A stretch of 57,067 nt of DNA, taken from contig JBDRFP010000012.1 in assembly GCA_043818555.1 (NCBI GenBank), positions 1 through 57,067 on the forward strand, read 5' to 3'. A program made the translations under genes and the position numbers. Positions 1 through 57,067 of this stretch are shown one piece after another. The notes beneath the pieces were generated by a model. That model was given only the letters and a program-made list of their open reading frames with translations, was not told where the DNA came from and made no database searches. Numbering within the stretch: position 1 is the first letter of the stretch; every line of letters begins with the position of its first letter. The stretch comes from a bacterium (GTDB lineage Bacteria > Patescibacteriota > Patescibacteriia > UBA9934).

Positions 1-1784
1 CCGGTTGAACCGAGTGTGGCGTCGCCGTTTGTAATGTTAGCGTCTCGAACTGCAGAGTCGAATACAATCACAGCCTGGTCAATTTGACCGTTGTTTCCTG
101 CAGCGTCGCTGAATGTAATAGATGTTAGAGCTGGTTTTGTAAGGTCCCATGAACTGCCACCTGATGGAGCGACTACTGCCGCAGATGGATTTACCTGGTT
201 GGTGCCGTCAGTCACGTCTACGCTTGCGGCCGGAGTGAAGTTGCCGCTTGGCTCGGTCGTGGAGGTGCTATCCATATATCCACCTGCCTGGTCAGCCAGG
301 TCAATTGTAATCGTGGATGTTCCGTTGCCACCGACCGTATTCAGTCCTGCTGTAACCGTAACGTCGTTTGCGGTACCGAAGCTCCCGAATCCACGTACCA
401 AACCTGCAGAGTCTAAATCGCCCTTTGTGGCCGTCGATGCACCATTCGCGACTGTCATGTTTTCTGAGTATGTGAAGCTCAGTCGGTTTCTGTTTGACGC
501 TGAGCTAAGTGCTACTGCAGTGAGGATCGGTGAAGCCCCGTCAGTTTCTGCAATGTCAGCTAGCGCAATCGCTCCGTCTACTGATGTGTCGAGAAGGTTT
601 CCAGCGAGGTCAGTAATTTTTGTCGTTGCCGCAGAGTAATCAAAATCTGACTCTGTTCCAATAGCCGTGTCTACTGCCGCGTCGTCAGCTGTACGGTTAA
701 AGGTTGCAGTTGCGTCGTTTGCCGTTCCGGTGTCGAATGTTACCGTTGTCGTGCCGGCAGTTGACGAAAGCGTAGCGTCTGCTGCCGTAATGTTAGCGTC
801 TCGAACTGAGCTGTCAAATACCACTACTGCGCGATCGATCTTTCCGTTGTTTCCTGCTGCGTCGCTAACTGTGATAGATGTCAGTGCCGGCTTTGTAAGA
901 TCCCATGAACCACCGCCGGATGCTGTTGGGTCTGCGCCGCTGGTGTTTACCTGCAAACCAACCCCGTCAACTATTGACGCCGAAGCCGATTCTGAAAATA
1001 CTCCGCTAGGCTCAGTTGTCGAAGCCGTGTTCATGTAGCCTGCTGCCTGGTCGGCCAGATCAACATATAGAGTAGAAGTCCCGTTTCCACCTACAGTGTT
1101 TAGCCCGGTGTTTACTGTAACATCACCTGTTGTTGCAAAAGTTCCGAATCCATCTACCGTACCAGCTGTGTCCGTGTCTCCCTTTGTGCCAGTTGAAGCT
1201 CCATTTACAATCGTCATGTTTTCCGAATATGTAAAGCTAACCCTATTTCTGTTCGATGCTGAGCTGAGCACTACTGCTGTAATGATTGGCGCCGCTCCGT
1301 CAGTGATGTTTGCTGCGCCAACTGTCCCCAGAGTTCCACTAGCGTTTACAATCGAGGCGTCAGCGTCGTCGTTATCGTATGCAATTGTTGGAGCTGTGCT
1401 GTGGCCGGTTGTATCCGCATTTGCGCCGGTAATAATCAGAGTTACTGTAGCGGTTCCCAGCACACAGCTGTGGCCTGTTGCAGCCAACGAGCCTCCGATG
1501 TCGTTACCAACATAAGTCCAGTCAGTTGGGATTTCAGCATCTGCAACGTCACACGTTGTTAGTGCCTCACCTCCGTTGATGACCACATCTACCTGGTCAA
1601 TAATACCGTCGTTGTCGGTGTCATAATAAGTTTGCGACGTGAAGCCTGTTGGCGCAGCCGCGTACGCTTGCTCGACTTGCATAAGCAAGCTTGCGAGCGA
1701 GACGCTAACCAAGGCCACGATCATGGCAATTGCCATCAACCACGTCCGGTCGCGTCTGAATAAAATCGAATTTGTTCGGGACAT
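1..1784 (-). CDS. Large secreted/surface (S-layer- or adhesin-like) protein with ~252-aa internal repeats; runs off the window
   Basis: Not in the ORF track because there is no stop in the window. Manual translation from ATG 1784 gives MSRTNSILFRRDRTWLMAIAMIVALVSVSLASLLMQVEQAYAAAPTG..., a signal peptide followed by T/S/G/D/A-rich sequence. The SWDLTKPALTSIT block recurs 756 nt apart. Confidence 0.85.
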   Translation of the reverse strand, partial: MSRTNSILFRRDRTWLMAIAMIVALVSVSLASLLMQVEQAYAAAPTGFTSQTYYDTDNDGIIDQVDVVINGGEALTTCDVADAEIPTDWTYVGNDIGGSLAATGHSCVLGTATVTLIITGANADTTGHSTAPTIAYDNDDADASIVNASGTLGTVGAANITDGAAPIITAVVLSSASNRNRVSFTYSENMTIVNGASTGTKGDTDTAGTVDGFGTFATTGDVTVNTGLNTVGGNGTSTLYVDLADQAAGYMNTASTTEPSGVFSESASASIVDGVGLQVNTSGADPTASGGGSWDLTKPALTSITVSDAAGNNGKIDRAVVVFDSSVRDANITAADATLSSTAGTTTVTFDTGTANDATATFNRTADDAAVDTAIGTESDFDYSAATTKITDLAGNLLDTSVDGAIALADIAETDGASPILTAVALSSASNRNRLSFTYSENMTVANGASTATKGDLDSAGLVRGFGSFGTANDVTVTAGLNTVGGNGTSTITIDLADQAGGYMDSTSTTEPSGNFTPAASVDVTDGTNQVNPSAAVVAPSGGSSWDLTKPALTSITFSDAAGNNGQIDQAVIVFDSAVRDANITNGDATLGST

Positions 1785-1958
1785 ATAAAAATTTGATTAT
1801 AATTTTGTTTAAAAAGTTATTAATTTGATTAAATACGCAAAAGGTTCTGAGCGCTGAAAACAGCTCAGACCTTGCGACAACTCAATTATATCACGGTTTT
1901 TTGCATCTTGGGATAAAACAATGGCACTTATCCACACGATTTATTACACTAGCCTTGG

Positions 1959-2597
1959 TCAAAATCGTCCTTCCAGCACATGAGTGATCGACGGAGCTTC
2001 ATTTCCGTCCCGAATTTCGCGCGTAATCACCACTTCCGTAAAGTCAAAAAGATCATCCTGAGCCTGTCCAACCTCAACCTCCCACACCAGTCCGTATAAA
2101 CCATCATCCCGCGCAAACATCTCCCCGGTTGAAAAAAATTTCAACACTCCGGGCTTTACCAACCAGCCTTCGTAATAGTGAGTTCCCAAGTCGATTTGAG
2201 GCACGTTTGCGACCACCACATGCGTAAAAAGCGTGCCCGAAGTACCTCGCCGAGCCATTCCGGAATACCCTGCCTCAGCCGGCACTGACCTAAGTTCGAT
2301 CTCAATAATCGGCAGTGTCTTCTCCTCGATTTCTACATCTTCTACTGTTTCTACGATTTCTACATCCATGATCTCAGGCGTCGCCTCGCTGTCATGGTCA
2401 TCGTTATAGTCATCGTCTCCATCCCCCCTCCCAAACACAACGATCACAGCCAACACGACCACAACAGCTCCAAAAATCCAAAACCACCTCTTCCGACCCT
2501 TCTCGGTCGAACGAGGCCTGTCCGATGTCCAGTCTGACCTATGTTGCACGTATCGATTCATCGATTTGTAAATTTCGTAATTTGTACGTTTGTACAA
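1959..2597 (-). CDS. Single-pass membrane protein, C-terminal domain resembling anti-sigma (RskA C-terminal-like) domains
   Basis: Basic N-terminus, TM helix WFWIFGAVVVVLAVIVVF, acidic linker, YYEGWLV motif. True start may be the downstream MNRY. Confidence 0.55.
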   Translation of the reverse strand: MYKRTNYEIYKSMNRYVQHRSDWTSDRPRSTEKGRKRWFWIFGAVVVVLAVIVVFGRGDGDDDYNDDHDSEATPEIMDVEIVETVEDVEIEEKTLPIIEIELRSVPAEAGYSGMARRGTSGTLFTHVVVANVPQIDLGTHYYEGWLVKPGVLKFFSTGEMFARDDGLYGLVWEVEVGQAQDDLFDFTEVVITREIRDGNEAPSITHVLEGRF

Positions 2598-2615
2598 TTC
2601 GTAGTTTCGTAACGA

Positions 2616-4796
2616 CTACAAGTCTTCAATATTCCTCAAAAACGACCCCGGAGCCTCCTTCTTTACCCGCTCGCCCAAATCATCAAGCACAATCGAGGGC
2701 TCATCATCCCAAAAAGTATCACCACTACTCAATCCAGAACTCGCCGATCCTGCCGATCCCCAGCCAGACCTCGCCGATCCCCAACCCCCTTTTCCTCCCT
2801 TCTCGTCCCTTATCGCCCCATATCCCACCAACCCTTGCCTCAACTGTACCAGCTCGCATTGGCCCTCTGGAATTTCGTCCAAAAATAGCGAAGGTTGCTT
2901 GATTTCCAGCGTATCGTGTCCGGCAGTGATTGGATAAGTTAAGTAGAGCTGGCGGCGAGCGCGAGTGGTTGCAACATAAAATAACCGACGCTCTTCCTCC
3001 AAACCGCCTTTTTCGTCATACGCCCGTCCGTGCGGGAAGTACCCGTCAGCCAAGTGCATTACAAACACATTATCCCACTCAAGTCCCTTGGCCTGATGAA
3101 CGGTCGACAACACCAAACGATCTTCGTCGTCGGCAGCAGTTTCCCGCACAGCTCCATACTCGTTCGTAAGACTCACCGCATCCAAAAACTCGCCCAAATC
3201 CTCAAACTGCTCTGCAAAAACCGCAAACTGTTCCAAGTCCTCCAGTCGCTCGTGATGGTTCGGATGCGTGTGCTCCAAATAAGCCTGGTAATCGTCACTT
3301 GCAGCCAGGGCGCGAATATAATACGACGGCACGCGCCTGTCCTTAAGGATGCATCGCAAAATTCTCATAAACCCATCCCAGCCGCTACGCGCGCCTGCTC
3401 CCATAGACACATCCAGCGCCAGTACATCATCGATATTTTCAATCTCCGAGCACGCTGCGGCGATCTTCACGGCTGTAACAATACCAATCCCGGGATGAAT
3501 TTTCAGCGCCCGCATCCATGCCATAGCGTCGCGAGGATTTTGAATCAGGCGGAGATGCGCCACCGTGTCCTTAACATGCGCGCGCTCAAAAAACTTCAGC
3601 CCTCCGCGGTATTCATATGGGATGTCCCTCTTCATTAGTTCAAACTCAAGCGCCTGCGAATGGAACGAGGCCCTGAAAAGCACAGCGATCTCACTCAGTG
3701 ATTTCCCCGATTCAATCAGAGAAGCAATTTGCTCGGCAATGTACTGTGCCTCCTGAGTTTGGTTAGCTGCCGGCACAAGGCACGGCGCCTCCCCTGGGCG
3801 CACAACAGCGATAAGGTCTTTTTTAAACTGATCCGTATTGTTTGCAATAACAGCATTTGCAACGCCTAAAATTTGCGGCGTTGACCTATAATTTGTTGTG
3901 AGTTTATACATCTTGGTTCCACCAAATCGGCTTGGAAATTCCAAAATATTGCGAACCTCAGCCGCACGGAATGAATATATGCTCTGAGCGTCGTCGCCAA
4001 CTACAAGTAGGTTTTTATGTTTTGACGAAAGTTGGCGCACAATTTCGGCCTGGATTACATTAGTGTCCTGAAACTCGTCAACTAAAACATATTGAAATTG
4101 TCGCGACAAATGATCGCGCACATCCCCGTGGTTTTGCAGCAGGTCGAGCAGGCGGAGCAATAAATCGTCAAAATCCATTGAATTTTGCTGACGTTTTTGG
4201 CCGTGATAGAGCTTTGCAACCTCGCCGATCTCGTCAATAAGCGGCAAAAACTTTGGATGCTTATTTTCGAGCGCGGCTTCAAGCGAACAATTTTTATTTG
4301 ATTGAAACGATATTATGCCGTGCAAAACGCCAGCACTTGGAAACCGTTTGCCCTTGGTGTCGATCTTTAGTTCTTTTACGCACAAGCTAACCAGTTCACG
4401 CGAATCTTCCTGGTCCAAGATCGAGAAGTTGGATTCATAGCCCAACTTGGCCGCATACTTTCTAAGAATCCTGTTCGCGATGCTATGAAAAGTCCCACCC
4501 CAAAGCCCTGCCGGGTACTGGCCAAGTAACATTTCGACCCTGCTGACCATTTCCTTCGCAGCCTTATTTGTAAAAGTGAGCAGGAGAATATTTTGAGGCT
4601 GGACTCCGTTTTCAAGCAGCCGAGCGACGCGATATGTGATTGTACGAGTTTTTCCAGATCCTGCGCCTGCCAAAACCAAACAAGGGCCGTCCCCGTTTTG
4701 AACAACATCGAGCTGGTCAGGATTAAGTTCGGCTTCGTAGTCGATTTTTAGATCGCGACCCTGCCCGGCGCCTTGTAGTATGAATTCCTTTGTCAT
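2616..4796 (-). CDS. UvrD/PcrA-family ATP-dependent DNA helicase
   Basis: LAGAGSGKT Walker A, TFTNKAA, VDEFQDTN, VGDDAQSIYSFR, NYRS, STVHQAKGLEW, EERRLFYVATTRA. Confidence 0.96.
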   Translation of the reverse strand: MTKEFILQGAGQGRDLKIDYEAELNPDQLDVVQNGDGPCLVLAGAGSGKTRTITYRVARLLENGVQPQNILLLTFTNKAAKEMVSRVEMLLGQYPAGLWGGTFHSIANRILRKYAAKLGYESNFSILDQEDSRELVSLCVKELKIDTKGKRFPSAGVLHGIISFQSNKNCSLEAALENKHPKFLPLIDEIGEVAKLYHGQKRQQNSMDFDDLLLRLLDLLQNHGDVRDHLSRQFQYVLVDEFQDTNVIQAEIVRQLSSKHKNLLVVGDDAQSIYSFRAAEVRNILEFPSRFGGTKMYKLTTNYRSTPQILGVANAVIANNTDQFKKDLIAVVRPGEAPCLVPAANQTQEAQYIAEQIASLIESGKSLSEIAVLFRASFHSQALEFELMKRDIPYEYRGGLKFFERAHVKDTVAHLRLIQNPRDAMAWMRALKIHPGIGIVTAVKIAAACSEIENIDDVLALDVSMGAGARSGWDGFMRILRCILKDRRVPSYYIRALAASDDYQAYLEHTHPNHHERLEDLEQFAVFAEQFEDLGEFLDAVSLTNEYGAVRETAADDEDRLVLSTVHQAKGLEWDNVFVMHLADGYFPHGRAYDEKGGLEEERRLFYVATTRARRQLYLTYPITAGHDTLEIKQPSLFLDEIPEGQCELVQLRQGLVGYGAIRDEKGGKGGWGSARSGWGSAGSASSGLSSGDTFWDDEPSIVLDDLGERVKKEAPGSFLRNIEDL

Positions 4797-4912
4797 GGTG
4801 GAGGCATTTTACCATACTTTCGATCCCCCTCCTTTTCAAGGAGGGGCTAGGGGTGGTTACCCGCCTATCGAATCTGCCCCGATCCGTAATCTTGATCCGT
4901 CTCGATCTCCCC

Positions 4913-5104
4913 AAAAGAAAAGACCCCCGCCGACCGAAATCGACGAGGGCTAGGAGGAATACTCAACCATGTCAGACAAGCGATTTCTCGCTAGCAGGAA
5001 TAGGCACCCATCATACCTGCTTGAGGACGCTCAAATGCTGCGTTATCGCGGTTCCCAACAGCCCGCGAATAGCCTGCACTCCACGCTATCCCTTACTCTC
5101 AAGC
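4913..5104 (-). ncRNA. Putative structured ncRNA, cassette 1 of 4
   Basis: TTGACA(5139-5134)-17-CACACT promoter. GCTTGAG/CTCAAGC, GCGT/ACGC and CGCGG/CCGCG stems, AGCGA-GAAA-TCGCT hairpin, GC hairpin plus U-tract terminator. Homologous to cassette 3. Confidence 0.65.
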
Positions 5105-5242
5105 AAAACTAGTGTGCCATATTGGTGGAAATTTGTCAAGGCTCAGCTGTAAAGCTAGCAAAAAAAACAGGGGTTCACAGTTCACCGACTTGCAACTTTG
5201 CACTTGCAACTTGCGACTTGTGCCTTTAAACTTTTGACTTTT

Positions 5243-5418
5243 AAAAAAATGACCCCCGCCGACCGAAATCGACGAGGGCTAGGAGTGCAAATGCTGTCTT
5301 CGCAATGCAAGAACCAAACGGTCGTGATGAACCGCTACCAGAGGCGCACAGATCCTCGCGAAGCGTTTCGGCACATTACGCCTGCCTAAGTTTCCGTACT
5401 GTCCTTTCGCTCCCTAGC
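5243..5418 (-). ncRNA. Putative structured ncRNA, cassette 2 of 4
   Basis: TTGACA(5453-5448)-17-TATATT. The 5' GCTAGGGAG can pair with CTCCTAGC just before the terminator. Terminator identical to cassette 1. Confidence 0.6.
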
Positions 5419-5447
5419 ATTGCCAATATACCAGTTTGTTGATGCTA

Positions 5448-5832
5448 TGTCAAGAAAGTGTTGGTTTCAATGGGGCTAGAGGGGCTAGATCTGTTAGCCC
5501 CGTTAGCTCCTAAGTAAACCACATGCAACTTTCTGACTTTCTTACTAAATAAAAAATGCCCCCGCCGACCGTCAACGGCAGGGGCAAGCAGGGACTGGCG
5601 TACCATGAAGCGCCTGCTTAAGGACACGGCGCACTGCGTTATCGAGCTCGCTTCCTACCTCGACCAGCCTATGCAACCACGCTGTCCCTTACTCTTAAGC
5701 GTTGGCATTATGCCAGATTATTGATGTTTTGTCAAGAAAGTGCTGGTTTCAATGGTTGCAACGGAGCTAGAGGGGCTAGATCTGTTAGCCCCGTTAGCTC
5801 CTAAGTAAACCACATGCAACTTTCTGACTTTC
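5448..5832. repeat. ~95-bp direct duplication (5448-5541 and 5730-5832) upstream of cassettes 2 and 3
   Basis: GCTAGAGGGGCTAGATCTGTTAGCCCCGTTAGCTCCTAAGTAAACCACATGCAACTTT occurs twice, each time abutting a -35 box. Confidence 0.9.
5551..5700 (-). ncRNA. Putative structured ncRNA, cassette 3 of 4
   Basis: TTGACA(5735-5730)-17-CATAAT. GCTTAAG/CTTAAGC is compensatory relative to cassette 1; also GGACA/TGTCC, CGAG/CTCG, AGCAGG/CCTGCT and a related terminator. Confidence 0.65.
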
Positions 5833-6083
5833 CGACTTTCGGCTTTAGGACTTTCCGATTCCTGACTAATATCAACCTGTTGCAGATTGTGGCCGATCGG
5901 TTAAAAAGTGCAACACTAGATAAGCAGTGCTTTCTAACTAACCCTCGCGAAATTTCAAATTTTTTTTTGTTTTGATGTGTACCCAAATTTAGCCGATCGG
6001 TTAAAAACAGGTACACATTTGAGTTGTGTTATGGGATTGGTACCGTAGCGCGCCGTGTTGAATGCTAGTGTTGAATACTAACG

Positions 6084-6325
6084 AAAAGAAAACACCCCCG
6101 CCGATACAAGATCAGCAGGGGTGAGACGAGGTCCCGACCAGAAATTCTCGATAGGGGTCAGGCCGATTTTTTCTCGGACCCTCTTGCCCTTCCCCCAACG
6201 CCACCCACGACTCCAGAGTCACGTGCCTCATGGGTGGAACGCCTACACGTCTCCGTAAGAGTCGTCGAGTTACCTGGAGCAAATAACCCTTCGACCTTAC
6301 GCCTGCCACCTGGTCAGGATTGACC
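6084..6325 (-). ncRNA. Putative structured ncRNA, cassette 4 of 4
   Basis: TTGACA(6359-6354)-17-TATAGT. Closing stem TCCTGACCAG/CTGGTCGGGA around three internal hairpins; related terminator plus U-tract. Confidence 0.6.
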
Positions 6326-6519
6326 GGAATACTATAACATATTTCCGCACTTTTGTCAAGCCCTGAGGGCAAAAAGCGCCAAAAAACAGGCGTTTTGGCC
6401 TGTTTGCAGTCGTTAAAATCGTTAAATCGTTCGCTACGCTCACTCGTTAAAGTCGTTAATTCAATCGGCTTTAACGCTTTTAACAAGGCCGTCAGGCCGA
6501 TTTAACATCTTGAACGATG

Positions 6520-7872
6520 CTAAACCACCAACGGCAAATCGTGAATCGTATTCGGTCTTCCCATTAAAACGTCAGCAATTCGATACGCGCCGTGCGTAGG
6601 AGCCTCAATGAACCCGTTCCACGCCTTGCGCGCCAAAGCGCCGGAGTTAATCCAGTCAAACAGCCACTCGTTCGCATAACGAGGATCGAGCTGGTCGATT
6701 CCACCGCCGACTTGCTCCAACCACTTATGGTTAAAGCCCTCTTGCGACCCTACAGTCGGCGCCATAATAATCGGAATGCCCAAACCCGTGTAGAACGAAA
6801 GCTCGCTCGGTTTTGTCCACAAAATGTCGATTTTACGCATCAGCTTGGTAAACTCATCAAAATACTTTGGCCGGTTTTCCTCAAACATAATGTTCAGGTT
6901 GCCTTTTTTGATTTCGTTCGTGAGCCCTGCTCTGTGCGACTCTTCGATAAAATACTCAGCAACCTCAGGTCGAGTGCCAGCGACCAAATGTAGAATGATC
7001 TTGCCCTGCTTAATTTCGCGCTCCAAGCTTTTCGCAATGACAGCTCCAATTTCGCGCTGAGCTCCGGCGCCTCCAACGACAAACGCCAGATTAATAGGCT
7101 TTGGCTTTGTCGATCTGATAGTTTTGCAATACTCAGGGCCAAGATGATTTGTTAACGCCTGCCCGGTGTGAGCCACAAAAATGCCGTTCGGGTCCAGGTT
7201 GCAAATGCGACGCTGCATGTCGGAAATGGCAACCTTAGCATCAAGCCCGCCCACAGCCTCGGTTGGCAAAGGAAATCCGGTCAGTTCAATGTTTTTCGCC
7301 GACACGCCGTAGAGCTTAAGCCGCTCGACAACTCGGCCGTTCGGTGCAAAATATCTGATCCTTGATTTGCGCGGCTCTAGCGGAACCCAAGCTCGGCTCA
7401 TGTCAGCGTCGGTCACAAGCGAAAAAATCTCACCTGGGTAGCCAAACTCCTCTGCAGCAAACGCAGGCGACATAAAGGTGCACACAAGCGGCTTAGGATC
7501 CTTCGCAAGGCTTTCAATTAAGTGCCGCATGTGATTACGGTAGCGAATCAAAAAGTACATTTCGCGGACCTGAAGACTTGGGGCTGATAAATCGCGGCGA
7601 GGGTAAAAATCAGGAATGCGCTGCAGTTCATCCATTAACCCAAAAACCGCGCGCCCAAGCAGGGGTACTTTTTTAAATCGAGAAATCTTCTCGTAAATTT
7701 TACGCCCGCCTTCCCACAGCCTGCGGTCACTGTCAGGGATGCCGTCGTAGTCGTTGGCGATTATGACTTTGCCGCCGGCGAACTTGCGAAGAACGTGCGC
7801 AGGGCGTTCGTGCCCATAGCCCATATCCACCGCTACGACATGGGCGATATTTTTATATCCTCCTTTAGACAT
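6520..7872 (-). CDS. Glycosyltransferase-like protein (GT-B, MGDG synthase/MurG-like)
   Basis: N-terminal VDMGYGH, VTDAD, TGFPL, GGAGAQ, DILWTKPSEL, GSQE motifs. Confidence 0.65.
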   Translation of the reverse strand: MSKGGYKNIAHVVAVDMGYGHERPAHVLRKFAGGKVIIANDYDGIPDSDRRLWEGGRKIYEKISRFKKVPLLGRAVFGLMDELQRIPDFYPRRDLSAPSLQVREMYFLIRYRNHMRHLIESLAKDPKPLVCTFMSPAFAAEEFGYPGEIFSLVTDADMSRAWVPLEPRKSRIRYFAPNGRVVERLKLYGVSAKNIELTGFPLPTEAVGGLDAKVAISDMQRRICNLDPNGIFVAHTGQALTNHLGPEYCKTIRSTKPKPINLAFVVGGAGAQREIGAVIAKSLEREIKQGKIILHLVAGTRPEVAEYFIEESHRAGLTNEIKKGNLNIMFEENRPKYFDEFTKLMRKIDILWTKPSELSFYTGLGIPIIMAPTVGSQEGFNHKWLEQVGGGIDQLDPRYANEWLFDWINSGALARKAWNGFIEAPTHGAYRIADVLMGRPNTIHDLPLVV

Positions 7873-8011
7873 GGCTAGATTATATCACAAAATTTGTTAT
7901 ACGGGACCAATAAGACCTGCCTTGCTTGCCAAAATTCGCTATCTGATGTACTATCTCGGCATCTAGAAATAACTTTTGCAACTTTCAACTTTCGACTTGC
8001 AACTACAAAAT

Positions 8012-8245
8012 ATGCCACGAAAATGCCAAGTGACAGGAAAATCGCCCCTAACCGGGAACAATGTCAGTCACTCAAAAGTAAAAACCAAGCGTCGACAAAT
8101 GCCAAACCTGCAACAAAAGCGGTTGGTTAATCCTGCGACCGGGAAAATCGAATCGATTTTGATTTCTACCCGAGGTCTTCGCACACTTGCAAAGTGGCGC
8201 GCAGAGGGGAAGAAGTACGACCTAAAGGAGCTTAAGAGAGCTTAA
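8012..8245 (+). CDS. rpmB: 50S ribosomal protein L28
   Basis: MPRKCQVTGKSPLTGNNVSHSKVKTKRRQMPNLQ. Confidence 0.96.
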   Translation: MPRKCQVTGKSPLTGNNVSHSKVKTKRRQMPNLQQKRLVNPATGKIESILISTRGLRTLAKWRAEGKKYDLKELKRA

Positions 8246-8316
8246 GACGGTTTACACGGAGCTTAAAAAAAAGAGCTTAGCGGATAAGCTCTTTTGTGTT
8301 TCGTTATAAGCTCACT

Positions 8317-9177
8317 TTAAGCTCTTTGTTCCTCAGGTTCAGCGCGATCCCCCTCAACAACCTCGGCACACAGCTCCACAATCTCTTGCGCGCGACTTTC
8401 CGATACGCCAACTCGGCTCGACAGCTCAGCAGGATCAATATTTACAACTTCGCGACATAACATTAGTCCCTGCTCAGCAAAAGCTTCCAGTTCTGAATCT
8501 GACAAAGTATCCAGCACGGTAACAGGGTAGAGAGTCATGTAGTCAACCATGCCTGCAAACGGCCGCTCGTCAGGTTCGTTCCAGCCAATCATGTGAATGC
8601 CTTTGCAGACTCCGAATTGGAGAGCGCGGTCGCTAAACTGGGCATTCGTAACAATCCATGGCTCGTCAAAATGCAGACATTTTCCAACAGCTGCGCCGTC
8701 AACTAAATCAAGAAACCGCGCCCAAGTTGCCATGGTATCTTTTAAATTCACGCTGTCTTGAAAGCTGTTTCGAAATTTTGCTTCAATAAAAAATCTCCTC
8801 CCATCTTTCTCTGCGATTACATCGACTTCATGCCGTACACACGAGCCTTCGAGTTCATCGGGCGGGATGTAGGCGTTGTATTTGTAGGCGTTCAAGATCG
8901 ACGCAACATACTTTTCAAAGTTGAATCCTGCCGGGCCGAGTTTGAGGATAGCGGCTCGCAGGTTGTAGCGCGAGGAAATACTTTTATTTTTTTTGCTAAG
9001 CTCAGCGCGAACCATGCTGTAGATTTCGCCGGTTGTCATGCCTTCTTTAATCTGCGATTCGGCCCGGGATACCACCTGGTCGACCAAATGTTTGCTTGCG
9101 CCTGTACGCAAAATACTTCGACGAAGTTTTTCGCCGTCATATTCAGCCCTGCTACCGTCAGACTTGATGATTTGCAT
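8317..9177 (-). CDS. ATP-cone domain plus Mrr-like PD-(D/E)xK restriction endonuclease domain protein
   Basis: IIKSDGSRAEYDGEKLRRSI ATP cone; FEKYVASIL...EVDVIAEK...IEAK nuclease motifs; VTNAQFS. Confidence 0.8.
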   Translation of the reverse strand: MQIIKSDGSRAEYDGEKLRRSILRTGASKHLVDQVVSRAESQIKEGMTTGEIYSMVRAELSKKNKSISSRYNLRAAILKLGPAGFNFEKYVASILNAYKYNAYIPPDELEGSCVRHEVDVIAEKDGRRFFIEAKFRNSFQDSVNLKDTMATWARFLDLVDGAAVGKCLHFDEPWIVTNAQFSDRALQFGVCKGIHMIGWNEPDERPFAGMVDYMTLYPVTVLDTLSDSELEAFAEQGLMLCREVVNIDPAELSSRVGVSESRAQEIVELCAEVVEGDRAEPEEQRA

Positions 9178-9440
9178 ACGGTGGAATTATAGCATACTGC
9201 AGGATCGAGGGGGTTAACTAATCGCCTTAAATAGATCGTACAGGACCCATAGGACCTATCGCGATTACGATGCAGCGACAACAAAAAAACAAATATTTTA
9301 TATCCCGAACAGGGAAGTGCAACTATCTTACTTCCTACTATCTACTAACTACTTACTGCGCTTCCAGGTATTACTTGACAAGCGTCGTAAAATGTGATAT
9401 TCTCTCCCGGGTTTGTTTAACGCAATCAACCGGAGGAAAG

Positions 9441-9614
9441 TTGGAACATCCCGCCACAGAGGAAGTTCGATGCACGCGCTGCAACGCCGCAATCGGTGCT
9501 GATTCAGAAGACGGCCTCTGCCCTGCTTGCCGCAAGGCACAGGATTTGATTAGCAAGCTGTCAGACCGGCCCCCTGCCTTTCAGGTGATCTTGTTCAGCG
9601 ATCCGAACAACTGA
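9441..9614 (+). CDS. Small Zn-ribbon orphan protein
   Basis: TTGACA promoter, GGAGG SD, TTG start, CTRC...CPAC, then a palindromic terminator. Confidence 0.55.
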   Translation: MEHPATEEVRCTRCNAAIGADSEDGLCPACRKAQDLISKLSDRPPAFQVILFSDPNN

Positions 9615-9629
9615 TCCCGATCGCCCTCG

Positions 9630-9670
9630 CGCCCGCTTAAGGTCCGTACGGACCTTAAGCGGGCGTTTTT
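9630..9670 (+). terminator. Intrinsic terminator formed by a 36-bp perfect palindrome
   Basis: CGCCCGCTTAAGGTCCGTACGGACCTTAAGCGGGCG followed by a T-run. Confidence 0.8.
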
Positions 9671-9774
9671 AGGTATTTCTTAATGTTTTCGCATTTCAGA
9701 ATTGACAAAAAGGCGGTTTTATGGTAGCTTTGATTTCTTAAATCGACCTTTCAACAACCCAAAAGGAAAAAGCC

Positions 9775-10281
9775 ATGAACCGACTGTTTCTGATTCTCGC
9801 TGCCCTGCTATTCTCGTGTGGCAACTCGTCGACCGAGAATGCGCCTGCGCCCGCCTACGAACGCGAACCATGCTCGTACCGACTCTGGGCGCTCAAGAGC
9901 GCGCTCGAAACGATCGACGCCTCTATCGAACTGGCCGAGCAGGCGCCTGCCGGAGAACTGGCCGAGGAAACGCTTATTGGCGCGCTCAACAGACGTCGCG
10001 CGATGCGAGAAGCTCAATACCGTGTCCTTAGCGGCGCAACTATGTGCGGAATGGATCAAACTGCCAACCTATACGTCCTAGCTGCGTGTAGGGCTGAGTA
10101 CTACAATGCGTTCGACATGGCTTTCGAGCTACTCGATACAACCCCAGAAGTAATCGAATTCTACAAAGAATTCTCGAGCCGTGGCAATGCATGCGAAGCC
10201 GCTCTTGAAATGGGATTGTTTGGCCCTGATGAAGACGCCAAGCCCGACTGCGAAGATCCGCCACTCAACAAAGAGATATAA
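9775..10281 (+). CDS. Orphan lipoprotein
   Basis: MNRLFLILAALLFSC lipobox; own TTGACA promoter and SD. Confidence 0.7.
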   Translation: MNRLFLILAALLFSCGNSSTENAPAPAYEREPCSYRLWALKSALETIDASIELAEQAPAGELAEETLIGALNRRRAMREAQYRVLSGATMCGMDQTANLYVLAACRAEYYNAFDMAFELLDTTPEVIEFYKEFSSRGNACEAALEMGLFGPDEDAKPDCEDPPLNKEI

Positions 10282-10556
10282 GTCGGCCTGGGCAACGAGC
10301 CGTTCGAGAAACCGGCCAATCATCCGACACCGGCTCCATAAGAGTAGTCGCTACCCCTACGTGCAAGCGTGGGGGTTTCAATTTGTTATAAGAACGAGAG
10401 TTTCAAATGTTTCAAAGGTCGCAAAGGTTTCAAAGGTCCGTGGCTCACGAACTAGTCCCTAGTCCCTAAATCCTAGTCCTTATCGCTCAACTTGACACCC
10501 CAGCCAATCATTGCTTAAATGACCTCACAACCGTTCATCTTCACAAAGGAGGCATC

Positions 10557-10871
10557 GTGTTCCAAGAGAAACCAGAAGCAAAGTTGGTGATCAGTTTTCC
10601 GGCTCCTCTGTCGAGAGCCGACATCGGCGTGGATGAACACGTCGAACTGATCTCTAGGCCCGGGTGGTCGCTGGCGATCGAGGGGAATTCAACGTGGAAG
10701 GCTCGCATCAAGATCGCGTTCGATGACTGGCGTGAGGACCTAGTAGTCATCCGCGACGGAATCAACATGTTCCCTGCTCCCTGCGACAACGCATGGGCCT
10801 ACCCTGCCGATCCTGGCCACTGGACCTTCGAATTCGGCAACTACAAGCTTCAACTCGAGGTCACCGAGTGA
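10557..10871 (+). CDS. Hypothetical protein
   Basis: AAGGAGG SD with GTG start, TTGACA promoter, downstream hairpin. Confidence 0.7.
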   Translation: MFQEKPEAKLVISFPAPLSRADIGVDEHVELISRPGWSLAIEGNSTWKARIKIAFDDWREDLVVIRDGINMFPAPCDNAWAYPADPGHWTFEFGNYKLQLEVTE

Positions 10872-10968
10872 CCCCAATTTCCGGCACTTAGTGTCGGAAA
10901 TTTGTATTTTCACCAACTTTAGCAAAACTCCTCTCCGGGAGAGGAGTATCCTCACCGGGAGAGGAGGA

Positions 10969-12141
10969 TTATTGACTAATTAGGCTACCGAGCAACTCAC
11001 GACCTTGCTCGGTAGCGTCGTCAAAGCCCAACGTAGACTTCTCTAAAATATACTCGCTAACAACATCAATCGCCGCCTCAGGATCGTCACCCGCAATCTC
11101 CTCGACATAGCGTTGTACAAATTCAAAATGAAATTCCTCGCGCAATTCGTCGTCCTCCACCTGCAGCCAAATTCGCTTCTTATAAAGCTCTGAGATCGAA
11201 TCGTCGCCTGCCAAACGCGCCTGAACAAACACTTCCAGCTCGGACTGGATTTCCTCCAGTGACCGCCCGGAAAAATCGCCTTCGCCCAAAAGCGGCGCAA
11301 TATAATCCATTAACTCCTTAATTTGAGATTCGGCATTTTCAACATCAAAATGAATATCCACAGTTTCGTAATGAGGTTCCATGGTTAAAACAATGTCGTC
11401 AGGCCGCTCATCGATCCCTGAGTCAATAAACCCCTGCATCAATGTCCGCGCGGTTGCAAAATCCATATCCGTGTCAACCATCTTAAACGCCAGGTACTGC
11501 AACGGAATTGACATGTCACTTTCAAATCGCCCAAGCTGGCTTATAATCATGTCCTTAATGAACACAGCCTGATTATGCGTTCGCTGAGGCTCGCCGATCT
11601 GGTAACTCTGCCTATGCCGAAGCCATTCAAGCGTCTCAGTAGTCGGCATATCGAACAGACGCGCCAGGCCAAGAACCTGCGAAAACCCAACAGTCGCAAC
11701 ATAATCAGCCTTAACGCCAACAATCTTTTCAATCTCGCCGATGCCATAATCCAGCCCGGCGTATGCACATGCGTTCGCCAGATAATACTCGCCGACCTCA
11801 TAAGTGCCCGGTGGAATGTAGGCATACGTGCCGCGCGGTACAGAGGTGACATGGACGGTCCAGGCTTCGATATCGAGCGTAAACATGTGAATAGCGTCGC
11901 AGTGTGGCTCACTTTCGCTTTTGCGCGCGTCAAGCCCCAGCAACAAAATATTAATTTCATTCTCATTGCCAAAATTCGGGCTTCCCTCTTTAATTAAAAC
12001 CGCCTCGCGATCTTCAAGCACCAAGTCGACCACTGCGGCGACCGCCTCGTCGCTTGACTCTCCGCCCATTTGCGCAAACGCAAATACACCGGCCAAACCG
12101 ATTCCAATAACTATCAATGCGATTGTTAACGCTCGGATCAT
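10969..12141 (-). CDS. LytR-CpsA-Psr (LCP) family protein
   Basis: N-terminal TM, INILLLGLDAR...DAI...VTSVPR, R.HNQA motifs. Confidence 0.85.
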   Translation of the reverse strand: MIRALTIALIVIGIGLAGVFAFAQMGGESSDEAVAAVVDLVLEDREAVLIKEGSPNFGNENEINILLLGLDARKSESEPHCDAIHMFTLDIEAWTVHVTSVPRGTYAYIPPGTYEVGEYYLANACAYAGLDYGIGEIEKIVGVKADYVATVGFSQVLGLARLFDMPTTETLEWLRHRQSYQIGEPQRTHNQAVFIKDMIISQLGRFESDMSIPLQYLAFKMVDTDMDFATARTLMQGFIDSGIDERPDDIVLTMEPHYETVDIHFDVENAESQIKELMDYIAPLLGEGDFSGRSLEEIQSELEVFVQARLAGDDSISELYKKRIWLQVEDDELREEFHFEFVQRYVEEIAGDDPEAAIDVVSEYILEKSTLGFDDATEQGRELLGSLISQ

Positions 12142-12189
12142 AACGAGGATAGGTTATCCCAATTTGACCTTACTTGCAAGCATTGGCCA

Positions 12190-12310
12190 AATCTTAAATG
12201 ACCAATAACCAAAGAACCAATTCCCAATGAATCCCCAACCACCAATCCCCAATTGGTCATCGTGTATTGGCTATTCATTGATCATTGGGTGCTTGTGAAT
12301 TGGTCATTCA
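12190..12310. repeat. Imperfect inverted element made of short ACCAAT-type tandem repeats
   Basis: AATGACCAAT...CCAATGAAT arm mirrored by ATTCATTG...ATTGGTCATT. Confidence 0.7.
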
Positions 12311-12354
12311 AATTAAAAACTTCCCCGTTTCGCGGAGAAGTTTTTAATTTGTGG

Positions 12355-12639
12355 TTACAACAGCGCGTCCTTTGCTGCCTTGTTCACTGCGAACTTCAGG
12401 ACTGTCTTTGCAGGGATGTGAATGGTCTCACCTGTTGCCGGGTTGCGGCCCATTCGAGCATTGCGATGCTTCTTAGCAAATTTGCCAAGCCCCGGGAGAA
12501 CTACCTCTCCGGATCGGCCGATTTCCTTGTAAACGAGGTTGAGGAACTTATCATAATTCTCCTCTGCCTCCTTTTTACTGTTTCCCCATGCTTCGGCAAG
12601 AGCTGCCATCAGCTGGGTCTTTGAAAGACGCTTGTCCAT
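12355..12639 (-). CDS. hup: HU family DNA-binding protein
   Basis: LPGLGKF...ARMGRNPATGETIHIPAK. Confidence 0.95.
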   Translation of the reverse strand: MDKRLSKTQLMAALAEAWGNSKKEAEENYDKFLNLVYKEIGRSGEVVLPGLGKFAKKHRNARMGRNPATGETIHIPAKTVLKFAVNKAAKDALL

Positions 12640-12815
12640 AGAATGCGTGTTAGTTATTTTTTAACATAGAAATTGTAGCATTTATAGGGTTTTTCCGCAA
12701 CATACCTGTGTACAACCTAAGCATATTCGATTTTGAGCTGTCAAGAAAAACCGCATCAACCATGACTGACATGTGAGGATATGGTACTCTTTGAAAGAAA
12801 TAGATCATGATTATT

Positions 12816-13493
12816 ATGTGCGGAAGAATTACAATCACGGTTTCCCAAGAACATCTTGAAAAGCGATTTGAGGCTAAGTTTAGTGGAGAACTCCCCTACT
12901 CTCCTCGATTCAACGCAACGCCGATGCAGATGTTGCCGACTATTGTTTACAATGATTACGATCGCCGGATCGAATTTATGCGCTGGGGCCTCCAGCCGGT
13001 GTGGTGGAAGCAAGAGTCGCGATCGCTCATCAACATTCGAAAAGAGACGCTTGGCGAGAAAAATACATTTGCGTACCTGCTAGAAAACCAGCGATGCTTG
13101 GTGCTAGCTGATGGTTTTTACGAGTGGAAGCGCGAGGGCAAAACCAAAGTACCGTATTGGATCTGCTTAAAGTCAGGTGGACCTTTTGCTTTTCCGGGAG
13201 TCTGGGAGGTCGACAAGGATCGCAAAACTGAAAAAAAGATACAGGCGTTTTCGATTTTTACAACCGAGCCCAATGCATTAGTCTGCAAGATTCATAACCG
13301 TATGCCGTGTATCCTTGGTCGCGATGATGAAAACAAGTGGCTCGATCGCTCAGTATCGCAATCTGACCTAATCAAACTGCTCAAAGCATATCCGGCTGGC
13401 GACATGGAAACCGTAGAAGTATCACAACATGTAAATAGCCCGGGCCTAGATAATCCGATCCTCATCGAACCTGTCAAGAGGCTTTTTGCTTAA
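12816..13493 (+). CDS. SOS response-associated peptidase (SRAP/YedK/HMCES family)
   Basis: MCGR start with catalytic Cys2, MRWGL, RCLVLADGFYEW, IHNRMPCIL. Confidence 0.93.
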   Translation: MCGRITITVSQEHLEKRFEAKFSGELPYSPRFNATPMQMLPTIVYNDYDRRIEFMRWGLQPVWWKQESRSLINIRKETLGEKNTFAYLLENQRCLVLADGFYEWKREGKTKVPYWICLKSGGPFAFPGVWEVDKDRKTEKKIQAFSIFTTEPNALVCKIHNRMPCILGRDDENKWLDRSVSQSDLIKLLKAYPAGDMETVEVSQHVNSPGLDNPILIEPVKRLFA

Positions 13494-13652
13494 AGTGAAA
13501 TTGTTGCGGGATACGAGGGGTAAAGAGGGATGGAATAGGGATTTGAGGGGTATAGAAAGGAGATGACCTTGCCAAATTTGTCAAAATAGTGTATAGTTCT
13601 CTCGCGATCGATAGGCACTACAGACAACGCAAATCTCCAAATAGATAAAATT

Positions 13653-13728
13653 GCCGTCGTAGCTCAGTTGGTAGAGCGCATCCATGGTAAGGATGAGGTC
13701 CGCGGTTCAAACCCGCGCGACGGCTCCA
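13653..13728 (+). tRNA. tRNA-Thr(GGT)
   Basis: Cloverleaf, anticodon arm CATCC-ATGGTAA-GGATG, TTCAA T-loop, CCA end. Confidence 0.96.
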
Positions 13729-13729
13729 C

Positions 13730-13815
13730 GGGTCGGTACTCAAGCGGTCAACGAGGGCAGACTGTAAATCTGCTGGCGTAAGCCTACGGAGGTTCGAGTC
13801 CTCCCCGGCCCACCA
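13730..13815 (+). tRNA. tRNA-Tyr(GTA)
   Basis: GCAGA-CTGTAAA-TCTGC anticodon arm, long variable arm, CCA end. Confidence 0.96.
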
Positions 13816-13930
13816 TCCCATGTCGCTCAAGCGAGCTTGAGCTATGAGGGATGCCCCTCCGAAGCTTAAGCGAAGGAGGACAAAAACACCCGAGTTTCTC
13901 GGGTGTTTTTGTTTGTCAATATTATTTTCA

Positions 13931-16900
13931 CTACCCTCCCAAAATCTCAACATCTGCTTCCCGTAGCCAGCCAAACTCGTCGGCACTTATTTTTATCTTA
14001 TGCCATCCGTCTGATACTTCATAGTAGCCGAAGGCTTCGCCGACATTAAGACTGGCAACTATCTCTGCGTCTTCAGAGGGTTCGCTAAACGCATATGCAT
14101 ACCCTGCAGGCAAATCACGAATCTGTAAAATCCCTTCGGCAATACTCACGCCCGAGTCAATCCTGGTTACCGACGGCTCAGCAGGCTCTACCGGAGCTTC
14201 CACAACAGTTTCATCAGCCGTTTCACCAACCGCCTCATCGACTACGCCGGCCGTGCCTTCCGCTTCAGGCGCTACCTGAACACTTGTCTCGAGCACCGAC
14301 TCTTCCAAAATCCTCTCCGCTGAAAACTCTTCCAAAATTACATCAAGCTGTTTGTACGACAACCGCACCATTACCACAAGGACCACAACCACCACCAGAA
14401 CTGCGGTTCCAATTATGATTATTGAGATCTTTCTTGTTCGAATTTGATTCTTCAGCCACACTTGGAACTCAGTCTCGGCCATTTGAAACGCGCCCTTCTT
14501 GCCCGCAGCTTTCTTCATCTTCTTTTCCAGGGCGCCCTGACGGAACCAGAGGAAGCTCAGTACCAAACCCAGCAACAGGGCAATGCCAACAACTCCGGCA
14601 AGTAATCGGAGAATTCGGATTGCGTTATCTTGAATTAATTGCGTGGCAGAAGTAAGAATTAGGCTCTCAAGGCTGACAAATTTCTGTCTTGCGCTGTCAA
14701 GTCTTTCCAAATTGCGCCTGTATGACAAAATGTGATGTTGCGGAGTTGTGTAGCCCTTTTCCTGCTCAGCCAATACAAGATCGACCGTTAGCGACACATC
14801 GCCTGCGAGTAATACGCCCTGCGACTCAAAGTCGGTGTTCTTCAATAGAGCAACCATTTGTGCGGCTCTTAGCTTTAAATCATTAAGATCTTCAAGCGAA
14901 AACCTCCAAATATCCTCAACCTCCAAATTGCGCACAAACAATTCTCCTGCTCCGATTTGGATGTCCCCAAACGCGTAATACCTTCCTGCTGAGCTTGAAT
15001 AGGCCAGCTGCAAACCATCGTTCATTAACACGCTTTCCGGCGTAACTTCGTCCGGCAAAAATGCCTGGAAACGCACAGTGTGTTCTGAATCAAGCGGGTT
15101 GGCTACCAGGAAGTCCAGCGATACAGAGCCAAACTTCATATAGCTTTCAACAACCGGCCTGGAAGCCTTGTTTTCAATCAGCCGTCTTATTAAAGATGCC
15201 AGCGCGCGAAAATCAGCAAGCTTTCGCCTTACGCTAAACTGGCTTGTGAAATCCACAGCGTCAATATTAAACAGGTCTTCAAAAGTAAATATATTCAACT
15301 CACTTACCCCAAGTTGAGCCAAAAGTCCCTTAAGCCTTACCGACTCGGCTTCAAAAATAGCTTTCAACTCCGCGCGATCTTCTTCGGTCGCGTTATTTAA
15401 ATTAGCTACCAGCGCGGCTGCAGCATCCAAAGAATGGCCTGAATCCAGCAGTTCCAAGTAAAGCTCTGCTGCCAATTCTTCTCCGATTTGCGGCACAACA
15501 TCTTCTTCGGCAAGCGTTGGCACAACCACAATAAGGTCTTGCAAGACAATAGTGAACTTATCGCCAAATCTTGGCGCAGCAGTAAAAGCGTCGCCTACGG
15601 TAATTCGGTGGGTGTTTCCGTCATAGGTGATGATTATACGCGCCTGCCCGGCCAAAGGGCCTGAGATAAATGTGATTTCGCCACCAACATAAGCGTCGCT
15701 TACCGGACTTGACAGGTTTGTTGTGAAGGATGTCGCTGATCCGAAATACTCATCAACCATGCCCTCAACAGTTAGGAACGGCCCAATCTCTTCTTCTGTC
15801 GCGGACTCAACATCCTCAACTTCGCTAATTAATTTCTCGCCGTCTTCCAATTCTTCAAGAGTGTTTGCAACAACCCTGGCTTCAGAATCAACGCAAAGAT
15901 GATCCAGCGCGTCAACAATCGAGTACTTCAAGTCGCCGCGCGCGGTTTGCGAATCGGCCCACAAAAGCGCGTCCCTGCTCTGGTCCAAGTAGTAGAACCT
16001 GGCCCACACCTCGTGGCTCCAAAGCGCGTCTCCGCCCACATATGAAATGATAAAGTTCTCGCAGTCGAGCTGTGTAACATCAAGAACAACATCGTTATAA
16101 TCAAAATCATCTCCCTTGTCTTCGAAATTAATCCGAGTCTTTGTGGAGCTTAGCTGTTCCGTGGTGGTAAAATTGGTATTTGTGTGTCGCTCATTGCCAT
16201 CAGGATTCACAATAAAGATGTCGTAGAGCATTAAGCTACACGCTACCTTGCATGTTCCTGTTTTTGCCAAAGGCTCGCTTACCGGAGTAGTATCTGCCGG
16301 ACAGAAGTTGCTTGCCGCAACAGAATCGAGCGTAATGCTGCGACCAAACCCGATTTGCGAGTCGTGCCAAATTTCAACATCGGAAACCTCAACACCTTCG
16401 TAGAATGACTTCACTCTTATCTGATGGTGCCAGCTCGCGTCGCCTCCGACAATTTCAAACACCACGCTCTTACAATCGTACTGGTTTATGTCGATGATTA
16501 CATCGTTATAGTCAAAATCCAGTCCCTTGTCTTCAAATCCAACGCGCGTTTTCTGGTATCCAATTGCATTTGATTTTGTCCAAATGCTATTCATGTGCCG
16601 CTCAGTACCATCAGGATTGATAATGTAAAGGTCGAAATCAATGTTGCCGCATTGCACCCTGCACTCCGGCGGCTCTTCGATTATTTCCGGCTCTTCAGGA
16701 TCCTCAATGTCTTCAGGATCTTCGCATTGGTTTGCTTCGTCCAAGTAAACCTGATCAAACACTGTGGACGACATATTGCCGGTAGAGCTGCGGAACTTGG
16801 CAAAAATCGTTTTCCAACCGTCTCCGCTTGCTAAAGTCCACCCCTTCTGCGCGGTTCCGGAAAATGCCTCCCAGTTGTTTGTGGTAAACAGCGAATCGCC

Positions 16901-19900
16901 CTCGCTTACAAGAACGCTTACCGAATTTCCGGCCGAGAGAGTCATTGTAATGTCTGGCGTTGCAGTGCATTCAGGAACGATAACAGTTGGATTTGTTGGG
17001 ATTATAATTGGATTAGGAGGGTTTGGATCGTCTCCGCCAGTATTTACCGTTATGTTTACCGACGCGTCATCATTTCCTGTATTGCTATCAGGCGGGCTTA
17101 CGCTTGTAATCGACGCAGTGTTTGTGATGGTTGTTCCGGCGGTTCCGGCATTAACCGTGCCGATAAGTGTAAGCGTTGCCGATGCGCCGGCATTCAAAGC
17201 TCCAATATCCCAGACAGCTGTTCCGCTGTTGTAGGTGCCGGCCGTTGTAGAGTTGCTAACATAAGTAACGCCCGTAGGAAGGCGGTCGGAAATTTGTAAA
17301 ATCGTAGTTGCCGTGATGTCCAGGTTCGTTGCGGTAATTGTGTAGGTGACTGTTGCGCCTTCGTCCGGCGTGTTGTCGTCAACACTCTTCCCAAGCGCAA
17401 CATCGGTTGACGCCACGCTAACCGTAAGCGTATCGGCCGTTGCAGTATCGCCACCGCCGCCTTCGATTGGGGCGCCAATTGTAACCGTATTTGGAATTGT
17501 GTCGCCGTTTACTGCGCTTGATGCGACATCTCCGGTGTATTCAATAACGCACGCTATGCCAACCGCCACTGTAATATCGCTAATATCCAAAACCGTCCCT
17601 GTTGAGTTATTGGTTATGGCTCCGCAATTTGTATTGCTTACCACAATCAGCGTATCCAACTGAGGATCCATCGCTTCATAAGCCGTAATGCCGGATCCGG
17701 ATGCTGTGCCGGAATTGGAAATTGTGAGAGTGTAGGTGACCGTTTGATTCCGCGCTACAACATTGTCAAGGTCATCGTCAACCTGAGTGGCGGAAATGCT
17801 TGGCGAAACCGCAAAGCTTACTGTGAGCGTATCGGCCGTTGCCGCAGTGCCAACACCTCCCTCGGTCGCCGCCCCAACAGTTGTAGTGGCCGGGATTGTG
17901 GCTCCGTTACTCGCGCCCGGCTTTACCTGAACGGTGTATACAACCACGCAGTCGGCTCCAAGCGCTACATCGACATTGCTAATATTTAGCGCCGTCCCGG
18001 TTGAATTATTAGTAATGGTCCCGCAATTGGTATTGCTCACAATGGCAAGGTTCTCAACATCGGTGTCAAGAGTTTCGCTAAGGGTTACCCCGGTCGCAGG
18101 GCCGTCGCCTGAGTTTGAAACTGTAAGAGTGTAAGTTACAACCTGAGAAAGACCAACGGTGTTGTCCGTATCGTTTTCGGCTAATGTTGCGGCTAGAACC
18201 GGGGTAATGTCAACCGTGAGCGTGGTTGCGCTTGGCGTAGCGCCAGAACCACCCTCGGCCGGAACGCCAATAGTGGCACTTTGAGGAATAGTCTCCCCTT
18301 CCGTGTTCGGTGTTACAACATCTACTTCGTATGTGATTGTGCAGGTGTTGGCAGCATTAATATCCAAACCATCAACATTAATTACCGAGGATGTCGAATT
18401 ATTCGTGTACGTTCCGCAACCTGAAAATGTAACATTGGCAATATTTTCCAAGTTTGAATTTGGAGTAATGTCTAGCGTTACTTCTGTGGCGTTGATTGTG
18501 CCTGAGTTAATGATTGACGCCGTGTAAGTAACCGTCTGCCCCGGCGTTACCAAATTGTCAGCATCGTCTTCGGTAAGGGTTGATGTAGATAGGTTTGGCG
18601 CGTTAATAATAACCACGTCGGTTTCGTCGTCATTTCCGGTGTCGCCGTCATTACAATTTGTAATTCCTGCTGTAGTACAGTCTGATCCGTCGTCTACCGT
18701 TGTGTCGTCTGAGTACAAGTCTCCGGTAATTTCAGCAACTGAAGAAACCGCTTGGTTTGAATATGTTCCAGGTGACGCAAAACTAACCCTGTAACGAATT
18801 GTAATTTCGTCGTAGAGAGGTGACGGCGAGCTTAATGAAAACAGCCAATCGTTTGAGAAGGTAATGGTTCCTGTGGCAGTAATTCCATAATCTGCCGCAC
18901 AGCTGGTACAACCTGCAGTTTCTGCGTCCTGAGCGTTGGTGAGCGCATAAGTTGCAATGTCGCCTGTATCAGTAGAAGTGTAGGTGACCTGAATCCCGGT
19001 GCCCGCTCCGTATGAATCGGTCTGGAAAGTGGCTCCAACTGGTAAATCGTCGGCTACAACTAGGCTAGTTACGTTTCCAGCAAGGCTGTTTACTTTTACA
19101 ACATACTCGATAACTTCTCCGGGTGATATTGATCCGCCGTCTAAGTCATTCACGGTCTTGCCCATTGTGTATTCCGGTTCCGAGAATGTAATAGGGTCTG
19201 AGAATACACCGGCGCCTAAAATGTAGTCTTTTTGGTCAGGGTCGCTTGCGGTGGCTGATGTTGAATAGTTTGCGGTAATCATTGCATCGCCTTGGCATAA
19301 AATCTGATTACCAAGCGTATCCTTAAAATCCGTCATCGGGATCTGAAAGTCAATAAAGTATTCAGTAGCGTCCCCAACCACGCCGTTGTCCGGAGTTACG
19401 CCACTTCTTGCCAGTAATTGCGTGATTGGATCAGCGTGAGACGCCACAATAGGTTCACCGGTTGGGTCGCCATCACCCGATGTTTCGTAAATAACATCCA
19501 ATGTCTCTGCAGCCAAGTCGCCATTGCCGTTTAGACGAATGTAAAAGTCTTCGATTCCGTCGCCATTGCCGTCTAAACGAACAAACCAAATGTCGTTTGT
19601 AAATCCTTTCTTCACAAGACCAACTGGATTGCCTGCTATTCTGGTTCTATATTGCACGTAGTCGTCGGAAATATTGGCACACCCAACTGAGTCGTCGTTT
19701 GGATCGGTATAGTAAAAACCGTTTGAAAAGGTGTTGCGGATTGTAGAGCCGGGCTGTCCGTCATTTCCAGGGTTGTACGACGGAGTTGATTTACATACGG
19801 CCTGAGAAGCAATGTCGTTCGCGCCTGCCGGGTTTGCGCCTATAGTAGGGTCAACACAGCCGGCGATTGCCGACTCATCAACCGCCGCTTCCCCTCCGGA

Positions 19901-20071
19901 AGTAATAACATACCATTCATTGTCTGTTGGCCAGGCGGCTCCTGCGGCAAGAAGGCCATTTGGATTGCCCTGAGAGAATAACAAAAAGGAGACAGCAGTT
20001 GCACTCCCAAGCAAAACTGCGCCTATGGCTGATCTAAAAAATTTAGATTTTAGCCAATCCTTTTTAATCAC
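13931..20071 (-). CDS. 2046-aa membrane-anchored surface protein with DUF11-like Ig repeats, two FEDKGxDFDYND domains, two C-terminal TM helices and an SH3b-like domain
   Basis: Repeated (P)G.TVTYT.T.SN.G motifs, duplicated YIINPDG.ERH...FEDKG.DFDYNDV module, hydrophobic helices, GWHKIK...FGWL tail. Confidence 0.85.
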   Translation of the reverse strand: MIKKDWLKSKFFRSAIGAVLLGSATAVSFLLFSQGNPNGLLAAGAAWPTDNEWYVITSGGEAAVDESAIAGCVDPTIGANPAGANDIASQAVCKSTPSYNPGNDGQPGSTIRNTFSNGFYYTDPNDDSVGCANISDDYVQYRTRIAGNPVGLVKKGFTNDIWFVRLDGNGDGIEDFYIRLNGNGDLAAETLDVIYETSGDGDPTGEPIVASHADPITQLLARSGVTPDNGVVGDATEYFIDFQIPMTDFKDTLGNQILCQGDAMITANYSTSATASDPDQKDYILGAGVFSDPITFSEPEYTMGKTVNDLDGGSISPGEVIEYVVKVNSLAGNVTSLVVADDLPVGATFQTDSYGAGTGIQVTYTSTDTGDIATYALTNAQDAETAGCTSCAADYGITATGTITFSNDWLFSLSSPSPLYDEITIRYRVSFASPGTYSNQAVSSVAEITGDLYSDDTTVDDGSDCTTAGITNCNDGDTGNDDETDVVIINAPNLSTSTLTEDDADNLVTPGQTVTYTASIINSGTINATEVTLDITPNSNLENIANVTFSGCGTYTNNSTSSVINVDGLDINAANTCTITYEVDVVTPNTEGETIPQSATIGVPAEGGSGATPSATTLTVDITPVLAATLAENDTDNTVGLSQVVTYTLTVSNSGDGPATGVTLSETLDTDVENLAIVSNTNCGTITNNSTGTALNISNVDVALGADCVVVYTVQVKPGASNGATIPATTTVGAATEGGVGTAATADTLTVSFAVSPSISATQVDDDLDNVVARNQTVTYTLTISNSGTASGSGITAYEAMDPQLDTLIVVSNTNCGAITNNSTGTVLDISDITVAVGIACVIEYTGDVASSAVNGDTIPNTVTIGAPIEGGGGDTATADTLTVSVASTDVALGKSVDDNTPDEGATVTYTITATNLDITATTILQISDRLPTGVTYVSNSTTAGTYNSGTAVWDIGALNAGASATLTLIGTVNAGTAGTTITNTASITSVSPPDSNTGNDDASVNITVNTGGDDPNPPNPIIIPTNPTVIVPECTATPDITMTLSAGNSVSVLVSEGDSLFTTNNWEAFSGTAQKGWTLASGDGWKTIFAKFRSSTGNMSSTVFDQVYLDEANQCEDPEDIEDPEEPEIIEEPPECRVQCGNIDFDLYIINPDGTERHMNSIWTKSNAIGYQKTRVGFEDKGLDFDYNDVIIDINQYDCKSVVFEIVGGDASWHHQIRVKSFYEGVEVSDVEIWHDSQIGFGRSITLDSVAASNFCPADTTPVSEPLAKTGTCKVACSLMLYDIFIVNPDGNERHTNTNFTTTEQLSSTKTRINFEDKGDDFDYNDVVLDVTQLDCENFIISYVGGDALWSHEVWARFYYLDQSRDALLWADSQTARGDLKYSIVDALDHLCVDSEARVVANTLEELEDGEKLISEVEDVESATEEEIGPFLTVEGMVDEYFGSATSFTTNLSSPVSDAYVGGEITFISGPLAGQARIIITYDGNTHRITVGDAFTAAPRFGDKFTIVLQDLIVVVPTLAEEDVVPQIGEELAAELYLELLDSGHSLDAAAALVANLNNATEEDRAELKAIFEAESVRLKGLLAQLGVSELNIFTFEDLFNIDAVDFTSQFSVRRKLADFRALASLIRRLIENKASRPVVESYMKFGSVSLDFLVANPLDSEHTVRFQAFLPDEVTPESVLMNDGLQLAYSSSAGRYYAFGDIQIGAGELFVRNLEVEDIWRFSLEDLNDLKLRAAQMVALLKNTDFESQGVLLAGDVSLTVDLVLAEQEKGYTTPQHHILSYRRNLERLDSARQKFVSLESLILTSATQLIQDNAIRILRLLAGVVGIALLLGLVLSFLWFRQGALEKKMKKAAGKKGAFQMAETEFQVWLKNQIRTRKISIIIIGTAVLVVVVVLVVMVRLSYKQLDVILEEFSAERILEESVLETSVQVAPEAEGTAGVVDEAVGETADETVVEAPVEPAEPSVTRIDSGVSIAEGILQIRDLPAGYAYAFSEPSEDAEIVASLNVGEAFGYYEVSDGWHKIKISADEFGWLREADVEILGG

Positions 20072-20129
20072 AAATTAAATAAGTTTTCTGCAATAATTAT
20101 ACCACGAATTTTGGCAGATTAATTAACAA

Positions 20130-20438
20130 TCAGACTGTTATTGTAATAGTTATCAACAGCACTATTAATGCCATGTAGAACAAGGTGTAGCCAAATGTTT
20201 GCAAAGCTTCTTTGATCTTTTTATTGTGCGCCAAATAAACCGGATAGCCAAACACAAGCGCGCCTGTGATTGCCGCTGAGAATACGAGCAGCATAAGTAT
20301 GATTACTCCCATGATCATTTCTGATGGATCAATTACGGAATTGCCGAGCATCATCATGATCGCGCTAATAGTTGTCACATAGGCTGCAACGCCTATGGCC
20401 TGCAGTAAGCCGGCCAATGCTGGTTTTTTGATTTTCAT
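20130..20438 (-). CDS. Small membrane protein (3 TM)
   Basis: Three hydrophobic helices; LLVFSAAITGALVFGYP. Confidence 0.75.
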   Translation of the reverse strand: MKIKKPALAGLLQAIGVAAYVTTISAIMMMLGNSVIDPSEMIMGVIILMLLVFSAAITGALVFGYPVYLAHNKKIKEALQTFGYTLFYMALIVLLITITITV

Positions 20439-20471
20439 AAAGTTTTGATTACGAGATAATTATCTCACTAT

Positions 20472-20542
20472 TCTCCATCTCGACCGACCGAAGGGAGCGG
20501 AGAGATCTCTCGGCTCGCTTTCAGCCTGCTCGCTCGAGATAG
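20472..20542. repeat. REP-like palindromic element
   Basis: ATCTCGACCGACCGAAGGGAGCGGAGAGATCTCTCGGCTCGC...TCGCTCGAGAT, nested inverted repeats. Confidence 0.5.
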
Positions 20543-20683
20543 CGCAGGAAGAGGAAGCGAGGTTGATTATCAGAACACGAGAGTTCACAGTTGCCAGTTC
20601 ATGGGCTACTGGGATGCTGCCTACTGACTACCTGCGTTTTCAGTATAACATAAAGCCCGCGATTATTAGTCGCGGGCGCTTGT

Positions 20684-21022
20684 TCAAAACTGGTCTTTAA
20701 AGATTCGAATCACATGTTCAATTTTCTCAGGCCGAAGCGCAGAGACATTTTTCACAACCAACGACCTGTGAAGCGTCGCCACCTTATCACACCGCACATA
20801 CGATGTTCCAGGCAGGCGTCCGCGCTGTAGGTCACCCTCAGTAAATCGGAAATGACGCTCGTGGCCTCTACTGGTGATGGCGGCTGCAATTACATCGTCG
20901 TCGATGTTTGATTTTGACAAAACCAGCGCTGGTCTTGATTTAGTTGAACTTAGATCGGTGAATGGAAATCGTACCAGCACAATATCGCCCTGCCGGTAGC
21001 GCACGCCCTCAATTCTGCTCAT
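20684..21022 (-). CDS. PemK/MazF family toxin
   Basis: GDIVLVRFPFTDLSSTKSRPALVLS...AAITS; overlaps the upstream antitoxin. Confidence 0.92.
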   Translation of the reverse strand: MSRIEGVRYRQGDIVLVRFPFTDLSSTKSRPALVLSKSNIDDDVIAAAITSRGHERHFRFTEGDLQRGRLPGTSYVRCDKVATLHRSLVVKNVSALRPEKIEHVIRIFKDQF

Positions 21023-21248
21023 AGAATTCCTGATATACGTCGTCTTCTTCATTATCCCAAAACTCAAATGACTTTTCAGACGCGCTAGCAAAATTCTTTA
21101 ATTCATTGTCATCAACAACCACTTTTACCGGCCGCAATGTGATTACTCGCTCCCGAATTTCAAATGATAGCATATCGCCCTTTATTGCATCTCGAGCTGA
21201 TTTTGGAATGGTAATCTGCCCTTTTGGTGATATTTTGACAGTTTGCAT
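21009..21248 (-). CDS. AbrB/MazE family antitoxin
   Basis: VKISPKGQITIPK; acidic tail FWDNEEDDVY. Confidence 0.9.
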   Translation of the reverse strand: MQTVKISPKGQITIPKSARDAIKGDMLSFEIRERVITLRPVKVVVDDNELKNFASASEKSFEFWDNEEDDVYQEFYEQN

Positions 21249-21342
21249 AGTAAAATTATTTTACATTCTAATTATACACTATTTGGAAATTATGGGCCAA
21301 ATTGAAAACCCGCGATTTACACCGCGGGTGAGTCGGTCGGCG

Positions 21343-21759
21343 CTAGGCCGCATTGATCGCTATGGTATCCGGCGCCTCCATGAAGAAGACCTCCATCTTA
21401 CTGACATTGTGGGAGCCACTTGTAGCAGGCACCTTGACCATAACGAATCGGAATGTGCTTTCAGACCAGTCGTTGTCGCCTCGGCCTCCCCAGCCGAGCG
21501 CGGAATACAATGTCCAGCCCACGCCCAGCGTGTACGAATCAAGCGACGGCTCGCGCTGACACCTCACAACCCGGCCATCTCGCAGATGCAGGTCGTAATC
21601 GATCCCCACAGGCGGTTCATCGTGTTCGTGCCGCTGGGTTACCAGCATGCTGGCAAACGCCTGTGGCTGAGCGGAAAAGTTGGCTTCCTGCCTCCCAAGC
21701 TGCCTGCGCTCAGGGTGAGTAAAAATCGTGCCAGTAAAAGGAACTCGCTGTTTTGACAT
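21343..21759 (-). CDS. Orphan hypothetical protein
   Basis: GGAGGG SD before ATG (MSKQRVPF); hairpin terminator downstream. Confidence 0.6.
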   Translation of the reverse strand: MSKQRVPFTGTIFTHPERRQLGRQEANFSAQPQAFASMLVTQRHEHDEPPVGIDYDLHLRDGRVVRCQREPSLDSYTLGVGWTLYSALGWGGRGDNDWSESTFRFVMVKVPATSGSHNVSKMEVFFMEAPDTIAINAA

Positions 21760-21849
21760 TTGACCCTCCAAAGATTGTCGCCACTATTTTACTCAGCTCA
21801 AACCAAAAAAGCAAGCATTAGCCTGCTTTTTTCCGAAACATCATCTTGA

Positions 21850-22266
21850 TTATTCCACCCCGCACTTCTTAAAATTCTCAATGTACTTTCGGTCCTCATT
21901 TAAAATGTGGCCCGCAAACCAATCCCAGGCAAAATTTACGACCTTTCCCGCCAGTTCCTCAAGCCCATCATCAGATCCCCGAAGATCATCGATCAACTGT
22001 CGCATCCTCTCCTTGTAGTTGTGATGCAGTTCAATATGATGTTCAGCTCCCGGATACTCACACTTCTTGAAATAATTTTCCTCAGTCTCAAAGTGATACA
22101 GCGCATAATTTGATAACGCCGTAAGTTTTTCCAGCAACCCATCCATGGTCAGGTTACCCTCCCCGACGAATTCATTTACCTCATCAGCCATCTTAAAAAA
22201 ATTCTGATGCTGTTCGTCGATCTCCTCAAAGCCGAGAAGGTATTCGTCTTTCCATTCGAACTTCAT
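21850..22266 (-). CDS. Bacteriohemerythrin
   Basis: W...Y.LG...ID.QH, HFETEE, H...H, HILNED ligand pattern. Confidence 0.93.
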   Translation of the reverse strand: MKFEWKDEYLLGFEEIDEQHQNFFKMADEVNEFVGEGNLTMDGLLEKLTALSNYALYHFETEENYFKKCEYPGAEHHIELHHNYKERMRQLIDDLRGSDDGLEELAGKVVNFAWDWFAGHILNEDRKYIENFKKCGVE

Positions 22267-22317
22267 ATTTCTTTGATTAATTATTTATAATAATTTTCCG
22301 GCTCAAGTTTACCACAA

Positions 22318-24492
22318 TCAAGCGGAGGCCGGCAACTCGAACCAGAAGGTCGATCCTTTGCCTTCTTCGCTCTTAAAGCCAATGGTGCCACCATGCTGTT
22401 CTACATAGTACTTGGCGATCGCGAGTCCCAATCCGGAAGCATCGGCCTGCATAGTAGCCGCATTGCTCGCGCGGTAGAATCGTGTGAAAATCCTGCCCTG
22501 CTCGGCCTTAGGAATACCGATTCCGTTGTCGGTAACTTCGAACCGAACCCTACCATCCACCTGAGTTAACTTCACCGTTACCTTTCCCTTGTTTCGCGTG
22601 TAAGTAATGGCATTGCTAAGCATGGCGCTGATCACATCACGAATCTTTTCAGCATCAACCTCAACAGACGGCAACGGAGTCTGGACAGGCACGACCTCAA
22701 GCGCCACCTCTTTAGCTGCAGCATCCTTCTTACTTTCTGCAATGACCGAATTAAACAAGCTCTCAATGGAAGTCGCCGCCTTATCGAGTACAACTCGACC
22801 TTCTTCGATGTCGATGGCAGTAAGCATGTCGTGAATTCGACTAATAACATCGGTTTCAGCTTCGTGTGTAAGACGCACAATATCTTTTTGCGAATCTGTT
22901 AGCTTTCCAACCTCGTCATTAAGCAACGATTCTAGATTCCACCGAATAGCATTAAGTGGCGTGCGAAGCTGATGCGACACAATGCGGATAAATTTGTTCT
23001 TCAGCTCAGCAAGCTCCTTATTTTTCTGCTCCAACTTTATGGCTTCGGAAATATCGCGCGACACAGCCAAAATATTTACCACCCTGCCTTTCGCGTCTTT
23101 AATTGGTGAAAATGTCATATTGCACCACTCTCTGTTTGATCCACCGCGAACCTTGTCTCTCCCCAAGTGCTTTACATCAACCGATGAAATTGTGCCATCA
23201 GCCGCTTGTTTTAATGCCTGTTTAATCAATGTGACATACCGCTTCTCGATCGTAGCCAAATAATCCCAGCCTTCTATTTCTTTAGTCGATTTAAACCCAT
23301 GCTCCTCAAGGCCGCCTTTATTGATCTGGAGCAGTTTTCCATCCTTGTCCAACATTTTAATGCAATCTGGGGACGATTCAATTAAACTACGATACTGTGC
23401 TTCACTCTTTTTTTGTTTATCCTCAGCTTCCCTGCGCTGGGTAATGTCCTGGATTGTCCCAACTACCCGAGTCCTCTTCTTTTGGCTACCAAGCACGGCT
23501 TCGCCACGCTGAGCGACATAGCGAATTTTTTTATCCGGTAGAACAACCCGACTCTCAATGTCGTATGCAACTCCTTTCCCCAGAGCGTCTTTAATTGACT
23601 TTTCCACCAAAGCCCGGTCGTCGGGATGGAAAAAGTCTAAAAATTGTTTGTAGGTTAATTTTAACTTCTCGCTCTCCAGACCGAAAATCCTATACGATTC
23701 ATCCGACAAGGATAATTCACCCGAATCGGTATGCAAATCCCAGTTGCCAGTGTGGGAAACCTGCTGAGCTATGGCAAGCGACCGTTCGCTCTGAACTCGT
23801 TTTTCCTCAGCAACCTTGCGCCAGGTGATGTCCTCTACTGTCAGCAATAATCCCTTAACGGTTTTGCCGTTCTCGCTAAAAATCGGCGACCCTAAATAAT
23901 TCCGCCAGACTGCCCTGCCGTCGCCCAAGTCATAAGACACTTCAGCCCCAAAAGCCTCACCAGCCAGACCTCTGCGCAAATACTTGTCCAAGCCGGCTTG
24001 TTTATACGCTCGCAGATCGAATATGTTCAGCCCAATCATCTGCTTTGCGCTTTCTAAGCCGGCAAGCTTGACCATCTTTGAATTAAAAGTTCCAATCGTG
24101 CCGTCTTTCTGAATTATGATCATGCCTATCGGAGACTGTGAAATAATAGTGCCTGTATCCTGAACCATTGAATACAGGACTCTGCTTACAATATAAAGAA
24201 AAAACGCGCCAAATAAAAATATTGCGCCTACAGTAGTATTTGACAAATGGCTAGCATGAAAATATTCAGGTCTTAAAATTATCTCGATCGCAACCACAGT
24301 GTAGGATGCCATTAAAAACGGGATGATCAACATCAGCGACTTCCAGTACCACTTTGCCAGTCGCCCGATTAACAGCTTCGAAACTTTGTTAAGATTCTGT
24401 AAGGTTAACCAAAAAATAACCAATTCAAGCATTATAAAAACTGGGGCGAACTGCAATAGAACAGTAAATATTTCGTTAATAAACCAATCCAT
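22318..24492 (-). CDS. Membrane PAS-domain sensor histidine kinase
   Basis: N-terminal TMs, three PAS/PAC domains, SHQLRTPL H-box, N/G1/F/G2 boxes. Confidence 0.93.
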   Translation of the reverse strand: MDWFINEIFTVLLQFAPVFIMLELVIFWLTLQNLNKVSKLLIGRLAKWYWKSLMLIIPFLMASYTVVAIEIILRPEYFHASHLSNTTVGAIFLFGAFFLYIVSRVLYSMVQDTGTIISQSPIGMIIIQKDGTIGTFNSKMVKLAGLESAKQMIGLNIFDLRAYKQAGLDKYLRRGLAGEAFGAEVSYDLGDGRAVWRNYLGSPIFSENGKTVKGLLLTVEDITWRKVAEEKRVQSERSLAIAQQVSHTGNWDLHTDSGELSLSDESYRIFGLESEKLKLTYKQFLDFFHPDDRALVEKSIKDALGKGVAYDIESRVVLPDKKIRYVAQRGEAVLGSQKKRTRVVGTIQDITQRREAEDKQKKSEAQYRSLIESSPDCIKMLDKDGKLLQINKGGLEEHGFKSTKEIEGWDYLATIEKRYVTLIKQALKQAADGTISSVDVKHLGRDKVRGGSNREWCNMTFSPIKDAKGRVVNILAVSRDISEAIKLEQKNKELAELKNKFIRIVSHQLRTPLNAIRWNLESLLNDEVGKLTDSQKDIVRLTHEAETDVISRIHDMLTAIDIEEGRVVLDKAATSIESLFNSVIAESKKDAAAKEVALEVVPVQTPLPSVEVDAEKIRDVISAMLSNAITYTRNKGKVTVKLTQVDGRVRFEVTDNGIGIPKAEQGRIFTRFYRASNAATMQADASGLGLAIAKYYVEQHGGTIGFKSEEGKGSTFWFELPASA

Positions 24493-24529
24493 AAATTAAT
24501 TCAACATAAAACTTCTACGATTGATTATA

Positions 24530-27250
24530 TCATGCTTGTGCCGGTAACTCGAACCAGAAGGTCGATCCTTTGCCTTCTTCGCTCTTGAACCCAATAGTGC
24601 CGTCGTGTTTTTCAATAATTGATTTTGCAATGTAAAGCCCCAGCCCCACGCCGTCAGGGTACATTGACTGGGCGTTTGACGCTCGGAAAAAGCGCTCAAA
24701 AATATGGCCCTGTTCGGCTTTAGGGATCCCAACGCCGGTGTCAGCCACTTTCACGGCAACGCCTGTTTTGGTCTTAACAAACTTAACTTCAATCAAACCT
24801 TTCTCCGGCGTGTAGCGGATGGCGTTGTCGCAGATTGCTTCCACTGCAATGCGGATCTTTTCCGCGTCAATGTCCACTGACGAAAAATCTTTCTTAGGCA
24901 TTATGATTGTATGATTAATCCCCTTCAGATTACAAGCATCTTTAAAAGTTTCCGCCACTGACTTAACAAGGCTTACGACCGATGTCGGAGCCTGCTCGAG
25001 CACCATGGTTTTCCGCTCAATGTCGAGCGTTAAGTTCATATTGCGAATTACGCGCAACACGGCCTCTTCGCTCGCAAGAGCCTTGCGTACCAAAATTTGC
25101 TGATTATCTTTCAAATGATTAAACTCGCCCGAAAGTAAAGACTCCAGACTCCACCTGATTTGATTGAGAGGCGTGCGTGTAACATGCGTAAGCGCGGTAA
25201 TAAAACGGGACTTAAGCAAATCCAACTCACGAATCTCATGCTCTGCCTTCTTGCGCTCGGTAATATCCCTAACTGTGGCTATTGCGACTGCTTCGCCGCT
25301 AACCCCCCCACCGGAAACAGTTAACTCGATAGGGACTTCTTTTCCGTCATTTCTTACCCCCTCTGTCTCCACAGAGTTACCCAAAACCGGGCCCTTGCCA
25401 GTTTGCAAAAATTGCACAAACCCCTTTTCTTTATTTTTTCTATGCCTCTCAGGAACTATCTTAATTAGTGACTGCCCCAACATTTCTTTTTCTGAATAAC
25501 CAAAAATCTTTTCCGCAGCCGGATTCCAAAGAACTACATTCATCTTCTTATCAATAGCAACAATCCCATCGACCACTGCCCTGACTAGCTCCCTGTAAGA
25601 CTCCTCGCTCTCTCGTCGCTCTTTCTCAGCCTTACGCTTCCCCATCCATTGCCCGATCTCCTTAGCAATCCTGCCAAACAGCTGTTTTTCCTCTTTCGTA
25701 AAGACCTCCTTAATCATTTCCGGATACTCCTTCAGGTAATTTACATCGACCTTCCCCGCCACCTTGCCGGAAACGACAATATTAGCCGACCGACCCCATT
25801 GCGTTGTTTTGAAATTTTCCGATTGCCATGACGCTTCACCTAAACTTATCTTTACACATACGATCTCCGGATACTGACAACCAATGGGAATTAGATTGAC
25901 AATATGTCGCATAACAGCGTCTGTATCTTCTCCGATTTTCTGAAGCGCGTTCGAAACGCCATACATTACCCTTAATTCACTCACTCTTTTGCTCAAATCT
26001 GCCGCCAATTTTACCTTGGCATTACTCACCTTCTCTTGCGCGGTAATGTCGCGTACTGTTGCCTGCAAAAATTCATCGCTGCCTATCTTCACTTTTGTTA
26101 GCAGGACTGTCGCTGGGAAGTCTTTGCCACCAAGGCGTTTATGCGTCCATTTAAAGAAGTTGGAACCCTCCTTCATGGCTTTCATGATCATTTCCTTCGC
26201 CTTATCTTTTGAAGGCCTGCCATCTGGCTGAAACTCTGGAGAATACTCCCATGGACCTCTGGAAACGAAGTCGGCTTCATCCTTTGCAGCGAACATTTCA
26301 ATCGAGGCCCGGTTTCCAGCAGTAAAGTTCCAAGTTGGTGGCGCAAGTGTCATGATTGCATCATGTGAGCTGTCGTAGAGCGCCTTGTACTTCCGCTCCG
26401 ACTTCTTGCGCTCGGTGATGTCGCGGTGCACTGCAATAGTCGCCTGCGGCCTGCCCGCTTCGTTTGTGAGTACAGAAAGATTGACGCTGATCGGAAACTC
26501 GGTTCCATCTTTTTTCTTTCCCACGAACTCCTCGCCCGATACCACTCCGACTTTAATCATTCTTTCAACGGTTTTGAAAAACTTTGGAGCTTCCAATTTT
26601 GCCAAAAGCATTTCTCCGGGAGTCTTCCCTACAAGCTCCTCCTCTGAATAGCCAAACTGATCTTCCGTAGCTTTATTCACCGATGTTATAACACCTTTCA
26701 TGTCAGTTATGGTAACCCCATCAACCATGTTGTCCATAATGTCGGACAGTTTCTTCTTTTCTTCTTTAATCTGCCCTTCAGCCTTCTTGCGCTCGGTTAT
26801 ATCACGGAAAACGCCCAACAGGCATTTTTTGCCATTTAGCAATAAAGGGGCGGAGTTAACATCGGCAAAAAAGATCGTTCCGTCTTTTCTAAGCACGGGA
26901 ATATCCTTTGCAACTGTAATTTCCTTATTTGCTTGTTTTTCAAACTGATCAACCACATACGGCAAATCTTTCTCCGGGTGGATGGAGGAAACTCCGAGTT
27001 GCAGCAACTCCTCGCGAGTATAGCCTAGCATCCGGCAAATCGAATTATTCGCAATAATAAACCGTTTTGTCCTCAGCTCCGCTATCAAAACGCCATCTAG
27101 CATGTTTTCAAGGATCGAGCGGAGTTGCTCTTCTGAAGCTTGCAGTTCGCCCTTTGTCTTCTTCAATTGAAAATATGCATCCTTAAAAATCCCGACCTCT
27201 ATTTCAAGATCCTCAATCTTTCGTTCAGGGTTCAGGATTGCATCAGCCAT
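24530..27250 (-). CDS. Cytoplasmic multi-PAS sensor histidine kinase
   Basis: Four PAS/PAC repeats (RDITERK), GAF-like segment, atypical H-box THVTRTPL, HATPase_c. Confidence 0.92.
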   Translation of the reverse strand: MADAILNPERKIEDLEIEVGIFKDAYFQLKKTKGELQASEEQLRSILENMLDGVLIAELRTKRFIIANNSICRMLGYTREELLQLGVSSIHPEKDLPYVVDQFEKQANKEITVAKDIPVLRKDGTIFFADVNSAPLLLNGKKCLLGVFRDITERKKAEGQIKEEKKKLSDIMDNMVDGVTITDMKGVITSVNKATEDQFGYSEEELVGKTPGEMLLAKLEAPKFFKTVERMIKVGVVSGEEFVGKKKDGTEFPISVNLSVLTNEAGRPQATIAVHRDITERKKSERKYKALYDSSHDAIMTLAPPTWNFTAGNRASIEMFAAKDEADFVSRGPWEYSPEFQPDGRPSKDKAKEMIMKAMKEGSNFFKWTHKRLGGKDFPATVLLTKVKIGSDEFLQATVRDITAQEKVSNAKVKLAADLSKRVSELRVMYGVSNALQKIGEDTDAVMRHIVNLIPIGCQYPEIVCVKISLGEASWQSENFKTTQWGRSANIVVSGKVAGKVDVNYLKEYPEMIKEVFTKEEKQLFGRIAKEIGQWMGKRKAEKERRESEESYRELVRAVVDGIVAIDKKMNVVLWNPAAEKIFGYSEKEMLGQSLIKIVPERHRKNKEKGFVQFLQTGKGPVLGNSVETEGVRNDGKEVPIELTVSGGGVSGEAVAIATVRDITERKKAEHEIRELDLLKSRFITALTHVTRTPLNQIRWSLESLLSGEFNHLKDNQQILVRKALASEEAVLRVIRNMNLTLDIERKTMVLEQAPTSVVSLVKSVAETFKDACNLKGINHTIIMPKKDFSSVDIDAEKIRIAVEAICDNAIRYTPEKGLIEVKFVKTKTGVAVKVADTGVGIPKAEQGHIFERFFRASNAQSMYPDGVGLGLYIAKSIIEKHDGTIGFKSEEGKGSTFWFELPAQA

Positions 27251-27259
27251 GCGTAAAAT

Positions 27260-27631
27260 TTAACTTTCAATCACCTTCTTGACCCTTGCCACCAAGTCGT
27301 TGCGGTCAAATGGCTTTGTAATGTAATCCTTCACTCCGCGTTCTTTTAATTCTGCCAAGCGCTCCTTTGACACTTCTAGAATTGTAAGGAACACCACATT
27401 GTACTTTTTTTCAAAAGTACCAATGCGCGTAAACAGGTCCCAACCGGACATATCGGGCATCATAATGTCGAGCAGAATTAAGCTAAAGTTATCAAGCTCG
27501 ACTTGCTCCAGAGCGCTTTTCCCGCTCAATACACTTACAACTTCATAGCCCTCTTTGTCTAAAATAGTTTTGACGACTTTGAGCGTGTCTTCCTCGTCGT
27601 CAACATGTAAAATCCGAAGTTTCTCTGCCAT
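27260..27631 (-). CDS. Single-domain response regulator
   Basis: VDDE, LLDIMMPDMSG, YITKPF. Confidence 0.95.
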   Translation of the reverse strand: MAEKLRILHVDDEEDTLKVVKTILDKEGYEVVSVLSGKSALEQVELDNFSLILLDIMMPDMSGWDLFTRIGTFEKKYNVVFLTILEVSKERLAELKERGVKDYITKPFDRNDLVARVKKVIES

Positions 27632-27640
27632 ACAATTTAT

Positions 27641-29197
27641 TTAAGTTAATGAGTTAATTGGTAAAACAAAAATAAATTTACTTCCCATATTCAGCCCGGC
27701 GCTCTCAGCCCAAATCTTTCCTCCATGAGCCCTAACGATCCCTTTGCAAATCGACAGCCCCAGTCCTGTTCCGCCGTACCTGCGCGTAATGTCGCTGTCC
27801 GCTTGGAAGAACGGGGAAAACAGCTTATCAATGGTTATCTTATCCATCCCGATTCCGGTGTCGGCAATGCTTACAATAACATTTTCCGTATCTTTGGCCA
27901 CCTCAACTGTAATTTTACCTTTTTCAGGAGTGAACTTTACGGCGTTATCGAGCAAGTTCCGTAGCACCTGCGAAATCCTCCGCCGATCAACGGAAATGCT
28001 TGGCAGCTCCGGGATTGGCTTTAGCTCAACATTAATATACTGTTTTGCGGCCGCACCTTTCATCCCGTCAACAGCTTCCGTAACCAGCTCTGCCAAGGAT
28101 AGCTCTTCAGGGACCAAATTTAGCTTATTCGAGCGCACTTTGGTAATGTCTAAAACTTCGCCTACCAGAGTTTCCAGCTCAATCTCGTTCCTCAAAATCA
28201 TATCCGCTGCTTCCCTTTGCTCCTGGTTTATAGGCCCGTAATCTCCGGCCAGCAACAAATCGCACTGGGCTCTGATTGGAATGAGCGGGGTTTTCAGTTC
28301 ATGCGTTGCCACATTCATAAACTCGTCTTTTAGCTCATCCAGTTCTTTAAGCTCTTCAACGCTTTTCTCCAGTTCAGAATATGACTTTTGAAGATCGGCA
28401 GTCATTTCGTTAAACTCCACGGCCAAATCTCCAAATTCGTCCTTGCTTTTAATTTCAATCCTGTGGCCCAGGTCGCCGGCTCCAATAATCTTCGCTCCCT
28501 TGCTTAGCTCCGCAAGAGGAAGGGCCATGGTCCTTTGTACGAACAATAAACTTAGCAAGAACACAATGGCAATTATTCCAACAGAGCTGACCGAATAGAT
28601 AACCGTCTTTTGCTGAGCGCTCACCAACGCTTCGCGACTAATGTCGGAAAGCCTTGCCGCGTCTGCTACCATTGCCTGCGAATTTACTGACAGCCTGCCG
28701 ATTAGCCTATCCTCCACCTGCCGAAGGTCAGCGCCCGAATCTTCAGCCACCTCTTCGCCAACAAATCTACCAAATTCTCCACCGGTCTCTTCATCGGCGG
28801 GCACATCCTCTGCCGACTTCAGCGCTTCAAGCTCTGCCAGATTTTCCTGAGCAGACACCAAATTATTAAATATGACCCCGATATCTGCATGATACCCACG
28901 AAGACGATCTACAATTTCCAATTCCTCTCCGCTTTCGAATCCACCTTCGTCAAAAAGGCGTTCGATCGATTCATACCTGGCCTGCCACTGAACCTGCGGA
29001 CGCTTCCCGTCATAAAGCAAAAAATCATTGGCGACAACATTGAGCTCAAACACGCCCTTTACAATCTCCATAGCCGTTACCTCGGCATCAGCTTTTAAGC
29101 GAAGAGTTTGACTAACATAAACATTTACCCCTCCTATCAGCAGGGTTAGAGCAATGAAGACCAAGGTGATAATTTGAAGCCGAAAACGAATTTTCAT
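27641..29197 (-). CDS. HAMP-domain sensor histidine kinase
   Basis: Two TMs around an extracellular domain, HAMP (DEFGDLAVEFNEM), THELKTPL, GGTGLGLSIC. Confidence 0.94.
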   Translation of the reverse strand: MKIRFRLQIITLVFIALTLLIGGVNVYVSQTLRLKADAEVTAMEIVKGVFELNVVANDFLLYDGKRPQVQWQARYESIERLFDEGGFESGEELEIVDRLRGYHADIGVIFNNLVSAQENLAELEALKSAEDVPADEETGGEFGRFVGEEVAEDSGADLRQVEDRLIGRLSVNSQAMVADAARLSDISREALVSAQQKTVIYSVSSVGIIAIVFLLSLLFVQRTMALPLAELSKGAKIIGAGDLGHRIEIKSKDEFGDLAVEFNEMTADLQKSYSELEKSVEELKELDELKDEFMNVATHELKTPLIPIRAQCDLLLAGDYGPINQEQREAADMILRNEIELETLVGEVLDITKVRSNKLNLVPEELSLAELVTEAVDGMKGAAAKQYINVELKPIPELPSISVDRRRISQVLRNLLDNAVKFTPEKGKITVEVAKDTENVIVSIADTGIGMDKITIDKLFSPFFQADSDITRRYGGTGLGLSICKGIVRAHGGKIWAESAGLNMGSKFIFVLPINSLT

Positions 29198-29202
29198 ACA
29201 TG

Positions 29203-30213
29203 CTAGCGGATTATCGTTATGCTGCCGGGGCTAACTGCGTCGAGAGCGCCAAAGTAAATGTAATCCAAATAGTTCGGAATTTGTTTCTGATCGACTAACG
29301 AGTTCTCCACTGCCCACATAGCTTCATCTTCAAGCGTTATTACAAGCGACTGACTAAGCGAAATATCGAATACAAAATCATCCCAGAGCGCGGCCGTAAC
29401 TGTGCTATCAAGCCCCAGGTGTTCGGCAACGATCTCCTGCGCATTTTCTTTGTTGTCTTGAATAAACTCGGTCGCTTTATCAATCGCGATTATAAATCGC
29501 TCCAGCGCTTCGGGATTCGCCTCTGCAAAGCTGTCCATTGCCATAAAATTAAATGTCTCCCTGTAGACTTCCGAGCTTGGAAGCTGGATTGCCGCATTGC
29601 CAAGCAATTGCTCTGCGTTGTAGGCATAGGGCTCCCAGATTACTATTGCGTCAACCTGACCACTTGCCAGCGCTCCGGGCAATTCTGATGGATTCAAATC
29701 AATCACCTGGACATCTGACTCCCTTAGGCCGCCGTAGGTTAGAAAGGCCGCCAGAAAAAATTGGCCGGTTGTCCCGGACGGCGTACCGATTTTTTTGCCA
29801 ACAAGATCTTTAATATCACTTATTCCATTCCCGCCGCGAGCGATTACTTTTAAGTCATCATCTGAATAAACAAAGGTGGAAAAAATCTGAAAATCATCCC
29901 GCTCAAAACTTTGGAACATAATCGGCGTAGGTGCCACAGTGGAAATGTTTACGCCGCCCTCGAGCATATCCAAAAAGCTCAGCCGTCCTGAATCGAACTC
30001 TTCAATGGCAATGTCGAGCCCTGCATCTTCAAAGTAGCCCCTTTCTTCCGCAACCCAAACGGCGGCAGTCAGAAGGCTGGACTCCGCGCCAAGGGTAAGC
30101 TCTAAAACTTCATCGTACTGCTGTCGCTGGCTTGTAACGAACCAATAAACTCCGACGGCGATTATTGCGATCGTCAGAATCACAAGAACAACTATGGCCG
30201 CTTTCTTGGACAT
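29203..30213 (-). CDS. SsuA/NMT1/THI5-like substrate-binding protein
   Basis: VAEERGYF...GLD, DLVGKKIG, GQVDAIVIWEPY; N-terminal anchor. Confidence 0.88.
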   Translation of the reverse strand: MSKKAAIVVLVILTIAIIAVGVYWFVTSQRQQYDEVLELTLGAESSLLTAAVWVAEERGYFEDAGLDIAIEEFDSGRLSFLDMLEGGVNISTVAPTPIMFQSFERDDFQIFSTFVYSDDDLKVIARGGNGISDIKDLVGKKIGTPSGTTGQFFLAAFLTYGGLRESDVQVIDLNPSELPGALASGQVDAIVIWEPYAYNAEQLLGNAAIQLPSSEVYRETFNFMAMDSFAEANPEALERFIIAIDKATEFIQDNKENAQEIVAEHLGLDSTVTAALWDDFVFDISLSQSLVITLEDEAMWAVENSLVDQKQIPNYLDYIYFGALDAVSPGSITIIR

Positions 30214-30483
30214 ATGGCCTGGTTAGTATCTCTGTTTTGATTATAGCTTATCGCGCTATGTATAAACAGCTTGGCTGTGGATGGTTGAAATATTTTTCAA
30301 GCATCTCCGGAAGCAAAAGGACGCGGTTCAACCGCGCCCTTGCAGGGAATCATCTCGCTCCTCCATTCCGTAGCTCTGTATGATCCGTAGATCCGTAACG
30401 ACCTCCGCTATTCTCCAGCATCCGGTAGTCAGTAGCCAAGAACCTCTGAAACCTCTGAAACCCTTGCAACCCTTGAAACCTTG

Positions 30484-30855
30484 CTATTCGCCAGCTTCAG
30501 CTTCCGCCTTAGTCGCATACACAGTTCCATCTGCATGTTCTGGTGGTGCATAAATGGTGTAGAGCTTCATTTTGTCTGTTTTCGATGTATTGGTGATGTT
30601 ATGGTTTGCTCCGGCTGGAATAACGATTGCGCTGCCGTCTTTAAGGTCAAACTCCTCGTCGTCGATGATTGCCTTGCCTGTGCCAGCCTCAACACGAATA
30701 AACTGGTCATGATCATCGTGCACCTCTGCACCGATCTCCTCGCCTGCCTCGAGCGACATTAGAACGAGCTGGCTCTTTGGTCCTGTGTAGAGAACTTTTC
30801 GAAAATTATCGTTTTCGACCGTAGCGTCCTCCAGCTCAACAAAGTATCCTGACAT
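30484..30855 (-). CDS. Cupin domain protein
   Basis: NFRKVLYTG...EIGAEVH...DQFIRVEAG...IPAGANHNITN...KLYTIYAPPEH. Confidence 0.9.
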   Translation of the reverse strand: MSGYFVELEDATVENDNFRKVLYTGPKSQLVLMSLEAGEEIGAEVHDDHDQFIRVEAGTGKAIIDDEEFDLKDGSAIVIPAGANHNITNTSKTDKMKLYTIYAPPEHADGTVYATKAEAEAGE

Positions 30856-31121
30856 AAGATTTTGGTTAGTTTGTAAGGGACAATTATAACATCCCTTAGT
30901 GTAATTGGTACAGTTAACAAAATTGCTGCTCAACGGATCAAACTGATTCACATCACCCCGAGCCGTTTTTCTTTTCGATTGATCTCTTTTCTGTTGGCAT
31001 GTAATTGCTGATTAATTACCCAAGTATAACATTTGGCCGAAATATAACAGTTAGAATTCGCGCGTATTATAACGAAGGATTTAGCAAGATCACAGCGTAG
31101 CCAATTATTAAACGACTCGCA

Positions 31122-31523
31122 TTAACCCTCATTTCTTTCTAAAATTGTCGCCCACCCCAATTCAATCCACAAGCTAACTTCATCAAATGACTGCACCTGC
31201 TCCGATGGCTGCTTAAACAAGATGATATTAATGTCTTTTCCTGACAATTTTTGATGCACGGCAAAAGCCATTTCTGCAAAACTTTCCGCCCCAATATATC
31301 CGCCAATACCGTTCTTATCTTCATTGAACACAAATAAAATATCCGCCTTTTGTATGTTATCAAAAAAACGCCTAAAGACTCCCGGGTAATCTTGCTTAAA
31401 TGTTTGACTATTGATACGGACTGGGTAATCAATCACTTCAAATCCCCTATCCTGCCAATAGTCTATCCACATATTGTAGTGGTCCTGAAAGCTGATGCTG
31501 CCGGCGATGACAATTTTTTTCAT
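31122..31523 (-). CDS. Hypothetical protein with a nucleoside 2-deoxyribosyltransferase-like fold
   Basis: KIVIAGS...IQKADILFVFN...GYIGAESFAEMAFA. Confidence 0.6.
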   Translation of the reverse strand: MKKIVIAGSISFQDHYNMWIDYWQDRGFEVIDYPVRINSQTFKQDYPGVFRRFFDNIQKADILFVFNEDKNGIGGYIGAESFAEMAFAVHQKLSGKDINIILFKQPSEQVQSFDEVSLWIELGWATILERNEG

Positions 31524-31616
31524 ACAAATCAATTCTATCATAGAACCCCGGAATAAATGTGGATATAAAAAAGCCACATCCTTATGGACATGGCAATATT
31601 TGACTCTGCTGCTTGG

Positions 31617-32357
31617 CTAGTAGTTGCAACAGTACGGCGGATATGCGTCAGCGCAGCATGTTCCTCCGTCTTCCGGCAGGTCGCATGTGCTGGAGATGGC
31701 CCAGTCGGGATGGCAGTCGCTACAGCGCACGACCGTCCAGCGGCCAAGCGACGAGCTGTAGTCGCATGCGTAGTAGTAGCTAGGATCGCAGCAGGCGCCG
31801 TCTGCGCAGCTGCCCTCGTCCTCACAATCATCGATCACTTCAACTACATTGTCGCACAGGTCGGCTTCGACCAACTCGCCACCGATGCATGTCTCACGAG
31901 TAGAGTGGTCGCACGGATAGCATTCATTGCTCGTTGAGTCGCACGCGCCGCTTTCACACTCGGTATGAAGCTCTCTTTCACCGCATGCATCGACCTGCCA
32001 GATGTCACCCTGGTAGCACTCGTATGTGTAACTCGAGTCACAGGACACACACTCGCCGTCCTCACATATCCCTCGGCAAGTCCGAAAATAGCGGTAGAAA
32101 CCACAGTCGTACTCAGCCCACAGCTCGTCGAATTTGTTGCACACATAGGACTCGATTTCGCACTGCATACAATACGAGCCGGAATCGAAGTCGTAACAGC
32201 GCTCGTCCCAGGCGCACTCCTGCCTGTCCTCTTCGCAGTCGGAGAGAATTTGGGTTTCGTCGCTGTCGCATCGGGTATGGCAGCTCGGTGATGTATCCTG
32301 AACCGGAGCCGGTGACCCAAAGCACCCAAGGCAGGAGCTTAAAATCAGTACTAGCAT
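31617..32357 (-). CDS. Cysteine-rich secreted/lipoprotein
   Basis: GGAGG SD, short hydrophobic N-terminus with Cys, 35 Cys in 246 aa in repeated modules. Confidence 0.7.
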   Translation of the reverse strand: MLVLILSSCLGCFGSPAPVQDTSPSCHTRCDSDETQILSDCEEDRQECAWDERCYDFDSGSYCMQCEIESYVCNKFDELWAEYDCGFYRYFRTCRGICEDGECVSCDSSYTYECYQGDIWQVDACGERELHTECESGACDSTSNECYPCDHSTRETCIGGELVEADLCDNVVEVIDDCEDEGSCADGACCDPSYYYACDYSSSLGRWTVVRCSDCHPDWAISSTCDLPEDGGTCCADAYPPYCCNY

Positions 32358-32632
32358 CTTTACCTCCAGGTAAATTTATGGTGTTTTAAGGTTCGTCTAA
32401 ACTAACTTTACCGCTATTTGCCTCCATTAGTCAACTGTCGCAACTTAGGGTCAGCACTCGATCTGGAGCGGGGTCCCTTATTCGCGCGAATGGTTCAATA
32501 GGGCATTCTGACATTCTCGAGAATGTTATAACGTTTAAATATTACAAAACCCCCAAGCGAACTCGAGGGTTTCGTGGCAGGCCAGGCAGTTGCCTCGAAG
32601 CCATGATTTAACGCTGCTTCGAGGCAGTTGCC

Positions 32633-32708
32633 TGGCAGGGGCGCAGGGATTCGAACCCTGACGACAGGTTTTGGATCCCGCCCTTCGCGAAGGGCGGGAT
32701 GGAGACCT
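32633..32708 (-). pseudogene. Partial tRNA-Trp copy interrupted by a hairpin at the anticodon
   Basis: 3' half nearly identical to tRNA-Trp. TCCCGCCCTTCGCGAAGGGCGGGA is inserted in the anticodon loop and the 5' arm is missing. Confidence 0.75.
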
Positions 32709-32723
32709 TAATAAAAAAATTCT

Positions 32724-32799
32724 TGGCAGGGGTGCAGGGATTCGAACCCTGACGACAGGTTTTGGAGACCTGCATGCTAGCCATTGACATCACACCCCT
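32724..32799 (-). tRNA. tRNA-Trp(CCA)
   Basis: AGGGGTG/CACCCCT acceptor stem, CAGGT-CTCCAAA-ACCTG anticodon arm, CCA end. Confidence 0.95.
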
Positions 32800-32811
32800 A
32801 TCAAGAATTTT

Positions 32812-33069
32812 TTATTTGTAACTTAGCCGATTTAGTAGACCCGCATAAGCGGAGCCAAATTGTTTTAGTTTTCTTTCACGTATTGTTGCACGATCTAGAT
32901 CTCCGTAAGCTTCAAAATAGACCAAGATCCACGGTACAAATCTTCGAGTTGAGTACACCTTGCCTCGTTGATGCTGAGACATTCTTTCCTTAAGATTAGA
33001 AGTTTTACCTATGTAGAACCTCCCAGTGGATTGACTTTTCAAAAAATACACGAAGTTCATACTAATCAA
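32812..33069 (-). CDS. GIY-YIG nuclease family protein
   Basis: FVYFLKS...FYIGKTSNLKERMSQH...LVYFEAY...A..RE..LK. Confidence 0.92.
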   Translation of the reverse strand: MISMNFVYFLKSQSTGRFYIGKTSNLKERMSQHQRGKVYSTRRFVPWILVYFEAYGDLDRATIRERKLKQFGSAYAGLLNRLSYK

Positions 33070-33254
33070 TTGTGCGGGAATGATAGCATATTTGAGGTCA
33101 TTTGTAAAGCCCTGAGGGTTTACAATTTTTCGATTATATGATACTATCTTGCCGTATCAACAATAAACGCCAATGTAGCTTCCCACTTCGCTCTTCGAGC
33201 TTCGAGGGACTTCGCAGTTGGTCACGAACCAACTTCGCTACATTACAAAAATAC

Positions 33255-33331
33255 GCCAATGTAGCTCAGTTGGTTAGAGCAACTGTTTTGTAAACAGTAG
33301 GTCATCGGTTCGAATCCGATCATTGGCTCCA
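33255..33331 (+). tRNA. tRNA-Thr(TGT)
   Basis: ACTGT-TTTGTAA-ACAGT anticodon arm, GTTCGAATC, CCA end. Confidence 0.95.
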
Positions 33332-33486
33332 TGAAAAGAATCAGACAAGAGTCTGATTTTTTTCATGGATCTGCTGGGGGGATTCGAACAGGGGGATGGT
33401 AAGGGGGAATGTCCCCCTTACATGCCGGGGGTGACAGCGAGCGCCAGAGGGGCGCAAGCCCCTATGGGGAGGAGCGACGCGACGGC

Positions 33487-33510
33487 GTTCGATTCCGATC
33501 ATTGGCTCCA
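33487..33510 (+). repeat. Duplicate of the tRNA-Thr(TGT) 3' end (att-like)
   Basis: GTTCGATTCCGATCATTGGCTCCA versus tRNA GTTCGAATCCGATCATTGGCTCCA. Confidence 0.85.
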
Positions 33511-33596
33511 CAAAATCCCCGAGTTTGCTCGGGGGTTTTGTGATGCATCATCACTTTTGCCTAGAATTGACAAAACTCAATTTTAAGCGTAGATTA

Positions 33597-33761
33597 AAGG
33601 GCCTGCCACCGAATACTCTTTTGAGCATAAATTCCAGAAATTCGAGTAGATTTCTTCAAAGATTTTTGAGGAAATGCCGTAGCATTGGCGAAAAAACATT
33701 TGGAGGAATATGCCGAATTTATGGGATTTAGGCCAAATACGGTATTTGGCGACAGGCCCTT
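33597..33761 (+). ncRNA. Candidate 6S RNA (or structured rlmN leader)
   Basis: TTGACA-17-TAGATT promoter. Rod with closing stem AAGGGCCTGCCACCGAATAC/GTATTTGGCGACAGGCCCTT, a bubble, and inner stem CATAAATTC/GAATTTATG. Confidence 0.45.
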
Positions 33762-33780
33762 AAAGCCTTGAAAGATAAAT

Positions 33781-34818
33781 ATGACTAATATTTCCCGCGC
33801 TGAAACAATCAAATCACTCTTTCCAAAAGAGCCGGATTTTCGTTTAAAACAAATCGAAACAGCATTGTTTCAAAAAGATGTTAAGGACTGGTCGGACATT
33901 TCAACTCTTCCAGCCGCCATGCGCGAAACGCTTAGCAAGGAGATCCCGTTTACTTCGCTAGAGGTGGAAGATATTTATTCAAACAAAGCTGACTATACCT
34001 TCAAGGCCATTGCACGAGTCGCGACAGGAGAAGAAATCGAAACCGTTATGATGAAGAATTCGCGCGGTCACTTTACCATTTGCGTTTCTTCTCAAATTGG
34101 CTGCGCCATGAAGTGCGCATTTTGCGCAACAGGAAAAATGGGGCTCACTAGAAATTTAGAAGCAGACGAAATAGTTGATCAATACAGAGTGTGGCAGACA
34201 TTTCTTGCCAACCGCCCAGAATTACCTCAGTTTATTAGTAACATTGTCTACATGGGCATGGGAGAACCAATGGCAAATTATGAAAATGTTAAACAGAGTT
34301 TAAATTGTATTCTTGAAAATACCGAAATCGGAAAAACTCATATTACTGTGTCGAGCGTCGGAGTGATCCCACGACTGGAGATGCTTTTGAGCGACCCTGA
34401 TTGGCCGCATGTTCGTATGGCGATTTCACTTCACAGCGCGGACGAGAAAACTCGAAAAGAAATTATGCCAACATCCTACGACGATTTTCTTCCCAAGTTG
34501 GCAGATTGGAGTAGGCGATATTTAGAGCGTTTTGGGAACAGGCGACATCATTTAACTTTTGAATATGTGATGCTTAAAGATGTTAACGACACACCGCACC
34601 ATGCAAAGTTGCTTGCTAAATTTTCAAACTCCATTGGAGATGTGCGCGTGAATTTGATTCCTTACAACTTTACCGATTGCGGATTCCAAAGCAGTACAAA
34701 AGAAACAATCACAGCGTTTTATGAAGCGCTTGAAAAACACGGAGTAACAACAACGGTTCGAAAATCGCAGGGAGAAGACATTTCCGCAGCCTGCGGCCAA
34801 TTGATAAAGAATGCCTGA
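33781..34818 (+). CDS. rlmN: 23S rRNA m2A2503 methyltransferase RlmN
   Basis: CVSSQIGCAMKCAFCATG, MGMGEP, ISLHS, DISAACGQL. Confidence 0.93.
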   Translation: MTNISRAETIKSLFPKEPDFRLKQIETALFQKDVKDWSDISTLPAAMRETLSKEIPFTSLEVEDIYSNKADYTFKAIARVATGEEIETVMMKNSRGHFTICVSSQIGCAMKCAFCATGKMGLTRNLEADEIVDQYRVWQTFLANRPELPQFISNIVYMGMGEPMANYENVKQSLNCILENTEIGKTHITVSSVGVIPRLEMLLSDPDWPHVRMAISLHSADEKTRKEIMPTSYDDFLPKLADWSRRYLERFGNRRHHLTFEYVMLKDVNDTPHHAKLLAKFSNSIGDVRVNLIPYNFTDCGFQSSTKETITAFYEALEKHGVTTTVRKSQGEDISAACGQLIKNA

Positions 34819-34882
34819 AGTTAAGCTGGAATCCCCCTGCTGAAAAATTGCCCAGCAGGGGTTTTGTGATACAATTGACGAT

Positions 34883-35128
34883 ATGAAAAATCGAAAAAAA
34901 ATCTTGTCAGGCTTGGTTATTATCATTACCATCGCCGCAATCCTGATAAATCATACAGGATGCGCCGTAGTTGACGACACTACCGGTGAATGTTTGTCGT
35001 ACTCTTCCTACGACGATACATTTGCCACAACTCGACGGAATCTAGTTGACATATCCCTTGTTGCGCTCGTAATCCTAATGGCCGCCGGGCATCGTCCGAG
35101 AAAATCAAAACAACCAATTTCTAAATAA
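34883..35128 (+). CDS. Small membrane protein
   Basis: Two hydrophobic segments around a Cys-pair loop. Confidence 0.55.
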   Translation: MKNRKKILSGLVIIITIAAILINHTGCAVVDDTTGECLSYSSYDDTFATTRRNLVDISLVALVILMAAGHRPRKSKQPISK

Positions 35129-35166
35129 CCCAAATAAAAATTACCGAGCCGGTCTCGGTAATTTTT

Positions 35167-35523
35167 TTACTTGCTCGCTAATCTTTCCGCATCAGACCTA
35201 TGTTGTCTAAGCTTAACTATCCTTCCCCTTAATCGAGCGTTGACCTTCAACAAATTATTGACCTCTTCCATGGTCAAATTAAGCTTGCCCTGTTCTCCTA
35301 GCTCCAAAAGCCTTTCATTTTCCTCCAGTGTATGTTCAAGATTGGCAAGACTCGAGTCTGCGGGCATCTCTAACCTCTTCAAACTTAAACCGGTTTCGAC
35401 CCGTAGCTCCGGCTCAGGCTTTCGCTCTCGACTCTGAACTCGTTTCATTCTAGATTCAGCAGACTCGAAACCAATCACATGCCCTTGCTCACCTCCAATT
35501 TGCTCTCCCGGTTGTCTAATCAT
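35167..35523 (-). CDS. Hypothetical protein (paralog of 37090-37458)
   Basis: VIGFES...QSRERKP...ETGLSLK...LTMEEVNNLLKVNARLR is shared with the second copy. Confidence 0.75.
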   Translation of the reverse strand: MIRQPGEQIGGEQGHVIGFESAESRMKRVQSRERKPEPELRVETGLSLKRLEMPADSSLANLEHTLEENERLLELGEQGKLNLTMEEVNNLLKVNARLRGRIVKLRQHRSDAERLASK

Positions 35524-35631
35524 AAATCATTTCTACTAATCGATTATATCAATAATCTACCAAAACATAAAATATCTCCGATAATTTATCGTCCCTGAGG
35601 ATTTTTGTGCTAGAATAGACAAGCTAATGCG

Positions 35632-37032
35632 ATGACCATGAAAAAACCCAAAAAGAATAAGTGGCCTAAGAAGGCTGTGGTGAATTCAAAGTTCCAAAAA
35701 TCGACCGCGCCTTTGGCAAAAGACATCCTTGGAAAAGATATTGTAATCACACAAGAATTCACAGACGCCTTTGACGCCTTTGAAAACACGGGCAATCATA
35801 TTTTCCTAACTGGCCGCGCAGGAACCGGAAAGTCAACTTTGCTGAAATACTTCAGGTCAAAAACAAACAAGAAACATGTTGTTCTTGCCCCAACCGGCGT
35901 TGCTGCGCTAAATGTTAAGGGTCAGACAATTCATTCGTTCTTTGGTTTCCACCCGAAAATCTCGCCACACCTTGTTCGCAAAGCCCAGCAGGAAAGCCTA
36001 AGCATATTTCAAAATCTTGAAGCGGTCGTAATTGATGAAATCTCAATGGTGCGCGCTGATTTGCTTGACTGCGTTGACAAGGCGCTTCGGCTGAATCGAG
36101 GTAGACTAAAAGAGGCCTTTGGCGGCGTGCAGATGATTTTTATTGGCGACTTATTTCAGCTACCACCTGTTGTAACAAAAGAGGACGGCGGTCGATTTGA
36201 ATCTGAATACACTTCGCCCTACTTTTTTTCATCAAGCGCGATTGCTCACACGCAAATCCGCATAATCGAACTTCATAAAGTTCACAGACAAAAAGAAAAA
36301 GAGTTTATTGATCTTCTGAACAACATTCGCTCCGGAGAGCTTCGGGCAGGAGATGTTGAGGTCTGGAATCGTCGCCATGATCCATTTTTCGACCCCACAG
36401 AAGAATCTGATTATATTGTTCACCTAACTACCACAAATAAAATGGCTGCAGCGCGTAACGATTTTGAACTGAATAAACTCAACGGAAAAGAGTGGACTCT
36501 AAAAGCGCAATCAATGGGAGAGCTTGGCATTCGCAAAATGCCGTCTGACCCGACAATCAAAGTCAAGGAAGGCTCGCGCATAATGTTTACCACAAACGAC
36601 CCAACCAGACGCTGGGTCAATGGGACTCTTGGAACAATCAAAAGAATTAAGAAAAGTGGCCTTAGTAAAATCCCAATTCTTGAAGTCGACCTGGAAGATG
36701 GTAAAAGTGTTGAAGTTGGCCAGCATAAGTGGGAAGTATTTGAATACGATTTCAATGGCGAAAGCTACGAAGAAGGCGTTGTTGGGTCTTACTCGCAGTT
36801 CCCTATTGCTCTTGCATGGGCGGTTACAATTCATAAGGCGCAGGGCAAGACTTTTGATAAGGTGCTGGTCGATGTCGGCTGGGGCGCTTTTGCGCACGGG
36901 CAGATGTATGTTGCGCTGAGTCGCTGTACAAAACTGGAAGGCATTACATTGTTAAAACCTTTCCATCCAAAAGATGTAATTGTAGACCAAGCTGTACTCG
37001 ATTTTATGGCTTATAATTCGTGCCAAGGATAA
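35632..37032 (+). CDS. PIF1/RecD-like SF1B helicase
   Basis: TGRAGTGKST, APTGVAA, IDEISMV, FGGVQ...GDLFQLPPV, QFPIALAWAVTIHKAQG, YVALSR. Confidence 0.93.
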   Translation: MTMKKPKKNKWPKKAVVNSKFQKSTAPLAKDILGKDIVITQEFTDAFDAFENTGNHIFLTGRAGTGKSTLLKYFRSKTNKKHVVLAPTGVAALNVKGQTIHSFFGFHPKISPHLVRKAQQESLSIFQNLEAVVIDEISMVRADLLDCVDKALRLNRGRLKEAFGGVQMIFIGDLFQLPPVVTKEDGGRFESEYTSPYFFSSSAIAHTQIRIIELHKVHRQKEKEFIDLLNNIRSGELRAGDVEVWNRRHDPFFDPTEESDYIVHLTTTNKMAAARNDFELNKLNGKEWTLKAQSMGELGIRKMPSDPTIKVKEGSRIMFTTNDPTRRWVNGTLGTIKRIKKSGLSKIPILEVDLEDGKSVEVGQHKWEVFEYDFNGESYEEGVVGSYSQFPIALAWAVTIHKAQGKTFDKVLVDVGWGAFAHGQMYVALSRCTKLEGITLLKPFHPKDVIVDQAVLDFMAYNSCQG

Positions 37033-37089
37033 CGCTGGCAGAAAAGATCAAACAAAAAAACCACCGACGCTTGGCCGGTGATTTTTTTA

Positions 37090-37458
37090 TTATTTTGCTG
37101 CTGCGGCCGCAGCCCCTTTCGCCTTGTTGAGCTTCACAATATCTTTCCTTAATCGAGCATTCACCTTGAGCAAATTGTTAACCTCATCCATTGTAAGATC
37201 CATTATATTCTGCTCGCCAAGCGCAAGTAGCTTTTCATTTTCTACCAGCGTTTACTCTAAAGTTGCAAGGCTTTTATCTTTTGGGAGTTCTACCTTCTTC
37301 AAACTCAAGCCGGTTTCAGTCTGTAGCGTTGGATCGGGCTTGCGTTCGCGACTCTGGATTCGTTTCTTCTGCGACGCAGTAGACTCAAAACCAATAACCT
37401 GCTCCTGTCCTTTACCTGCTCCCGGTTGCGGTCGGATTTGTTCGATAATAGATCTCAA
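37090..37458 (-). pseudogene. Paralog of 35167-35523 with an in-frame TAA at 37252-37254
   Basis: Reading through the stop gives TLVENEKLLALGEQNNMDLTMDEVNNLLKVNARLR..., matching the paralog. Confidence 0.8.
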
Positions 37459-37474
37459 TTATTTCAGCAATGAT

Positions 37475-37708
37475 TTATTTATACGTCTCTTCGTTTCGTA
37501 ATTTGATATTTAAAATTATCACTTTTTTATTTGAAACTTGGAAAAAAACTCGAAATCTGCCAGCGCGAACTCTGTAGCACTGCAAGGATTTAATTTTTTT
37601 GATTTTTAATCCGGCCAAATCCCCGGCAATCAGTTGCTCAATAAGCTTCTTTAACTTGTCCCGTTCTTTCTTTCTGACTTTTCTTAAAAGTTTTTTGACC
37701 TTGTCCAT
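37475..37708 (-). CDS. RelE/ParE family toxin
   Basis: Basic ~77 aa, IKKIK...YRVRAGRFRVFF...R.E.TY. Confidence 0.8.
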   Translation of the reverse strand: MDKVKKLLRKVRKKERDKLKKLIEQLIAGDLAGLKIKKIKSLQCYRVRAGRFRVFFQVSNKKVIILNIKLRNEETYK

Positions 37709-37716
37709 AGATCGAA

Positions 37717-37962
37717 TCAACCAATATCTTCGAGAATTTGTAAAAACTTTCCTGCCTCAATCCCATTACCTTTATTGTCACGATCAGCGCTAAAAACAGT
37801 TACCCACTTATCATCATTTTCAAGGTCGTCGAGGTCAATTGGAGTAATTTCCAACTTTCCTGCTGTTTCTTTTATCAAGTACTGATTAGTGTCAAAATTT
37901 TTCCGCCATTTAGCCGGTAATGTAATCTGACCTTTGGTTGTAGCTTTTGCTATTGTAGCCAT
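37717..37962 (-). CDS. AbrB/MazE family antitoxin
   Basis: KATTKGQITLPAKWR. Confidence 0.85.
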   Translation of the reverse strand: MATIAKATTKGQITLPAKWRKNFDTNQYLIKETAGKLEITPIDLDDLENDDKWVTVFSADRDNKGNGIEAGKFLQILEDIG

Positions 37963-38076
37963 ATTGGAATGTATTACATTCTTACTTTACCACGCCATGA
38001 ACTTAATGTCAAAGTTTATCTATGCAAAAATAAACACCCCCGCTGCGATCTAGGATTGCTGCAGGGGTAGTTGGGG

Positions 38077-38400
38077 TCAGTCCGTAGGGTAGGTGCGACG
38101 GAGCCACTCGATGGTGCCAGCGACCATGTCGCGCGACTCGTCGCAACGACACTTGTAAACAAGCTCTCTCAGGGCGTCGAACAAGTTTGGCACTACGTCG
38201 ATCACATCTCTCTCCGGAATGGTCACTCCGACCACTCGAGCACACAGCTCGCGTACGACTGCACGCTCCACGTCTGGCCGTTGCCCCACAGGGACTTTGC
38301 CAAATCCTTGCACTGCCACCGCCACCAGTCGACCGGCAGTCTTCACATGCGCCGGCTTGGGCTTGGCGTTGAAGTCTAGATCAAGGCTCAAGTTACCCAT
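38077..38400 (-). CDS. Orphan hypothetical protein
   Basis: GAGGA SD, TTGACA promoter upstream, terminator at 38036-38068. Confidence 0.6.
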   Translation of the reverse strand: MGNLSLDLDFNAKPKPAHVKTAGRLVAVAVQGFGKVPVGQRPDVERAVVRELCARVVGVTIPERDVIDVVPNLFDALRELVYKCRCDESRDMVAGTIEWLRRTYPTD

Positions 38401-38522
38401 CTTTCCTCCTTTCTCGAGCTTGTTGATCGAGCCGGCAACTTAACACGCTACTGAACATGTGTCAAGCCTTGCAACCTAGAAATATTGACATAAAACGCGA
38501 ATTCGACTATACTCCGCGAGTT

Positions 38523-40325
38523 ATGGATTTCCGAAACATTGCAATCATTGCTCACGTTGACCACGGCAAAACAACCTTGGTCGATGCCATGCTCCAGCAG
38601 TCTGGGGCGTTTTCTGAACGCGATGTTATTGAGGACAGGGTGATGGATTCTAACGATCAGGAAAAGGAACGCGGCATTACGATTTATTCAAAAAATGCAT
38701 CAATTCAGATTGGCGATGTTAAAGTGAATATTGTCGATACTCCGGGGCACGCAGACTTTGGCTCTGAAGTTGAGCGCGTGCTACGCATGGTCGATTCAGT
38801 TTTGCTACTTGTTGACGCTTACGAAGGCCCAATGCCACAGACTAAGTTTGTGTTGCGCAAAGCTCTCGAGCTTGGACTCAGGCCAATTGTTGTAATTAAC
38901 AAGATCGACAAACCATCTGCCCGACCGGACGCGGTGCTAAACATGGTTTTTGATTTGTTTACCGAACTTGGCGCAAACGAAGATCAACTTGATTTTTCTT
39001 ATATTTACACAAACGCCAAGCGAGGCATCGCGCTAGCCGACCCGGCAGATACCGGAGACAACTTCCAGCCTCTGTTCGATCTTATTTTACGAGTTGTCCC
39101 AAGCGCGCCAAGCAATGTTAATGCCCCGGCACGATTTCAGCCGGTAAATCTTGCCTACGACAAATTCGTTGGCAGAATGGCAACCGGGCGCATTCTTGAA
39201 GGCACGCTAAAGGTTGGCATGCCGGTTACTGTGATTAAACTCGACGGCTCGCGCGAAAAGCATAAAATTACAAAAATTCTTACAAGCCAGGGGCTGGCCA
39301 AGATTGAAGTTCAGGAAGCCATTGCAGGCGACATTGTTTCAATTGCCGGAATTCCAAATATTAATGTCGGAGAAACAATTGCCGAAAATCCAAAAGCGGA
39401 CGCGCTCGACGCAATCAAAATCGACAGGCCAACCCTAACCATGGACTTTTTGGTAAATAACTCGCCGTTTGCAGGACGCGAAGGTACGCTTGTAACATCA
39501 CGCCAGATTCATGAGCGCCTCAAGCGAGAACTTGAAACAAACGTTGGGTTAAAGATTGATTTTCCAGAAGGATCTGATGTTTTCCATGTAAGCGGCCGTG
39601 GTGAAATGCATCTTGCTGTACTAATCGAGACTATGCGACGCGAAGGTTACGAATTGCAAGTTTCTCAGCCGCAGGCGATTATTCGGGAAGTAAACGGAAT
39701 TATGGAAGAGCCGTACGAAATTGCAATAATCGATGTACCGGACGATTTGGCAGGCGCAGTGATTGAGGCCCTTGGGAAACGAAAGGGAGAAATGACATCC
39801 ATAACCAGCGAAAACGGATCAACTCGCCTGGAGTACTCTATTCCAACACGAGGCCTGCTTGGGTATCGAACCGAGTTTATGACATCAACAAGGGGCGAAG
39901 GAACTCTTTCGCATATCTTTTCACACAACGGCCCGCACAAAGGCGACATTGAACGCAGAACCACAGGATCGATGATTTCCGGTTTTAATGGCAAGGCGCT
40001 CGCATTCGCGCTCAATAACCTGCAACAGCGCGGCGCGTTGTTTATTGGCCCGGGTGCGGAAGTGTACGAGGGGATGGTGATTGGAACAAGCGCTAAAGAA
40101 TCAATGGTTGTGAATCCAATCAAAGGCAAACACTTGACCAACATGAGGTCCAGTGGAGCAGATGACGCAATCAACTTGACTCCCCCGCTCGACATGAACT
40201 TGGAACGCGCGCTTGAATACATTGACGCAGATGAATATGTGGAAGTAACGCCAAAAAATATTCGTATTCGAAAACGTTATTTAAACGAAGCCGAACGCAA
40301 GCGCAACACGCCGAAAAAGAAATAA
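38523..40325 (+). CDS. typA: Translational GTPase TypA/BipA
   Basis: [40 protein letters not shown]. Confidence 0.97.
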
Positions 40326-40365
40326 ACCAAAAACCGCCTTCGAGGAGCGGTTTTTGGTTTACAGC

Positions 40366-40566
40366 CTACTTCTTGGCAAAAACCATATAGAGCTTGTAAA
40401 GACCGGCTAGACCGACAAGCGCGTAGATAACGCGCGAAATGCCGGACATGTCGCCGAAGATTGCGGCCACTAGGTCAAAGCTAAAGAAGCCGACCAAGCC
40501 CCAGTTGAGCGCTCCGACGATCACAAGGATCGCCACGAGCCACCCAAACCAATTCATCTTATGCAT
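40366..40566 (-). CDS. DUF378 family membrane protein
   Basis: LVIVGALNWGLVG...DLVAAIFG...YALVGLAG. Confidence 0.9.
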   Translation of the reverse strand: MHKMNWFGWLVAILVIVGALNWGLVGFFSFDLVAAIFGDMSGISRVIYALVGLAGLYKLYMVFAKK

Positions 40567-40798
40567 ATCCTCCAGGTTAATGAATTAAGATGTATAAAGT
40601 ATAGCAGAGTTTATCAGCTTACCGCTCCGAATTATCCCCAGTGTTATTTTTTAGCTTAAGCTCGACTAGATCAAGCTCATTCTGGTACAATGGAATTAGC
40701 GAAAGTGATTTAGTTATTGAGTGACTGAGTGGTTAAGCGATCCGACAATAAACCTCGCTCCTACATTCCGTATAATCCGTAAATCCGTAACGAAACCC

Positions 40799-41173
40799 AT
40801 GTCAAAAGGATTTCATTTCAAACGTGACGAGTTCAAAAAATCACGCGGTGGGTGGTCGCGGATTTTGGAGTTGTACTGCGCAAAATGTGATGAGTTAGTG
40901 TTGTTTTATCAAAAAGATGGCCGAGGATCTTTGAAGCGGCTGTATCTTGATAGAATTATGGCGCCGGATAGGATTAGTCGATACGGATTGATCTGCCAGA
41001 TTGGCGATGTGCCCAATTTGACATGTAAAAAATGCGGCGAGTTACTTGGAACGCCGATAATATTCAAAAAAGAAAAGCGCAAGGCGTTTAGGCTGTACCA
41101 AGACTCGACGACGCATAAAATCGTAAAATCCCGCGACGCCGGAGGAAAACTGCAAATGACACTTGAAATTTAA
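40799..41173 (+). CDS. Hypothetical Zn-ribbon protein
   Basis: CAKC...YQKDG.G.LKRLYLDRI...CKKC. Confidence 0.75.
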   Translation: MSKGFHFKRDEFKKSRGGWSRILELYCAKCDELVLFYQKDGRGSLKRLYLDRIMAPDRISRYGLICQIGDVPNLTCKKCGELLGTPIIFKKEKRKAFRLYQDSTTHKIVKSRDAGGKLQMTLEI

Positions 41174-41358
41174 TCGACCCTCATTGGGTCGGTTTTGTTA
41201 TTGCCAGGTTTCAGAGGTCTCAAAGGTTTCAAAGGTTCACAGTTCATAGTTCACAGTTCATAGTTAATCGCCTACTTACTCTCGCGATTTAAAAACCCCC
41301 GCGGCGATACTTGATCGCTACAGGGGTCGGTCGACGCGGTCGAGCGCGTCGATTCTGC

Positions 41359-41763
41359 TCAGTTGAGCAGCAAGTATTCGATGGCAATGTCGAACGCACG
41401 ATTTGCGTCAGGACCTGGATACCCACCTCGAAATGTGAACTCTCCGATTGGAATGTACAGGGTAGAGCTGGCTCCAATGCAACCATCCGCGAACCTCACG
41501 AACTCGATGGACTCGTCCGGAGTCTCGCTCCAGCGCACACGGAACCCTTCGGTTGCGCCTATCGGAAGCTCAGCCTTAGCGAGCAGCTCTGGATACCCGA
41601 AGGTGCCGTAGCTCAGAAGTCCGTTGATCTCGTGCCAAACTCGTAGTGGCATCGCGCAATAAGCGACATCTAGAACGACGAAATTCCATCCAGCCCAACC
41701 GTCCGGATACTGCGTCGATGGCGGCCGCGACGCACGCGGATCGCAATAAAATACTTCACCCAT
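41359..41763 (-). CDS. Orphan hypothetical protein
   Basis: TTGACA...TATATT promoter, GGAGGG SD, terminator at 41295-41327. Confidence 0.65.
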   Translation of the reverse strand: MGEVFYCDPRASRPPSTQYPDGWAGWNFVVLDVAYCAMPLRVWHEINGLLSYGTFGYPELLAKAELPIGATEGFRVRWSETPDESIEFVRFADGCIGASSTLYIPIGEFTFRGGYPGPDANRAFDIAIEYLLLN

Positions 41764-42064
41764 GTTCCCTCCAGTTGTTTGAGACGCTAAAATATAGCAC
41801 AAAATCGCAATTTTGTCAATATTTCGCCTGTCTACTATCTACCCCCTGCTACTCGATCTGCTATCTACTTCAGCACACTAAACTTGACCCCGTTAGAAGT
41901 GCAGCGTGTTCAGGCTCGATATGTGCAAAACTACCAATGTTGGAGGTCTCATATATCGCTATTTTATTACTGAAACTTCAACGGGGTTGACAAAATCGCA
42001 AAAATGGGCTAGTATGCAGAGTCAGTATCAACCGATATTGGACCCCCTAAAACTGGAGGACGCC

Positions 42065-42460
42065 ATGAATGCCCTCGCATTCCTGACGCCAGAAGAACAA
42101 GCGCTCCCGGAAGCGGAGCGGTACTTGGCAAGGCGTGCACGAGAGCTCAAGGTGATCTCACCGAAACTCTACGATGTGCTTCAGCTCGACGAACTCGACG
42201 CCAGACAACTCCGCGCGTTCTTCCGCGCGCTCGAGCTACTGAGCTTCATTCGCATTTGCCCCTCGCATGTCGCGATCGCCTACACCAAGGACACGGACAT
42301 GCTCAAGGCGGAAATATCGAAATTCTCCTATGAGGAATTCATGATGCTTCAAGGATGCGTGTGCGGATGCTTCGGCCCCGAAGCTCTGCGAGAAGCGATC
42401 CGCATGAAGATCGCGCTAGTACTGCGCGTGCTGCGCATTGCTGGTTCTGGCAAAGTTTAG
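42065..42460 (+). CDS. Orphan hypothetical protein
   Basis: TTGACA promoter, GGAGG SD, hairpin terminator. Confidence 0.65.
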   Translation: MNALAFLTPEEQALPEAERYLARRARELKVISPKLYDVLQLDELDARQLRAFFRALELLSFIRICPSHVAIAYTKDTDMLKAEISKFSYEEFMMLQGCVCGCFGPEALREAIRMKIALVLRVLRIAGSGKV

Positions 42461-42520
42461 CCAAAACCAAAACCCCCGACGCTGGTCAAGTCAGCATCGG
42501 GGATTTTTTATTTTCTAAAA

Positions 42521-43057
42521 CTAGGCTGCTTTTTCCGCGCCTGCCAATTCTGCCGCGCCTAGCATTCGCGCCGCCCTATCGGTTGCTTTTTCAAGAATCT
42601 TTGCATCGCTCAATAGCCCCGCATTCTTCATACCTTCAATTATTCCAGCGATCTCATTGCGATCACTTTCAAACTTTTCACCTGCATCCATTCCTACACG
42701 CGCTGCTCTTTTCGCATATTCTTCAACAATCTTTAATTCGCTACTGTTGATGTCTGGAGCAAAAATGCTTTCCATAATAACTTGCGCCACGTGCTCTGAG
42801 CTGTCCCTGGATAACTGAGGTTGCTTTTCTGAAACGTTAATCATCTTGGATAACAGCTGACTTTTTGCATCTGAGACATCGATTGCGACTCCTTCACTTT
42901 CTACTTTGGAAATCTTTGAAGCCTTTCGCTCTCCTTCTTTGCCTGCCTCAGCTTCTGCTTGAAGCTTTTCCTTTTTTGCAAAATATGCCGCTTTACGTTC
43001 TTCTTCACTTTGTTCCTCGCCTTTAAACAGGCTAGAAACTGCATCTAAAAATCCCAT
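42521..43057 (-). CDS. Hypothetical charged helical protein
   Basis: Open frame, MGFLDAVSSLF start, E/K/A-rich. Confidence 0.6.
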   Translation of the reverse strand: MGFLDAVSSLFKGEEQSEEERKAAYFAKKEKLQAEAEAGKEGERKASKISKVESEGVAIDVSDAKSQLLSKMINVSEKQPQLSRDSSEHVAQVIMESIFAPDINSSELKIVEEYAKRAARVGMDAGEKFESDRNEIAGIIEGMKNAGLLSDAKILEKATDRAARMLGAAELAGAEKAA

Positions 43058-43193
43058 AGAATTTTGGTTAATTTCAAGCTCAATTGTACCAAGTTTAGGC
43101 GATTCTTGTCTAGGCTTGGCGTCATCATATTGAAAAATATGTTTTTTATGATATTCTGCCCTGTTCAATCAACAACACAAAAAGGAGAAAATA

Positions 43194-43631
43194 ATGAACA
43201 AAACGACCGAGTATGAATTGAAGCAACGAATCGCCCGGCTCGAAAGAAGGCTTCAACAACTCGGCCACGAAACCGTGGTCGTGTACACGGACGGTCCGTA
43301 CAAGAACATCTTCGTGTCCTGGCTAGACCAGTCAATCGAACCGTGGACACTGGGCAAGGACACGGTGGAGATGGAAAGATCGGTAGCGCAAAAGTCCGGC
43401 TTCATGGAGTGGGACCCGGAGAAGAGAGTCATGGTTGCCGTAGGCGACGACCTGGACGGGCAGTTCATCGACGCCAGGCACATCCAGGAAGATCCGGAAC
43501 GCTGCATGCGAGGTGGCGCCCTAGTCAAGTGGCGTGAGTACCTCTACGCCGAGGCCGACCACAAACGCCTGGTCATGACCATGAACGATGCCGTGCAATG
43601 CGGCTACCAGTGCGCGTTTCTTGTGCCCTGA
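43194..43631 (+). CDS. Orphan hypothetical protein
   Basis: AAGGAG SD, GC-rich third positions. Confidence 0.65.
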   Translation: MNKTTEYELKQRIARLERRLQQLGHETVVVYTDGPYKNIFVSWLDQSIEPWTLGKDTVEMERSVAQKSGFMEWDPEKRVMVAVGDDLDGQFIDARHIQEDPERCMRGGALVKWREYLYAEADHKRLVMTMNDAVQCGYQCAFLVP

Positions 43632-43697
43632 CCTCCATCGCCTACTAGCGCGCCTACACCCGTAGGTGCGTTATTATTTTTCTGCTATACTAGTAAC

Positions 43698-45533
43698 ATG
43701 TTACCGCTACTCGCGATCATATTTATGCTCGCAACACCGTCGACCGCGCACGCTGCCAGCGCAGGCGATCTTTTAACTTGTCCTGACACCGATGCTGTGT
43801 ACGAGTTGCAGGACGACGGCACTCGCTGGGTCTTTCCAAACGATGCCACGTTCTTCACCTGGTACGACGACTTTGACGATGTCGGATCGGTCAGTTGTAA
43901 AAATATATCCCGATACCCGCTCAGCGGTGTTGTAACTTACGCGCCCGGCTCGCGCCTTGTAAAAATCCAGACCGACCCAAAAGTCTACGCAGTTGCAAAC
44001 GGCGGAGTGCTGAATTGGATACAAACAGAGGCTGACGCCAGGAATCGTTATGGCGCAAACTGGAATTCGCTTGTCGATGATGTATCGGTCGGATTTTGGC
44101 CGTTATATACAATTGGCGAGGCGCTCGATGTGCTGGACAGTGACGAAGAAGTCGTCGAATCTGACATTCCTGCGCCCGATCTGGTCGGGCCATCTGTGGC
44201 AATCAGCGGCGAATCATACACCATTGATTGGTCGGCTGTAACCGGCGCGACAGAATACATACTTCAGGAAGATGATGACGACGACTTCCCGAGCCCAACT
44301 TCTACCAACTTTGAAATTGAAGACGAAACCAAAATCGCTTACACCAAAACCACTGCGTCAAATCAAACTTACTATTATCGAATCCAAACTCGAATAAGCG
44401 GTTCTTTGAGCGCTTGGAGCGACACCATTTCCGTGCAGGTCAAACCGCTATACTTAATTAACGGCGTGCCTGACATTAATCAGCCTCCTTACAACTCGCT
44501 CAGAGCATCGATCACAAACGGATGGTCGGCTCCAATGGCAGCGGCAAACATTTTTGAATACCATGACGACCACGGCACTGACTTCGCAGATAGCATAACC
44601 GGCGACCTGTCAGACAAGGGGCTTGGCGACTATCTTGGCTGGTTCATGGACACAAACAATTTAGGAAGCGGTGGCCGGGTCAATGCCGGCAACGGAGGCA
44701 CTTTGAACGGTGACATTGCAAACGGCATGCAGGACTTTTCATTCTGGGAAGGCGGACAGCCTGCCGATTTTGGATTTGCCGTCCCTAACGAAATCAGCGG
44801 TAAATCAAGCTACACTGGCTGGACTTTTTCATCCGTGAGCGGGACATCGCCAACAGGGGGTTGGAACCGCGTTAAGGCAAATATCTCAACAGGCCTGCCC
44901 GTACTTGTGGTTTTCAAATATTGGAACCCTGACGGCCTTGGGAAAACCTACAACGGCGTTTCCATTTACACCTGGGGCGACGAAGTTGAAAGCTCGGTTG
45001 ATTCCAGAATCGGAACCGTAGCGCCGGTTGAAGAATGGAACTTTGGAGTTGGAACAAGCGGCATTGGGCACGCGGTGACTGCGATAGGTTACATTCTAGA
45101 TTATGATGCCAAGGACGGTAATGGCGAACAAGACTGGATAGTCGTTCACGACACCTGGCCTTCGACGCCAAATCCGCTCGCGATCCCATGGAACAACTTT
45201 TCTTATGCGGTCATAGTGTCGCCCGGTGAAAACAAAGCTCCAAGCGGCACGCCTTCGCTTTCAGGCGTTGAAGAATCATTCAGCGGAGAGACATTTGTAC
45301 TCAGCTGGGGCAGAGCAACGGCAGCGACCTATTACGAAATCGAATGGGACACATCAAGCGGATTCATTAACCCGAGTAGCTCCACCACAGAGGTCGGCGG
45401 CCAGATTTATGAATTTAACGCCAGCCAAACTGTGAGCGTTGACACAACTTATTATTACCGAATTCGGGCAATGAACGAATATGGAGCCGGCGACTGGAGT
45501 AGCAAGCTTGAGGTCGATATTGTGGCGCCGTGA
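43698..45533 (+). CDS. Secreted protein: N-terminal repeat domain, FN3-like domains flanking a C39/papain-like peptidase-like domain
   Basis: Signal peptide (AHA), PGSRLVKIQTDPKVYAV, TYYYRI...S.WS FN3 motifs twice, GHAVTAIGY...WIVVHDTW. Confidence 0.75.
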   Translation: MLPLLAIIFMLATPSTAHAASAGDLLTCPDTDAVYELQDDGTRWVFPNDATFFTWYDDFDDVGSVSCKNISRYPLSGVVTYAPGSRLVKIQTDPKVYAVANGGVLNWIQTEADARNRYGANWNSLVDDVSVGFWPLYTIGEALDVLDSDEEVVESDIPAPDLVGPSVAISGESYTIDWSAVTGATEYILQEDDDDDFPSPTSTNFEIEDETKIAYTKTTASNQTYYYRIQTRISGSLSAWSDTISVQVKPLYLINGVPDINQPPYNSLRASITNGWSAPMAAANIFEYHDDHGTDFADSITGDLSDKGLGDYLGWFMDTNNLGSGGRVNAGNGGTLNGDIANGMQDFSFWEGGQPADFGFAVPNEISGKSSYTGWTFSSVSGTSPTGGWNRVKANISTGLPVLVVFKYWNPDGLGKTYNGVSIYTWGDEVESSVDSRIGTVAPVEEWNFGVGTSGIGHAVTAIGYILDYDAKDGNGEQDWIVVHDTWPSTPNPLAIPWNNFSYAVIVSPGENKAPSGTPSLSGVEESFSGETFVLSWGRATAATYYEIEWDTSSGFINPSSSTTEVGGQIYEFNASQTVSVDTTYYYRIRAMNEYGAGDWSSKLEVDIVAP

Positions 45534-45707
45534 GAATTTCAAATGGTCGCTGGGCTGTTTGGAAGTCGGTATTGGGATACAGAAAGTGGAAAGTGGTTAT
45601 TCGACAACCATTTTCCCATTTCCAAGCAACCACTGTCGTTTTCTGGGCGACCAAGCAGCCAAGCTCCCAAAAATAAAACCGCGTATTAAACGCGGTAGAG
45701 TAGCGGC

Positions 45708-46493
45708 CTAGTTGGCCGCCATTTCATTTCCCCGTGAATCACTGCGAGTGGCATTCGTGCTTGCGCTCATCTCGTCGATCCACGACTTGAGCGACCGCGG
45801 CATAGCCATGCCTGCCGCCTGCACCACCTGCGCGCACTCCGGCCCGAAGCCAAAGGCCATGGGCCAGCCTTCGCGCCGAATGGCAGGCATCTGATTGTAG
45901 TCGTGCCAGCCACCGCAGAGACAGAAGTCGCGCGCGTTCACATGCACGACGCACTCTGTCAGAATGAAGCCATCTGGCATAGTCCTCGTGAATGCCTTGT
46001 CTATCTTCCCTCCTTCCTGAGCTTTCCTGGCAACTACGAGGATTGCCTCGCGCGCCTGCCGCATGAAGTCATATGGAACAAATAGCGGAACAAAGTCCCC
46101 GCCCACATGCACCAATCCGGTACGATCGGGGTTACCGACATTGATGCCTTGTGAAATCCGCTCAGCGCATTTCTCGCAGAATCTCTCGCGACAGCCTTGG
46201 CGAATCTTGTCCAGATCCCCGCTAATGCCTGAGCGAAACCTCATTCCAACATACACCCTCATGTTCTTCGGATTTTCCAGATCAATCACCTCCCGTGGGA
46301 ACATGGTCGCGACAGTGGGGTGCACCCGCACTCCCAGATGTTCCGGCACTGGAGCTCCGCACAGAACGCAAGGCGTTGCGTGCTGCCTCCAGGCTCGGCC
46401 CAGCTTGCACAGGCCGTCGTCACCAACAGAATCCTTGTCGTGGAACCTGTTGGCGCATCGGCCATTGGAACCTTTCGAGCATGTTACATACAT
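45708..46493 (-). CDS. Orphan Cys/His-rich hypothetical protein
   Basis: AGGAGG SD, TTGACA promoter, several CxxC pairs. Confidence 0.65.
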   Translation of the reverse strand: MYVTCSKGSNGRCANRFHDKDSVGDDGLCKLGRAWRQHATPCVLCGAPVPEHLGVRVHPTVATMFPREVIDLENPKNMRVYVGMRFRSGISGDLDKIRQGCRERFCEKCAERISQGINVGNPDRTGLVHVGGDFVPLFVPYDFMRQAREAILVVARKAQEGGKIDKAFTRTMPDGFILTECVVHVNARDFCLCGGWHDYNQMPAIRREGWPMAFGFGPECAQVVQAAGMAMPRSLKSWIDEMSASTNATRSDSRGNEMAAN

Positions 46494-46686
46494 CTCTCCC
46501 TCCTGTTTTGTCCCATTTAGTCCTCTACTCGAAGACACTTAAATCTAACATTCACTTGCGTTTTTGTCAAATATTTGACAAAATCCACGCGTTGCCTTAC
46601 ACTCCCACAATAAATTCGCTTTCCAAATAATAAACCCCCCAGCCTTCTGGAATAAACCCTGTTACCTGTCAATAAACACACAACCT

Positions 46687-46842
46687 ATGTCACAAGATAA
46701 TCTAATCAGGCTAGAGTGCACTGAATGCAAAAAAATCAACTACCAGTCAAAAAAGAATAAAAAAATCATTAAAGACAGGCTGGAAATGAAAAAGCACTGT
46801 AAGTGGTGTGAGAAGCACACAATGCACAAAGAAACAAAATAA
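46687..46842 (+). CDS. rpmG: 50S ribosomal protein L33
   Basis: Manual translation [51 protein letters not shown] (below the ORF-track cutoff). Confidence 0.95.
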
Positions 46843-46917
46843 TCATAAAAACCCTCAAGGTTGTGGCAACCTCGAGGGTTTATCGTTAACTACTGACTAC
46901 CGGATTCCAACAACAAT

Positions 46918-47718
46918 TTACTTAAGTTTCTTAGCGGCCAAGGCTTCCTTAATCCTCTCCTCAAAAATCGGGATTTTTTTGTTTTCAGGATTTACGCCTG
47001 CGAGCTGATCGAGCGCGGCCTGAGCTTCATGGGTCTTGCCGACCTCAATAGCGCTGTCAATATAAAAATCTAAATACTTTGGATTCTTTGGACTAAGCTC
47101 AATCGCCTCTGCAAAATACCCAAACGCCTCTTCATACTTGCCCTGCCTGACAGCCACTTCGCCCAGGCTTGTAATTACGCTCGCGTCGTCCGGAGCCAGC
47201 TTACGCAAAAACTCAAAAGTCTCCTGCGCAAGCTCGAGATTCTTCCTGATCAAATACAGCCGCCCAAGCTCTTCATAAGCTTCGGTATTTTTTGGGTCAG
47301 AACTAATTACCTCAATCAAAGCTTTTTCTGCCCTTGCCCATTCCTCTTTTCCTGCCAACGCCCTTGCGTCCTCAATCATCTGCGCCAGCGTGTTTTTGTC
47401 GATCTTCTCTCCGTTGGTAAGCTTATTCTTCTCCTGATATTTTCGCTCGACCGCGGTCAGCTTGCCAATTAGTCGCCTTGTAATATTTTGCATCCCTTTT
47501 CCAACCGGCCCAATCACCAAACCCTGGGCTCGCTTAGCCTGCCGCGCGCCGGCCCGTTCAATTCTCTGGCGCATCAGGTCATACTTCAGCCTTTTAGCTT
47601 GAGACTCAGGCAAACTTGAAGGATCGATTATTCTAAGCTGAGGCAATTTTTTTACAAACAGCCAAATAAGAGCCCCGGCGCCGACAATAATTAAGATGAT
47701 TAAAAAGATTATCCACAT
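46918..47718 (-). CDS. Membrane-anchored TPR protein
   Basis: N-terminal TM, TPR motifs (DPKNTEAYEELGRLY; SPKNPKYL). Confidence 0.85.
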   Translation of the reverse strand: MWIIFLIILIIVGAGALIWLFVKKLPQLRIIDPSSLPESQAKRLKYDLMRQRIERAGARQAKRAQGLVIGPVGKGMQNITRRLIGKLTAVERKYQEKNKLTNGEKIDKNTLAQMIEDARALAGKEEWARAEKALIEVISSDPKNTEAYEELGRLYLIRKNLELAQETFEFLRKLAPDDASVITSLGEVAVRQGKYEEAFGYFAEAIELSPKNPKYLDFYIDSAIEVGKTHEAQAALDQLAGVNPENKKIPIFEERIKEALAAKKLK

Positions 47719-47729
47719 AAAGTTCCGTT

Positions 47730-48512
47730 TTACAGACTATCGGCCTGAGCTTCAATTACATCAATGCCGGCATTGATGATTTTATCAAACTCACTTAAGC
47801 TGCGGCTCGCTCCGCCAACAAGCAGGCCGTCAACTTCGCTCTCTCGCAAAAACTGATACGCATTTTCAGAATCAACCGAGCCACCGTAGACGACTTTTAC
47901 CCGGTCGCCATCAAGATTGGAAATTTTGCGAGCCTGCGCCCTAATGTGTTGATGCATCTCGGCAATATCACCCGGGTTAGCATTCTTGCCTGTCCCGATA
48001 GCCCAAAGCGGTTCGTAGGCAATAATAATCCGGCGATTCTTGGGTAGCGACAACTTTGACAGCGCCGCCTTAACCTGGCCTGTTACAAATTCGAACGCTT
48101 CCCCTGCTTCACGCACGCCCCATGGTTCGCCAACGCACAAAATCGGAGTAAGCCTTGACGACTCAATCACTGTTTTGAGTTTTTGACTCACCAGTTCGTC
48201 TGATTCGCAAAAATGCTCCCGCCGTTCAGAATGGCCAATAATTACAAACGAGCAATTCAGATCTTCCAGCATTGCGGTGGACACCTCGCCGGTGAAGCGG
48301 CCTGATTTTGCCGGTCCGCAATTTTGCGCGCCCAAATGAACACGGCTTCGCGCGGTTACCTTGTGGATTTCGCTAAGCGATGTAAACGCTGGGCAAATCA
48401 CAACTTCAGGCGTTATGTCCTTGCCCCTGAGTGAACGCAAAACTCCGCGCGCGAGCGCAACGCTTTCACGAATGCCAAGATGCATTTTCCAGTTACCAAT
48501 TATGTATTTCAT
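47730..48512 (-). CDS. tpiA: Triosephosphate isomerase
   Basis: IGNWKM, IGHSERR, AYEPLWAIGTG, YGGSV, DGLLVGGAS. Confidence 0.97.
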   Translation of the reverse strand: MKYIIGNWKMHLGIRESVALARGVLRSLRGKDITPEVVICPAFTSLSEIHKVTARSRVHLGAQNCGPAKSGRFTGEVSTAMLEDLNCSFVIIGHSERREHFCESDELVSQKLKTVIESSRLTPILCVGEPWGVREAGEAFEFVTGQVKAALSKLSLPKNRRIIIAYEPLWAIGTGKNANPGDIAEMHQHIRAQARKISNLDGDRVKVVYGGSVDSENAYQFLRESEVDGLLVGGASRSLSEFDKIINAGIDVIEAQADSL

Positions 48513-48513
48513 A

Positions 48514-48654
48514 CCCGGTGGTACAACTTTAAATTATGTGTTTTTCGTAAAAGCCCTCTAGAATAATTGGACAAGAATAATGAATCCGTTGGACATGTCC
48601 AAAGCTCGTATTACTGACAACTAAGACAGAGCTTTTCAAAGTTGTCCCACCGGG
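48514..48654. mobile_element. MITE-like inverted-repeat element at the tpiA start codon
   Basis: CCCGGTGGTACAACTTT...AAAGTTGTCCCACCGGG flanked on both sides by CATA. Confidence 0.65.
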
Positions 48655-48709
48655 CATATTCTGTTTTTCGCCTACTTACTACTAACTACTTCCTACTTAC
48701 TTGCGTTGC

Positions 48710-49987
48710 CTAGCCTATCACGGGCAAGTGCCTCAGTAAAGCTGCGTCGGTCTTGTAAGGACCAATGGCCGCAATTGAAAGCTTTTTAAAATTAATTACT
48801 TCCTGCGCTATCTTTTGCACATCGCCGCCAGTTACCTGATTGATCTTTGCAAGCTTTTCTTCAAGCGACTCAACAGCCCCAAAAAACAACTCCTGCCTGC
48901 AAACAAACTCAGCGCGATTTGACGAATCTTCAAAGCCCAGCTTTGCCGCGCCCTCAGCTTGGTCTTTTGCAAATTTGAGTTCCTGAGCCGTTACCCCGTC
49001 CTTTACCATCTTCCTAAGTTCGCTCACAATTACCTTCAGCGCCTCATCCAGCCTGCCGGCATCCAGCCCGGCGCGGATTAACAGCATACCAACATCCTCA
49101 TAAGCCTCGACGCCTGCGCGCACAAAGTAACAAAGGCCCCGTCGCTCGCGCACTTCAGTAAACAGCCTGGAACTCATAGTTCCGCCAAGAATATTTGCCA
49201 TAATTTGAAATGCCGGCATCTGTTTGCTCTTCATGTTAGGCCCTGGGAAACTAAGCGCAACTTGAATCTGTTTTAAATCTTTGTACTGCCTTGCTACCCT
49301 TGGTGTTTCCCGCTCAGGCATTTGACCAAACGGCATGAACGATTCAGGTTCAGCGCCCTGTTTTACGCGTCCAAATGTATTATTCAGCAATGCCACAATC
49401 CCCTTTGGAATCTTGCCGGCAACCACCACAACCATTTCAGACGGTACATAATACCGGTCTCGGTACCTTATTATGTCGCTCCGCCTCATTTTAATCATCG
49501 ACTCCGGAGTGCCGGCGATTTCACGCCCGAGCGGATTGCCGTCAAACATAGCCAGTTCAATCATGTCGCCAATATGCATCATTGGATTCTCCTCGTACAT
49601 TTTGATCTCTTCCAAAATCACACCTTTTTCACGCTTTACCTCAACCGGCGCGTATAGCGATTTAATAAGCATGTCGTAGAGAAGTTCAACCGCAATGCCC
49701 AATTTGTCGCTTGCGATTTTTACATAGTAGCCTGTGAGATCCTTGCCGGTGTAGGCGTTAAACTGAGCGCCGTAGCGATCGAGAATTCGTGAAATGTCCA
49801 CGGTCTTTGGCCGCTTCTTTGTGCCTTTAAACATGAGGTGCTCAATAAAATGCGACGCGCCCCACAAATTCAAAGGCTCATAGCGCGACCCAACTTTAAC
49901 AAGCACCAGAACGGTTGCGGCCTCTGTACCTTCAAACGGCACCAAGTGATACCGCATTCCGTTTGTTAGTTGTTTTGCTTTTTGCAT
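48710..49987 (-). CDS. M16 (pitrilysin) family zinc peptidase
   Basis: GASHFIEHLMFKGT inverted HxxEH, NAYT, ILGGTMSSRLFTEVRERRGLCY. Confidence 0.95.
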   Translation of the reverse strand: MQKAKQLTNGMRYHLVPFEGTEAATVLVLVKVGSRYEPLNLWGASHFIEHLMFKGTKKRPKTVDISRILDRYGAQFNAYTGKDLTGYYVKIASDKLGIAVELLYDMLIKSLYAPVEVKREKGVILEEIKMYEENPMMHIGDMIELAMFDGNPLGREIAGTPESMIKMRRSDIIRYRDRYYVPSEMVVVVAGKIPKGIVALLNNTFGRVKQGAEPESFMPFGQMPERETPRVARQYKDLKQIQVALSFPGPNMKSKQMPAFQIMANILGGTMSSRLFTEVRERRGLCYFVRAGVEAYEDVGMLLIRAGLDAGRLDEALKVIVSELRKMVKDGVTAQELKFAKDQAEGAAKLGFEDSSNRAEFVCRQELFFGAVESLEEKLAKINQVTGGDVQKIAQEVINFKKLSIAAIGPYKTDAALLRHLPVIG

Positions 49988-50010
49988 AGGTCGAATAGGT
50001 CCTATAAGAC

Positions 50011-51333
50011 CTATAAATGGGCATTAAAGTACTCCCCTAACTCAGCAATAGCCACCCTATCCTGCTTCATAGTGTCGCGATCGCGGACAGTCACCGCATG
50101 GTCTTCAAGCGAGTCAAAATCAACTGTAACGCAATACGGCGTGCCGATTTCATCCTGGCGACGATACCTTCGGCCGATCGACTGAGTTTCGTCGTAATCA
50201 ACATTCCACTTTGCCGAAAGCTTTTCAACGATTGGCATGGCAACATTTCGTAACTCCGGCTTTTTCGATAAAGGCAGCACTGCAATCTTAACTGGCGCGA
50301 GCGCGTACGGGAATTTCATCACCACTCGCTTATCGACTCCGCCGTCTGCTTTTGGAGCTTCCTCTTCAGAGTAGGCCGATACCAACATTGCCAGCACCGT
50401 GCGGTCGACCCCAAGCGATGGCTCAATTACATGTGGTATAAATTTCTCACCACTCTCTGGGTCGGTGTAGGTCAAATCGTGGCCACTTCCCTCGCTGTGC
50501 TTGCGCAGGTCGTAGTCAGTTCTGTAGGCAAGCCCGTAAAGCTCATCACGGCCAAACGGAAAATCAAACTCAATATCTACTGTGCGATCAGAATAATGTG
50601 CCCTGTCCTTGCCCTTCACCTCCAAATCGTGCACCAGCTCCTTTTTGATTCCGCAAAACTCAATCCACTTATGAATTTCGCCAAGCCACATTTCAAACTT
50701 CTCTTTCCAGTCTTCAGGACGGATGAAGTACTCAATCTCCATCTGCTCAAACTCGCGCGTGCGGAAAATAAAATTTCCTGGTGTAATTTCGTTTCTGAAC
50801 GCCTTCCCGATTTGGGCAATGCCAAACGGGATTCGTTTGCGCGAACTGGTGAGCACCTGCTCAAAGTCGGCAAAAATCGCCTGCGCAGTTTCCGGCCGCA
50901 AATACACCACGCTCGCCGACGCCTCTTTCGGCCCCATGAATGTTTTAAACATTATGTTAAATGTTGTCGGCTCTGTAAACTGTCCACTCTTGCCGCATTT
51001 GGCGCACGGAGCATTCATGTCAATATGGTCGGCACGGTAGCGCTCATTACAATTTTTGCACTCAGTAATCTCATCACCAAAAGCCTTTGACAAATGCCCA
51101 GACGTTTCCCACACTTTCGGATTCATAATAACCGCCCCATCAATCCCAACCATGTCGATCCGACCGTGCACAAACCTCTTCCACCACGCAGCCTTCACAT
51201 TGTTTTTAAGCTCAACTCCAAGCGGACCGTAGTCCCAAGAATTTGCCAGGCCGCCATAAATATCAGAACCGGGGAATACGAATCCCCGTGTCTTTGCAAG
51301 ACTGACTATTGTTTCCATTTGTACTTTTTGCAT
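50011..51333 (-). CDS. glyQS: Glycine--tRNA ligase (homodimeric type)
   Basis: YLRPETAQ, FRNEITP, RTREFEQME, VIEPSLGVDR, IGRRYRRQDEIGTP. Confidence 0.97.
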   Translation of the reverse strand: MQKVQMETIVSLAKTRGFVFPGSDIYGGLANSWDYGPLGVELKNNVKAAWWKRFVHGRIDMVGIDGAVIMNPKVWETSGHLSKAFGDEITECKNCNERYRADHIDMNAPCAKCGKSGQFTEPTTFNIMFKTFMGPKEASASVVYLRPETAQAIFADFEQVLTSSRKRIPFGIAQIGKAFRNEITPGNFIFRTREFEQMEIEYFIRPEDWKEKFEMWLGEIHKWIEFCGIKKELVHDLEVKGKDRAHYSDRTVDIEFDFPFGRDELYGLAYRTDYDLRKHSEGSGHDLTYTDPESGEKFIPHVIEPSLGVDRTVLAMLVSAYSEEEAPKADGGVDKRVVMKFPYALAPVKIAVLPLSKKPELRNVAMPIVEKLSAKWNVDYDETQSIGRRYRRQDEIGTPYCVTVDFDSLEDHAVTVRDRDTMKQDRVAIAELGEYFNAHL

Positions 51334-51408
51334 AAAATTATAAATCCTAAATTCTAAACTCTAAATAAATTGGAAATTAGAAATTCGAATTATGTATCTA
51401 TCTAGGAT

Positions 51409-51951
51409 TTAAACCGTGGTAATCTGCTCCTCTTTCTTCTTCCCTATCTCCTCAATCTCCCCGTTCATTTCTTTTGTGAGCTTCTCGAGCGAATCAAGCA
51501 AGTTATGTTTTTCGTCCTCTCCTATCCCCTCGGTTTTTTCAATGCCTTTTTTGATTTCTTCACGGACCTGTCGCACGGCCACGCGCGCAGCTTCAAGTTT
51601 TTCCTTCATGAGTTTTACCATCTGCTGACGAGTTTCGTCAGTCATCTGTGGCATGATTAGTCTGATAGTTTTACCGTCTAAGTTTGGATTCATGCCCAAA
51701 TTAGCTTTTTGCAACGCGGTTTCAATAGCCTTTACAACCGACCCGTCCCACGGTTCGATTTGTAGAGTTTTTGCGTCAGGAGTGGAAATTGACGCCAAAG
51801 CCTTAAGCGGCTGAATGGCGCCGTAAGCCTCAATATTTATGTTCTCAACCAGCGCGGGGTTAGATCTGCCTGTTCGAATTGAAGATAGCTCCTGAACCAG
51901 ATGTTCCAGGGCCTTTTGAAATTGCGGTCTTGAGTCGTCGACTTGGGTCAT
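51409..51951 (-). CDS. frr: Ribosome recycling factor
   Basis: IRTGRSNPALVE, ARVAVRQVR. Confidence 0.96.
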   Translation of the reverse strand: MTQVDDSRPQFQKALEHLVQELSSIRTGRSNPALVENINIEAYGAIQPLKALASISTPDAKTLQIEPWDGSVVKAIETALQKANLGMNPNLDGKTIRLIMPQMTDETRQQMVKLMKEKLEAARVAVRQVREEIKKGIEKTEGIGEDEKHNLLDSLEKLTKEMNGEIEEIGKKKEEQITTV

Positions 51952-52040
51952 AAATTGAAAATTATAGGTCGTATAGGTCCTACAGGACTTATTCCGAGCT
52001 TTAGTTAGCCCCTCTATATTGTCAAATCAGGGCAAACTCG

Positions 52041-53102
52041 TCAATCATCTACAGACGCAAACCCTACAAATATGTTATCGGTGTAAAGCGGATGAACCAG
52101 CATGGCCTTCGGAGCCCGGCTTGATGGCAGCTCCTGAGTGGCCCATGACGATCCGCCCGATGTTGAAGTGTAGAAAATCTCACTGGTGCCGTAGTAAATA
52201 GTATTGCCGTCTTTCGGATCGAGCGCCACTCCCCAAACCCGCACTTCGCCCGGCGATGTTACAAGCGGCACAGCTTTCCAGCTCGCGCCCTTATCGGTCG
52301 AAACCAACAGACCATACTTTGTATTCATTGCCACCGTGCCTCCGCTTGCGGTCTGGGTAAAGCCAAACACATCGTCCGAGTTTCTGAATTCCTTCCTAAG
52401 GTCGTCTTCAAACTCAGTCCAATTCTCGCCTCCGTCCGTAGTTCTAAAAAGTCCCTTTGCTTCTGTGCCGACCAAGACAATCCTGCTGTCTGCGTTACTT
52501 ACCATAATTGCCATAACATCGTCTCCGACTCGGCCAACGGTTGTCCAATTAGCGCCCGCGTCAGTACTCTTCAAAACATCGCCTGCCGATGTTCCGGCCC
52601 AGAGAATATTCGTATCAAACCAGTCAACCGCAAAGGATGTCAGCTCCTCGTCGCTTCTAGTTTCAACATAAATTGACGAAAACCCCCGGCTGCACGAATT
52701 GGATTTTAGAATGCGCGAAGGTTTTAAAACATAAATTGTGCAAATGTTTTCCTCATCTACCTCAACGTCCAAAACCGTGCCATCGCTCGCTTCGCTGTCT
52801 TCCGGCCTCTGCCAGGTGGTTCCGCTGTCAAGCGAAAAGAACATCCCGTTTGAAACAGTGCCAATGTAAATCGCGGAATTATCATTCGGGTCCACCTCAA
52901 TCGAGGTCACATTAACGCCTGCGATGGATCCTACTCCGCTCGCTGACGGCAACGCGCTTAATTGAGTCCAGGTTACGCCAGAGTCATCTGTGCGGAACAT
53001 CCCGCCATTTGAGGATGTTGATTCCCCGCCAAAGCCAAGGCATCCCTGGCCCATTAGTATTAATGAAAGTGCTCCGAGTAGGAGCTTGTTTGATGTTCTC
53101 AT
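52041..53102 (-). CDS. Lipoprotein with BNR/Asp-box beta-propeller repeats
   Basis: LILMGQGC lipobox, repeated S/T.D.G..W Asp boxes. Confidence 0.88.
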   Translation of the reverse strand: MRTSNKLLLGALSLILMGQGCLGFGGESTSSNGGMFRTDDSGVTWTQLSALPSASGVGSIAGVNVTSIEVDPNDNSAIYIGTVSNGMFFSLDSGTTWQRPEDSEASDGTVLDVEVDEENICTIYVLKPSRILKSNSCSRGFSSIYVETRSDEELTSFAVDWFDTNILWAGTSAGDVLKSTDAGANWTTVGRVGDDVMAIMVSNADSRIVLVGTEAKGLFRTTDGGENWTEFEDDLRKEFRNSDDVFGFTQTASGGTVAMNTKYGLLVSTDKGASWKAVPLVTSPGEVRVWGVALDPKDGNTIYYGTSEIFYTSTSGGSSWATQELPSSRAPKAMLVHPLYTDNIFVGFASVDD

Positions 53103-53170
53103 ATTTGAAGGCGAAAGTAAGTAGTAAGTAGGAAGTAGGAAGTAGGCGACAAACAATGGCCGCGAAAGCT

Positions 53171-54352
53171 TCAGCACTTTAAGGCAACGCTTTCCATTGC
53201 CAGTTTTGCATTTACATTCTGTTTAATTGCCAACTCTGCTGCGTTGATCGACTTGAGCGTTTCGGCCCAGGCCTGCGATGTTCGCGAGCTGGAAATTTGG
53301 CCTATTCGATCTACTGTACTTGACAAGCTAATCAGATTTTCCGAACCCGCTGATGCAAGCAGACAGTCGTGTACTACTAATCTGAGCCTTTGCAAGTCGA
53401 CAATGACATCAGCAGTCGTTCGGTCTTTGTCTTTTGACAGCTTTTCGATCGTACCAAACTTGTCTGCAAGTGGTGACTCAAGAAAGTTAAGCGTCTCATT
53501 GATTCGACCCCGAGCCTGGTCGCGCGTTTCTTTGTCAATCAAGCTCATTGCAATGCCCGGCCGGCCTGCAGCCAGCCCCGCCAGTTCGTGCGCAAGGTCT
53601 TTTGTTAAGTTTTGCGACGATAGAAAGCTGCAAATTTTTTCACGCTCTACTAAAGTGAATCGAATATGGACCGTGCGCGATGTTATGGTTGATCGTAGCT
53701 CAGAGGCGTCTGATGTGATTAAGATTATCAGCGTGTCGCCACTAGGTTCTTCCAAAGTTTTTAAAAGTGCATTCTGCGCTGCAATCGTCATTGCCTCTGC
53801 GTCTTCGATGATTGCGATCTTTTTGCTTTTACCAAAAGAAAACATTGACAAACGCTCTCTTAAATTTCGAATATCATCAACTGAAATTGATCCTTTTTCT
53901 GACGGCTTCACGATCGTGATGTCCGGGTTCGCTGACAATACCTGATCGCTAACTGCAAAATCACACTTTCCCTTCTCTTCCCCTACCACACCCTTTCCGA
54001 CTTTCCCGATCGCCAACACTCCTGCCTCGTTGGCAAACTCCTCTTTCCCAACTCCGACTTCGTTGGCCAACCCTTCTTTCCCCATCTCCTCCCTTCCCCC
54101 CCCATCTCCTCCCTTTCTGGCCTTCTCGATCACCAGCCCCCCTTCTTCCCCCCTCTCTTCCCCTCTCTGCCCATTTCCTCCCTTTTCGACCTTCAACGCT
54201 CCCCTTACAAATTCCCTGGCCACCGCCCCCTTGCCAACACCCTTTGGTCCGGAAAAACAATAAGCATGCGCAAGCGTCCCTCTTTCAACAACTCGTGCTA
54301 AATATTCAGTTTGCGCCTCGTGGCCAATAATCGACTTGAAATCAAGGGTCAT
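53171..54352 (-). CDS. holB: DNA polymerase III delta' subunit with a low-complexity insertion
   Basis: IIGH, HAYCFSGPKGVGK, ISVDDIR, AQNALLKTLEEP, TITSR. Confidence 0.88.
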   Translation of the reverse strand: MTLDFKSIIGHEAQTEYLARVVERGTLAHAYCFSGPKGVGKGAVAREFVRGALKVEKGGNGQRGEERGEEGGLVIEKARKGGDGGGREEMGKEGLANEVGVGKEEFANEAGVLAIGKVGKGVVGEEKGKCDFAVSDQVLSANPDITIVKPSEKGSISVDDIRNLRERLSMFSFGKSKKIAIIEDAEAMTIAAQNALLKTLEEPSGDTLIILITSDASELRSTITSRTVHIRFTLVEREKICSFLSSQNLTKDLAHELAGLAAGRPGIAMSLIDKETRDQARGRINETLNFLESPLADKFGTIEKLSKDKDRTTADVIVDLQRLRLVVHDCLLASAGSENLISLSSTVDRIGQISSSRTSQAWAETLKSINAAELAIKQNVNAKLAMESVALKC

Positions 54353-54353
54353 A

Positions 54354-54490
54354 CCCGGTAGCACAACTTCGAATGATGCCTTCGAAATACGTGCGGCATC
54401 AAAATTCTAGCGTTAAACACAATAATTAATGATTTGGAAATTTTCTGCTCGGCATAACATACACTTCAATATCGAAGTTGTACTACCGGG
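54354..54490. mobile_element. MITE-like inverted-repeat element at the holB start codon
   Basis: CCCGGTAGCACAACTTCGA...TCGAAGTTGTACTACCGGG flanked on both sides by CATA. Confidence 0.65.
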
Positions 54491-54876
54491 CATAACTATA
54501 CAATTATAGCATAAAAACAAGAGTAGACAGTAGTCAGTAGACAGTAGTCAGTAGATCGCGCAATAAACCCCGTCAAATCAACTATAAATCGTGCATTGCC
54601 CCCTGCACCCCGTTAACCCCCTCGATCCTTTGCCAACCCCTTTTCAACCTTTTCTCCATGTTTGTCGGTCTGTAAGTCTGTAACGAAATTCATTTCATAA
54701 CCTCTCTTAACCTCCTCCCGGCCGAAGGCCGGGTAACCTCCTCGTTTGTTGGAATAACCTCTTCGCCCCTCGAATTCCCTCTTTCCCTGTCCAAAAACAC
54801 TGAACAAAACCTCTTCAAAATCCCACTTTTCCACTAAAACTAGCCAAAAACTACTAAATCGACGATAAGCCCTGAC

Positions 54877-54905
54877 TTGACAAAACCTAGAATTTGTGTT
54901 ATATT
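54877..54905 (+). promoter_or_regulatory. Sigma70 promoter
   Basis: TTGACA-17-TATATT with an extended -10 TG. Confidence 0.7.
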
Positions 54906-55011
54906 TCTCCGTTCGATTAAAGACCGAGTAAGGTCAAAAATCGATAAAAATTCGCTCCGGCACGGTGCCGGCGCGATGGTTCGATTCATTCAACAAAAAA
55001 AGGAGGCAGAA

Positions 55012-56094
55012 ATGCCGAACGGAAATGCTGACCAAAAACTGCGCGCCATCGAGGAAGAAGCCAGCGATTTTCGCGAGTGGGTGCTCTACGGTCGGACCGA
55101 GAAGTCCGACGGTCTGCGCTACATGATGCGCATGGCGGTCGGAGCTCTCCTCGAGGAGAGCTTCATCAAGACTCGCGACTCGCTGGACGTGGCTGCGATC
55201 CTGGTGGGCCATGTGGCCGAGCTGAACCTGCGCAAGGCGCGGTGGCTCGCCGACCTCATGGTCGAAGGCGAGCTGAACCGCAAGGTTCCGCACCCCGGTG
55301 TGGCAGCCCTGGCCGAAGTGGCCGATGGGCTGTCGATGGGCCGCCACAGGGTGCCGGCCATCGACATCGATCGCGACGGCGTGCTCGAGAGCCTGAGCGG
55401 TGCGGCCGAAAGGCTGCTCGCGCTCGCTCGAGAGAACAAGTTCATCGACCACGCCGCAATCGAGGCCAAGTTCAAGAAGGCCGGGTTGCTGAGCGAGGAC
55501 GGCGGCGAGGAGAAGCGCGAGGACGGCGGCGGCAAGGGCGACGACAAGGACGACAAAAAGTCCGAGTTCGTCGCTCGAGCTGAGCACGCTCTGCGGGAAG
55601 TCGCGGGCGGGCTCTCCACCGAGGAGGACGAAGTCGCTTGGCGACTGTTCCCCGAAGGCGAACGCCCGGAGGGGCTGAGACACGCCGCCAAGCGGCTGCT
55701 CAGGCGCGCGCTCATGCGCCCGACCAAGCGCATGACCGCGCTCGGCGCCTACACCCACCTCAACTCCGCCGAGCTCGTCTCGGCCGAGGACGCGGACAAG
55801 ATCCGCGCCAAGGTGCTGGCCAAGGCCAAGGAAGAAGCCGAGCAGGCTGCCGAACCCCAGACGTTCAAGGACGTCCAGGATCAGGCCACCGAAGCTGCCC
55901 CTGAGACCGTTGACGGTGCGTCTGACGCGCCCGAGGTCGAGGAGAAGGCCGGAGCTGAGGCGCTGGAGGAGGTTGAAGAGCCTCCCGAGGCCGAACAGGC
56001 CCGGGTAGAGGCTGAAAAGCCCGCAGCCAGCGATGACGATTCCGCTGTGGTAGTCGACCTGAGCGCGCTCAAGGCGCGCTTCAGCGGCAAGTAG
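55012..56094 (+). CDS. Orphan helical protein with an acidic low-complexity tail
   Basis: AAGGAGG SD, very strong GC3 bias, no recognised motif. Confidence 0.8.
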   Translation: MPNGNADQKLRAIEEEASDFREWVLYGRTEKSDGLRYMMRMAVGALLEESFIKTRDSLDVAAILVGHVAELNLRKARWLADLMVEGELNRKVPHPGVAALAEVADGLSMGRHRVPAIDIDRDGVLESLSGAAERLLALARENKFIDHAAIEAKFKKAGLLSEDGGEEKREDGGGKGDDKDDKKSEFVARAEHALREVAGGLSTEEDEVAWRLFPEGERPEGLRHAAKRLLRRALMRPTKRMTALGAYTHLNSAELVSAEDADKIRAKVLAKAKEEAEQAAEPQTFKDVQDQATEAAPETVDGASDAPEVEEKAGAEALEEVEEPPEAEQARVEAEKPAASDDDSAVVVDLSALKARFSGK

Positions 56095-56103
56095 ACGCAC
56101 GTT

Positions 56104-56666
56104 CTACGTGCAGGATCCAGATAGCAATATCTGTGGTCCTGCACGTAGGTCATTTACAGGTCATGAATGCTTGTCCTGATCTGTAATGTGACTTCATTAA
56201 AACTTGTAGTTAATTCGTTCTATATTTGCCCAGATGCTAGGCGCAACGAGCACCGAAGTAAGCCGTACTAATTCGTACGGCGAACGAGGAGCGCAGTCGC
56301 AACAACGCAGATGGGTGAATATTGGACGAATTAACTCACAGCAACCTGGAGGGGAGAGACTATATAGTTCGCACGGATTGGAGGAGAATCCAGCGACTAT
56401 CGGTATTCAAGTGCATGGACTTGGCATAGCTAACTCCATCAACAGATCGTTCAAAATGTGCTTAGATGCTAGGCGCGGGGAAAACGGCGAGTAGGCGTAC
56501 TTAAACGTACGGTGACGAACCGCAGGGGCCCTGCAACAACGCAGATGAGTGCATTTTGGACGGTCTGCCTGCACACACCCGAATGCCATTAGCGCATATC
56601 ATCTTCGGACGATCACTGCGCTTCGCCCTGAGTTTACTCAAGGCAACTCTTCTCCAGTTTGCTGTG
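56104..56666 (+). ncRNA. Putative large structured ncRNA with a duplicated domain
   Basis: Near-continuous nested helices, GCAA and cUUCGg tetraloops, two covarying copies of a ~127-nt domain. Confidence 0.65.
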
Positions 56667-56711
56667 AAAACAGTTACTTTCAACCTAAGCAAAATACAAG
56701 GAGGACTCAAA

Positions 56712-56891
56712 ATGAGTTCGGAAGACAGTGGATGGGCAGTGTTCGGCAAAATCGTGCTCGTCGCCGGCGTACTGGCCGGCGCAATCTGGGGCGTCAGCTC
56801 CGGAGTGTCATCAGTACACCAACGCGGCTACAACCGAGGCGTCTACGCCGCCAAGGGCGAGATCACCACGATCACGCCCAGGGCCGAGTAG
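56712..56891 (+). CDS. Small single-TM protein
   Basis: AAGGAGG SD; MSSEDSGWAVFGKIVLVAGVLAGAIWG...RGYNRGV. Confidence 0.65.
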   Translation: MSSEDSGWAVFGKIVLVAGVLAGAIWGVSSGVSSVHQRGYNRGVYAAKGEITTITPRAE

Positions 56892-57067
56892 AGCGCATCA
56901 TCGTCGCGCCATGGAGAGTCACTCGACTGTACTAGAAGGGTACTTCGGTAACACTTTGTGATATTTGAAATGAAAATTAATTGGTGGAGCGTAATCCAGG
57001 CTCTGGTGAGGTCTTTTGAAGTTGTATTCTACTAGCCACTCGGTGAGTCTTTTGTTGAAGAGAGAGC

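Follow-up and report, generated by a model that had tools for sequence, protein, structure and literature searches.

Four separate small non-coding RNA genes of approximately 150-240 nt appear, on balance, to occupy the 1.7-kb gap between uvrD and a gene encoding a DUF6938 protein, where they would form a species-specific sibling cluster owing its origin to local duplication and to the exchange of modules. The exchanged modules would be the upstream region with the promoter and the 5' end, the body, and the terminator. The analyzed window, a stretch of 57,067 nucleotides, is contig C12 of a genome of 1,005,933 bases in 37 contigs that is 96.6% complete. The gap contains no credible ORF. Downstream of it lies uvrD (2616..4796, minus strand), whose assignment in an earlier note on this DNA was confirmed by a match to Pfam UvrD-helicase (E 9e-81) and which has its own promoter-like site at 4839-4811 in a consensus scan. 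The gene on the upstream side (6520..7872, minus strand) had been labeled a glycosyltransferase. This label could not be confirmed because Pfam returned DUF6938 alone (E 3e-14). With an Mrr-like gene, UvrD and DUF6938 make up the neighbors of the array identified by Pfam.

The earlier note had proposed four promoter-body-terminator units on the minus strand between 4913 and 6360, and the promoter and terminator scans recovered all of them. Unit 1 (4913..5139) has its promoter at 5139-5111, a predicted start at 5104, a body of about 187 nt and a terminator at 4950-4923. Unit 2 (5243..5453) comprises a promoter at 5453-5425, a predicted start at 5418, a body of about 172 nt and a terminator at 5279-5252, while the shortest, unit 3 (5547..5735), comprises a promoter at 5735-5707, a predicted start at 5700, a body of about 150 nt and a terminator at 5586-5557. 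The longest is unit 4 (6085..6359), with a promoter at 6359-6331, a predicted start near 6325, a body of about 240 nt and a terminator stem at 6123-6093 followed by a T-run. Units follow one another at distances of 282-624 nt, each with a promoter and a terminator of its own.

A total of nine promoter-like sites were detected by the consensus scan in 4500-6800, compared with 1.7 +/- 1.3 in shuffled sequences. Three of them (6359-6331, 5735-5707 and 5453-5425, all on the minus strand) scored 11/12, with a spacer of 17 bp and a TG preceding the -10 box. The scan missed the promoter of unit 1, whose -10 hexamer, CACACT, agrees with the consensus in just three of its six positions; this TG-extended site (5139-5111) was recovered by a strict regular expression (TTGACA, N14, TG, N, NANNNT). 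The TTGACA box, 17-bp spacer and TG-extended -10 box reported for every unit were thus present in 4/4, with the caveat that the -10 hexamer of unit 1 is weak. Genome-wide, 93 sites on both strands satisfied the strict expression. Four of these are located here, on one strand and within 1.25 kb, where about 0.06 would be expected by arithmetic from the genome-wide count, and the four matches are a real cluster. The same expression also matched the promoters of RNase P RNA and of many mRNAs; it therefore describes the standard strong promoter of this organism.

Seven nucleotides past the -10 box, a GCU is conserved in units 1-3 (5104, 5418 and 5700), and these positions coincide with the starts that the earlier note had predicted. 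A degenerate pattern of 33-35 nt fitted the 5' ends of units 1-3, with three matches in the window and none in 100 shuffles, in agreement with the related 5' ends described before.

Terminator-like sites were likewise enriched in 4500-6800 (10, compared with 2.7 +/- 2.1 in shuffles). Four strong hairpins on the minus strand, with 11-13 pairs followed by T-runs, are those at 6123-6093, 5586-5557, 5279-5252 and 4950-4923. Their common 3' arm, TCGGCGGGGG plus a T-run, occurs at four sites in the 1.0-Mb genome, and all four are the array terminators, so that the terminators of 4/4 units are indeed related. A looser form, GCGGGGG plus TTTT, occurs at 10 sites and is therefore a general terminator style common to mRNA terminators. 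In units 1 and 2, whose terminator endings had been called identical, the last 43 nt are 95% identical. Each copy thus carries its own promoter and terminator as judged by sequence signals, and from these we infer that the units are independently transcribed.

Local alignments between the units scored well above shuffled controls for unit 1 with unit 3 (z = 15.3), unit 1 with unit 2 (11.6) and unit 2 with unit 3 (6.3), and gave 3.7 for unit 1 with unit 4. Units 1 and 3 aligned over a core of about 120 nt with 80% column identity. Units 2 and 3 are 75% identical over a stretch of 95 nt that covers the 5' end, the promoter and upstream sequence, and share a further upstream repeat of 85 nt that is 94% identical between copy A (5462..5546), just upstream of the unit 2 promoter, and copy B (5753..5837), just upstream of the unit 3 promoter. 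A palindrome nested in this repeat was found at only these two places in the genome. The 14-mer described for units 2 and 4 is real (93% identity) and, with the terminator arm, is all that ties unit 4 to the other units. Unit 2 is a mosaic: it is like unit 3 in its upstream region and its first 35 nt, like unit 1 at its 3' end, and unique in the middle. Since repeats are shared in differing combinations, the array consists of exchanged modules and not of four simple copies. Of the duplicated, diversifying family that had been proposed, the duplication is supported for units 1-3 (z of 6.3-15.3), and simple divergence gives way to a mosaic relationship; a covariance model built from units 1 and 3 (R1) gave unit 2 a score of 4.5 bits, and unit 2 was rejected as a structural homolog of these units. 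That at least two homologous units are present in this one genome is indicated by the z-scores, by R1 and by the 5' pattern. The possibility that unit 4 is a decayed 5' end of uvrD, with which it shares a 12-mer and an NPDQ peptide, was rejected (BLASTP E 0.088, 8/25 residues), the flanking DNA being unlike.

The spacer between units 3 and 4 (5736..6084, minus strand) contains two hairpins and no promoter-like site listed by the consensus scan. The hairpins have the same loop, which contains AACCGATCGG, and differing stems that compensate mutually, and a third copy of this hairpin repeat is located elsewhere in the genome. Four DNA runs yielded only short low-depth contigs identical to parts of the stretch, and foreign matches to a 40-nt element. 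One low-depth metagenome contig joined 5765 to 5475, a junction that could reflect copy-number variation or, equally, a graph artefact across the 85-nt repeat.

The core of units 1 and 3, when drawn by hand, consists of a 7-bp helix P1, a 7-nt bulge, a long irregular hairpin with conserved internal loops and a second small hairpin. P1 begins at the predicted +1 in both units. All 28 pairs (28/28) form in both units; five are doubly changed, six are changed on one side and none is broken. An independent RNAalifold analysis found nearly the same helices, again with 28 pairs, five doubly compensated and none broken. When the 3' partners were slid by 1-3 columns, pairing was 27-47% with zero double changes, whereas a shuffle control was weak, 16 of 500 shuffles reaching the observed pairing values. 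The compensatory changes are good evidence for selection on RNA pairing, in two paralogs of one genome; the covariation is limited to these because no homolog was found elsewhere. R1 scored 133 bits on unit 1 and 127 bits on unit 3.

Without their terminators, the bodies of units 1, 2 and 3 were no more stable than shuffled sequences (z of -0.03, +0.27 and +0.15); with terminators, the z-scores were -1.25, -1.56 and -1.91, respectively. Unit 4 is predicted to be clearly structured, with a fold of -107 kcal/mol (z -4.0, 0/200 shuffles as stable). The term structured, applied to the whole array before, finds support in the compensation seen between units 1 and 3 and in the predicted fold for unit 4, and none in the stability of the unit 1-3 bodies (z about 0).

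In this genome, R1 matched units 1 and 3 only. In 67 genomes of the same family and 38 relatives, six other families included, one weak match was obtained (E 0.26, in genome G016); it reads as repetitive coding sequence with neither promoter nor terminator and was rejected. Homologs, which the earlier note had suggested seeking with a covariance model, were thus not found in these genomes. R1 also detected no homolog in 31 syntenic metagenome loci and 13 other loci. When unit 1 was compared by BLAST with 60 relatives, the best match outside this genome was a terminator (E 1e-4), and for units 2 and 4 and an RNA from contig C26 all matches in the 67 family genomes were of 31 nt or less. Two degenerate patterns returned 0 matches in 185,579 species genomes and viral contigs, as did blastn of the whole gap against phage records. 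The array units showed no similarity to the tandem RNAs of genus g11 (z of 2.5 or below). A gene (S17) with two motifs like those of the unit 1/3 core was judged a chance likeness because it is coding sequence, with the motifs in sense orientation and in permuted order.

UvrD orthologs were identified in 29 of 30 other genomes searched, and the upstream sequence was read for 12. In G010, G005 and G012, a DUF6938 ortholog lies directly upstream of uvrD, about 0.02-0.4 kb away. A DUF6938 relative (43-58% identity) was present in 31 metagenome loci, 23 of which include the 3' end of the gene. At these 23 loci the gap to the next ORF of at least 150 aa ran from -29 to 764 nt, and the strict promoter was found in 0/23. 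The six metagenome loci with gaps >300 nt contained no array-like promoter-terminator cassette, and several of them appear to contain smaller ORFs. The short gaps of the relatives and the lack of cassettes there thus point to a lineage-specific insertion or expansion. Together with the mosaic modules and the terminator arm confined to the array, these gaps suggest a recent local origin. In G001, which belongs to the same genus (UvrD 78% identical), no copy was detected in the genome, whose uvrD contig ends 243 nt upstream of the gene; matches were limited to the unit 4 promoter (87% over 39 nt, with a different leader) and a 21-nt repeat at a contig end.

Such a restricted distribution would also be expected if the units were young duplicates of a promoter/terminator cassette, perhaps transcribed, whose RNAs have no selected function, i.e., transient proto-gene or junk DNA of one lineage. 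We consider this unlikely, although it is one of two main rivals, the other being a protein- or ligand-binding core. In its favor, there were 0 real matches in the 67 family genomes, the 31 metagenome loci and the genome and viral pattern scans, the modules look recently exchanged, as the nearly identical 3' ends of units 1 and 2 illustrate, the unit 1-3 bodies do not exceed shuffles in stability, and the 5765-5475 junction would fit if it reflected copy-number variation, for which a graph artefact is an equal explanation. However, 11/11 of the changed pairs in units 1 and 3 still pair, five of them after double changes, which is unexpected under neutral drift, and a 1.0-Mb genome would not usually retain junk DNA of 1.7 kb preceded by four promoters so close to consensus.

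Coding sequence was sought in the gap as well. The frame that opens with GTG runs for 13 codons in unit 1 and three in unit 3, and unit 2 has none; four gap ORFs tested had no Pfam match, and no gap ORF looks protein-like. These results agree with the earlier statement that no ORF is conserved, and an ORF conserved between copies, as a small-protein gene would have, was not found. In G005, the slot between the DUF6938 gene and uvrD reads as one cassette consisting of a promoter, a Shine-Dalgarno (SD) sequence with a 59-codon ORF that has a hydrophobic stretch, and a terminator whose 3' arm resembles that of the array. This cassette could be taken as a sign that the units descend from small protein-coding cassettes that have since decayed. 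Such an origin is highly improbable, since the paralogs share no SD-led ORF, the gap ORFs have no Pfam match, a search with the whole 1.7-kb region matched G005 only in a 40-nt element that is widespread, and the substitutions track base pairing rather than codons.

The array had not been recognized as any known RNA, and this held against Rfam 15. At gathering thresholds, nothing except four tRNAs was detected in the whole window, and at E up to 10 the region 4700-6600 gave terminator-like or chance matches only (best score 21.9 bits, threshold 56.4). RNase P RNA and tmRNA are encoded on other contigs, and the SRP (RF00169) and 6S models had no match in the genome or the array, so these four housekeeping RNAs were rejected as identities. 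For 6S RNA (RF00013) there was no match even at E up to 10, and the predicted array folds are branched or form a 5'-domain hairpin. A CRISPR or TIGR guide array was rejected as well, the units being 282-624 nt apart with promoters and terminators of their own, beside genes for UvrD, DUF6938 and an Mrr-like protein. CsrA (PF02599) was not found in the 96.6%-complete genome and each unit has only 2-3 GGA, which speaks against a sponge of the CsrB/RsmZ type; a bacterial Y RNA was rejected as its partner, TROVE/Ro (PF05731), was not found in the genome either. In the accessible part of the literature on non-coding and small RNAs of this bacterial group there was nothing comparable, the only system encountered being the unrelated TIGR-Tas (PMC12045711).

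Three observations weaken a riboswitch interpretation: homologs were not found, terminators are exchanged between units, and the next downstream element is another promoter. More broadly, the conserved core shared by units 1 and 3 might bind a protein or small molecule, in which case the RNAs would be decoys, sponges, part of an RNP or free-standing riboswitch-like sRNAs and not base-pairing regulators. The conserved bulge and internal loops, with helices that vary by compensation, follow the pattern of an aptamer or a protein site, and a P1 domain closed by the 5' end resembles aptamer architecture. We nevertheless regard this as doubtful. No Rfam aptamer matched even at E up to 10, and although ligand aptamers tend to be widespread, other taxa yielded no homolog. 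Unit 1 carries the terminator of unit 2 and is followed by another promoter; the terminators are interchangeable between units, and therefore no expression platform is coupled to the core. The predicted folds contain no repeated loop motif. Searches of the genome detected no CsrA, Hfq, ProQ or Ro (TROVE), a result that speaks against the best-known types of sponge.

For the sibling sRNAs that we favor, independently transcribed and trans-acting, the most likely mode would be base pairing, a proposal that we make with modest confidence. A near-consensus promoter of the sigma-70 type would drive each unit, with transcription beginning at the conserved G that opens GCU. The long hairpin of units 1 and 3 would be formed by their first 87 nt and closed by the 5' end; it would contain the conserved internal loops and bulges, which are rich in purines, and one or two small hairpins would come after it. 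A strong intrinsic terminator would end transcription. The RNAs may then act in trans. Since Hfq, ProQ and CsrA were not found, pairing would have to do without known chaperones, and our best guess is a chaperone-free pairing with mRNAs for which a C/U-rich linker before the terminator may serve as an anti-SD seed. The conserved core might be a stability or partner-binding domain.

This linker reads UUCCUCCUAGC in unit 1 and CUCCUAGC in unit 2, and holds CCUCCUAG or CUCCUAG, complementary to the extended SD CTAGGAGG (also written GCTAGGAGG). The extended SD was present in 3 of 608 start regions, these regions having been called by an SD-like motif. Duplexes between linker and start regions reached -13.9 kcal/mol, compared with -12.9 +/- 0.6 kcal/mol for shuffled linkers, a marginal difference of about 1.8 sd. 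Units 3 and 4 have no anti-SD linker, and longer complementary stretches, sought across the genome, did not exceed chance (best E 0.027).

Free-standing riboswitch-type sRNAs include SreA/SreB and Rli55/EutX. Like them, the array combines a promoter, a P1-closed structured domain and a terminator, and no regulated ORF follows immediately. It differs from them in having no match to a known aptamer, in a terminator that is uncoupled from the core and in swapped modules. Like 6S RNA, the units look like abundant small RNA genes with a consensus promoter and an intrinsic terminator, but they are not predicted to fold as a rod with a central bubble. The closest known kind is a tandem sibling sRNA pair or cluster, and the array would be an RNA family of this kind with no known relatives. 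One example is the LhrC family of Listeria. Another is NmsRA/NmsRB of Neisseria meningitidis, tandem sibling sRNAs with about 70% identity and a proposed mode of pairing through anti-SD stretches (PMC5362039). The array shares with NmsRA/B homologous small RNAs arranged head-to-tail in one intergenic region, with a column identity of about 80% between units 1 and 3. Unlike NmsRA/B as described there, its units are longer (150-240 nt) and mosaic, the body of unit 4 is unrelated, and there is no sequence or Rfam relationship. It also differs in that Hfq was not detected in this genome, and in that the array was found in one genome only and is known here from its sequence.

Almost nothing is known about regulatory RNAs of ultra-small bacteria (genomes of about 1 Mb) without Hfq, ProQ and CsrA. 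Four RNA genes with near-consensus promoters and with compensatory changes between paralogs would be a concrete and cheaply testable entry point, and may indicate that local duplication and module exchange let such small genomes acquire RNA genes rapidly. As only a single genome was found to carry the family, the wider weight of the array is limited. This restriction to one strain would be explained if the array were a fast-evolving, module-shuffling RNA factory whose products, abundant and structured, formed a new class with a conserved loop-rich core for binding a specific partner. The partner could be a protein of the cell, its host or a phage, the bacterium being ultra-small and probably host-dependent, and the RNAs could be decoys in conflict, which would account for the strain-specificity. 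We regard this as quite improbable. If it were true, cassettes before queA (in G023 and G011), before uvrD (in G002) and on contig C26 of the present genome (G000) would belong to the same phenomenon.

Other promoter-to-terminator cassettes with no SD-led ORF were also observed in this genome. One of them, on contig C26 (11759-11981, minus strand), had no homolog in the family genomes; it resembles the 3' half of unit 1 in its terminator and in short motifs that occur co-linearly in both (z about 5). Other genera carry cassettes of their own. In G002, a cassette of about 480 nt with no Rfam match precedes uvrD. Two tandem cassettes, also with no Rfam match, are located before queA in G023 and G011, two species in which the first of them shows 84% conservation across 440 nt.

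Two copies of an 85-nt repeat, 94% identical to each other, are located upstream of the promoters of unit 2 (window 5462-5546) and unit 3 (window 5753-5837). The repeat contains a nested palindrome, which is absent from the rest of the source genome, and may be an operator for a regulator of units 2 and 3. Short tandem repeats of 8-14 nt were identified 5' of the promoters of units 1, 3 and 4, and their type differed between the units: GAAAGTC-type for unit 3 (5812-5860), AAGTTGCAAGT-type for unit 1 (5188-5213) and TTAACGA-type for unit 4 (6405-6460). Units 4 and 3 are separated by a spacer with two hairpins (window ~5870-5916 and ~5960-6016) whose loop contains AACCGATCGG, and a third one was detected on contig C31 of the same genome (~940-1000). 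The loop is conserved among the three hairpins, while their stems differ in a compensating manner, and none of the three has an attached promoter or T-run.

In DNA sequencing run X1, one contig of low depth (~2x) returns from window position 5765 to 5475, so that unit 3 is followed by its own promoter once more. This junction could stem from variation in copy number or from a circle of 291 bp, or it could be an artefact of the assembly graph spanning the 85-nt repeat.

In G001, a genome of the same genus, one promoter shows 87% identity to that of unit 4 (L109, from contig C14 of G001, ~1500-1900, reverse strand). It is followed by a long leader rich in ACGAAC-type repeats with the 3' end ACAGGAGAGAGCC. 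A similar motif, GGGGAGAGAG, is located 3' of two promoters of the source genome (position 34523 of C31 and position 42345 of C19, each on the minus strand). The 5' end of unit 4 also carries the 12-mer AATCCTGACCAG (window 6310-6321), which recurs in the same sense at about codons 24-28 of uvrD (4713-4724); therefore, the 3' arm of the closing stem of unit 4 could pair with that stretch of the uvrD mRNA. The match may be due to chance.

Other orphan promoter-RNA-terminator cassettes were present in this genome and its relatives. One of ~220 nt on contig C26 (11759-11981, minus strand; 2260-2482 of L102) resembles unit 1 in its terminator and has short co-linear motifs in common with it; this cassette had no Rfam match and no homolog among 67 family genomes. 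In G023 and G011, which belong to a genus other than that of the source genome, two tandem cassettes were located upstream of queA (L009, 1-700, and L117, 1215-2075, minus strand, respectively). The first, of ~440 nt, shows 84% conservation between these species, and neither cassette matched Rfam. G002 has a GC-rich cassette ~550 nt upstream of uvrD (L039); it is ~480 nt long, includes a promoter-like site as well as a terminator, and again had no Rfam match. The RNase P and tmRNA genes were detected by their models in the whole-genome search, and the models of the bacterial small SRP RNA (RF00169) and 6S RNA (RF00013) gave no match in the source genome, which is 96.6% complete.

Immediately 5' of uvrD (window 4827-4870) lies one copy of a dispersed ~45-nt element with the pattern TAACCACCCC..CCCCTCCTT.AAAAGGAGGGG, and its loop contains a -35-like TTGAAA. 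A total of eight close copies were detected in the source genome, the others being on contigs C2 (two copies), C4, C14, C16, C19 and C34, and C25 carries one looser hairpin version in addition. The element was also found in the relatives G005 and G023 and in numerous foreign metagenome contigs.

Follow-up and report, generated by a model that had tools for sequence, protein, structure and literature searches.

Two paralogous candidate structured small RNAs in a row of four promoter-RNA-terminator cassettes of a bacterial genome

The cassette row and its surroundings

The window, the whole stretch of 57,067 nt of bacterial DNA that was analysed, was found to contain a gene-free gap of 1.7 kb flanked by a DUF6938 gene and a PcrA/UvrD-type helicase gene (Table 1). 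The gap was filled by four head-to-tail promoter-RNA-terminator cassettes on the minus strand, with unit 4 first along that strand, followed by units 3, 2 and 1. Units 1 and 3, whose RNAs start near G5104 and G5700, are the cassettes 1 and 3 of the first-pass annotation. The consensus scan counted 7 promoter-like and 10 terminator-like sites in the region, where 1.6 and 3.0, respectively, were expected. A window-wide scan over the whole 57 kb found seven promoter sites with 11/12 consensus, three of which were the promoters of the cassettes.

The promoters of units 2, 3 and 4 were each found by the consensus scan to contain 11/12 consensus letters, with TTGACA, a 17-nt spacer and a TG extension, followed by the -10 hexamers TATATT (unit 2), CATAAT (unit 3) and TATAGT (unit 4). 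The promoter of unit 1, as read from the sequence, contained 9/12 consensus letters with the -10 hexamer at 3/6, and it therefore fell below the scan thresholds; its TGn extension and its spacing were those of the other three cassettes. The P1 helix of the structured core began 6 nt past the -10 hexamer in units 1 and 3, and the predicted RNAs were ~185 nt (unit 1) and ~150 nt (unit 3) long. Downstream of the terminator of each unit, another promoter and no gene leader was found; after unit 1 it was a promoter-like site at 4839-4811, ahead of the helicase ATG at 4796. Units 1 and 3 were thereby found in silico as related units in tandem, each with a predicted sigma-70-type promoter and an intrinsic terminator of its own.

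The fold of unit 2 was not better than its shuffles (z +0.91). Against R2, the joint model of units 1 and 3, unit 2 scored 8.6 bits (E 6.4), which is noise level, though the match lay at the equivalent place (5333-5418); it may be either a diverged relative of units 1 and 3 or a different RNA. The RNA of unit 4 was found to contain a multi-branched fold of -106.9 kcal/mol (z -3.66, with 0/200 shuffles as good) and had no match in Rfam 15 at E<=10. The 14-nt word GGCAGGCGUAAKGU was common to units 4 and 2 (93%), at 6294-6307 and 5373-5386, respectively.

Table 1. Positions of the genes, cassettes and predicted RNA elements of the region, counted from the first letter of the window
Feature	Position	Strand	Description
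PcrA/UvrD-type helicase gene	2616-4796		726 aa; one flank of the gap
Unit 1 intrinsic terminator	4915-4950	-	Stem 4950-4923, then T run; 12 pairs, 7 G-C
Unit 1 hairpin P5	4993-5021	-	AGCAGG/CCUGCU; AGC common to P1 3' strand
Unit 1 structured core	5019-5104	-	86 nt from predicted +1 G5104
Unit 1 outer helices	P1 5104-5099/5024-5019; P2 5091-5088/5028-5025; P2b 5086-5085/5030-5029	-	
Unit 1 inner helices	P3' 5080-5076/5038-5034; P3b 5073-5072/5041-5040; P4 5068-5063/5051-5046	-	
Unit 1 bulge	5098-5092	-	GAGUAAG
Unit 1 promoter	5111-5139	-	TTGACA 5139-5134, 17-nt spacer, TG 5119-5118, CACACT 5116-5111
Unit 2 cassette	5245-5453	-	Promoter 5453-5425, RNA ~5418-5250, terminator 5279-5252; between units 1 and 3
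Unit 3 intrinsic terminator	5547-5586	-	Stem 5586-5557, then TTTTTT; 11 pairs, 9 G-C
Unit 3 hairpin P5	5587-5619	-	AAGCAGG/CCUGCUU; overlaps P1 3' strand
Unit 3 structured core	5616-5700	-	85 nt from predicted +1 G5700
Unit 3 helices	P1 5700-5695/5621-5616; P2 5687-5684/5625-5622; P3' 5675-5671/5634-5630; P4 5663-5659/5646-5642	-	
Unit 3 promoter	5707-5735	-	TTGACA, 17-nt spacer, TG, CATAAT; 11/12
Unit 4 cassette	6083-6359	-	Promoter 6359-6331, ~240-nt RNA, terminator 6123-6093 (13 pairs)
DUF6938 gene	6520-7872		450 aa; other flank of the gap; GT-B glycosyltransferase-like by predicted structure

The 85-nt segments just ahead of the unit 2 and unit 3 promoters (5462-5546 and 5753-5837) were found to be 94% identical, with differing RNAs behind them, and the terminators of units 1 and 2 were 95% identical, with differing RNA bodies. 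This mosaic identity among the cassettes points to gene conversion at work in the locus, and the near-identity of the 85-nt segments suggests shared regulation or recent conversion. The same segments contained a nested palindrome (GGAGCTA..GGGGCTA / TAGCCCC..TAGCTCC) and a word like CTTTCTGACTTTC occurred four times ahead of them (5529-5858).

Two hairpins 100 nt apart on the minus strand (5880-6020) were found to contain the same 16-nt loop word TTTTTAACCGATCGGC (5892-5907 and 5992-6007), within which lies the palindrome CCGATCGG, and differing stems, namely TGTGTACC/GGTACACA against TGTTGCA/TGCAACA; possible identities are operators, small RNAs and repeated palindromic elements. Within unit 3, the 18-nt sequence UAACGCAGUGCGCCGUGU (5624-5641) was 83% complementary to 6041-6058 of the same strand, between unit 4 and the hairpin pair, and this may well be chance. 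Short imperfect tandem words were found at 5160-5260 (AAGTTGCA/AAAGTC), 41230-41300 (TGTGAAC/TGAAACC) and 54510-54560 (GTAGACA/GTAGTCA), such words filling the spacers that follow terminators and precede promoters in several intergenic regions.

By eye, a TATAAT-like hexamer was seen at 5 or more of the 24 gene starts listed, its end lying 3-9 nt ahead of the ATG; examples in the window are the starts at 7872, 9177, 43698, 51333 and 51951. Shine-Dalgarno words were nearly absent from the gene starts, with GGAGG-type exceptions at 41762 (minus strand), 55003 and 56713 (both plus strand). Because the hexamers hug the ATGs and Shine-Dalgarno words are almost absent, the host appears to be largely leaderless, and there are weak hints, from CPR phyla that recur among the closest atlas clusters, that it belongs to the candidate phyla radiation (CPR). 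A G+C-rich stretch at 54877-56100 (0.567 for 54001-56000 against about 0.47 elsewhere) was found behind an 11/12 promoter (54877, plus strand), followed by the presence of an AGGAGG-led ORF from 55013; its ORFs were open on both strands without a Pfam match, and it may be foreign DNA.

Another paralogous element pair was found on the plus strand at 56215-56345 and 56450-56585, 80% identical and arranged as a tandem ahead of a small Shine-Dalgarno-led ORF that starts at 56713. For these elements RNAalifold predicted a long closing stem and 28 pairs, of which 5 had double changes. It contained the words AGGC and AACGCAG in common with units 1 and 3, and it had no Rfam match at E<=10 and no R2 match.

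The fold common to units 1 and 3

All the words quoted by the first-pass annotation were present on the minus strand, and the stems that it had listed as held by compensatory changes were found in both copies, with every pair standard when checked letter by letter. The sequence AGTAAGGGAYAGCGTGG occurred exactly twice in the 57 kb, at 5081-5097 and 5677-5693, and CGATAACGCAG likewise exactly twice, at 5038-5048 and 5634-5644, which places both words in units 1 and 3. Words of the core regarded as conserved include GAGUAAG, AGGC and AUAACGCAG.

The core was found to contain, in order, P1 of 6 bp, the 7-nt purine bulge GAGUAAG, P2 of 4 bp, P2b of 2 bp, P3' of 5 bp, P3b of 2 bp and P4 of 6 bp (unit 1) or 5 bp (unit 3). 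P1 contained GCUUGA/UCAAGC in unit 1 whereas it contained GCUUAA/UUAAGC in unit 3, followed by GGAU/GUCC against GGAC/GUCC in P2 and AGUGC/GCAUU against UGCAU/GUGCG in P3'. P4 contained (U)CGCGG/CCGCG(A) in unit 1 and (U)CGAG/CUCG(A) in unit 3. The fixed loops were GAGUAAG, GUGG, AG and AUAA. The letters that had been described beforehand as invariant and unpaired were partly so, whereas several of them take part in pairs of the best fold, in which AGGCU and ACGCAG are joined through their GC letters, P3' is closed by the last G of CGCAG and P4 by the GA of GAUAAC. Taken singly, the cores folded with modest z-scores, at a minimum free energy (MFE) of -33.4 kcal/mol for unit 1 (z -2.05) and -29.6 kcal/mol for unit 3 (z -1.11).

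On the two-row MAFFT alignment of units 1 and 3 (A2), RNAalifold returned a rod-like fold of 24 pairs that included 4 double changes. A 22-pair version was standard at 22/22 pairs in both rows, with 4 double and 4 single changes; as a control on A2, sliding the 3' partner by 1-3 columns left 25-44% of the cells pairing and no double changes. The swap control gave 30/500, and stricter nulls were run because with two rows this control cannot fall below about 1 in 16. The RNAalifold energy was -21.8 against -11.3 +/- 2.8 for column shuffles that kept each column in its class (identical, different or gap), and 1/1000 shuffles reached the observed value. The structure conservation index, the consensus fold energy divided by the mean single-sequence energy, was 0.69 and was reached by 13/1000 shuffles. 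When the variable letters alone were shuffled, 0/5000 trials for unit 1 and 8/5000 for unit 3 matched the common architecture in energy, and these shuffle figures are somewhat flattering because the tests used the two sequences from which the fold had been derived.

In blocks set as conserved or variable after looking at the data, 4 differences were found in 58 conserved columns against 25 in 32 variable columns, the identities being 54/58 and 7/32, respectively. All four differences in conserved columns fell at paired positions and kept the pair, with G-C to A-U in P1, U-G to C-G in P2 and G-C to G-U in P2b. In P3', 5/5 pairs were formed in both copies, all five varying and three by double change, and in P3' and the outer P4 the sequence was replaced and the pairing retained. 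The bulge, the internal-loop letters and the helix-closing pairs were nearly unchanged between the copies. The selection on RNA structure proposed at first pass is thus supported as far as two paralogues can show, since P3' and the distal P4 have been replaced and still pair, and it is a reasonable reading carried by two paralogues of one genome.

The blocks can also be read as the residue of a duplicated, gene-converted intergenic mosaic without RNA-level function, in which the shared hairpins would be by-products. The spacers of this genome are rich in palindromes and short repeats, others lying nearby, the cassettes share identity in the mosaic manner described above, and no relatives were found in the scan of 185,579 genomes or the antisense-ORF protein search given below. 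Gene conversion could explain part of the block-wise identity of units 1 and 3, but it cannot explain that unrelated letters at equivalent places pair in both copies, as in P3'; the column-shuffle result and the strong promoters and terminators around each copy are likewise left unexplained. This by-product reading is held to be improbable.

Alternative pairings, relatives and known families

The first-pass annotation had allowed for a crossing pairing of P3', that is, a pseudoknot. For such a crossing, P3' and a helix between the invariant GCGU (nt 19-22) and the invariant ACGC (nt 62-65) would have to form together, and the GCGU/ACGC helix, 4/4 pairs of it invariant, had a pairing probability of 0.0 in both nested ensembles. 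It competes with P2b and P3b, and the penalty for letting it replace P3', P3b and P2b is ~10 kcal/mol (unit 1) or ~6 kcal/mol (unit 3). The strand order (GCGU, 2 nt, the P3' 5' strand, 32 nt, ACGC, 1 nt, the P3' 3' strand) is that of an H-type pseudoknot, whereas one of the two helices never varies here and therefore gains no comparative support. By geometric reasoning, a true H-type knot would require the shallow groove of a 4-bp helix to be bridged by A66 alone, which would be very tight. A pseudoknot in units 1 and 3 is, by these models, unsupported.

The mutually exclusive pairing AGCAGG/CCUGCU, proposed to start from the 3' end of P1, was found in both copies as the hairpin P5, which overlapped the 3' strand of P1 by 3-4 nt in both units. 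In the full-length RNA of unit 1 the two states were nearly equal, at -69.1 kcal/mol with P1 forced and -68.7 kcal/mol with P5 forced (probabilities of about 0.64 and 0.33), whereas in unit 3 the MFE structure of -62.7 kcal/mol used P5, the P1-forced structure reached -58.5 kcal/mol and P1 had a probability of 0.0. The P5 strands were identical in both copies and showed no covariation. The choice was found to have no effect on termination: the terminator arm paired with a probability of 0.95-1.0 in both units whether P1 or P5 was forced, and no upstream sequence is predicted to be able to compete with it. Since the terminator forms in either conformation, the P1/P5 choice cannot gate termination, and the element is not a terminator riboswitch.

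R2, run over the whole window with filters off, scored unit 1 at 104.5 bits and unit 3 at 101.3 bits, followed by a next best match of 11.9 bits; a third copy was not found by this search of the 57 kb. A blastn search of 4900-6400 against phage and plasmid collections gave no match. The pattern AGTAAGNNNNAGCGN{20,50}GATAACGCAG, which needs exact matches and thus misses diverged relatives, was found at 5 loci among 185,579 species genomes, in unrelated taxa and without the other conserved words; the genome of the window itself was absent from these 5 matches. None of the 5 loci scored above 9.2 bits against R2 (the matched stretch of locus L002 scored 6.5 bits), and they are judged to be chance matches.

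Against Rfam 15 (4227 models), only four tRNAs in the whole window passed the gathering threshold, and ARAGORN likewise found only four tRNAs, all elsewhere in the window. At E<=10, the interval 4700-6600 contained 7 weak matches, terminator-driven or chance, none of which covered the core. The proposed label of a riboswitch- or ribozyme-like core was not borne out, as no such family of Rfam 15 matched at E<=10, the P1/P5 choice left the terminator unaffected and a gene in cis was lacking. A transcription-terminating riboswitch was rejected in particular because each unit ends in its own terminator, the next feature being a promoter and not the leader of a controlled gene, and because the alternative to the P1 3' strand does not compete with the terminator.

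Further identities were set aside as well. Neither Rfam nor ARAGORN supported SRP, 6S, tmRNA or RNase P RNA among the cassettes. For a CsrB/RsmZ-type sponge, units 1-4 contained 3, 4, 2 and 4 GGA motifs, respectively, where 3.1-5.1 would be expected, and 919 to 1724 of 2000 shuffles contained at least as many. TIGR arrays are outlined in PMC12045711 as short 36-nt dual-spacer units beside a Nop-domain Tas protein; here the repeats were 300-600 nt apart, with promoters and terminators and without a 36-nt period, and no Nop domain was matched among the 35 ORFs scanned with Pfam. That paper alone was found in the literature on non-coding RNAs of CPR/Patescibacteria, papers not being searchable by RNA sequence.

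Small peptide genes were rejected because units 1 and 3 contained no common reading frame, and for the antisense ORF over unit 1 (4790-5152) 19 protein candidates were found, none at E<=0.01. An anti-Shine-Dalgarno seed CCUCC, present before the terminators of units 1 and 2, was rejected since by eye about 1/24 gene starts was Shine-Dalgarno-like and unit 3 contained no CCUCC.

Interpretation and comparison with known systems

Units 1 and 3 are interpreted, at about even chances, as sibling, stand-alone, trans-acting structured small RNAs (sRNAs) of a family without a match in Rfam 15. They would be two paralogous, separately transcribed sRNA genes in a row of four cassettes, the first ~86 nt of each RNA folding to an irregular hairpin whose closing helix, P1, starts at the base predicted to be transcribed first. 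The RNAs would act in trans and not as cis leaders, since the terminator forms in either conformation and the next downstream feature is a promoter. The stable hairpin would display its conserved unpaired letters to a protein, another RNA or possibly a small molecule, and the competition between P1 and the AGCAGG hairpin may alter what the RNA exposes, either at its 5' end or immediately ahead of the terminator.

Plain base-pairing sibling sRNAs of the OmrA/OmrB type, in which the first 24 nt would be the seed and the hairpin would only stabilise, are an unlikely alternative that retains some force. The first 24 letters of units 1 and 3 were identical at 22/24 positions, the genes lie in tandem, each with its own promoter and terminator, and OmrA and OmrB have their first 21 nt in common (PMC4211561). 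For both differences in the first 24 nt, however, the partner strand contains the matching change, an argument for pairing of these letters within the RNA, and in the model the 5' block is mostly buried in P1 and P2. A target search with five RNA segments against 31 gene starts of the window, which at 57 kb has little power, found none that beats the shuffled controls, 40 to 181 of 200 shuffles being as good.

A stand-alone aptamer or 'orphan riboswitch' sRNA, in which a ligand would fix P1 and free either the 5' tail or the P5 strand CCUGCU(U) to switch a function in trans, is regarded as quite unlikely. The interleaving of conserved unpaired letters with covarying helices, the overlap of the P1 3' strand with the alternative hairpin in both copies and the nearly equal states of unit 1 are what such a switch would contain; opposed to these are the lack of any Rfam 15 aptamer family at E<=10, a terminator uncoupled from the choice, the lack of a gene in cis, a simple rod without a multi-helix junction and a P5 stem without covariation. 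In its boldest form, the ~86-nt core would be a new class of ligand- or protein-sensing free-standing switch, in which binding would fix P1 and unmask the C/U-rich strand beside the terminator, and an uncultured, largely leaderless and possibly CPR host would encode it in several copies within an RNA island of at least four undescribed structured RNAs; this is held to be doubtful. A self-cleaving ribozyme core is scarcely credible, its compact size, conserved unpaired letters and covarying stems being set against the lack of a match to any ribozyme model of Rfam 15 at E<=10, by which the known ribozyme classes were also rejected, the unsupported pseudoknot, and a fold that begins at the predicted +1 and so leaves no upstream substrate strand.

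As structured sibling sRNAs, units 1 and 3 would, if expressed, add an undescribed structured sRNA family, and units 2 and 4 would join them in a compact island of non-coding RNA genes with strong promoters. The host lineage is poorly studied, with genes mostly without leaders or Shine-Dalgarno sites, and sRNA regulation there is little understood; the conserved rod with its fixed loops offers a tractable entry point to sRNA regulation in such hosts. Interest would be much higher if the core were a free-standing ligand sensor, and for now the family is a reasonable candidate and not a surprise.

Among known systems, Listeria SreA/SreB and the cobalamin-controlled EutX/Rli55 are riboswitch aptamers with a terminator at their end that function as sRNAs, and they are recognisable members of known aptamer classes placed in front of genes. 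Units 1 and 3 resemble them in their layout, a structured 5' domain with P1 as its closing helix, then a hairpin and an intrinsic terminator, and in possibly acting in trans, whereas the core of units 1 and 3 has no Rfam match, its terminator is insensitive to the P1/P5 choice and no gene lies in cis.

The tandem sibling sRNAs OmrA/OmrB, PrrF1/PrrF2 and AbcR1/AbcR2, in the account given of them in PMC4211561, resemble units 1 and 3 in being adjacent related sRNA genes, each with its own 'orphan' promoter and intrinsic terminator, and siblings of the OmrA/OmrB type further resemble them in containing near-identical blocks, the 5' end included, with a divergent middle. Units 1 and 3 have no sequence relation to those families in Rfam 15. 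Unlike in the OmrA/OmrB type, the conserved 5' block here pairs with its conserved 3' counterpart and helices are retained in the divergent middle, and a structured domain is therefore favoured over a free seed.

Follow-up and report, generated by a model that had tools for sequence, protein, structure and literature searches.

What does a tiny groundwater bacterium with a genome of 1.0 Mb keep in a 1.6-kb gap between two genes? The window analysed here, the whole stretch of 57,067 nt from contig JBDRFP010000012.1, contains such a gap upstream of uvrD. The original prediction, made from the sequence letters, saw in it a duplicated, diversifying family of independently transcribed, structured RNAs that it did not recognise. 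We analysed the promoters, terminators, coding potential, folds and relatives of these units, and weigh below what kind of RNA they may be.

Four co-oriented units occupy the gap upstream of uvrD

The gap accommodates four co-oriented units on the minus strand (window 4915-6360), which are read in the order U4, U3, U2, U1 and are followed by uvrD. Each unit consists of a TTGACA box, a 17-nt spacer, a TG-extended −10 box, a body of 151-241 nt and a strong intrinsic terminator. All features claimed for the four promoter-body-terminator units were found in the sequence, as listed here.

2616..4796, minus strand: uvrD, 726 aa, flanking gene
4811..4839, minus strand: promoter-like site of uvrD with a TATGGTAAAAT box (promoter scan), array boundary
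4915..5104, minus strand: predicted U1 RNA, about 190 nt (repeat analysis, alignment, folding)
4923..4950, minus strand: U1 intrinsic terminator, 12 pairs (terminator scan)
5111..5139, minus strand: U1 promoter, TTGACA, 17 nt, CACACT, TG before −10; weak −10 box, 3/6
5245..5418, minus strand: predicted U2 RNA, about 174 nt; potential pairing of 5′ GCUAGGGAG with 3′ CUCCUAGC, which immediately precedes the terminator
5252..5279, minus strand: U2 intrinsic terminator, 12 pairs, same stem as U1 (terminator scan, repeat analysis)
5425..5453, minus strand: U2 promoter, TTGACA, 17 nt, TATATT, TG; 11/12 match
5462..5546, minus strand: U2 upstream module, twin of 5753-5837 (repeat analysis)
5550..5700, minus strand: predicted U3 RNA, about 151 nt, 5′ domain homologous to that of U1
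5557..5586, minus strand: U3 intrinsic terminator, 11 pairs (terminator scan)
5707..5735, minus strand: U3 promoter, TTGACA, 17 nt, CATAAT, TG; 11/12 match
5753..5837, minus strand: U3 upstream module, 85 nt, 94% identical to that of U2, palindrome GGAGCTA..GGGGCTA..TAGCCCC..TAGCTCC
5880..5925, no strand assigned: hairpin repeat, copy 2, same loop as copy 1 on another stem (repeat analysis)
5975..6018, no strand assigned: hairpin repeat, copy 1, loop TTTTTAACCGATCGGC, in the 350-nt U4-U3 spacer (repeat analysis)
6085..6325, minus strand: predicted U4 RNA, about 241 nt; fold with a closing stem around four hairpins, then the terminator
6093..6123, minus strand: U4 intrinsic terminator, 13 pairs, then TTTTCTTTTC (terminator scan)
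6331..6359, minus strand: U4 promoter, TTGACA, 17 nt, TATAGT, TG before −10; 11/12 match
6378..6399, minus strand: terminator of the upstream DUF6938 gene (terminator scan), array boundary
6520..7872, minus strand: DUF6938 protein, 450 aa, weak GT-B-like similarity (Pfam), flanking gene

The upstream neighbour had been called a glycosyltransferase; a weak likeness to that class exists (E about 1e-3), but the Pfam assignment is DUF6938. At the other boundary, the end of the U1 terminator lies about 75 nt from the promoter-like site of uvrD, whose TATGGTAAAAT box also precedes uvrD in a genome of the same genus. Similar boxes (TATGGTAAAAT, TATGATAAAAT) are found upstream of uvrD in two further relatives. 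In 28 of the 28 relatives from other genera examined, uvrD is directly preceded by coding sequence, and the same-genus contig, which ends 205 nt upstream of uvrD, carries no unit on that stretch. On this comparison the array is inserted between two genes that lie side by side in relatives.

GC content is 0.55-0.61 in the bodies compared with 0.34-0.46 in the spacers, which are built of repeat families present elsewhere in the genome. Related copies of the TTTTTAACCGATCGGC-loop hairpin occur on contig C2 (upstream of ligA) and on contig C31. A metagenome contig of low depth joins position 5475 to 5765, within the 85-nt repeat; it comes from two groundwater DNA runs in which the organism is present as low-depth fragments only, and the joint may be a mis-join induced by the repeat or a sign of copy-number variation.

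Promoters and terminators

A TTGACA box, exactly 17 bp and a TG-extended −10 box had been claimed for every unit, and three of the promoters bear this out with 11 of 12 matching positions. The fourth, that of U1 with its weak −10 box, was missed by the promoter scan and was found with a stricter regular-expression pattern. The scanned region contains 7 promoter-like sites versus 1.6 ± 1.2 in shuffles. The stricter pattern has 93 sites genome-wide (both strands), four of them inside the 1.45 kb of the array, where the chance expectation computed from the genome-wide count is 0.07. One copy of the format TTGACA-N14-TGnTAnnnT precedes the RNase P RNA match on contig C19 by about 48 nt, and the TTGACA-17-TG-extended arrangement is the normal promoter type of this genome. 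The promoter scan found no strong plus-strand (antisense) promoter in the region.

The 5′ ends of U1-U3 are related as originally quoted, with a conserved GCU that begins 7 nt past the −10 hexamer. Sequence conservation of the units begins at the predicted +1, and together with genome-type promoters and strong terminators this is consistent, in silico, with the proposal that the units are independently transcribed.

All four terminators end in CGGCGGGGG plus a T-tract, and the stems of U1 and U2 are identical, in agreement with the earlier description. CGGCGGGGG with TTTT 0-4 nt downstream has four matches in the whole genome, all of them in the array. CTCCTAG followed by CCC within 0-2 nt occurs at only three genome sites (U1, U2 and C26:11815), each directly preceding a related terminator; the site on contig C26 belongs to a fifth unit that carries CUCCUAG and a related terminator as U1 and U2 do. 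When the C26 unit was compared with 100 relatives by BLAST, nothing above noise appeared. In 200 relatives, TCGGCGGGGGNNNTTT has 22 matches in 17 genomes, all in ordinary gene terminators, coding sequence or an unrelated repeat. A search of the same number of relatives for CCCTCGTCGATTTCGG with at most one mismatch returned a single exact outside match, in genome G023 (see below), and seven one-mismatch matches, six in coding sequence and one in an ordinary terminator.

The units form a mosaic of modules

U1 and U3 have a common 115-nt 5′ domain with 80% identity (U1 5104-4990; U3 5700-5586) and a single difference in the first 24 nt. With U2, in turn, U1 agrees in its final 43 nt (4956-4914; 95% identity). 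Repeat analysis confirmed that U2 and U4 have GGCAGGCGTAA in common. When the bodies were aligned without their terminators, U1-U3 was the only significant pair (z 16.5); U2-U4 was weak (z 2.4) and the remaining four pairs were at noise level. The units are thus a mosaic of shared modules, not four copies of one RNA. Their bodies fall into three types or more, namely U1/U3, U2 and U4; the U4 body is unrelated to the rest, and U1 is a chimera of a U3-like 5′ domain and a U2-like last 43 nt. The notion of a duplicated, diversifying family is only partly right: promoter, 5′-end and terminator modules are shared, but the units are not related as wholes.

Coding potential and folds

The ORFs of at least 12 codons all differ between units, and no hydrophobic or toxin-like peptide and no conserved Shine-Dalgarno sequence were found among the unit ORFs. 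The equivalent GTG frame runs for 13 codons in U1 but for 3 in U3, as the original prediction stated, and the U1-U3 alignment contains indels of 1-3 nt. The units are most likely non-coding.

The U4 fold (MFE −106.9 kcal/mol, z −3.73) was equalled by 0 of 200 shuffles. The folds of U1-U3 are not significantly above shuffles (z −1.3 to −1.8; 12-23 of 200 shuffles as good), and the MFE fold of U2 closes its 5′ and 3′ ends together. The consensus fold of U1 and U3 has 30 pairs, with 96.6% of cells paired, and five pairs changed on both sides, a number equalled in 7 of 500 shuffles. As a control, partners were slid by 1-3 columns, upon which 28-45% of cells pair and no both-side changes occur. In a three-way alignment, P1 is kept in U2 via further swaps (UA/UA/AU and GC/AU/GC). 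U1 and U3 thus seem, in silico, to keep one fold through compensatory changes, with support from one paralogue pair of two sequences because the searches recovered no orthologues of the units. Part of the conserved 5′ end is base-paired in this fold, and a purine-rich bulge (AGAGUAA/GGGA) lies within the first 24 nt of both RNAs.

Searches for relatives and known families

A BLAST search of 60 relatives with the whole array returned matches of 21-48 nt only, on promoters, spacers or terminators; one of them, in genome G054, lies within a coding gene and was set aside as chance. U4, searched against 100 relatives, gave only noise. The covariance model R1 (U1 and U3), run on this genome and 100 relatives, recovers its own two sequences and misses even U2, and model R2 (U4) returned one match at E 0.2 and nothing else from 40 relatives. 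Patterns derived from the 5′ motif gave four matches in a genome contig collection, in unrelated phyla and attributed to chance, and for a related pattern one match in metagenome contigs, in a high-GC coding region. Two patterns yielded three matches in viral contigs, none of which fits model R1. Searches of phage and plasmid collections with blastn gave no match. On these searches the array is apparently lineage-specific, with no homologue of the bodies in 100-200 related genomes or in the metagenome, phage and plasmid collections. Such lineage-specific turnover is usual among trans-acting small RNAs (sRNAs).

The bodies had been described as structured and unrecognised, and both points agree with our results: the U1/U3 fold is kept by compensatory changes, and the Rfam scan assigns no family. 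At gathering thresholds, Rfam 15 matches four tRNAs in the whole window and nothing in the array. At E up to 10 in 4800-6520, the best matches are Hrs1 (21.9 bits; gathering 56.4) and NsiR1 (RF02399, 21.8 bits; gathering 39), both below threshold and both on a terminator hairpin. The best-scoring Rfam family on the region is NsiR1, whose match is limited to the terminator hairpins of U3 (E 0.18) and U4 (15.8 bits, E 5.7). NsiR1 forms a head-to-tail sRNA array in cyanobacteria, with a promoter and a terminator on each repeat. It differs from the units in its length of about 60 nt and in its body, to which theirs are unrelated.

Several known classes were considered and rejected. 6S RNA (RF00013) is unmatched in the genome at E up to 10, and the folds of U1-U4 are not 6S-shaped. 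SRP RNA was considered because none is detectable in the genome; RF00169 and RF01854 are unmatched, the array has no domain IV-like motif, and the units are not conserved in relatives. Riboswitch or attenuator leaders do not fit a layout in which U4, U3 and U2 each end in a terminator followed by the next promoter, and the promoter-like site of uvrD itself comes after U1. A CsrB/RsmZ-type sponge was rejected since the genome has no match to CsrA (PF02599), and U1, with about 3 GGA in its 190 nt, is close to what chance would give. Hfq (PF17209) is likewise unmatched in the genome (96.6% complete), in a search whose control matched in five genomes.

Complements of the conserved motifs in the genome are scattered and 11-17 nt long, at about chance level; the single perfect 16-mer complement pairs U3 with contig C27 (E 0.028 for that query alone). 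A search for the 16S gene, for anti-Shine-Dalgarno comparison, did not find it in the assembly.

Tandem orphan RNA units in a sister genus

Upstream of queA in two genomes of the sister genus g11 (G011:C27 and G023:C44) lie two tandem orphan promoter-RNA-terminator units, 84% identical between the two species and with conserved helices. They have no Rfam match and are, as far as searches show, undescribed. They resemble the array in belonging to the same bacterial family and in having a TTGACA-17 nt-TG-extended −10 promoter, a structured RNA, an intrinsic terminator and a tandem arrangement of two. The terminator of the first G023 unit also contains the exact 16-mer CCCTCGTCGATTTCGG (arm plus loop) of U1 and U2. 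In contrast, their bodies (about 457 and 298 nt) have no similarity to U1-U4, the locus is another one, and the terminator of the G011 orthologue differs from that of G023. The 16-mer match may be due to chance, with about 0.09 exact 16-mer matches expected over 200 genomes. Such arrays therefore recur in the family, as the pair in the sister genus is unrelated to the units described here.

What the units may be

We regard it as roughly an even call that the array is a lineage-specific cluster of sibling regulatory sRNAs, built by duplication and module exchange in the manner of OmrA/OmrB. According to PMC4211561, OmrA/OmrB, PrrF1/2, AbcR1/2 and the csRNAs are adjacent, co-oriented, ORF-less intergenic sRNA genes, each with its own promoter and terminator; siblings have a near-identical 5′ end and 3′ terminator part with a divergent middle and are thought to originate through gene duplication, and the csRNA cluster adjoins a DNA helicase gene, ruvB. 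The units described here likewise have a predicted orphan promoter and Rho-independent terminator placed 50-300 nt apart in intergenic DNA, no conserved ORF, and paralogues whose end modules are conserved (24 nt at the 5′ end of U1/U3, 43 nt at the 3′ end of U1/U2) while their middles diverge. They have no sequence or Rfam relationship to these known siblings, and they number four, with three or more body types and shuffled modules instead of two close copies. At 151-241 nt, compared with 82-88 nt, they are two to three times longer and multi-helical, which is long and highly structured for base-pairing sRNAs and counts against the sibling reading. So do the weak −10 box of U1, the shuffle-like folds of U1-U3, the structural support from a single paralogue pair, the negative searches for Hfq and CsrA, motif complements at chance level from which no target emerged, and the partly paired 5′ end.

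Under the sibling-sRNA model, the gap would hold four independently transcribed small non-coding RNA genes, and the cluster would have expanded at this locus through tandem duplication and through the swapping of upstream regions, promoters, 5′ ends, bodies and the 3′ CUCCUAG-plus-terminator piece between units. We infer that the RNAs would act in trans as Hfq-independent base-pairing regulators whose working parts, as in OmrA/OmrB, are the segments near-identical between siblings. One candidate is the stretch of 24 nt with the bulge at the start of U1 and U3; the other is CUCCUAG, a C-rich motif resembling an anti-Shine-Dalgarno sequence, which immediately precedes the terminator in U1, U2 and the C26 unit. 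Individual targets or regulation would come from the middles, in which the siblings diverge. U4 would be a separate, more elaborately folded RNA with only promoter and terminator format in common with the others.

The units could instead work through their folds, as protein-binding decoys or scaffolds, guides or ribozymes, with the CUCCUAG-terminator as a protein handle and the bodies providing specificity. The multi-helix fold of U4, the compensatory changes in U1/U3, the GC-rich bodies of 150-240 nt, a 3′ module that stays constant across otherwise unrelated bodies (U1, U2, C26 unit) and an exact terminator 16-mer at the end of an unrelated orphan RNA in G023 all point in this direction. We nevertheless think it unlikely: no Rfam family is matched even at E up to 10, ribozymes and scaffold RNAs are usually conserved past the species level whereas nothing was found in 100-200 relatives, no partner gene adjoins the array, and its flanks are syntenic housekeeping genes that are array-free in relatives. 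The G023 match may be fortuitous, and the G011 orthologue ends differently. The originally suggested protein sponge finds neither a CsrA nor an Hfq gene in the genome, and a ribozyme or guide-like RNA has against it the missing Rfam match and the lack of conservation outside the genome. A related and more doubtful idea, which we rate as improbable, takes the units as fast-evolving cassette arrays in which a fixed chassis (consensus promoter, short 5′ motif, CUCCUAG-plus-terminator handle) carries interchangeable, recombining bodies as specificity elements in conflict or host interaction, not as housekeeping regulators. The handle may be common across genera (U1/U2 and the C26 unit here, and G023), and such RNAs would be, for example, decoys or guides of an episymbiont against its host or phages.

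That the array is selectively neutral repeat DNA, in which a promoter-terminator module from intergenic repeats was duplicated and drifted, with functionless transcripts if any, would fit its absence from all relatives examined, its repeat-derived spacers, the contig joint with its possible copy-number variation or mis-join, and folds of U1-U3 no better than shuffles. Such DNA would hardly be expected, however, to persist over 1.6 kb in a streamlined genome with four of four promoters retaining a perfect −35 box, exact 17-nt spacing and TG, four of four terminators intact, U1 and U3 differing only once over their first 24 nt, and almost complete pairing of these two despite 80% identity, with five double changes; we consider this origin rather improbable. 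The co-orientation of the array directly upstream of uvrD, with the last terminator close before its promoter-like site, would fit a role in cis, as stacked transcriptional insulators or attenuators through which read-through or interference sets helicase expression. In the modelled fold of U3, AAGC could moreover pair either with the 5′ GCUU or with the terminator-adjacent 3′ GCUU. The units, though, are each equipped with a strong promoter and a strong terminator, U2-U4 each lead into another promoter and not a gene, and uvrD has its own promoter box, the same as or similar to those of three relatives without the array there, so that we judge action on uvrD very improbable. Tandem, independently transcribed, strongly folded RNAs of 150-250 nt are also known from the ibs/sib, ldr/rdl and aapA/isoA arrays, and this likeness and the 5′-3′ end pairing of U2 recall type I toxin-antitoxin modules or small proteins. 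This is the least credible reading and is largely refuted, as the units have no ORF in common (the GTG frame ends early in U3), no hydrophobic or membrane-like peptide, no Shine-Dalgarno sequence at their starts and no strong plus-strand promoter for an antisense RNA.

Implications

Tandem sRNA genes are a familiar kind of arrangement that is hardly described in this bacterial group. Small regulatory RNAs seem to be hardly studied in Patescibacteria (CPR): the top literature matches include no sRNA study in these bacteria, which is not proof of absence. That a 1.0 Mb genome devotes 1.6 kb to four orphan RNA genes, and has one or more besides at other places, suggests that regulation by RNA is important to these reduced cells, and the unrelated tandem pair of the sister genus likewise points that way. 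No Hfq or CsrA gene was found in this genome, and its set of RNAs seems to change fast. The module mosaic offers a clean natural example of sibling sRNA diversification, and the four units with their promoter and terminator format provide concrete probes for groundwater metatranscriptomes.

Promoters and terminators of the array

Window positions 4700-6600 contain four co-oriented units on the minus strand, flanked by a 450-aa gene and uvrD. We retain the numbering of the original prediction, in which U4 is the most upstream unit on the minus strand and U1 adjoins uvrD.

7872-6520, minus: 450-aa gene with Pfam domain DUF6938; its likeness to glycosyltransferases is weak
6359-6331, minus: U4 promoter; RNA 6325-6085 (241 nt); terminator 6123-6093
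5735-5707, minus: U3 promoter; RNA 5700-5550 (151 nt); terminator 5586-5557
5453-5425, minus: U2 promoter; RNA 5418-5245 (174 nt); terminator 5279-5252
5139-5111, minus: U1 promoter; RNA 5104-4915 (190 nt); terminator 4950-4923
4796-2616, minus: uvrD, on the opposite flank of the array

Three array promoters score 11/12, each with boxes 17 nt apart and a TG ahead of the -10 box. The U1 promoter, picked up by regular expression only, has the TG, the 17-nt spacing and a perfect -35 box, but its -10 box is weak (CACACT). Promoter-like sites number 7 across the region (1.6 +/- 1.2 in shuffles) and terminator-like sites 10 (3.0 +/- 1.7 in shuffles); the four strongest of the latter, at 11-13 pairs, are those of the units. 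A search of both strands of the 1,005,933-base genome for TTGACA-N14-TGnNAnnnT returned 93 matches, 4 of them inside the array's 1.45 kb, where 0.07 would be expected by chance (arithmetic from the genome count). The searched motif is the ordinary promoter format of this organism; on contig C19 one copy precedes the RNase P RNA match by ~48 nt. All four genomic occurrences of CGGCGGGGG followed by TTTT within 0-4 nt fall in the array. In U1, U2 and U3 the common GCU begins exactly 7 nt past the -10 hexamer, which places the onset of conservation at the predicted +1. The GC content is 0.55-0.61 in the RNA bodies and 0.34-0.46 in the spacers between units (genome average 0.485). The four units described in the original prediction are real features of the sequence, and were well described.

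Relations between units

Rather than being four copies, the units form a mosaic. When their final 42 nt are left off, the bodies of U1 and U3 form the sole significant pair (score 65, z 16.5, 0/300 shuffles), U2 and U4 align weakly (z 2.4, 7/300) through a common GGCAGGCGTAA, and the remaining four pairs are at noise level. The idea of a duplicated, diversifying family is borne out only in part, with modules shared piecewise. U1 and U2 are 95% identical over their last 43 nt, an 85-nt module ahead of the promoter is 94% identical between U2 and U3, and U1 and U3 have the promoter-proximal region and 5′ end in common. U1 is therefore chimeric, joining a U3-like 5′ domain to a U2-like 3′ end.

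Low-complexity intergenic repeats of two kinds, the AAGTCnnAAAGT-type and the GGGCTAG-type, make up the spacers; they recur upstream of promoters across the genome carrying the window (G000) and also in the same-genus genome. The spacers also hold copies of a hairpin family with differing stems and a conserved, near-palindromic loop, TTTT[A/G][A/C]CCGATCGGCC. This family could serve as an operator or represent a small repeat element, and the two places where it is multi-copy are upstream of genes for DNA repair or replication (uvrD, ligA).

Window 5173-5241 and 5819-5858, G000:C2:50625-50694: intergenic low-complexity repeats; GCTAG-rich copies on contigs C2, C17, C23 and C35
Window 5975-6018 and 5880-5925 (array spacer), G000:C2:22536-22663 (two, upstream of ligA), C31:962 (one): loop-hairpin copies

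Predicted folds

The 5′ domains of U1 and U3 (115 nt) are 80% identical. Their consensus fold consists of P1 (GCUUG/CAAGC), a 7-nt purine-rich bulge (AGAGUAA), a long irregular hairpin-ended helix and a short hairpin, with 96.6% of cells paired and both sides changed in 5 of 30 pairs. Column shuffles matched these values in 7/500 cases, and sliding the partners by 1-3 columns left 28-45% pairing and zero double changes. Support for this predicted fold is modest, because just two sequences are compared and they are also the ones that yielded the structure. A three-way MAFFT alignment of U1, U2 and U3 is noisy, with P1 maintained in U2 through further swaps; in an alternative predicted fold of U2, the 5′ GCUAGGGAG can pair with the 3′ CUCCUAGC. 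Single-sequence folds of U1, U2 and U3 are not significantly stabler than shuffles (z -1.28, -1.58 and -1.78). The U4 fold, predicted as four hairpins enclosed by a closing stem, is (-106.9 kcal/mol, z -3.73, 0/200).

Known RNA families and other orphan units

The proposed comparison with Rfam was carried out (Rfam 15, gathering thresholds) and yielded no window match beyond four tRNAs elsewhere; with E up to 10 on the array region alone, only sub-threshold matches on terminator hairpins appeared. The models for 6S RNA and for small and large SRP RNA match nothing in the G000 genome, in which neither a CsrA nor an Hfq gene was found. The more exotic functions originally suggested (sponge, guide or ribozyme) are without support.

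We detected no SRP pathway in G000 or 30 relatives of the same order. RF00169 gave nothing in 31/31 genomes at E <= 0.01, near-complete genomes of 1-4 contigs included, and the Pfam SRP_SPB (Ffh M domain) and SRP54 GTPase (Ffh/FtsY) domains have no match in G000; across the 31 genomes SRP54 gave 5 weak matches only (18.7-22.6 bits, frames of 330-851 aa). Controls were positive in 12-14 of 14 reference genomes. This could reflect real loss or extreme divergence; no paper on a missing SRP in these bacteria was among the top literature matches.

A fifth unit on the minus strand of another contig (G000:C26:12016-11784) has its own consensus promoter, a ~200-nt body unrelated to the others, and a 3′ end with an CCUCCUAG box and terminator related to those of U1, U2 and U4. 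CTCCTAG followed by CCC within 0-2 nt occurs three times in the genome, each directly 5′ of a terminator (U1, U2 and C26). No homologue of the C26 unit was found in 100 relatives. Further promoter-to-terminator units lacking a long ORF lie at C5:25270(-), C15:4333(+), C23:20085(+), C28:18414(-), C37:2420(-) and window 9375(+). In the C23 unit, a tRNA of low score (36.5 bits) and with an unusual anticodon loop comes first, and then a ~220-nt structured RNA with no Rfam match; a Cys-rich peptide of 57 aa may be encoded by the unit at window 9375(+).

Distribution of the array

Relatives of the DUF6938 gene are found in Patescibacteria MAGs (Uhrbacteria, Kerfeldbacteria, Veblenbacteria, Parcubacteria group). 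The region upstream of uvrD is coding in 28/28 other-genus relatives examined, often with a DUF6938-sized ORF in the same orientation, and their gaps (0-230 nt) contain no unit terminator and no array promoter. In three relatives the gap shows a promoter box for uvrD, either TATGGTAAAAT or the similar TATGATAAAAT. Because the upstream regions are coding and the gaps free of units, the array is a lineage-specific insertion in G000 (1.0 Mb, 96.6% complete). In the single same-genus genome the contig breaks 205 nt upstream of uvrD, with no unit in those 205 nt. Homologues of the bodies were found neither by BLAST or covariance models, nor by patterns in genome, metagenome and viral collections, nor by blastn in phages or plasmids. 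Fragments identical to the window occur at low depth in two groundwater DNA runs. One contig from them, of 258 nt, connects 5475 to 5765 within the 85-nt repeat, a joint that could reflect variation in copy number or an artefact of assembly.

The terminator 16-mer CCCTCGTCGATTTCGG has a single exact outside match among 200 relatives searched (G023:C44:326-341), in a genome of the sister genus g11; seven one-mismatch matches lie in coding sequence or an ordinary terminator, and a reversed-pattern control gave 2 matches. With an estimated ~0.09 exact matches expected, the likeness may be chance. The match is the end of a long orphan RNA, followed by TTGACA, 17 nt, TGgTGTAAT, a second RNA of ~300 nt with its own terminator, and queA. 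The orthologue in G011, of the same genus, is 84% identical, with a consensus promoter (TTGACA-17-TGtTATAGT), a first RNA of ~457 nt and a differing terminator.

L152 (G011:C27) and L014/L154 (G023:C44, C108): two tandem orphan RNA genes, ~457 and 298 nt, bearing terminators and consensus promoters, upstream of queA

Helices are conserved between the two genomes, with differences concentrated in linkers and 4/105 pairs compensatory. These RNAs have no Rfam match and their bodies no relation to U1-U4; they are a candidate for a new structured RNA in genus g11. The parallel does show that tandem orphan RNA genes built like the array recur within the family, their sequences differing from lineage to lineage. 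In another relative, G153 (loci L121, L130), a ~65-nt repeat ending in TCGGCGGGGGAATTTT, with at least 4 copies on 3 contigs, looks like a small terminator-bearing repeat element.

Interpretation

A listing of all ORFs of at least 12 codons on both strands of each unit gave none common to different units, none hydrophobic, and no Shine-Dalgarno site at their starts. The GTG frame noted originally does run for 13 codons in U1 and 3 in U3, which differ by several indels of 1-3 nt. Peptide or toxin genes are a less likely explanation of the array, as are neutral repeat DNA and cis control of uvrD; the view that each unit is transcribed independently into a non-coding RNA is sound, though unproven.

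We favour, at about even odds, a reading of the array as sibling trans-acting sRNAs, since it bears their signature: intergenic orphan consensus promoters and intrinsic terminators bound RNAs of 150-240 nt with no ORF, the paralogues keep their ends and vary their middles, and turnover is rapid and lineage-specific. By analogy with known siblings, the candidate working parts would be the initial 24 nt of both U1 and U3, together with the CUCCUAG box; crude complement searches gave no convincing target for them, and the 16S 3′ end for comparison with CUCCUAG is absent from the G000 assembly. The main rival is a role that depends on the fold, such as a protein scaffold or decoy, which would fit the RNA length, the U4 fold and the common 3′ handle, but finds neither conservation nor a partner gene beside it. 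As sibling sRNAs, the array is an orphan example of an already known kind of arrangement. No sRNA study in Patescibacteria was among the top literature matches; the array is of note in that sRNAs seem hardly studied in this phylum and its mosaic of modules is unusually clear.

Follow-up and report, generated by a model that had tools for sequence, protein, structure and literature searches.

Organization of the locus

The window is the whole stretch of DNA analysed, 57,067 nucleotides, from a genome of ~1.0 Mb in 37 contigs (G000, the source genome). Its lineage is Candidatus Uhrbacteria-like, a large, uncultured group with genomes of ~1 Mb. Near the right end of the window, 618 bases (56095-56712) lead from the stop codon of a high-GC ORF to the next start codon. 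The features in and around this gap are listed in Table 1. The GC content of the upstream gene is 64-66% (0.664) compared with ~0.47 nearby, and its product matched no Pfam family. Since this product is 30% identical over 276 amino acids (E = 6e-18) to that of the ORF at the same place in a relative of the same genus (G001), we regard it as a real, fast-evolving protein. The gene is headed by a promoter-like site, which on sequence grounds is a possible start of a transcript reaching the RNA region. Small direct repeats lie upstream of that site (54522-54549 and 54614-54764); AGTAGACAGTAGTC occurs as a tandem pair, and words resembling TAACCTCCTC occur four times. A DNA polymerase III delta′-like protein is encoded further upstream on the minus strand (53171-54364); it has 397 residues versus 314-325 in relatives and contains a low-complexity insert of ~80 residues rich in Gly, Glu and Lys. 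On the other side of the gap, the small ORF gave only a sub-threshold Pfam match (18.8 bits, cut-off 25). The transposase fragment at the contig end makes it probable that an insertion sequence directly beyond the RNA locus broke the assembly.

Two hairpins follow the upstream stop codon. The first, which lies outside the conserved core described below, is likely an mRNA 3′ stabiliser or a processing site; analogous hairpins come after the upstream ORFs in G001, G005, G012 and G024. The second is shared with the same-genus relative only (75% identity over 57 nt to G001).

Table 1. Features at the right end of the window, with the observations on which each assignment is based.
Feature	Coordinates	Strand	Basis and description
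Promoter-like site	54877..54905	+	TTGACA, 17 nt, TATATT preceded by TG; 11/12 consensus matches (consensus match only)
High-GC orphan gene upstream	55012..56094	+	ORF listed from 54877; likely start ATG 55012
GC-rich hairpin, GCAA loop	56104..56148	+	12-nt perfect arms; directly after stop codon; without U tract
Second hairpin	56149..56192	+	Predicted fold
Repeat E, copy A	56208..56336	+	Model R2 match 56211-56333, 115.1 bits; nhmmer; fold
Core (putative sRNA), 5′ part	56337..56442	+	P0/P1 (CACAGCAA.CUGGAG), purine run GGGGAGAG, P2, P3 5′ strand, AAGUGC, P4 hairpin
Repeat E, copy A′	56443..56567	+	R2 match, 121.7 bits; between P4 hairpin and core GCAC strand
Core (putative sRNA), 3′ part	56568..56666	+	GCACACACCCGAAUGCC (P3 3′ strand), P5, P6, P1/P0 3′ strands (CUCCAG.UUGCUGUG)
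Small ORF, 59 aa, hydrophobic centre	56712..56891	+	GGAGG 8 nt before ATG; orphan
Integrase-core (rve_3) transposase, C-terminal fragment, contig end	56919..57065	−	PF13683, 28.2 bits vs cut-off 26.5

The gap is densely structured

The folding of the gap was compared with that of 20 dinucleotide shuffles. The plus strand folds at −257 kcal/mol versus −179.5 ± 7.8 kcal/mol for the shuffles (z = −9.92), none of which folded as well; the minus strand gave a z-score of −7.90. An earlier note on this DNA had described the gap as strongly folded, and the elements that it listed are indeed there. They include the GCAA-capped hairpin, a closing helix CACAGCAA.CTGGAG/CTCCAG.TTGCTGTG (56337-56351/56652-56666) and, in both sequence and fold, a GGTATTC/GAATGCC helix, a GTGC/GCAC helix and a cUUCGg hairpin. 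The two domains that it had designated A and A′ are related as stated, with a 30-nt block that is 90% identical and outer stems that differ through compensatory changes.

A search of the whole window with Rfam 15 at gathering scores returned four tRNAs only. The Rfam check proposed earlier came out as anticipated, with no match inside 56104-56666 even at E ≤ 10. There was likewise no match to the Rfam 15 models of ROOL, GOLLD, OLE, raiA, 6S, SRP or riboswitches. RNase P RNA and tmRNA, both discounted from the start, are located elsewhere in the genome (C19:58844-59316, 112 bits, and C11:18954-19342, 100.9 bits, respectively). Given the fold z-scores, the presence of the helices and the lack of an Rfam match, the claim of dense unannotated structure at 56104-56666 stands.

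A core domain conserved in relatives

Partial BLAST matches led us to the multibranch domain of this region in four more genera beyond G001. This domain, hereafter the core, measures ~205 nt in the window, where it is split into two pieces by A′. Among 30 full-length cores, the length is 156-220 nt in relatives and 330 nt in the source genome owing to A′. We built a covariance model (R1) of 92 positions from six sequences of the best-conserved part of the core; its runs on more than 40 genomes used strict filters and were of limited sensitivity. Of the 68 family genomes, 39 had exactly one R1 match each, and these represent 14 of the 15 genera; the match in the window spans 56400-56622 with 84 bits. 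Among 151 genomes sampled from the order, 54 had core matches, one of them with two (by family, 37/64 in f1 and, in three other families, 13/65 in f2, 1/5 in f5 and 2/9 in f6). Under this six-seed, strictly filtered model, 29 of the 68 family genomes and 97 of the 151 order genomes were without a match, which may be due to the limited sensitivity of the model or to true absence.

The consensus fold of the 30 cores comprises 36 pairs in five helices around a multi-way junction. The two ends of the core pair in P0/P1, and the junction bears P2, a P3/P4 arm, P5 and an optional P6. The hairpin loops are of the UUCG type or 3-5 nt long rather than GNRA; in the window, P2 has a GGAGGAG loop and P5 reads GCAUAUC..UUCG..GAUCACUGC. 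Paired cells make up 93.1% of the alignment at these positions, compared with 31-43% when the partners were slid by 1-3 columns (n = 30). The covariation score was 0.603 against 0.08-0.13 in the slid controls, and none of 500 column shuffles scored as high. Double changes were seen at 28 of the 36 pairs. One G.U pair is kept in 29 of the 30 sequences, which fixes the strand of the core.

The 5′ strand of P1 contains GGAGG in 25 of the 30 cores and the 3′ strand contains UCACCUCC in 12; a second GGAGG or GAGGA is found in the P2 region of 15. The 16S tail of the source genome is GGATCACCTCCTTTCT, with the same letters as the UCACCUCC-type P1 3′ strand, while its own P1 3′ strand, CUCUUCUCCAG, is without a 16S-like word. 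A conserved small ORF following GGAGG-N6-AUG in the core was considered and dropped, as it is absent from both G000 and G001. Integrase-type integration at the core was rejected after att-like repeats of the core ends were looked for within ~10 kb in five genomes and none was found. A phage or plasmid origin was also rejected, since blastn gave no match among phages or plasmids; a loose core pattern did match 25 viral contigs, but R1 confirmed none of them and we regard these as chance matches.

The surroundings of the core follow a recurrent plan. In its simplest setting, the core has a divergent delta′-like gene on one side and a convergent TrmB-family regulator gene on the other. The delta′-type gene of DNA polymerase III (PF13177) lies in front of the core in 15 of the 30 loci and the TrmB-family gene beside the core in 20, with a glycosyltransferase behind the latter in 12. 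A promoter-like TTGACA/TAnnnT was seen by eye, unscored, ~60-70 nt upstream of the core in several genomes. In about half of the core genomes, including the source genome, ORFs of 60-71% GC stand between the core and these neighbors on one or both sides, while the genomes themselves have 40-50% GC overall. Examples of such short islands of 60-72% GC are window 54877-56094, L025 at ~9000-11600 and L029 at ~9000-10500. These high-GC ORFs are mostly unrelated to each other and appear as fast-evolving orphans; among the non-syntenic flanking ORFs tested, 29 of 30 lacked a Pfam family.

The arrangement of the core with A and A′ varies even within the genus. The G001 locus has the same type of upstream ORF, the same two hairpins and a copy of A directly followed by an A′-like copy; the uninterrupted core comes only after these and is followed by a hairpin and a T run. 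A′ lies inside the core in the source genome only, and the other 29 aligned cores are without an insert at that site. Three further genomes (G010, G009 and G036) have the core and no match at all to the repeat to which A and A′ belong.

A and A′ are copies of a dispersed structured repeat

BLAST of the region against the source genome detected four further partial copies of domain A on other contigs, and against relatives it detected multiple copies of an A-type repeat in 17 of 60 genomes. This repeat, which we call E, is an irregular hairpin of ~125 nt, and all copies share its fold. The outer stem of ~20-25 bp is variable in sequence and always paired, the unpaired stretches CUAGGCGC/GCAACAACGCAGAUG are conserved, and so is the apical stem CCGUAC ... 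GUACGG. From copy to copy the termini differ and covary, whereas the unpaired nucleotides of the interior are conserved throughout the order. AGUA opposite GAA beneath the apical stem had earlier been read as a loop E/sarcin-ricin motif. The letters AGUA/GAA are present in five of six aligned copies from the source genome, but only 6 of the 18 copies in the seed alignment have AGUA, 5 of them from the source genome, and most others have AGGA or other variants.

A covariance model of E (R2) was built from the 18 copies of seed alignment A4. A search of metagenomes with such a model of A/A′ had been proposed in the earlier note; in the genomes scanned here E proved widespread, but as a dispersed repeat. 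R2 detected E in 61 of the 68 family genomes, with 0-46 copies each and ~940 matches in all, 9 of them in the source genome and 26 in G001. At E ≤ 1e-6 it had matches in 74 of the 101 order genomes sampled, and six of the seven families were represented among them. A and A′ are the two best-scoring copies (115 and 122 bits). Copy number differs sharply even within one genus (0, 0, 1, 20, 27 and 29 in genus g9), and several near-complete genomes have no copy. Of 51 copies, 49 fold more stably on the forward than on the reverse strand (−59.5 versus −48.7 kcal/mol), and the forward strand contains more G.U pairs (4.1 versus 2.3).

Copies of E lie between genes, and several were seen at contig ends. 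Relative to the genes on either side they are oriented nearly at random, with 13, 11, 10 and 8 copies in the four classes and another 9 (of 51) at locus edges. Groups of three or four copies interleaved with tRNA genes occur at G035:C1:33345-34067, G014:C9:17131-17905 and G014:C1:15175-16070; in some of these groups the copies alternate in orientation, each pointing at a tRNA end. At G014:C3:27564-28728 (L075/L084), E is found in sense orientation in two successive spacers between co-directional ORFs of 495, 299 and 151+ aa, the middle one starting 3 nt after an E. From its N-terminus we take the middle ORF to encode ATP synthase gamma and the spacers to be those of an atp operon. At G000:C34 ~14880-14950 (L005), the 3′ end of an E is directly followed by a palindromic word pair, TTATCCACAGGATCTGTGGATA and then TGTGGGATAA, which appears DnaA-box-like; this place may be an origin or a dnaA promoter region.

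The 3′ end of E adjoins the ends of genes

The position of E relative to its neighbors is strongly polar. In G014 (38 copies), the median distance between the 3′ end and its neighboring feature is 3 nt, and in 30 of 37 copies it does not exceed 12 nt; for the 5′ end the median is 105 nt, and 5 of 37 copies are as close. The features at these 30 3′ ends were nine ORF stops, nine ORF starts, six tRNA 3′ ends, five tRNA 5′ ends and one other E. Similar values were obtained for 48 copies from other genomes, with a median of 3 nt and 31 of 47 within 12 nt at the 3′ end and a median of 72.5 nt and 7 of 46 at the 5′ end. A tRNA is adjoined by 18 of 51 copies, in every case (18/18) by the 3′ end of E; 12 of these lie on the same strand just before the tRNA 5′ end and 6 are tail to tail with the tRNA at its 3′ end.

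The core itself is among the features so adjoined. In the window, copy A stops 3 nt short of the core's 5′ end, and the A′ copy of G001 ends at the first base of the core. In G061 one E points at each end of the core, and in G074 an E faces its 3′ end. An E also faces the 23S 3′ end in the source genome and apparently, judging from its flank, in G040. We found no target motif at E sites. The 37 copies of G014 share no 5′ flank, and a longer element upstream of E was therefore rejected. The 3′ flanks other than tRNAs are no more structured than the 5′ flanks (Wilcoxon p = 0.84), thus revealing no structured target after the 3′ end of E. An outward promoter in the 3′ end of E was discarded as well, as reading the sequences gave no consistent −35/−10.

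We examined whether E has the traits of a MITE, short for miniature inverted-repeat transposable element. It is short, non-autonomous and present as many dispersed hairpin copies, as a MITE would be. It lacks the conserved terminal inverted repeats of a parent insertion sequence, and no parent element was found. No target-site duplication is evident in the flanks of 51 copies, whose ends are not defined to the base. One candidate case of filled and empty sites was seen, namely the core with A′ inside in G000 and without it there in G001 and 28 other genomes. No partner transposase was identified for E. ORFs of the Y1_Tnp family (PF01797) with ~200-310 aa are present in 49 of the 68 family genomes, up to 9 per genome, but a Y1 (HUH) transposase as the mobiliser of E was rejected, since G014 has 44 E copies and no Y1_Tnp while G090 has 9 Y1_Tnp and no copies. 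One Y1_Tnp ORF (G061:C3:167602-167922) lies ~600 nt from a core and its E copies.

Searches for 6S and SRP components

We explored the possibility that the core is a known RNA beyond recognition by its Rfam model. Uninterrupted cores in 20 other genomes gave no Rfam match at E ≤ 1, and the E insert therefore did not hide a known family here. 6S RNA (RF00013) had no match anywhere in the source genome. 6S RNA has the shape of a long rod, with a single large central bubble between its closing and terminal helices; the five-helix multi-way junction of the core, along with the lack of an RF00013 match, argues against this identity. SRP RNA is marked by conserved internal loops and by a helix 8 that a GNRA loop caps. 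The SRP RNA model RF00169 and the Ffh M domain (PF02978) were each found in none of 21 genomes (G000 and 20 order relatives), and RF01854 and the SRP-type GTPase (PF00448) each gave no match in the one genome searched. No ORF of G000 combines DTAGR with GxxGxGK[TS][TS]. The controls of the SRP searches matched in 12-14 of 14 known genomes. Because the Ffh M and SRP GTPase domains were not found and the core lacks a GNRA-capped arm resembling helix 8, its identity as an SRP RNA is unlikely. We located nothing in the literature on a missing signal recognition particle system in such lineages.

Interpretation of the locus

We consider it probable that 56104-56666 is a composite locus, consisting of a core small RNA and two copies of repeat E, and not one large RNA. 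The earlier note had proposed an undescribed ~560-nt noncoding RNA in the size range of ROOL/OLE, or a tandem aptamer. On the first of these readings the whole stretch would be one large ornate RNA, with A and A′ as functional parts, for example in oligomerisation or as tandem aptamers. That a structured RNA without an Rfam 15 match is present was correct; its size and unity were not, and in this sense the structure is real and undescribed but the unit was misjudged. A single large RNA would account for the folding of the whole stretch, for the lack of a terminator between its parts in the source genome and for the nesting of A′ within the multibranch domain with its helices unbroken. Yet the conserved unit measures only ~165-220 nt, and A and A′ turn out not to be an internal duplication but two of the nine local copies of a repeat with hundreds of matches in the family. 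A′ is also not an integral part of the domain, which is conserved in other genomes without it; the same-genus relative carries its A′ outside the core, and some genomes have the core and no E. No ROOL, GOLLD or OLE match speaks for such an RNA either, and judged from these sequence comparisons it is a most improbable reading that appears largely refuted already. Tandem riboswitch aptamers, which would be a related pair within one leader, ahead of a regulated gene and in a constant gene context, were rejected on similar grounds. The repeat adjoins tRNAs, rRNA and both ends of ORFs, its orientation to neighboring genes is near random, and its copy number ranges from none to 46 per genome.

We propose that the core is a stand-alone, single-copy gene for a structured small RNA, new to Rfam and conserved across an order. 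As to its role, we lean slightly toward a stable, protein-bound or regulatory RNA that stands alone, rather than a leader. An alternative role as a cis-acting leader of the next gene, be it riboswitch-like or a translational operator, draws on the co-directional, mostly high-GC ORF that in about half of the 30 loci, in place of a terminator, starts within ~60-150 nt downstream of the core, on the 59-aa ORF with its GGAGG that begins 46 nt after the core in the source genome, and on the pairing of GGAGG with CCUCC in P1. In the simplest and most widespread arrangement, however, the next gene is the convergent TrmB-like one, and a terminator-like hairpin with a T run follows the core in 12 of the 30 loci. 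Moreover, the downstream ORFs are unrelated orphans and hence fit a ligand-specific switch poorly, which makes a leader role rather improbable, although the core may act in this way in the genomes with such a co-directional ORF. Less likely still is that the core is a very divergent housekeeping RNA of a known kind. Since no 6S was found in the source genome, 6S is the main candidate, and a single-copy, order-wide RNA of ~170-200 nt with its own terminator would suit it; its junction with four or five separate hairpins and the 20 intact cores without an Rfam match do not. The pairing of Shine-Dalgarno-like and anti-Shine-Dalgarno-like sequences in P1 (GGAGG/CCUCC) may point to a connection with the ribosome or with the start sites of translation. 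This link is doubtful, because the P1 3′ strand of the source genome itself is CUCUUCUCCAG and a minority of cores carry UCACCUCC. An RNA conserved across genera and families in bacteria with so few genes likely does something basic.

As for the expression of the putative small RNA in the source genome, no terminator was found before the core there. Together with the promoter-like site at 54877-54905, this makes it likely that the core is co-transcribed with the upstream high-GC gene. It would then be freed by processing of the co-transcript, and the long, nearly perfect stems of E would be plausible substrates of a double-strand RNase for that release. Copy A′ protrudes from the core as an extra arm and leaves the conserved core nucleotides intact.

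For E itself, our somewhat preferred reading is a palindromic element like ERIC and bcr1, mobile now or in the past, that maintains its fold on one strand. Its near-random orientation and the swings in copy number within a genus fit such an element, the 3′ end of which would dock at gene termini. Three properties are misfits to a plain MITE: the conserved inner loops with variable ends across the order, the strand-asymmetric fold and the strong polarity. The order-wide conservation of the unpaired center in particular is out of the ordinary for a MITE and agrees with a function in the host. We therefore give real, if lesser, weight to the possibility that E is a structured module of RNA, or of single-strand DNA, that the host maintains at gene boundaries and a conserved factor recognises. 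Near tRNAs, rRNA, the core small RNA and ORFs, it might serve as a stalk for processing, protect ends or act as an insulator. Conserved unpaired nucleotides amid covarying stems, the asymmetry between strands, the precise docking of the 3′ end at the termini of stable RNAs and ORFs, and the sense copies in the presumed atp operon spacers of G014 would all be expected of a host module. Copy numbers that fall to zero even in near-complete genomes and differ so widely within genus g9 would not, nor would the near-random orientation, owing to which many copies would be transcribed antisense. A joint reading takes E as an order-wide, host-kept marker of gene termini and the core as a new housekeeping RNA, possibly touching the ribosome by way of its GGAGG/CCUCC helix, in a lineage in which SRP was not found. 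We hold this combination to be rather unlikely; in it, E would arise by 3′-end-first insertion or have an RNA-end-defining function of a kind undescribed in bacteria.

Comparison with known systems

Two undescribed RNA-level features of one uncultured lineage emerge from this single locus. The literature searched, supplements aside, contained nothing about structured RNAs or repeats in Candidate Phyla Radiation bacteria, and as far as Rfam 15 and the literature within that scope show, the core and E are both new. The core can now be searched for with a covariance model. The locus also illustrates that dispersed structured repeats can disguise a small RNA gene as a giant ornate RNA and can break assemblies. 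In being intergenic and highly structured, and in the size of the 560-nt composite, it resembles ROOL, GOLLD and OLE. These RNAs are linked to prophages. The locus differs from them in that it has no Rfam match, a conserved unit of only ~165-220 nt and no phage or plasmid link that we could find.

The Rickettsia palindromic elements (RPE) and the Dictyostelium TRE are selfish elements whose places of residence, for example in RNA genes or beside tRNAs, cause little damage. E is similar to these in that 18 of 51 copies adjoin a tRNA and copy A′ sits within the core small RNA. RPEs insert in frame in protein genes and TREs are retrotransposons with their own genes; E differs, as no such machinery was identified here. 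E is also reminiscent of REP and REPIN elements and their RAYT (Y1) partners, as a hairpin repeat that persists in a lineage where Y1_Tnp genes are common. REP and REPIN elements are recognised on one strand. REPs are 20-40 bp in length according to the part of PMC3733652 consulted. E, by contrast, is ~125 nt long, and the presence of Y1_Tnp does not track its copy number.

The closest resemblance is to ERIC (~127 bp) and the Bacillus element bcr1 (~155 bp), with which E shares a similar size, dispersed intergenic copies and a long hairpin. In the sections of PMC3184786 drawn on here, bcr1 is described as transcribed, with compensatory base-pair changes that keep its fold at the RNA level and a copy number that differs between close relatives, and the defining marks of MITEs are given as target-site duplications together with terminal inverted repeats that are conserved. 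Compared with ERIC and bcr1 as those sections present them, E is distinct in that its termini vary and covary, its inner unpaired nucleotides are conserved, no duplication is seen and its distribution is order-wide. The usual MITE pattern is thus reversed in E, with the inside conserved and the ends covarying. The polarity of its 3′ end toward gene termini is likewise undescribed for ERIC and bcr1 in those sections of PMC3184786. This polarity would amount to a new targeting rule if it reflects an insertion mechanism, and to a new kind of gene-boundary element if it reflects a function.
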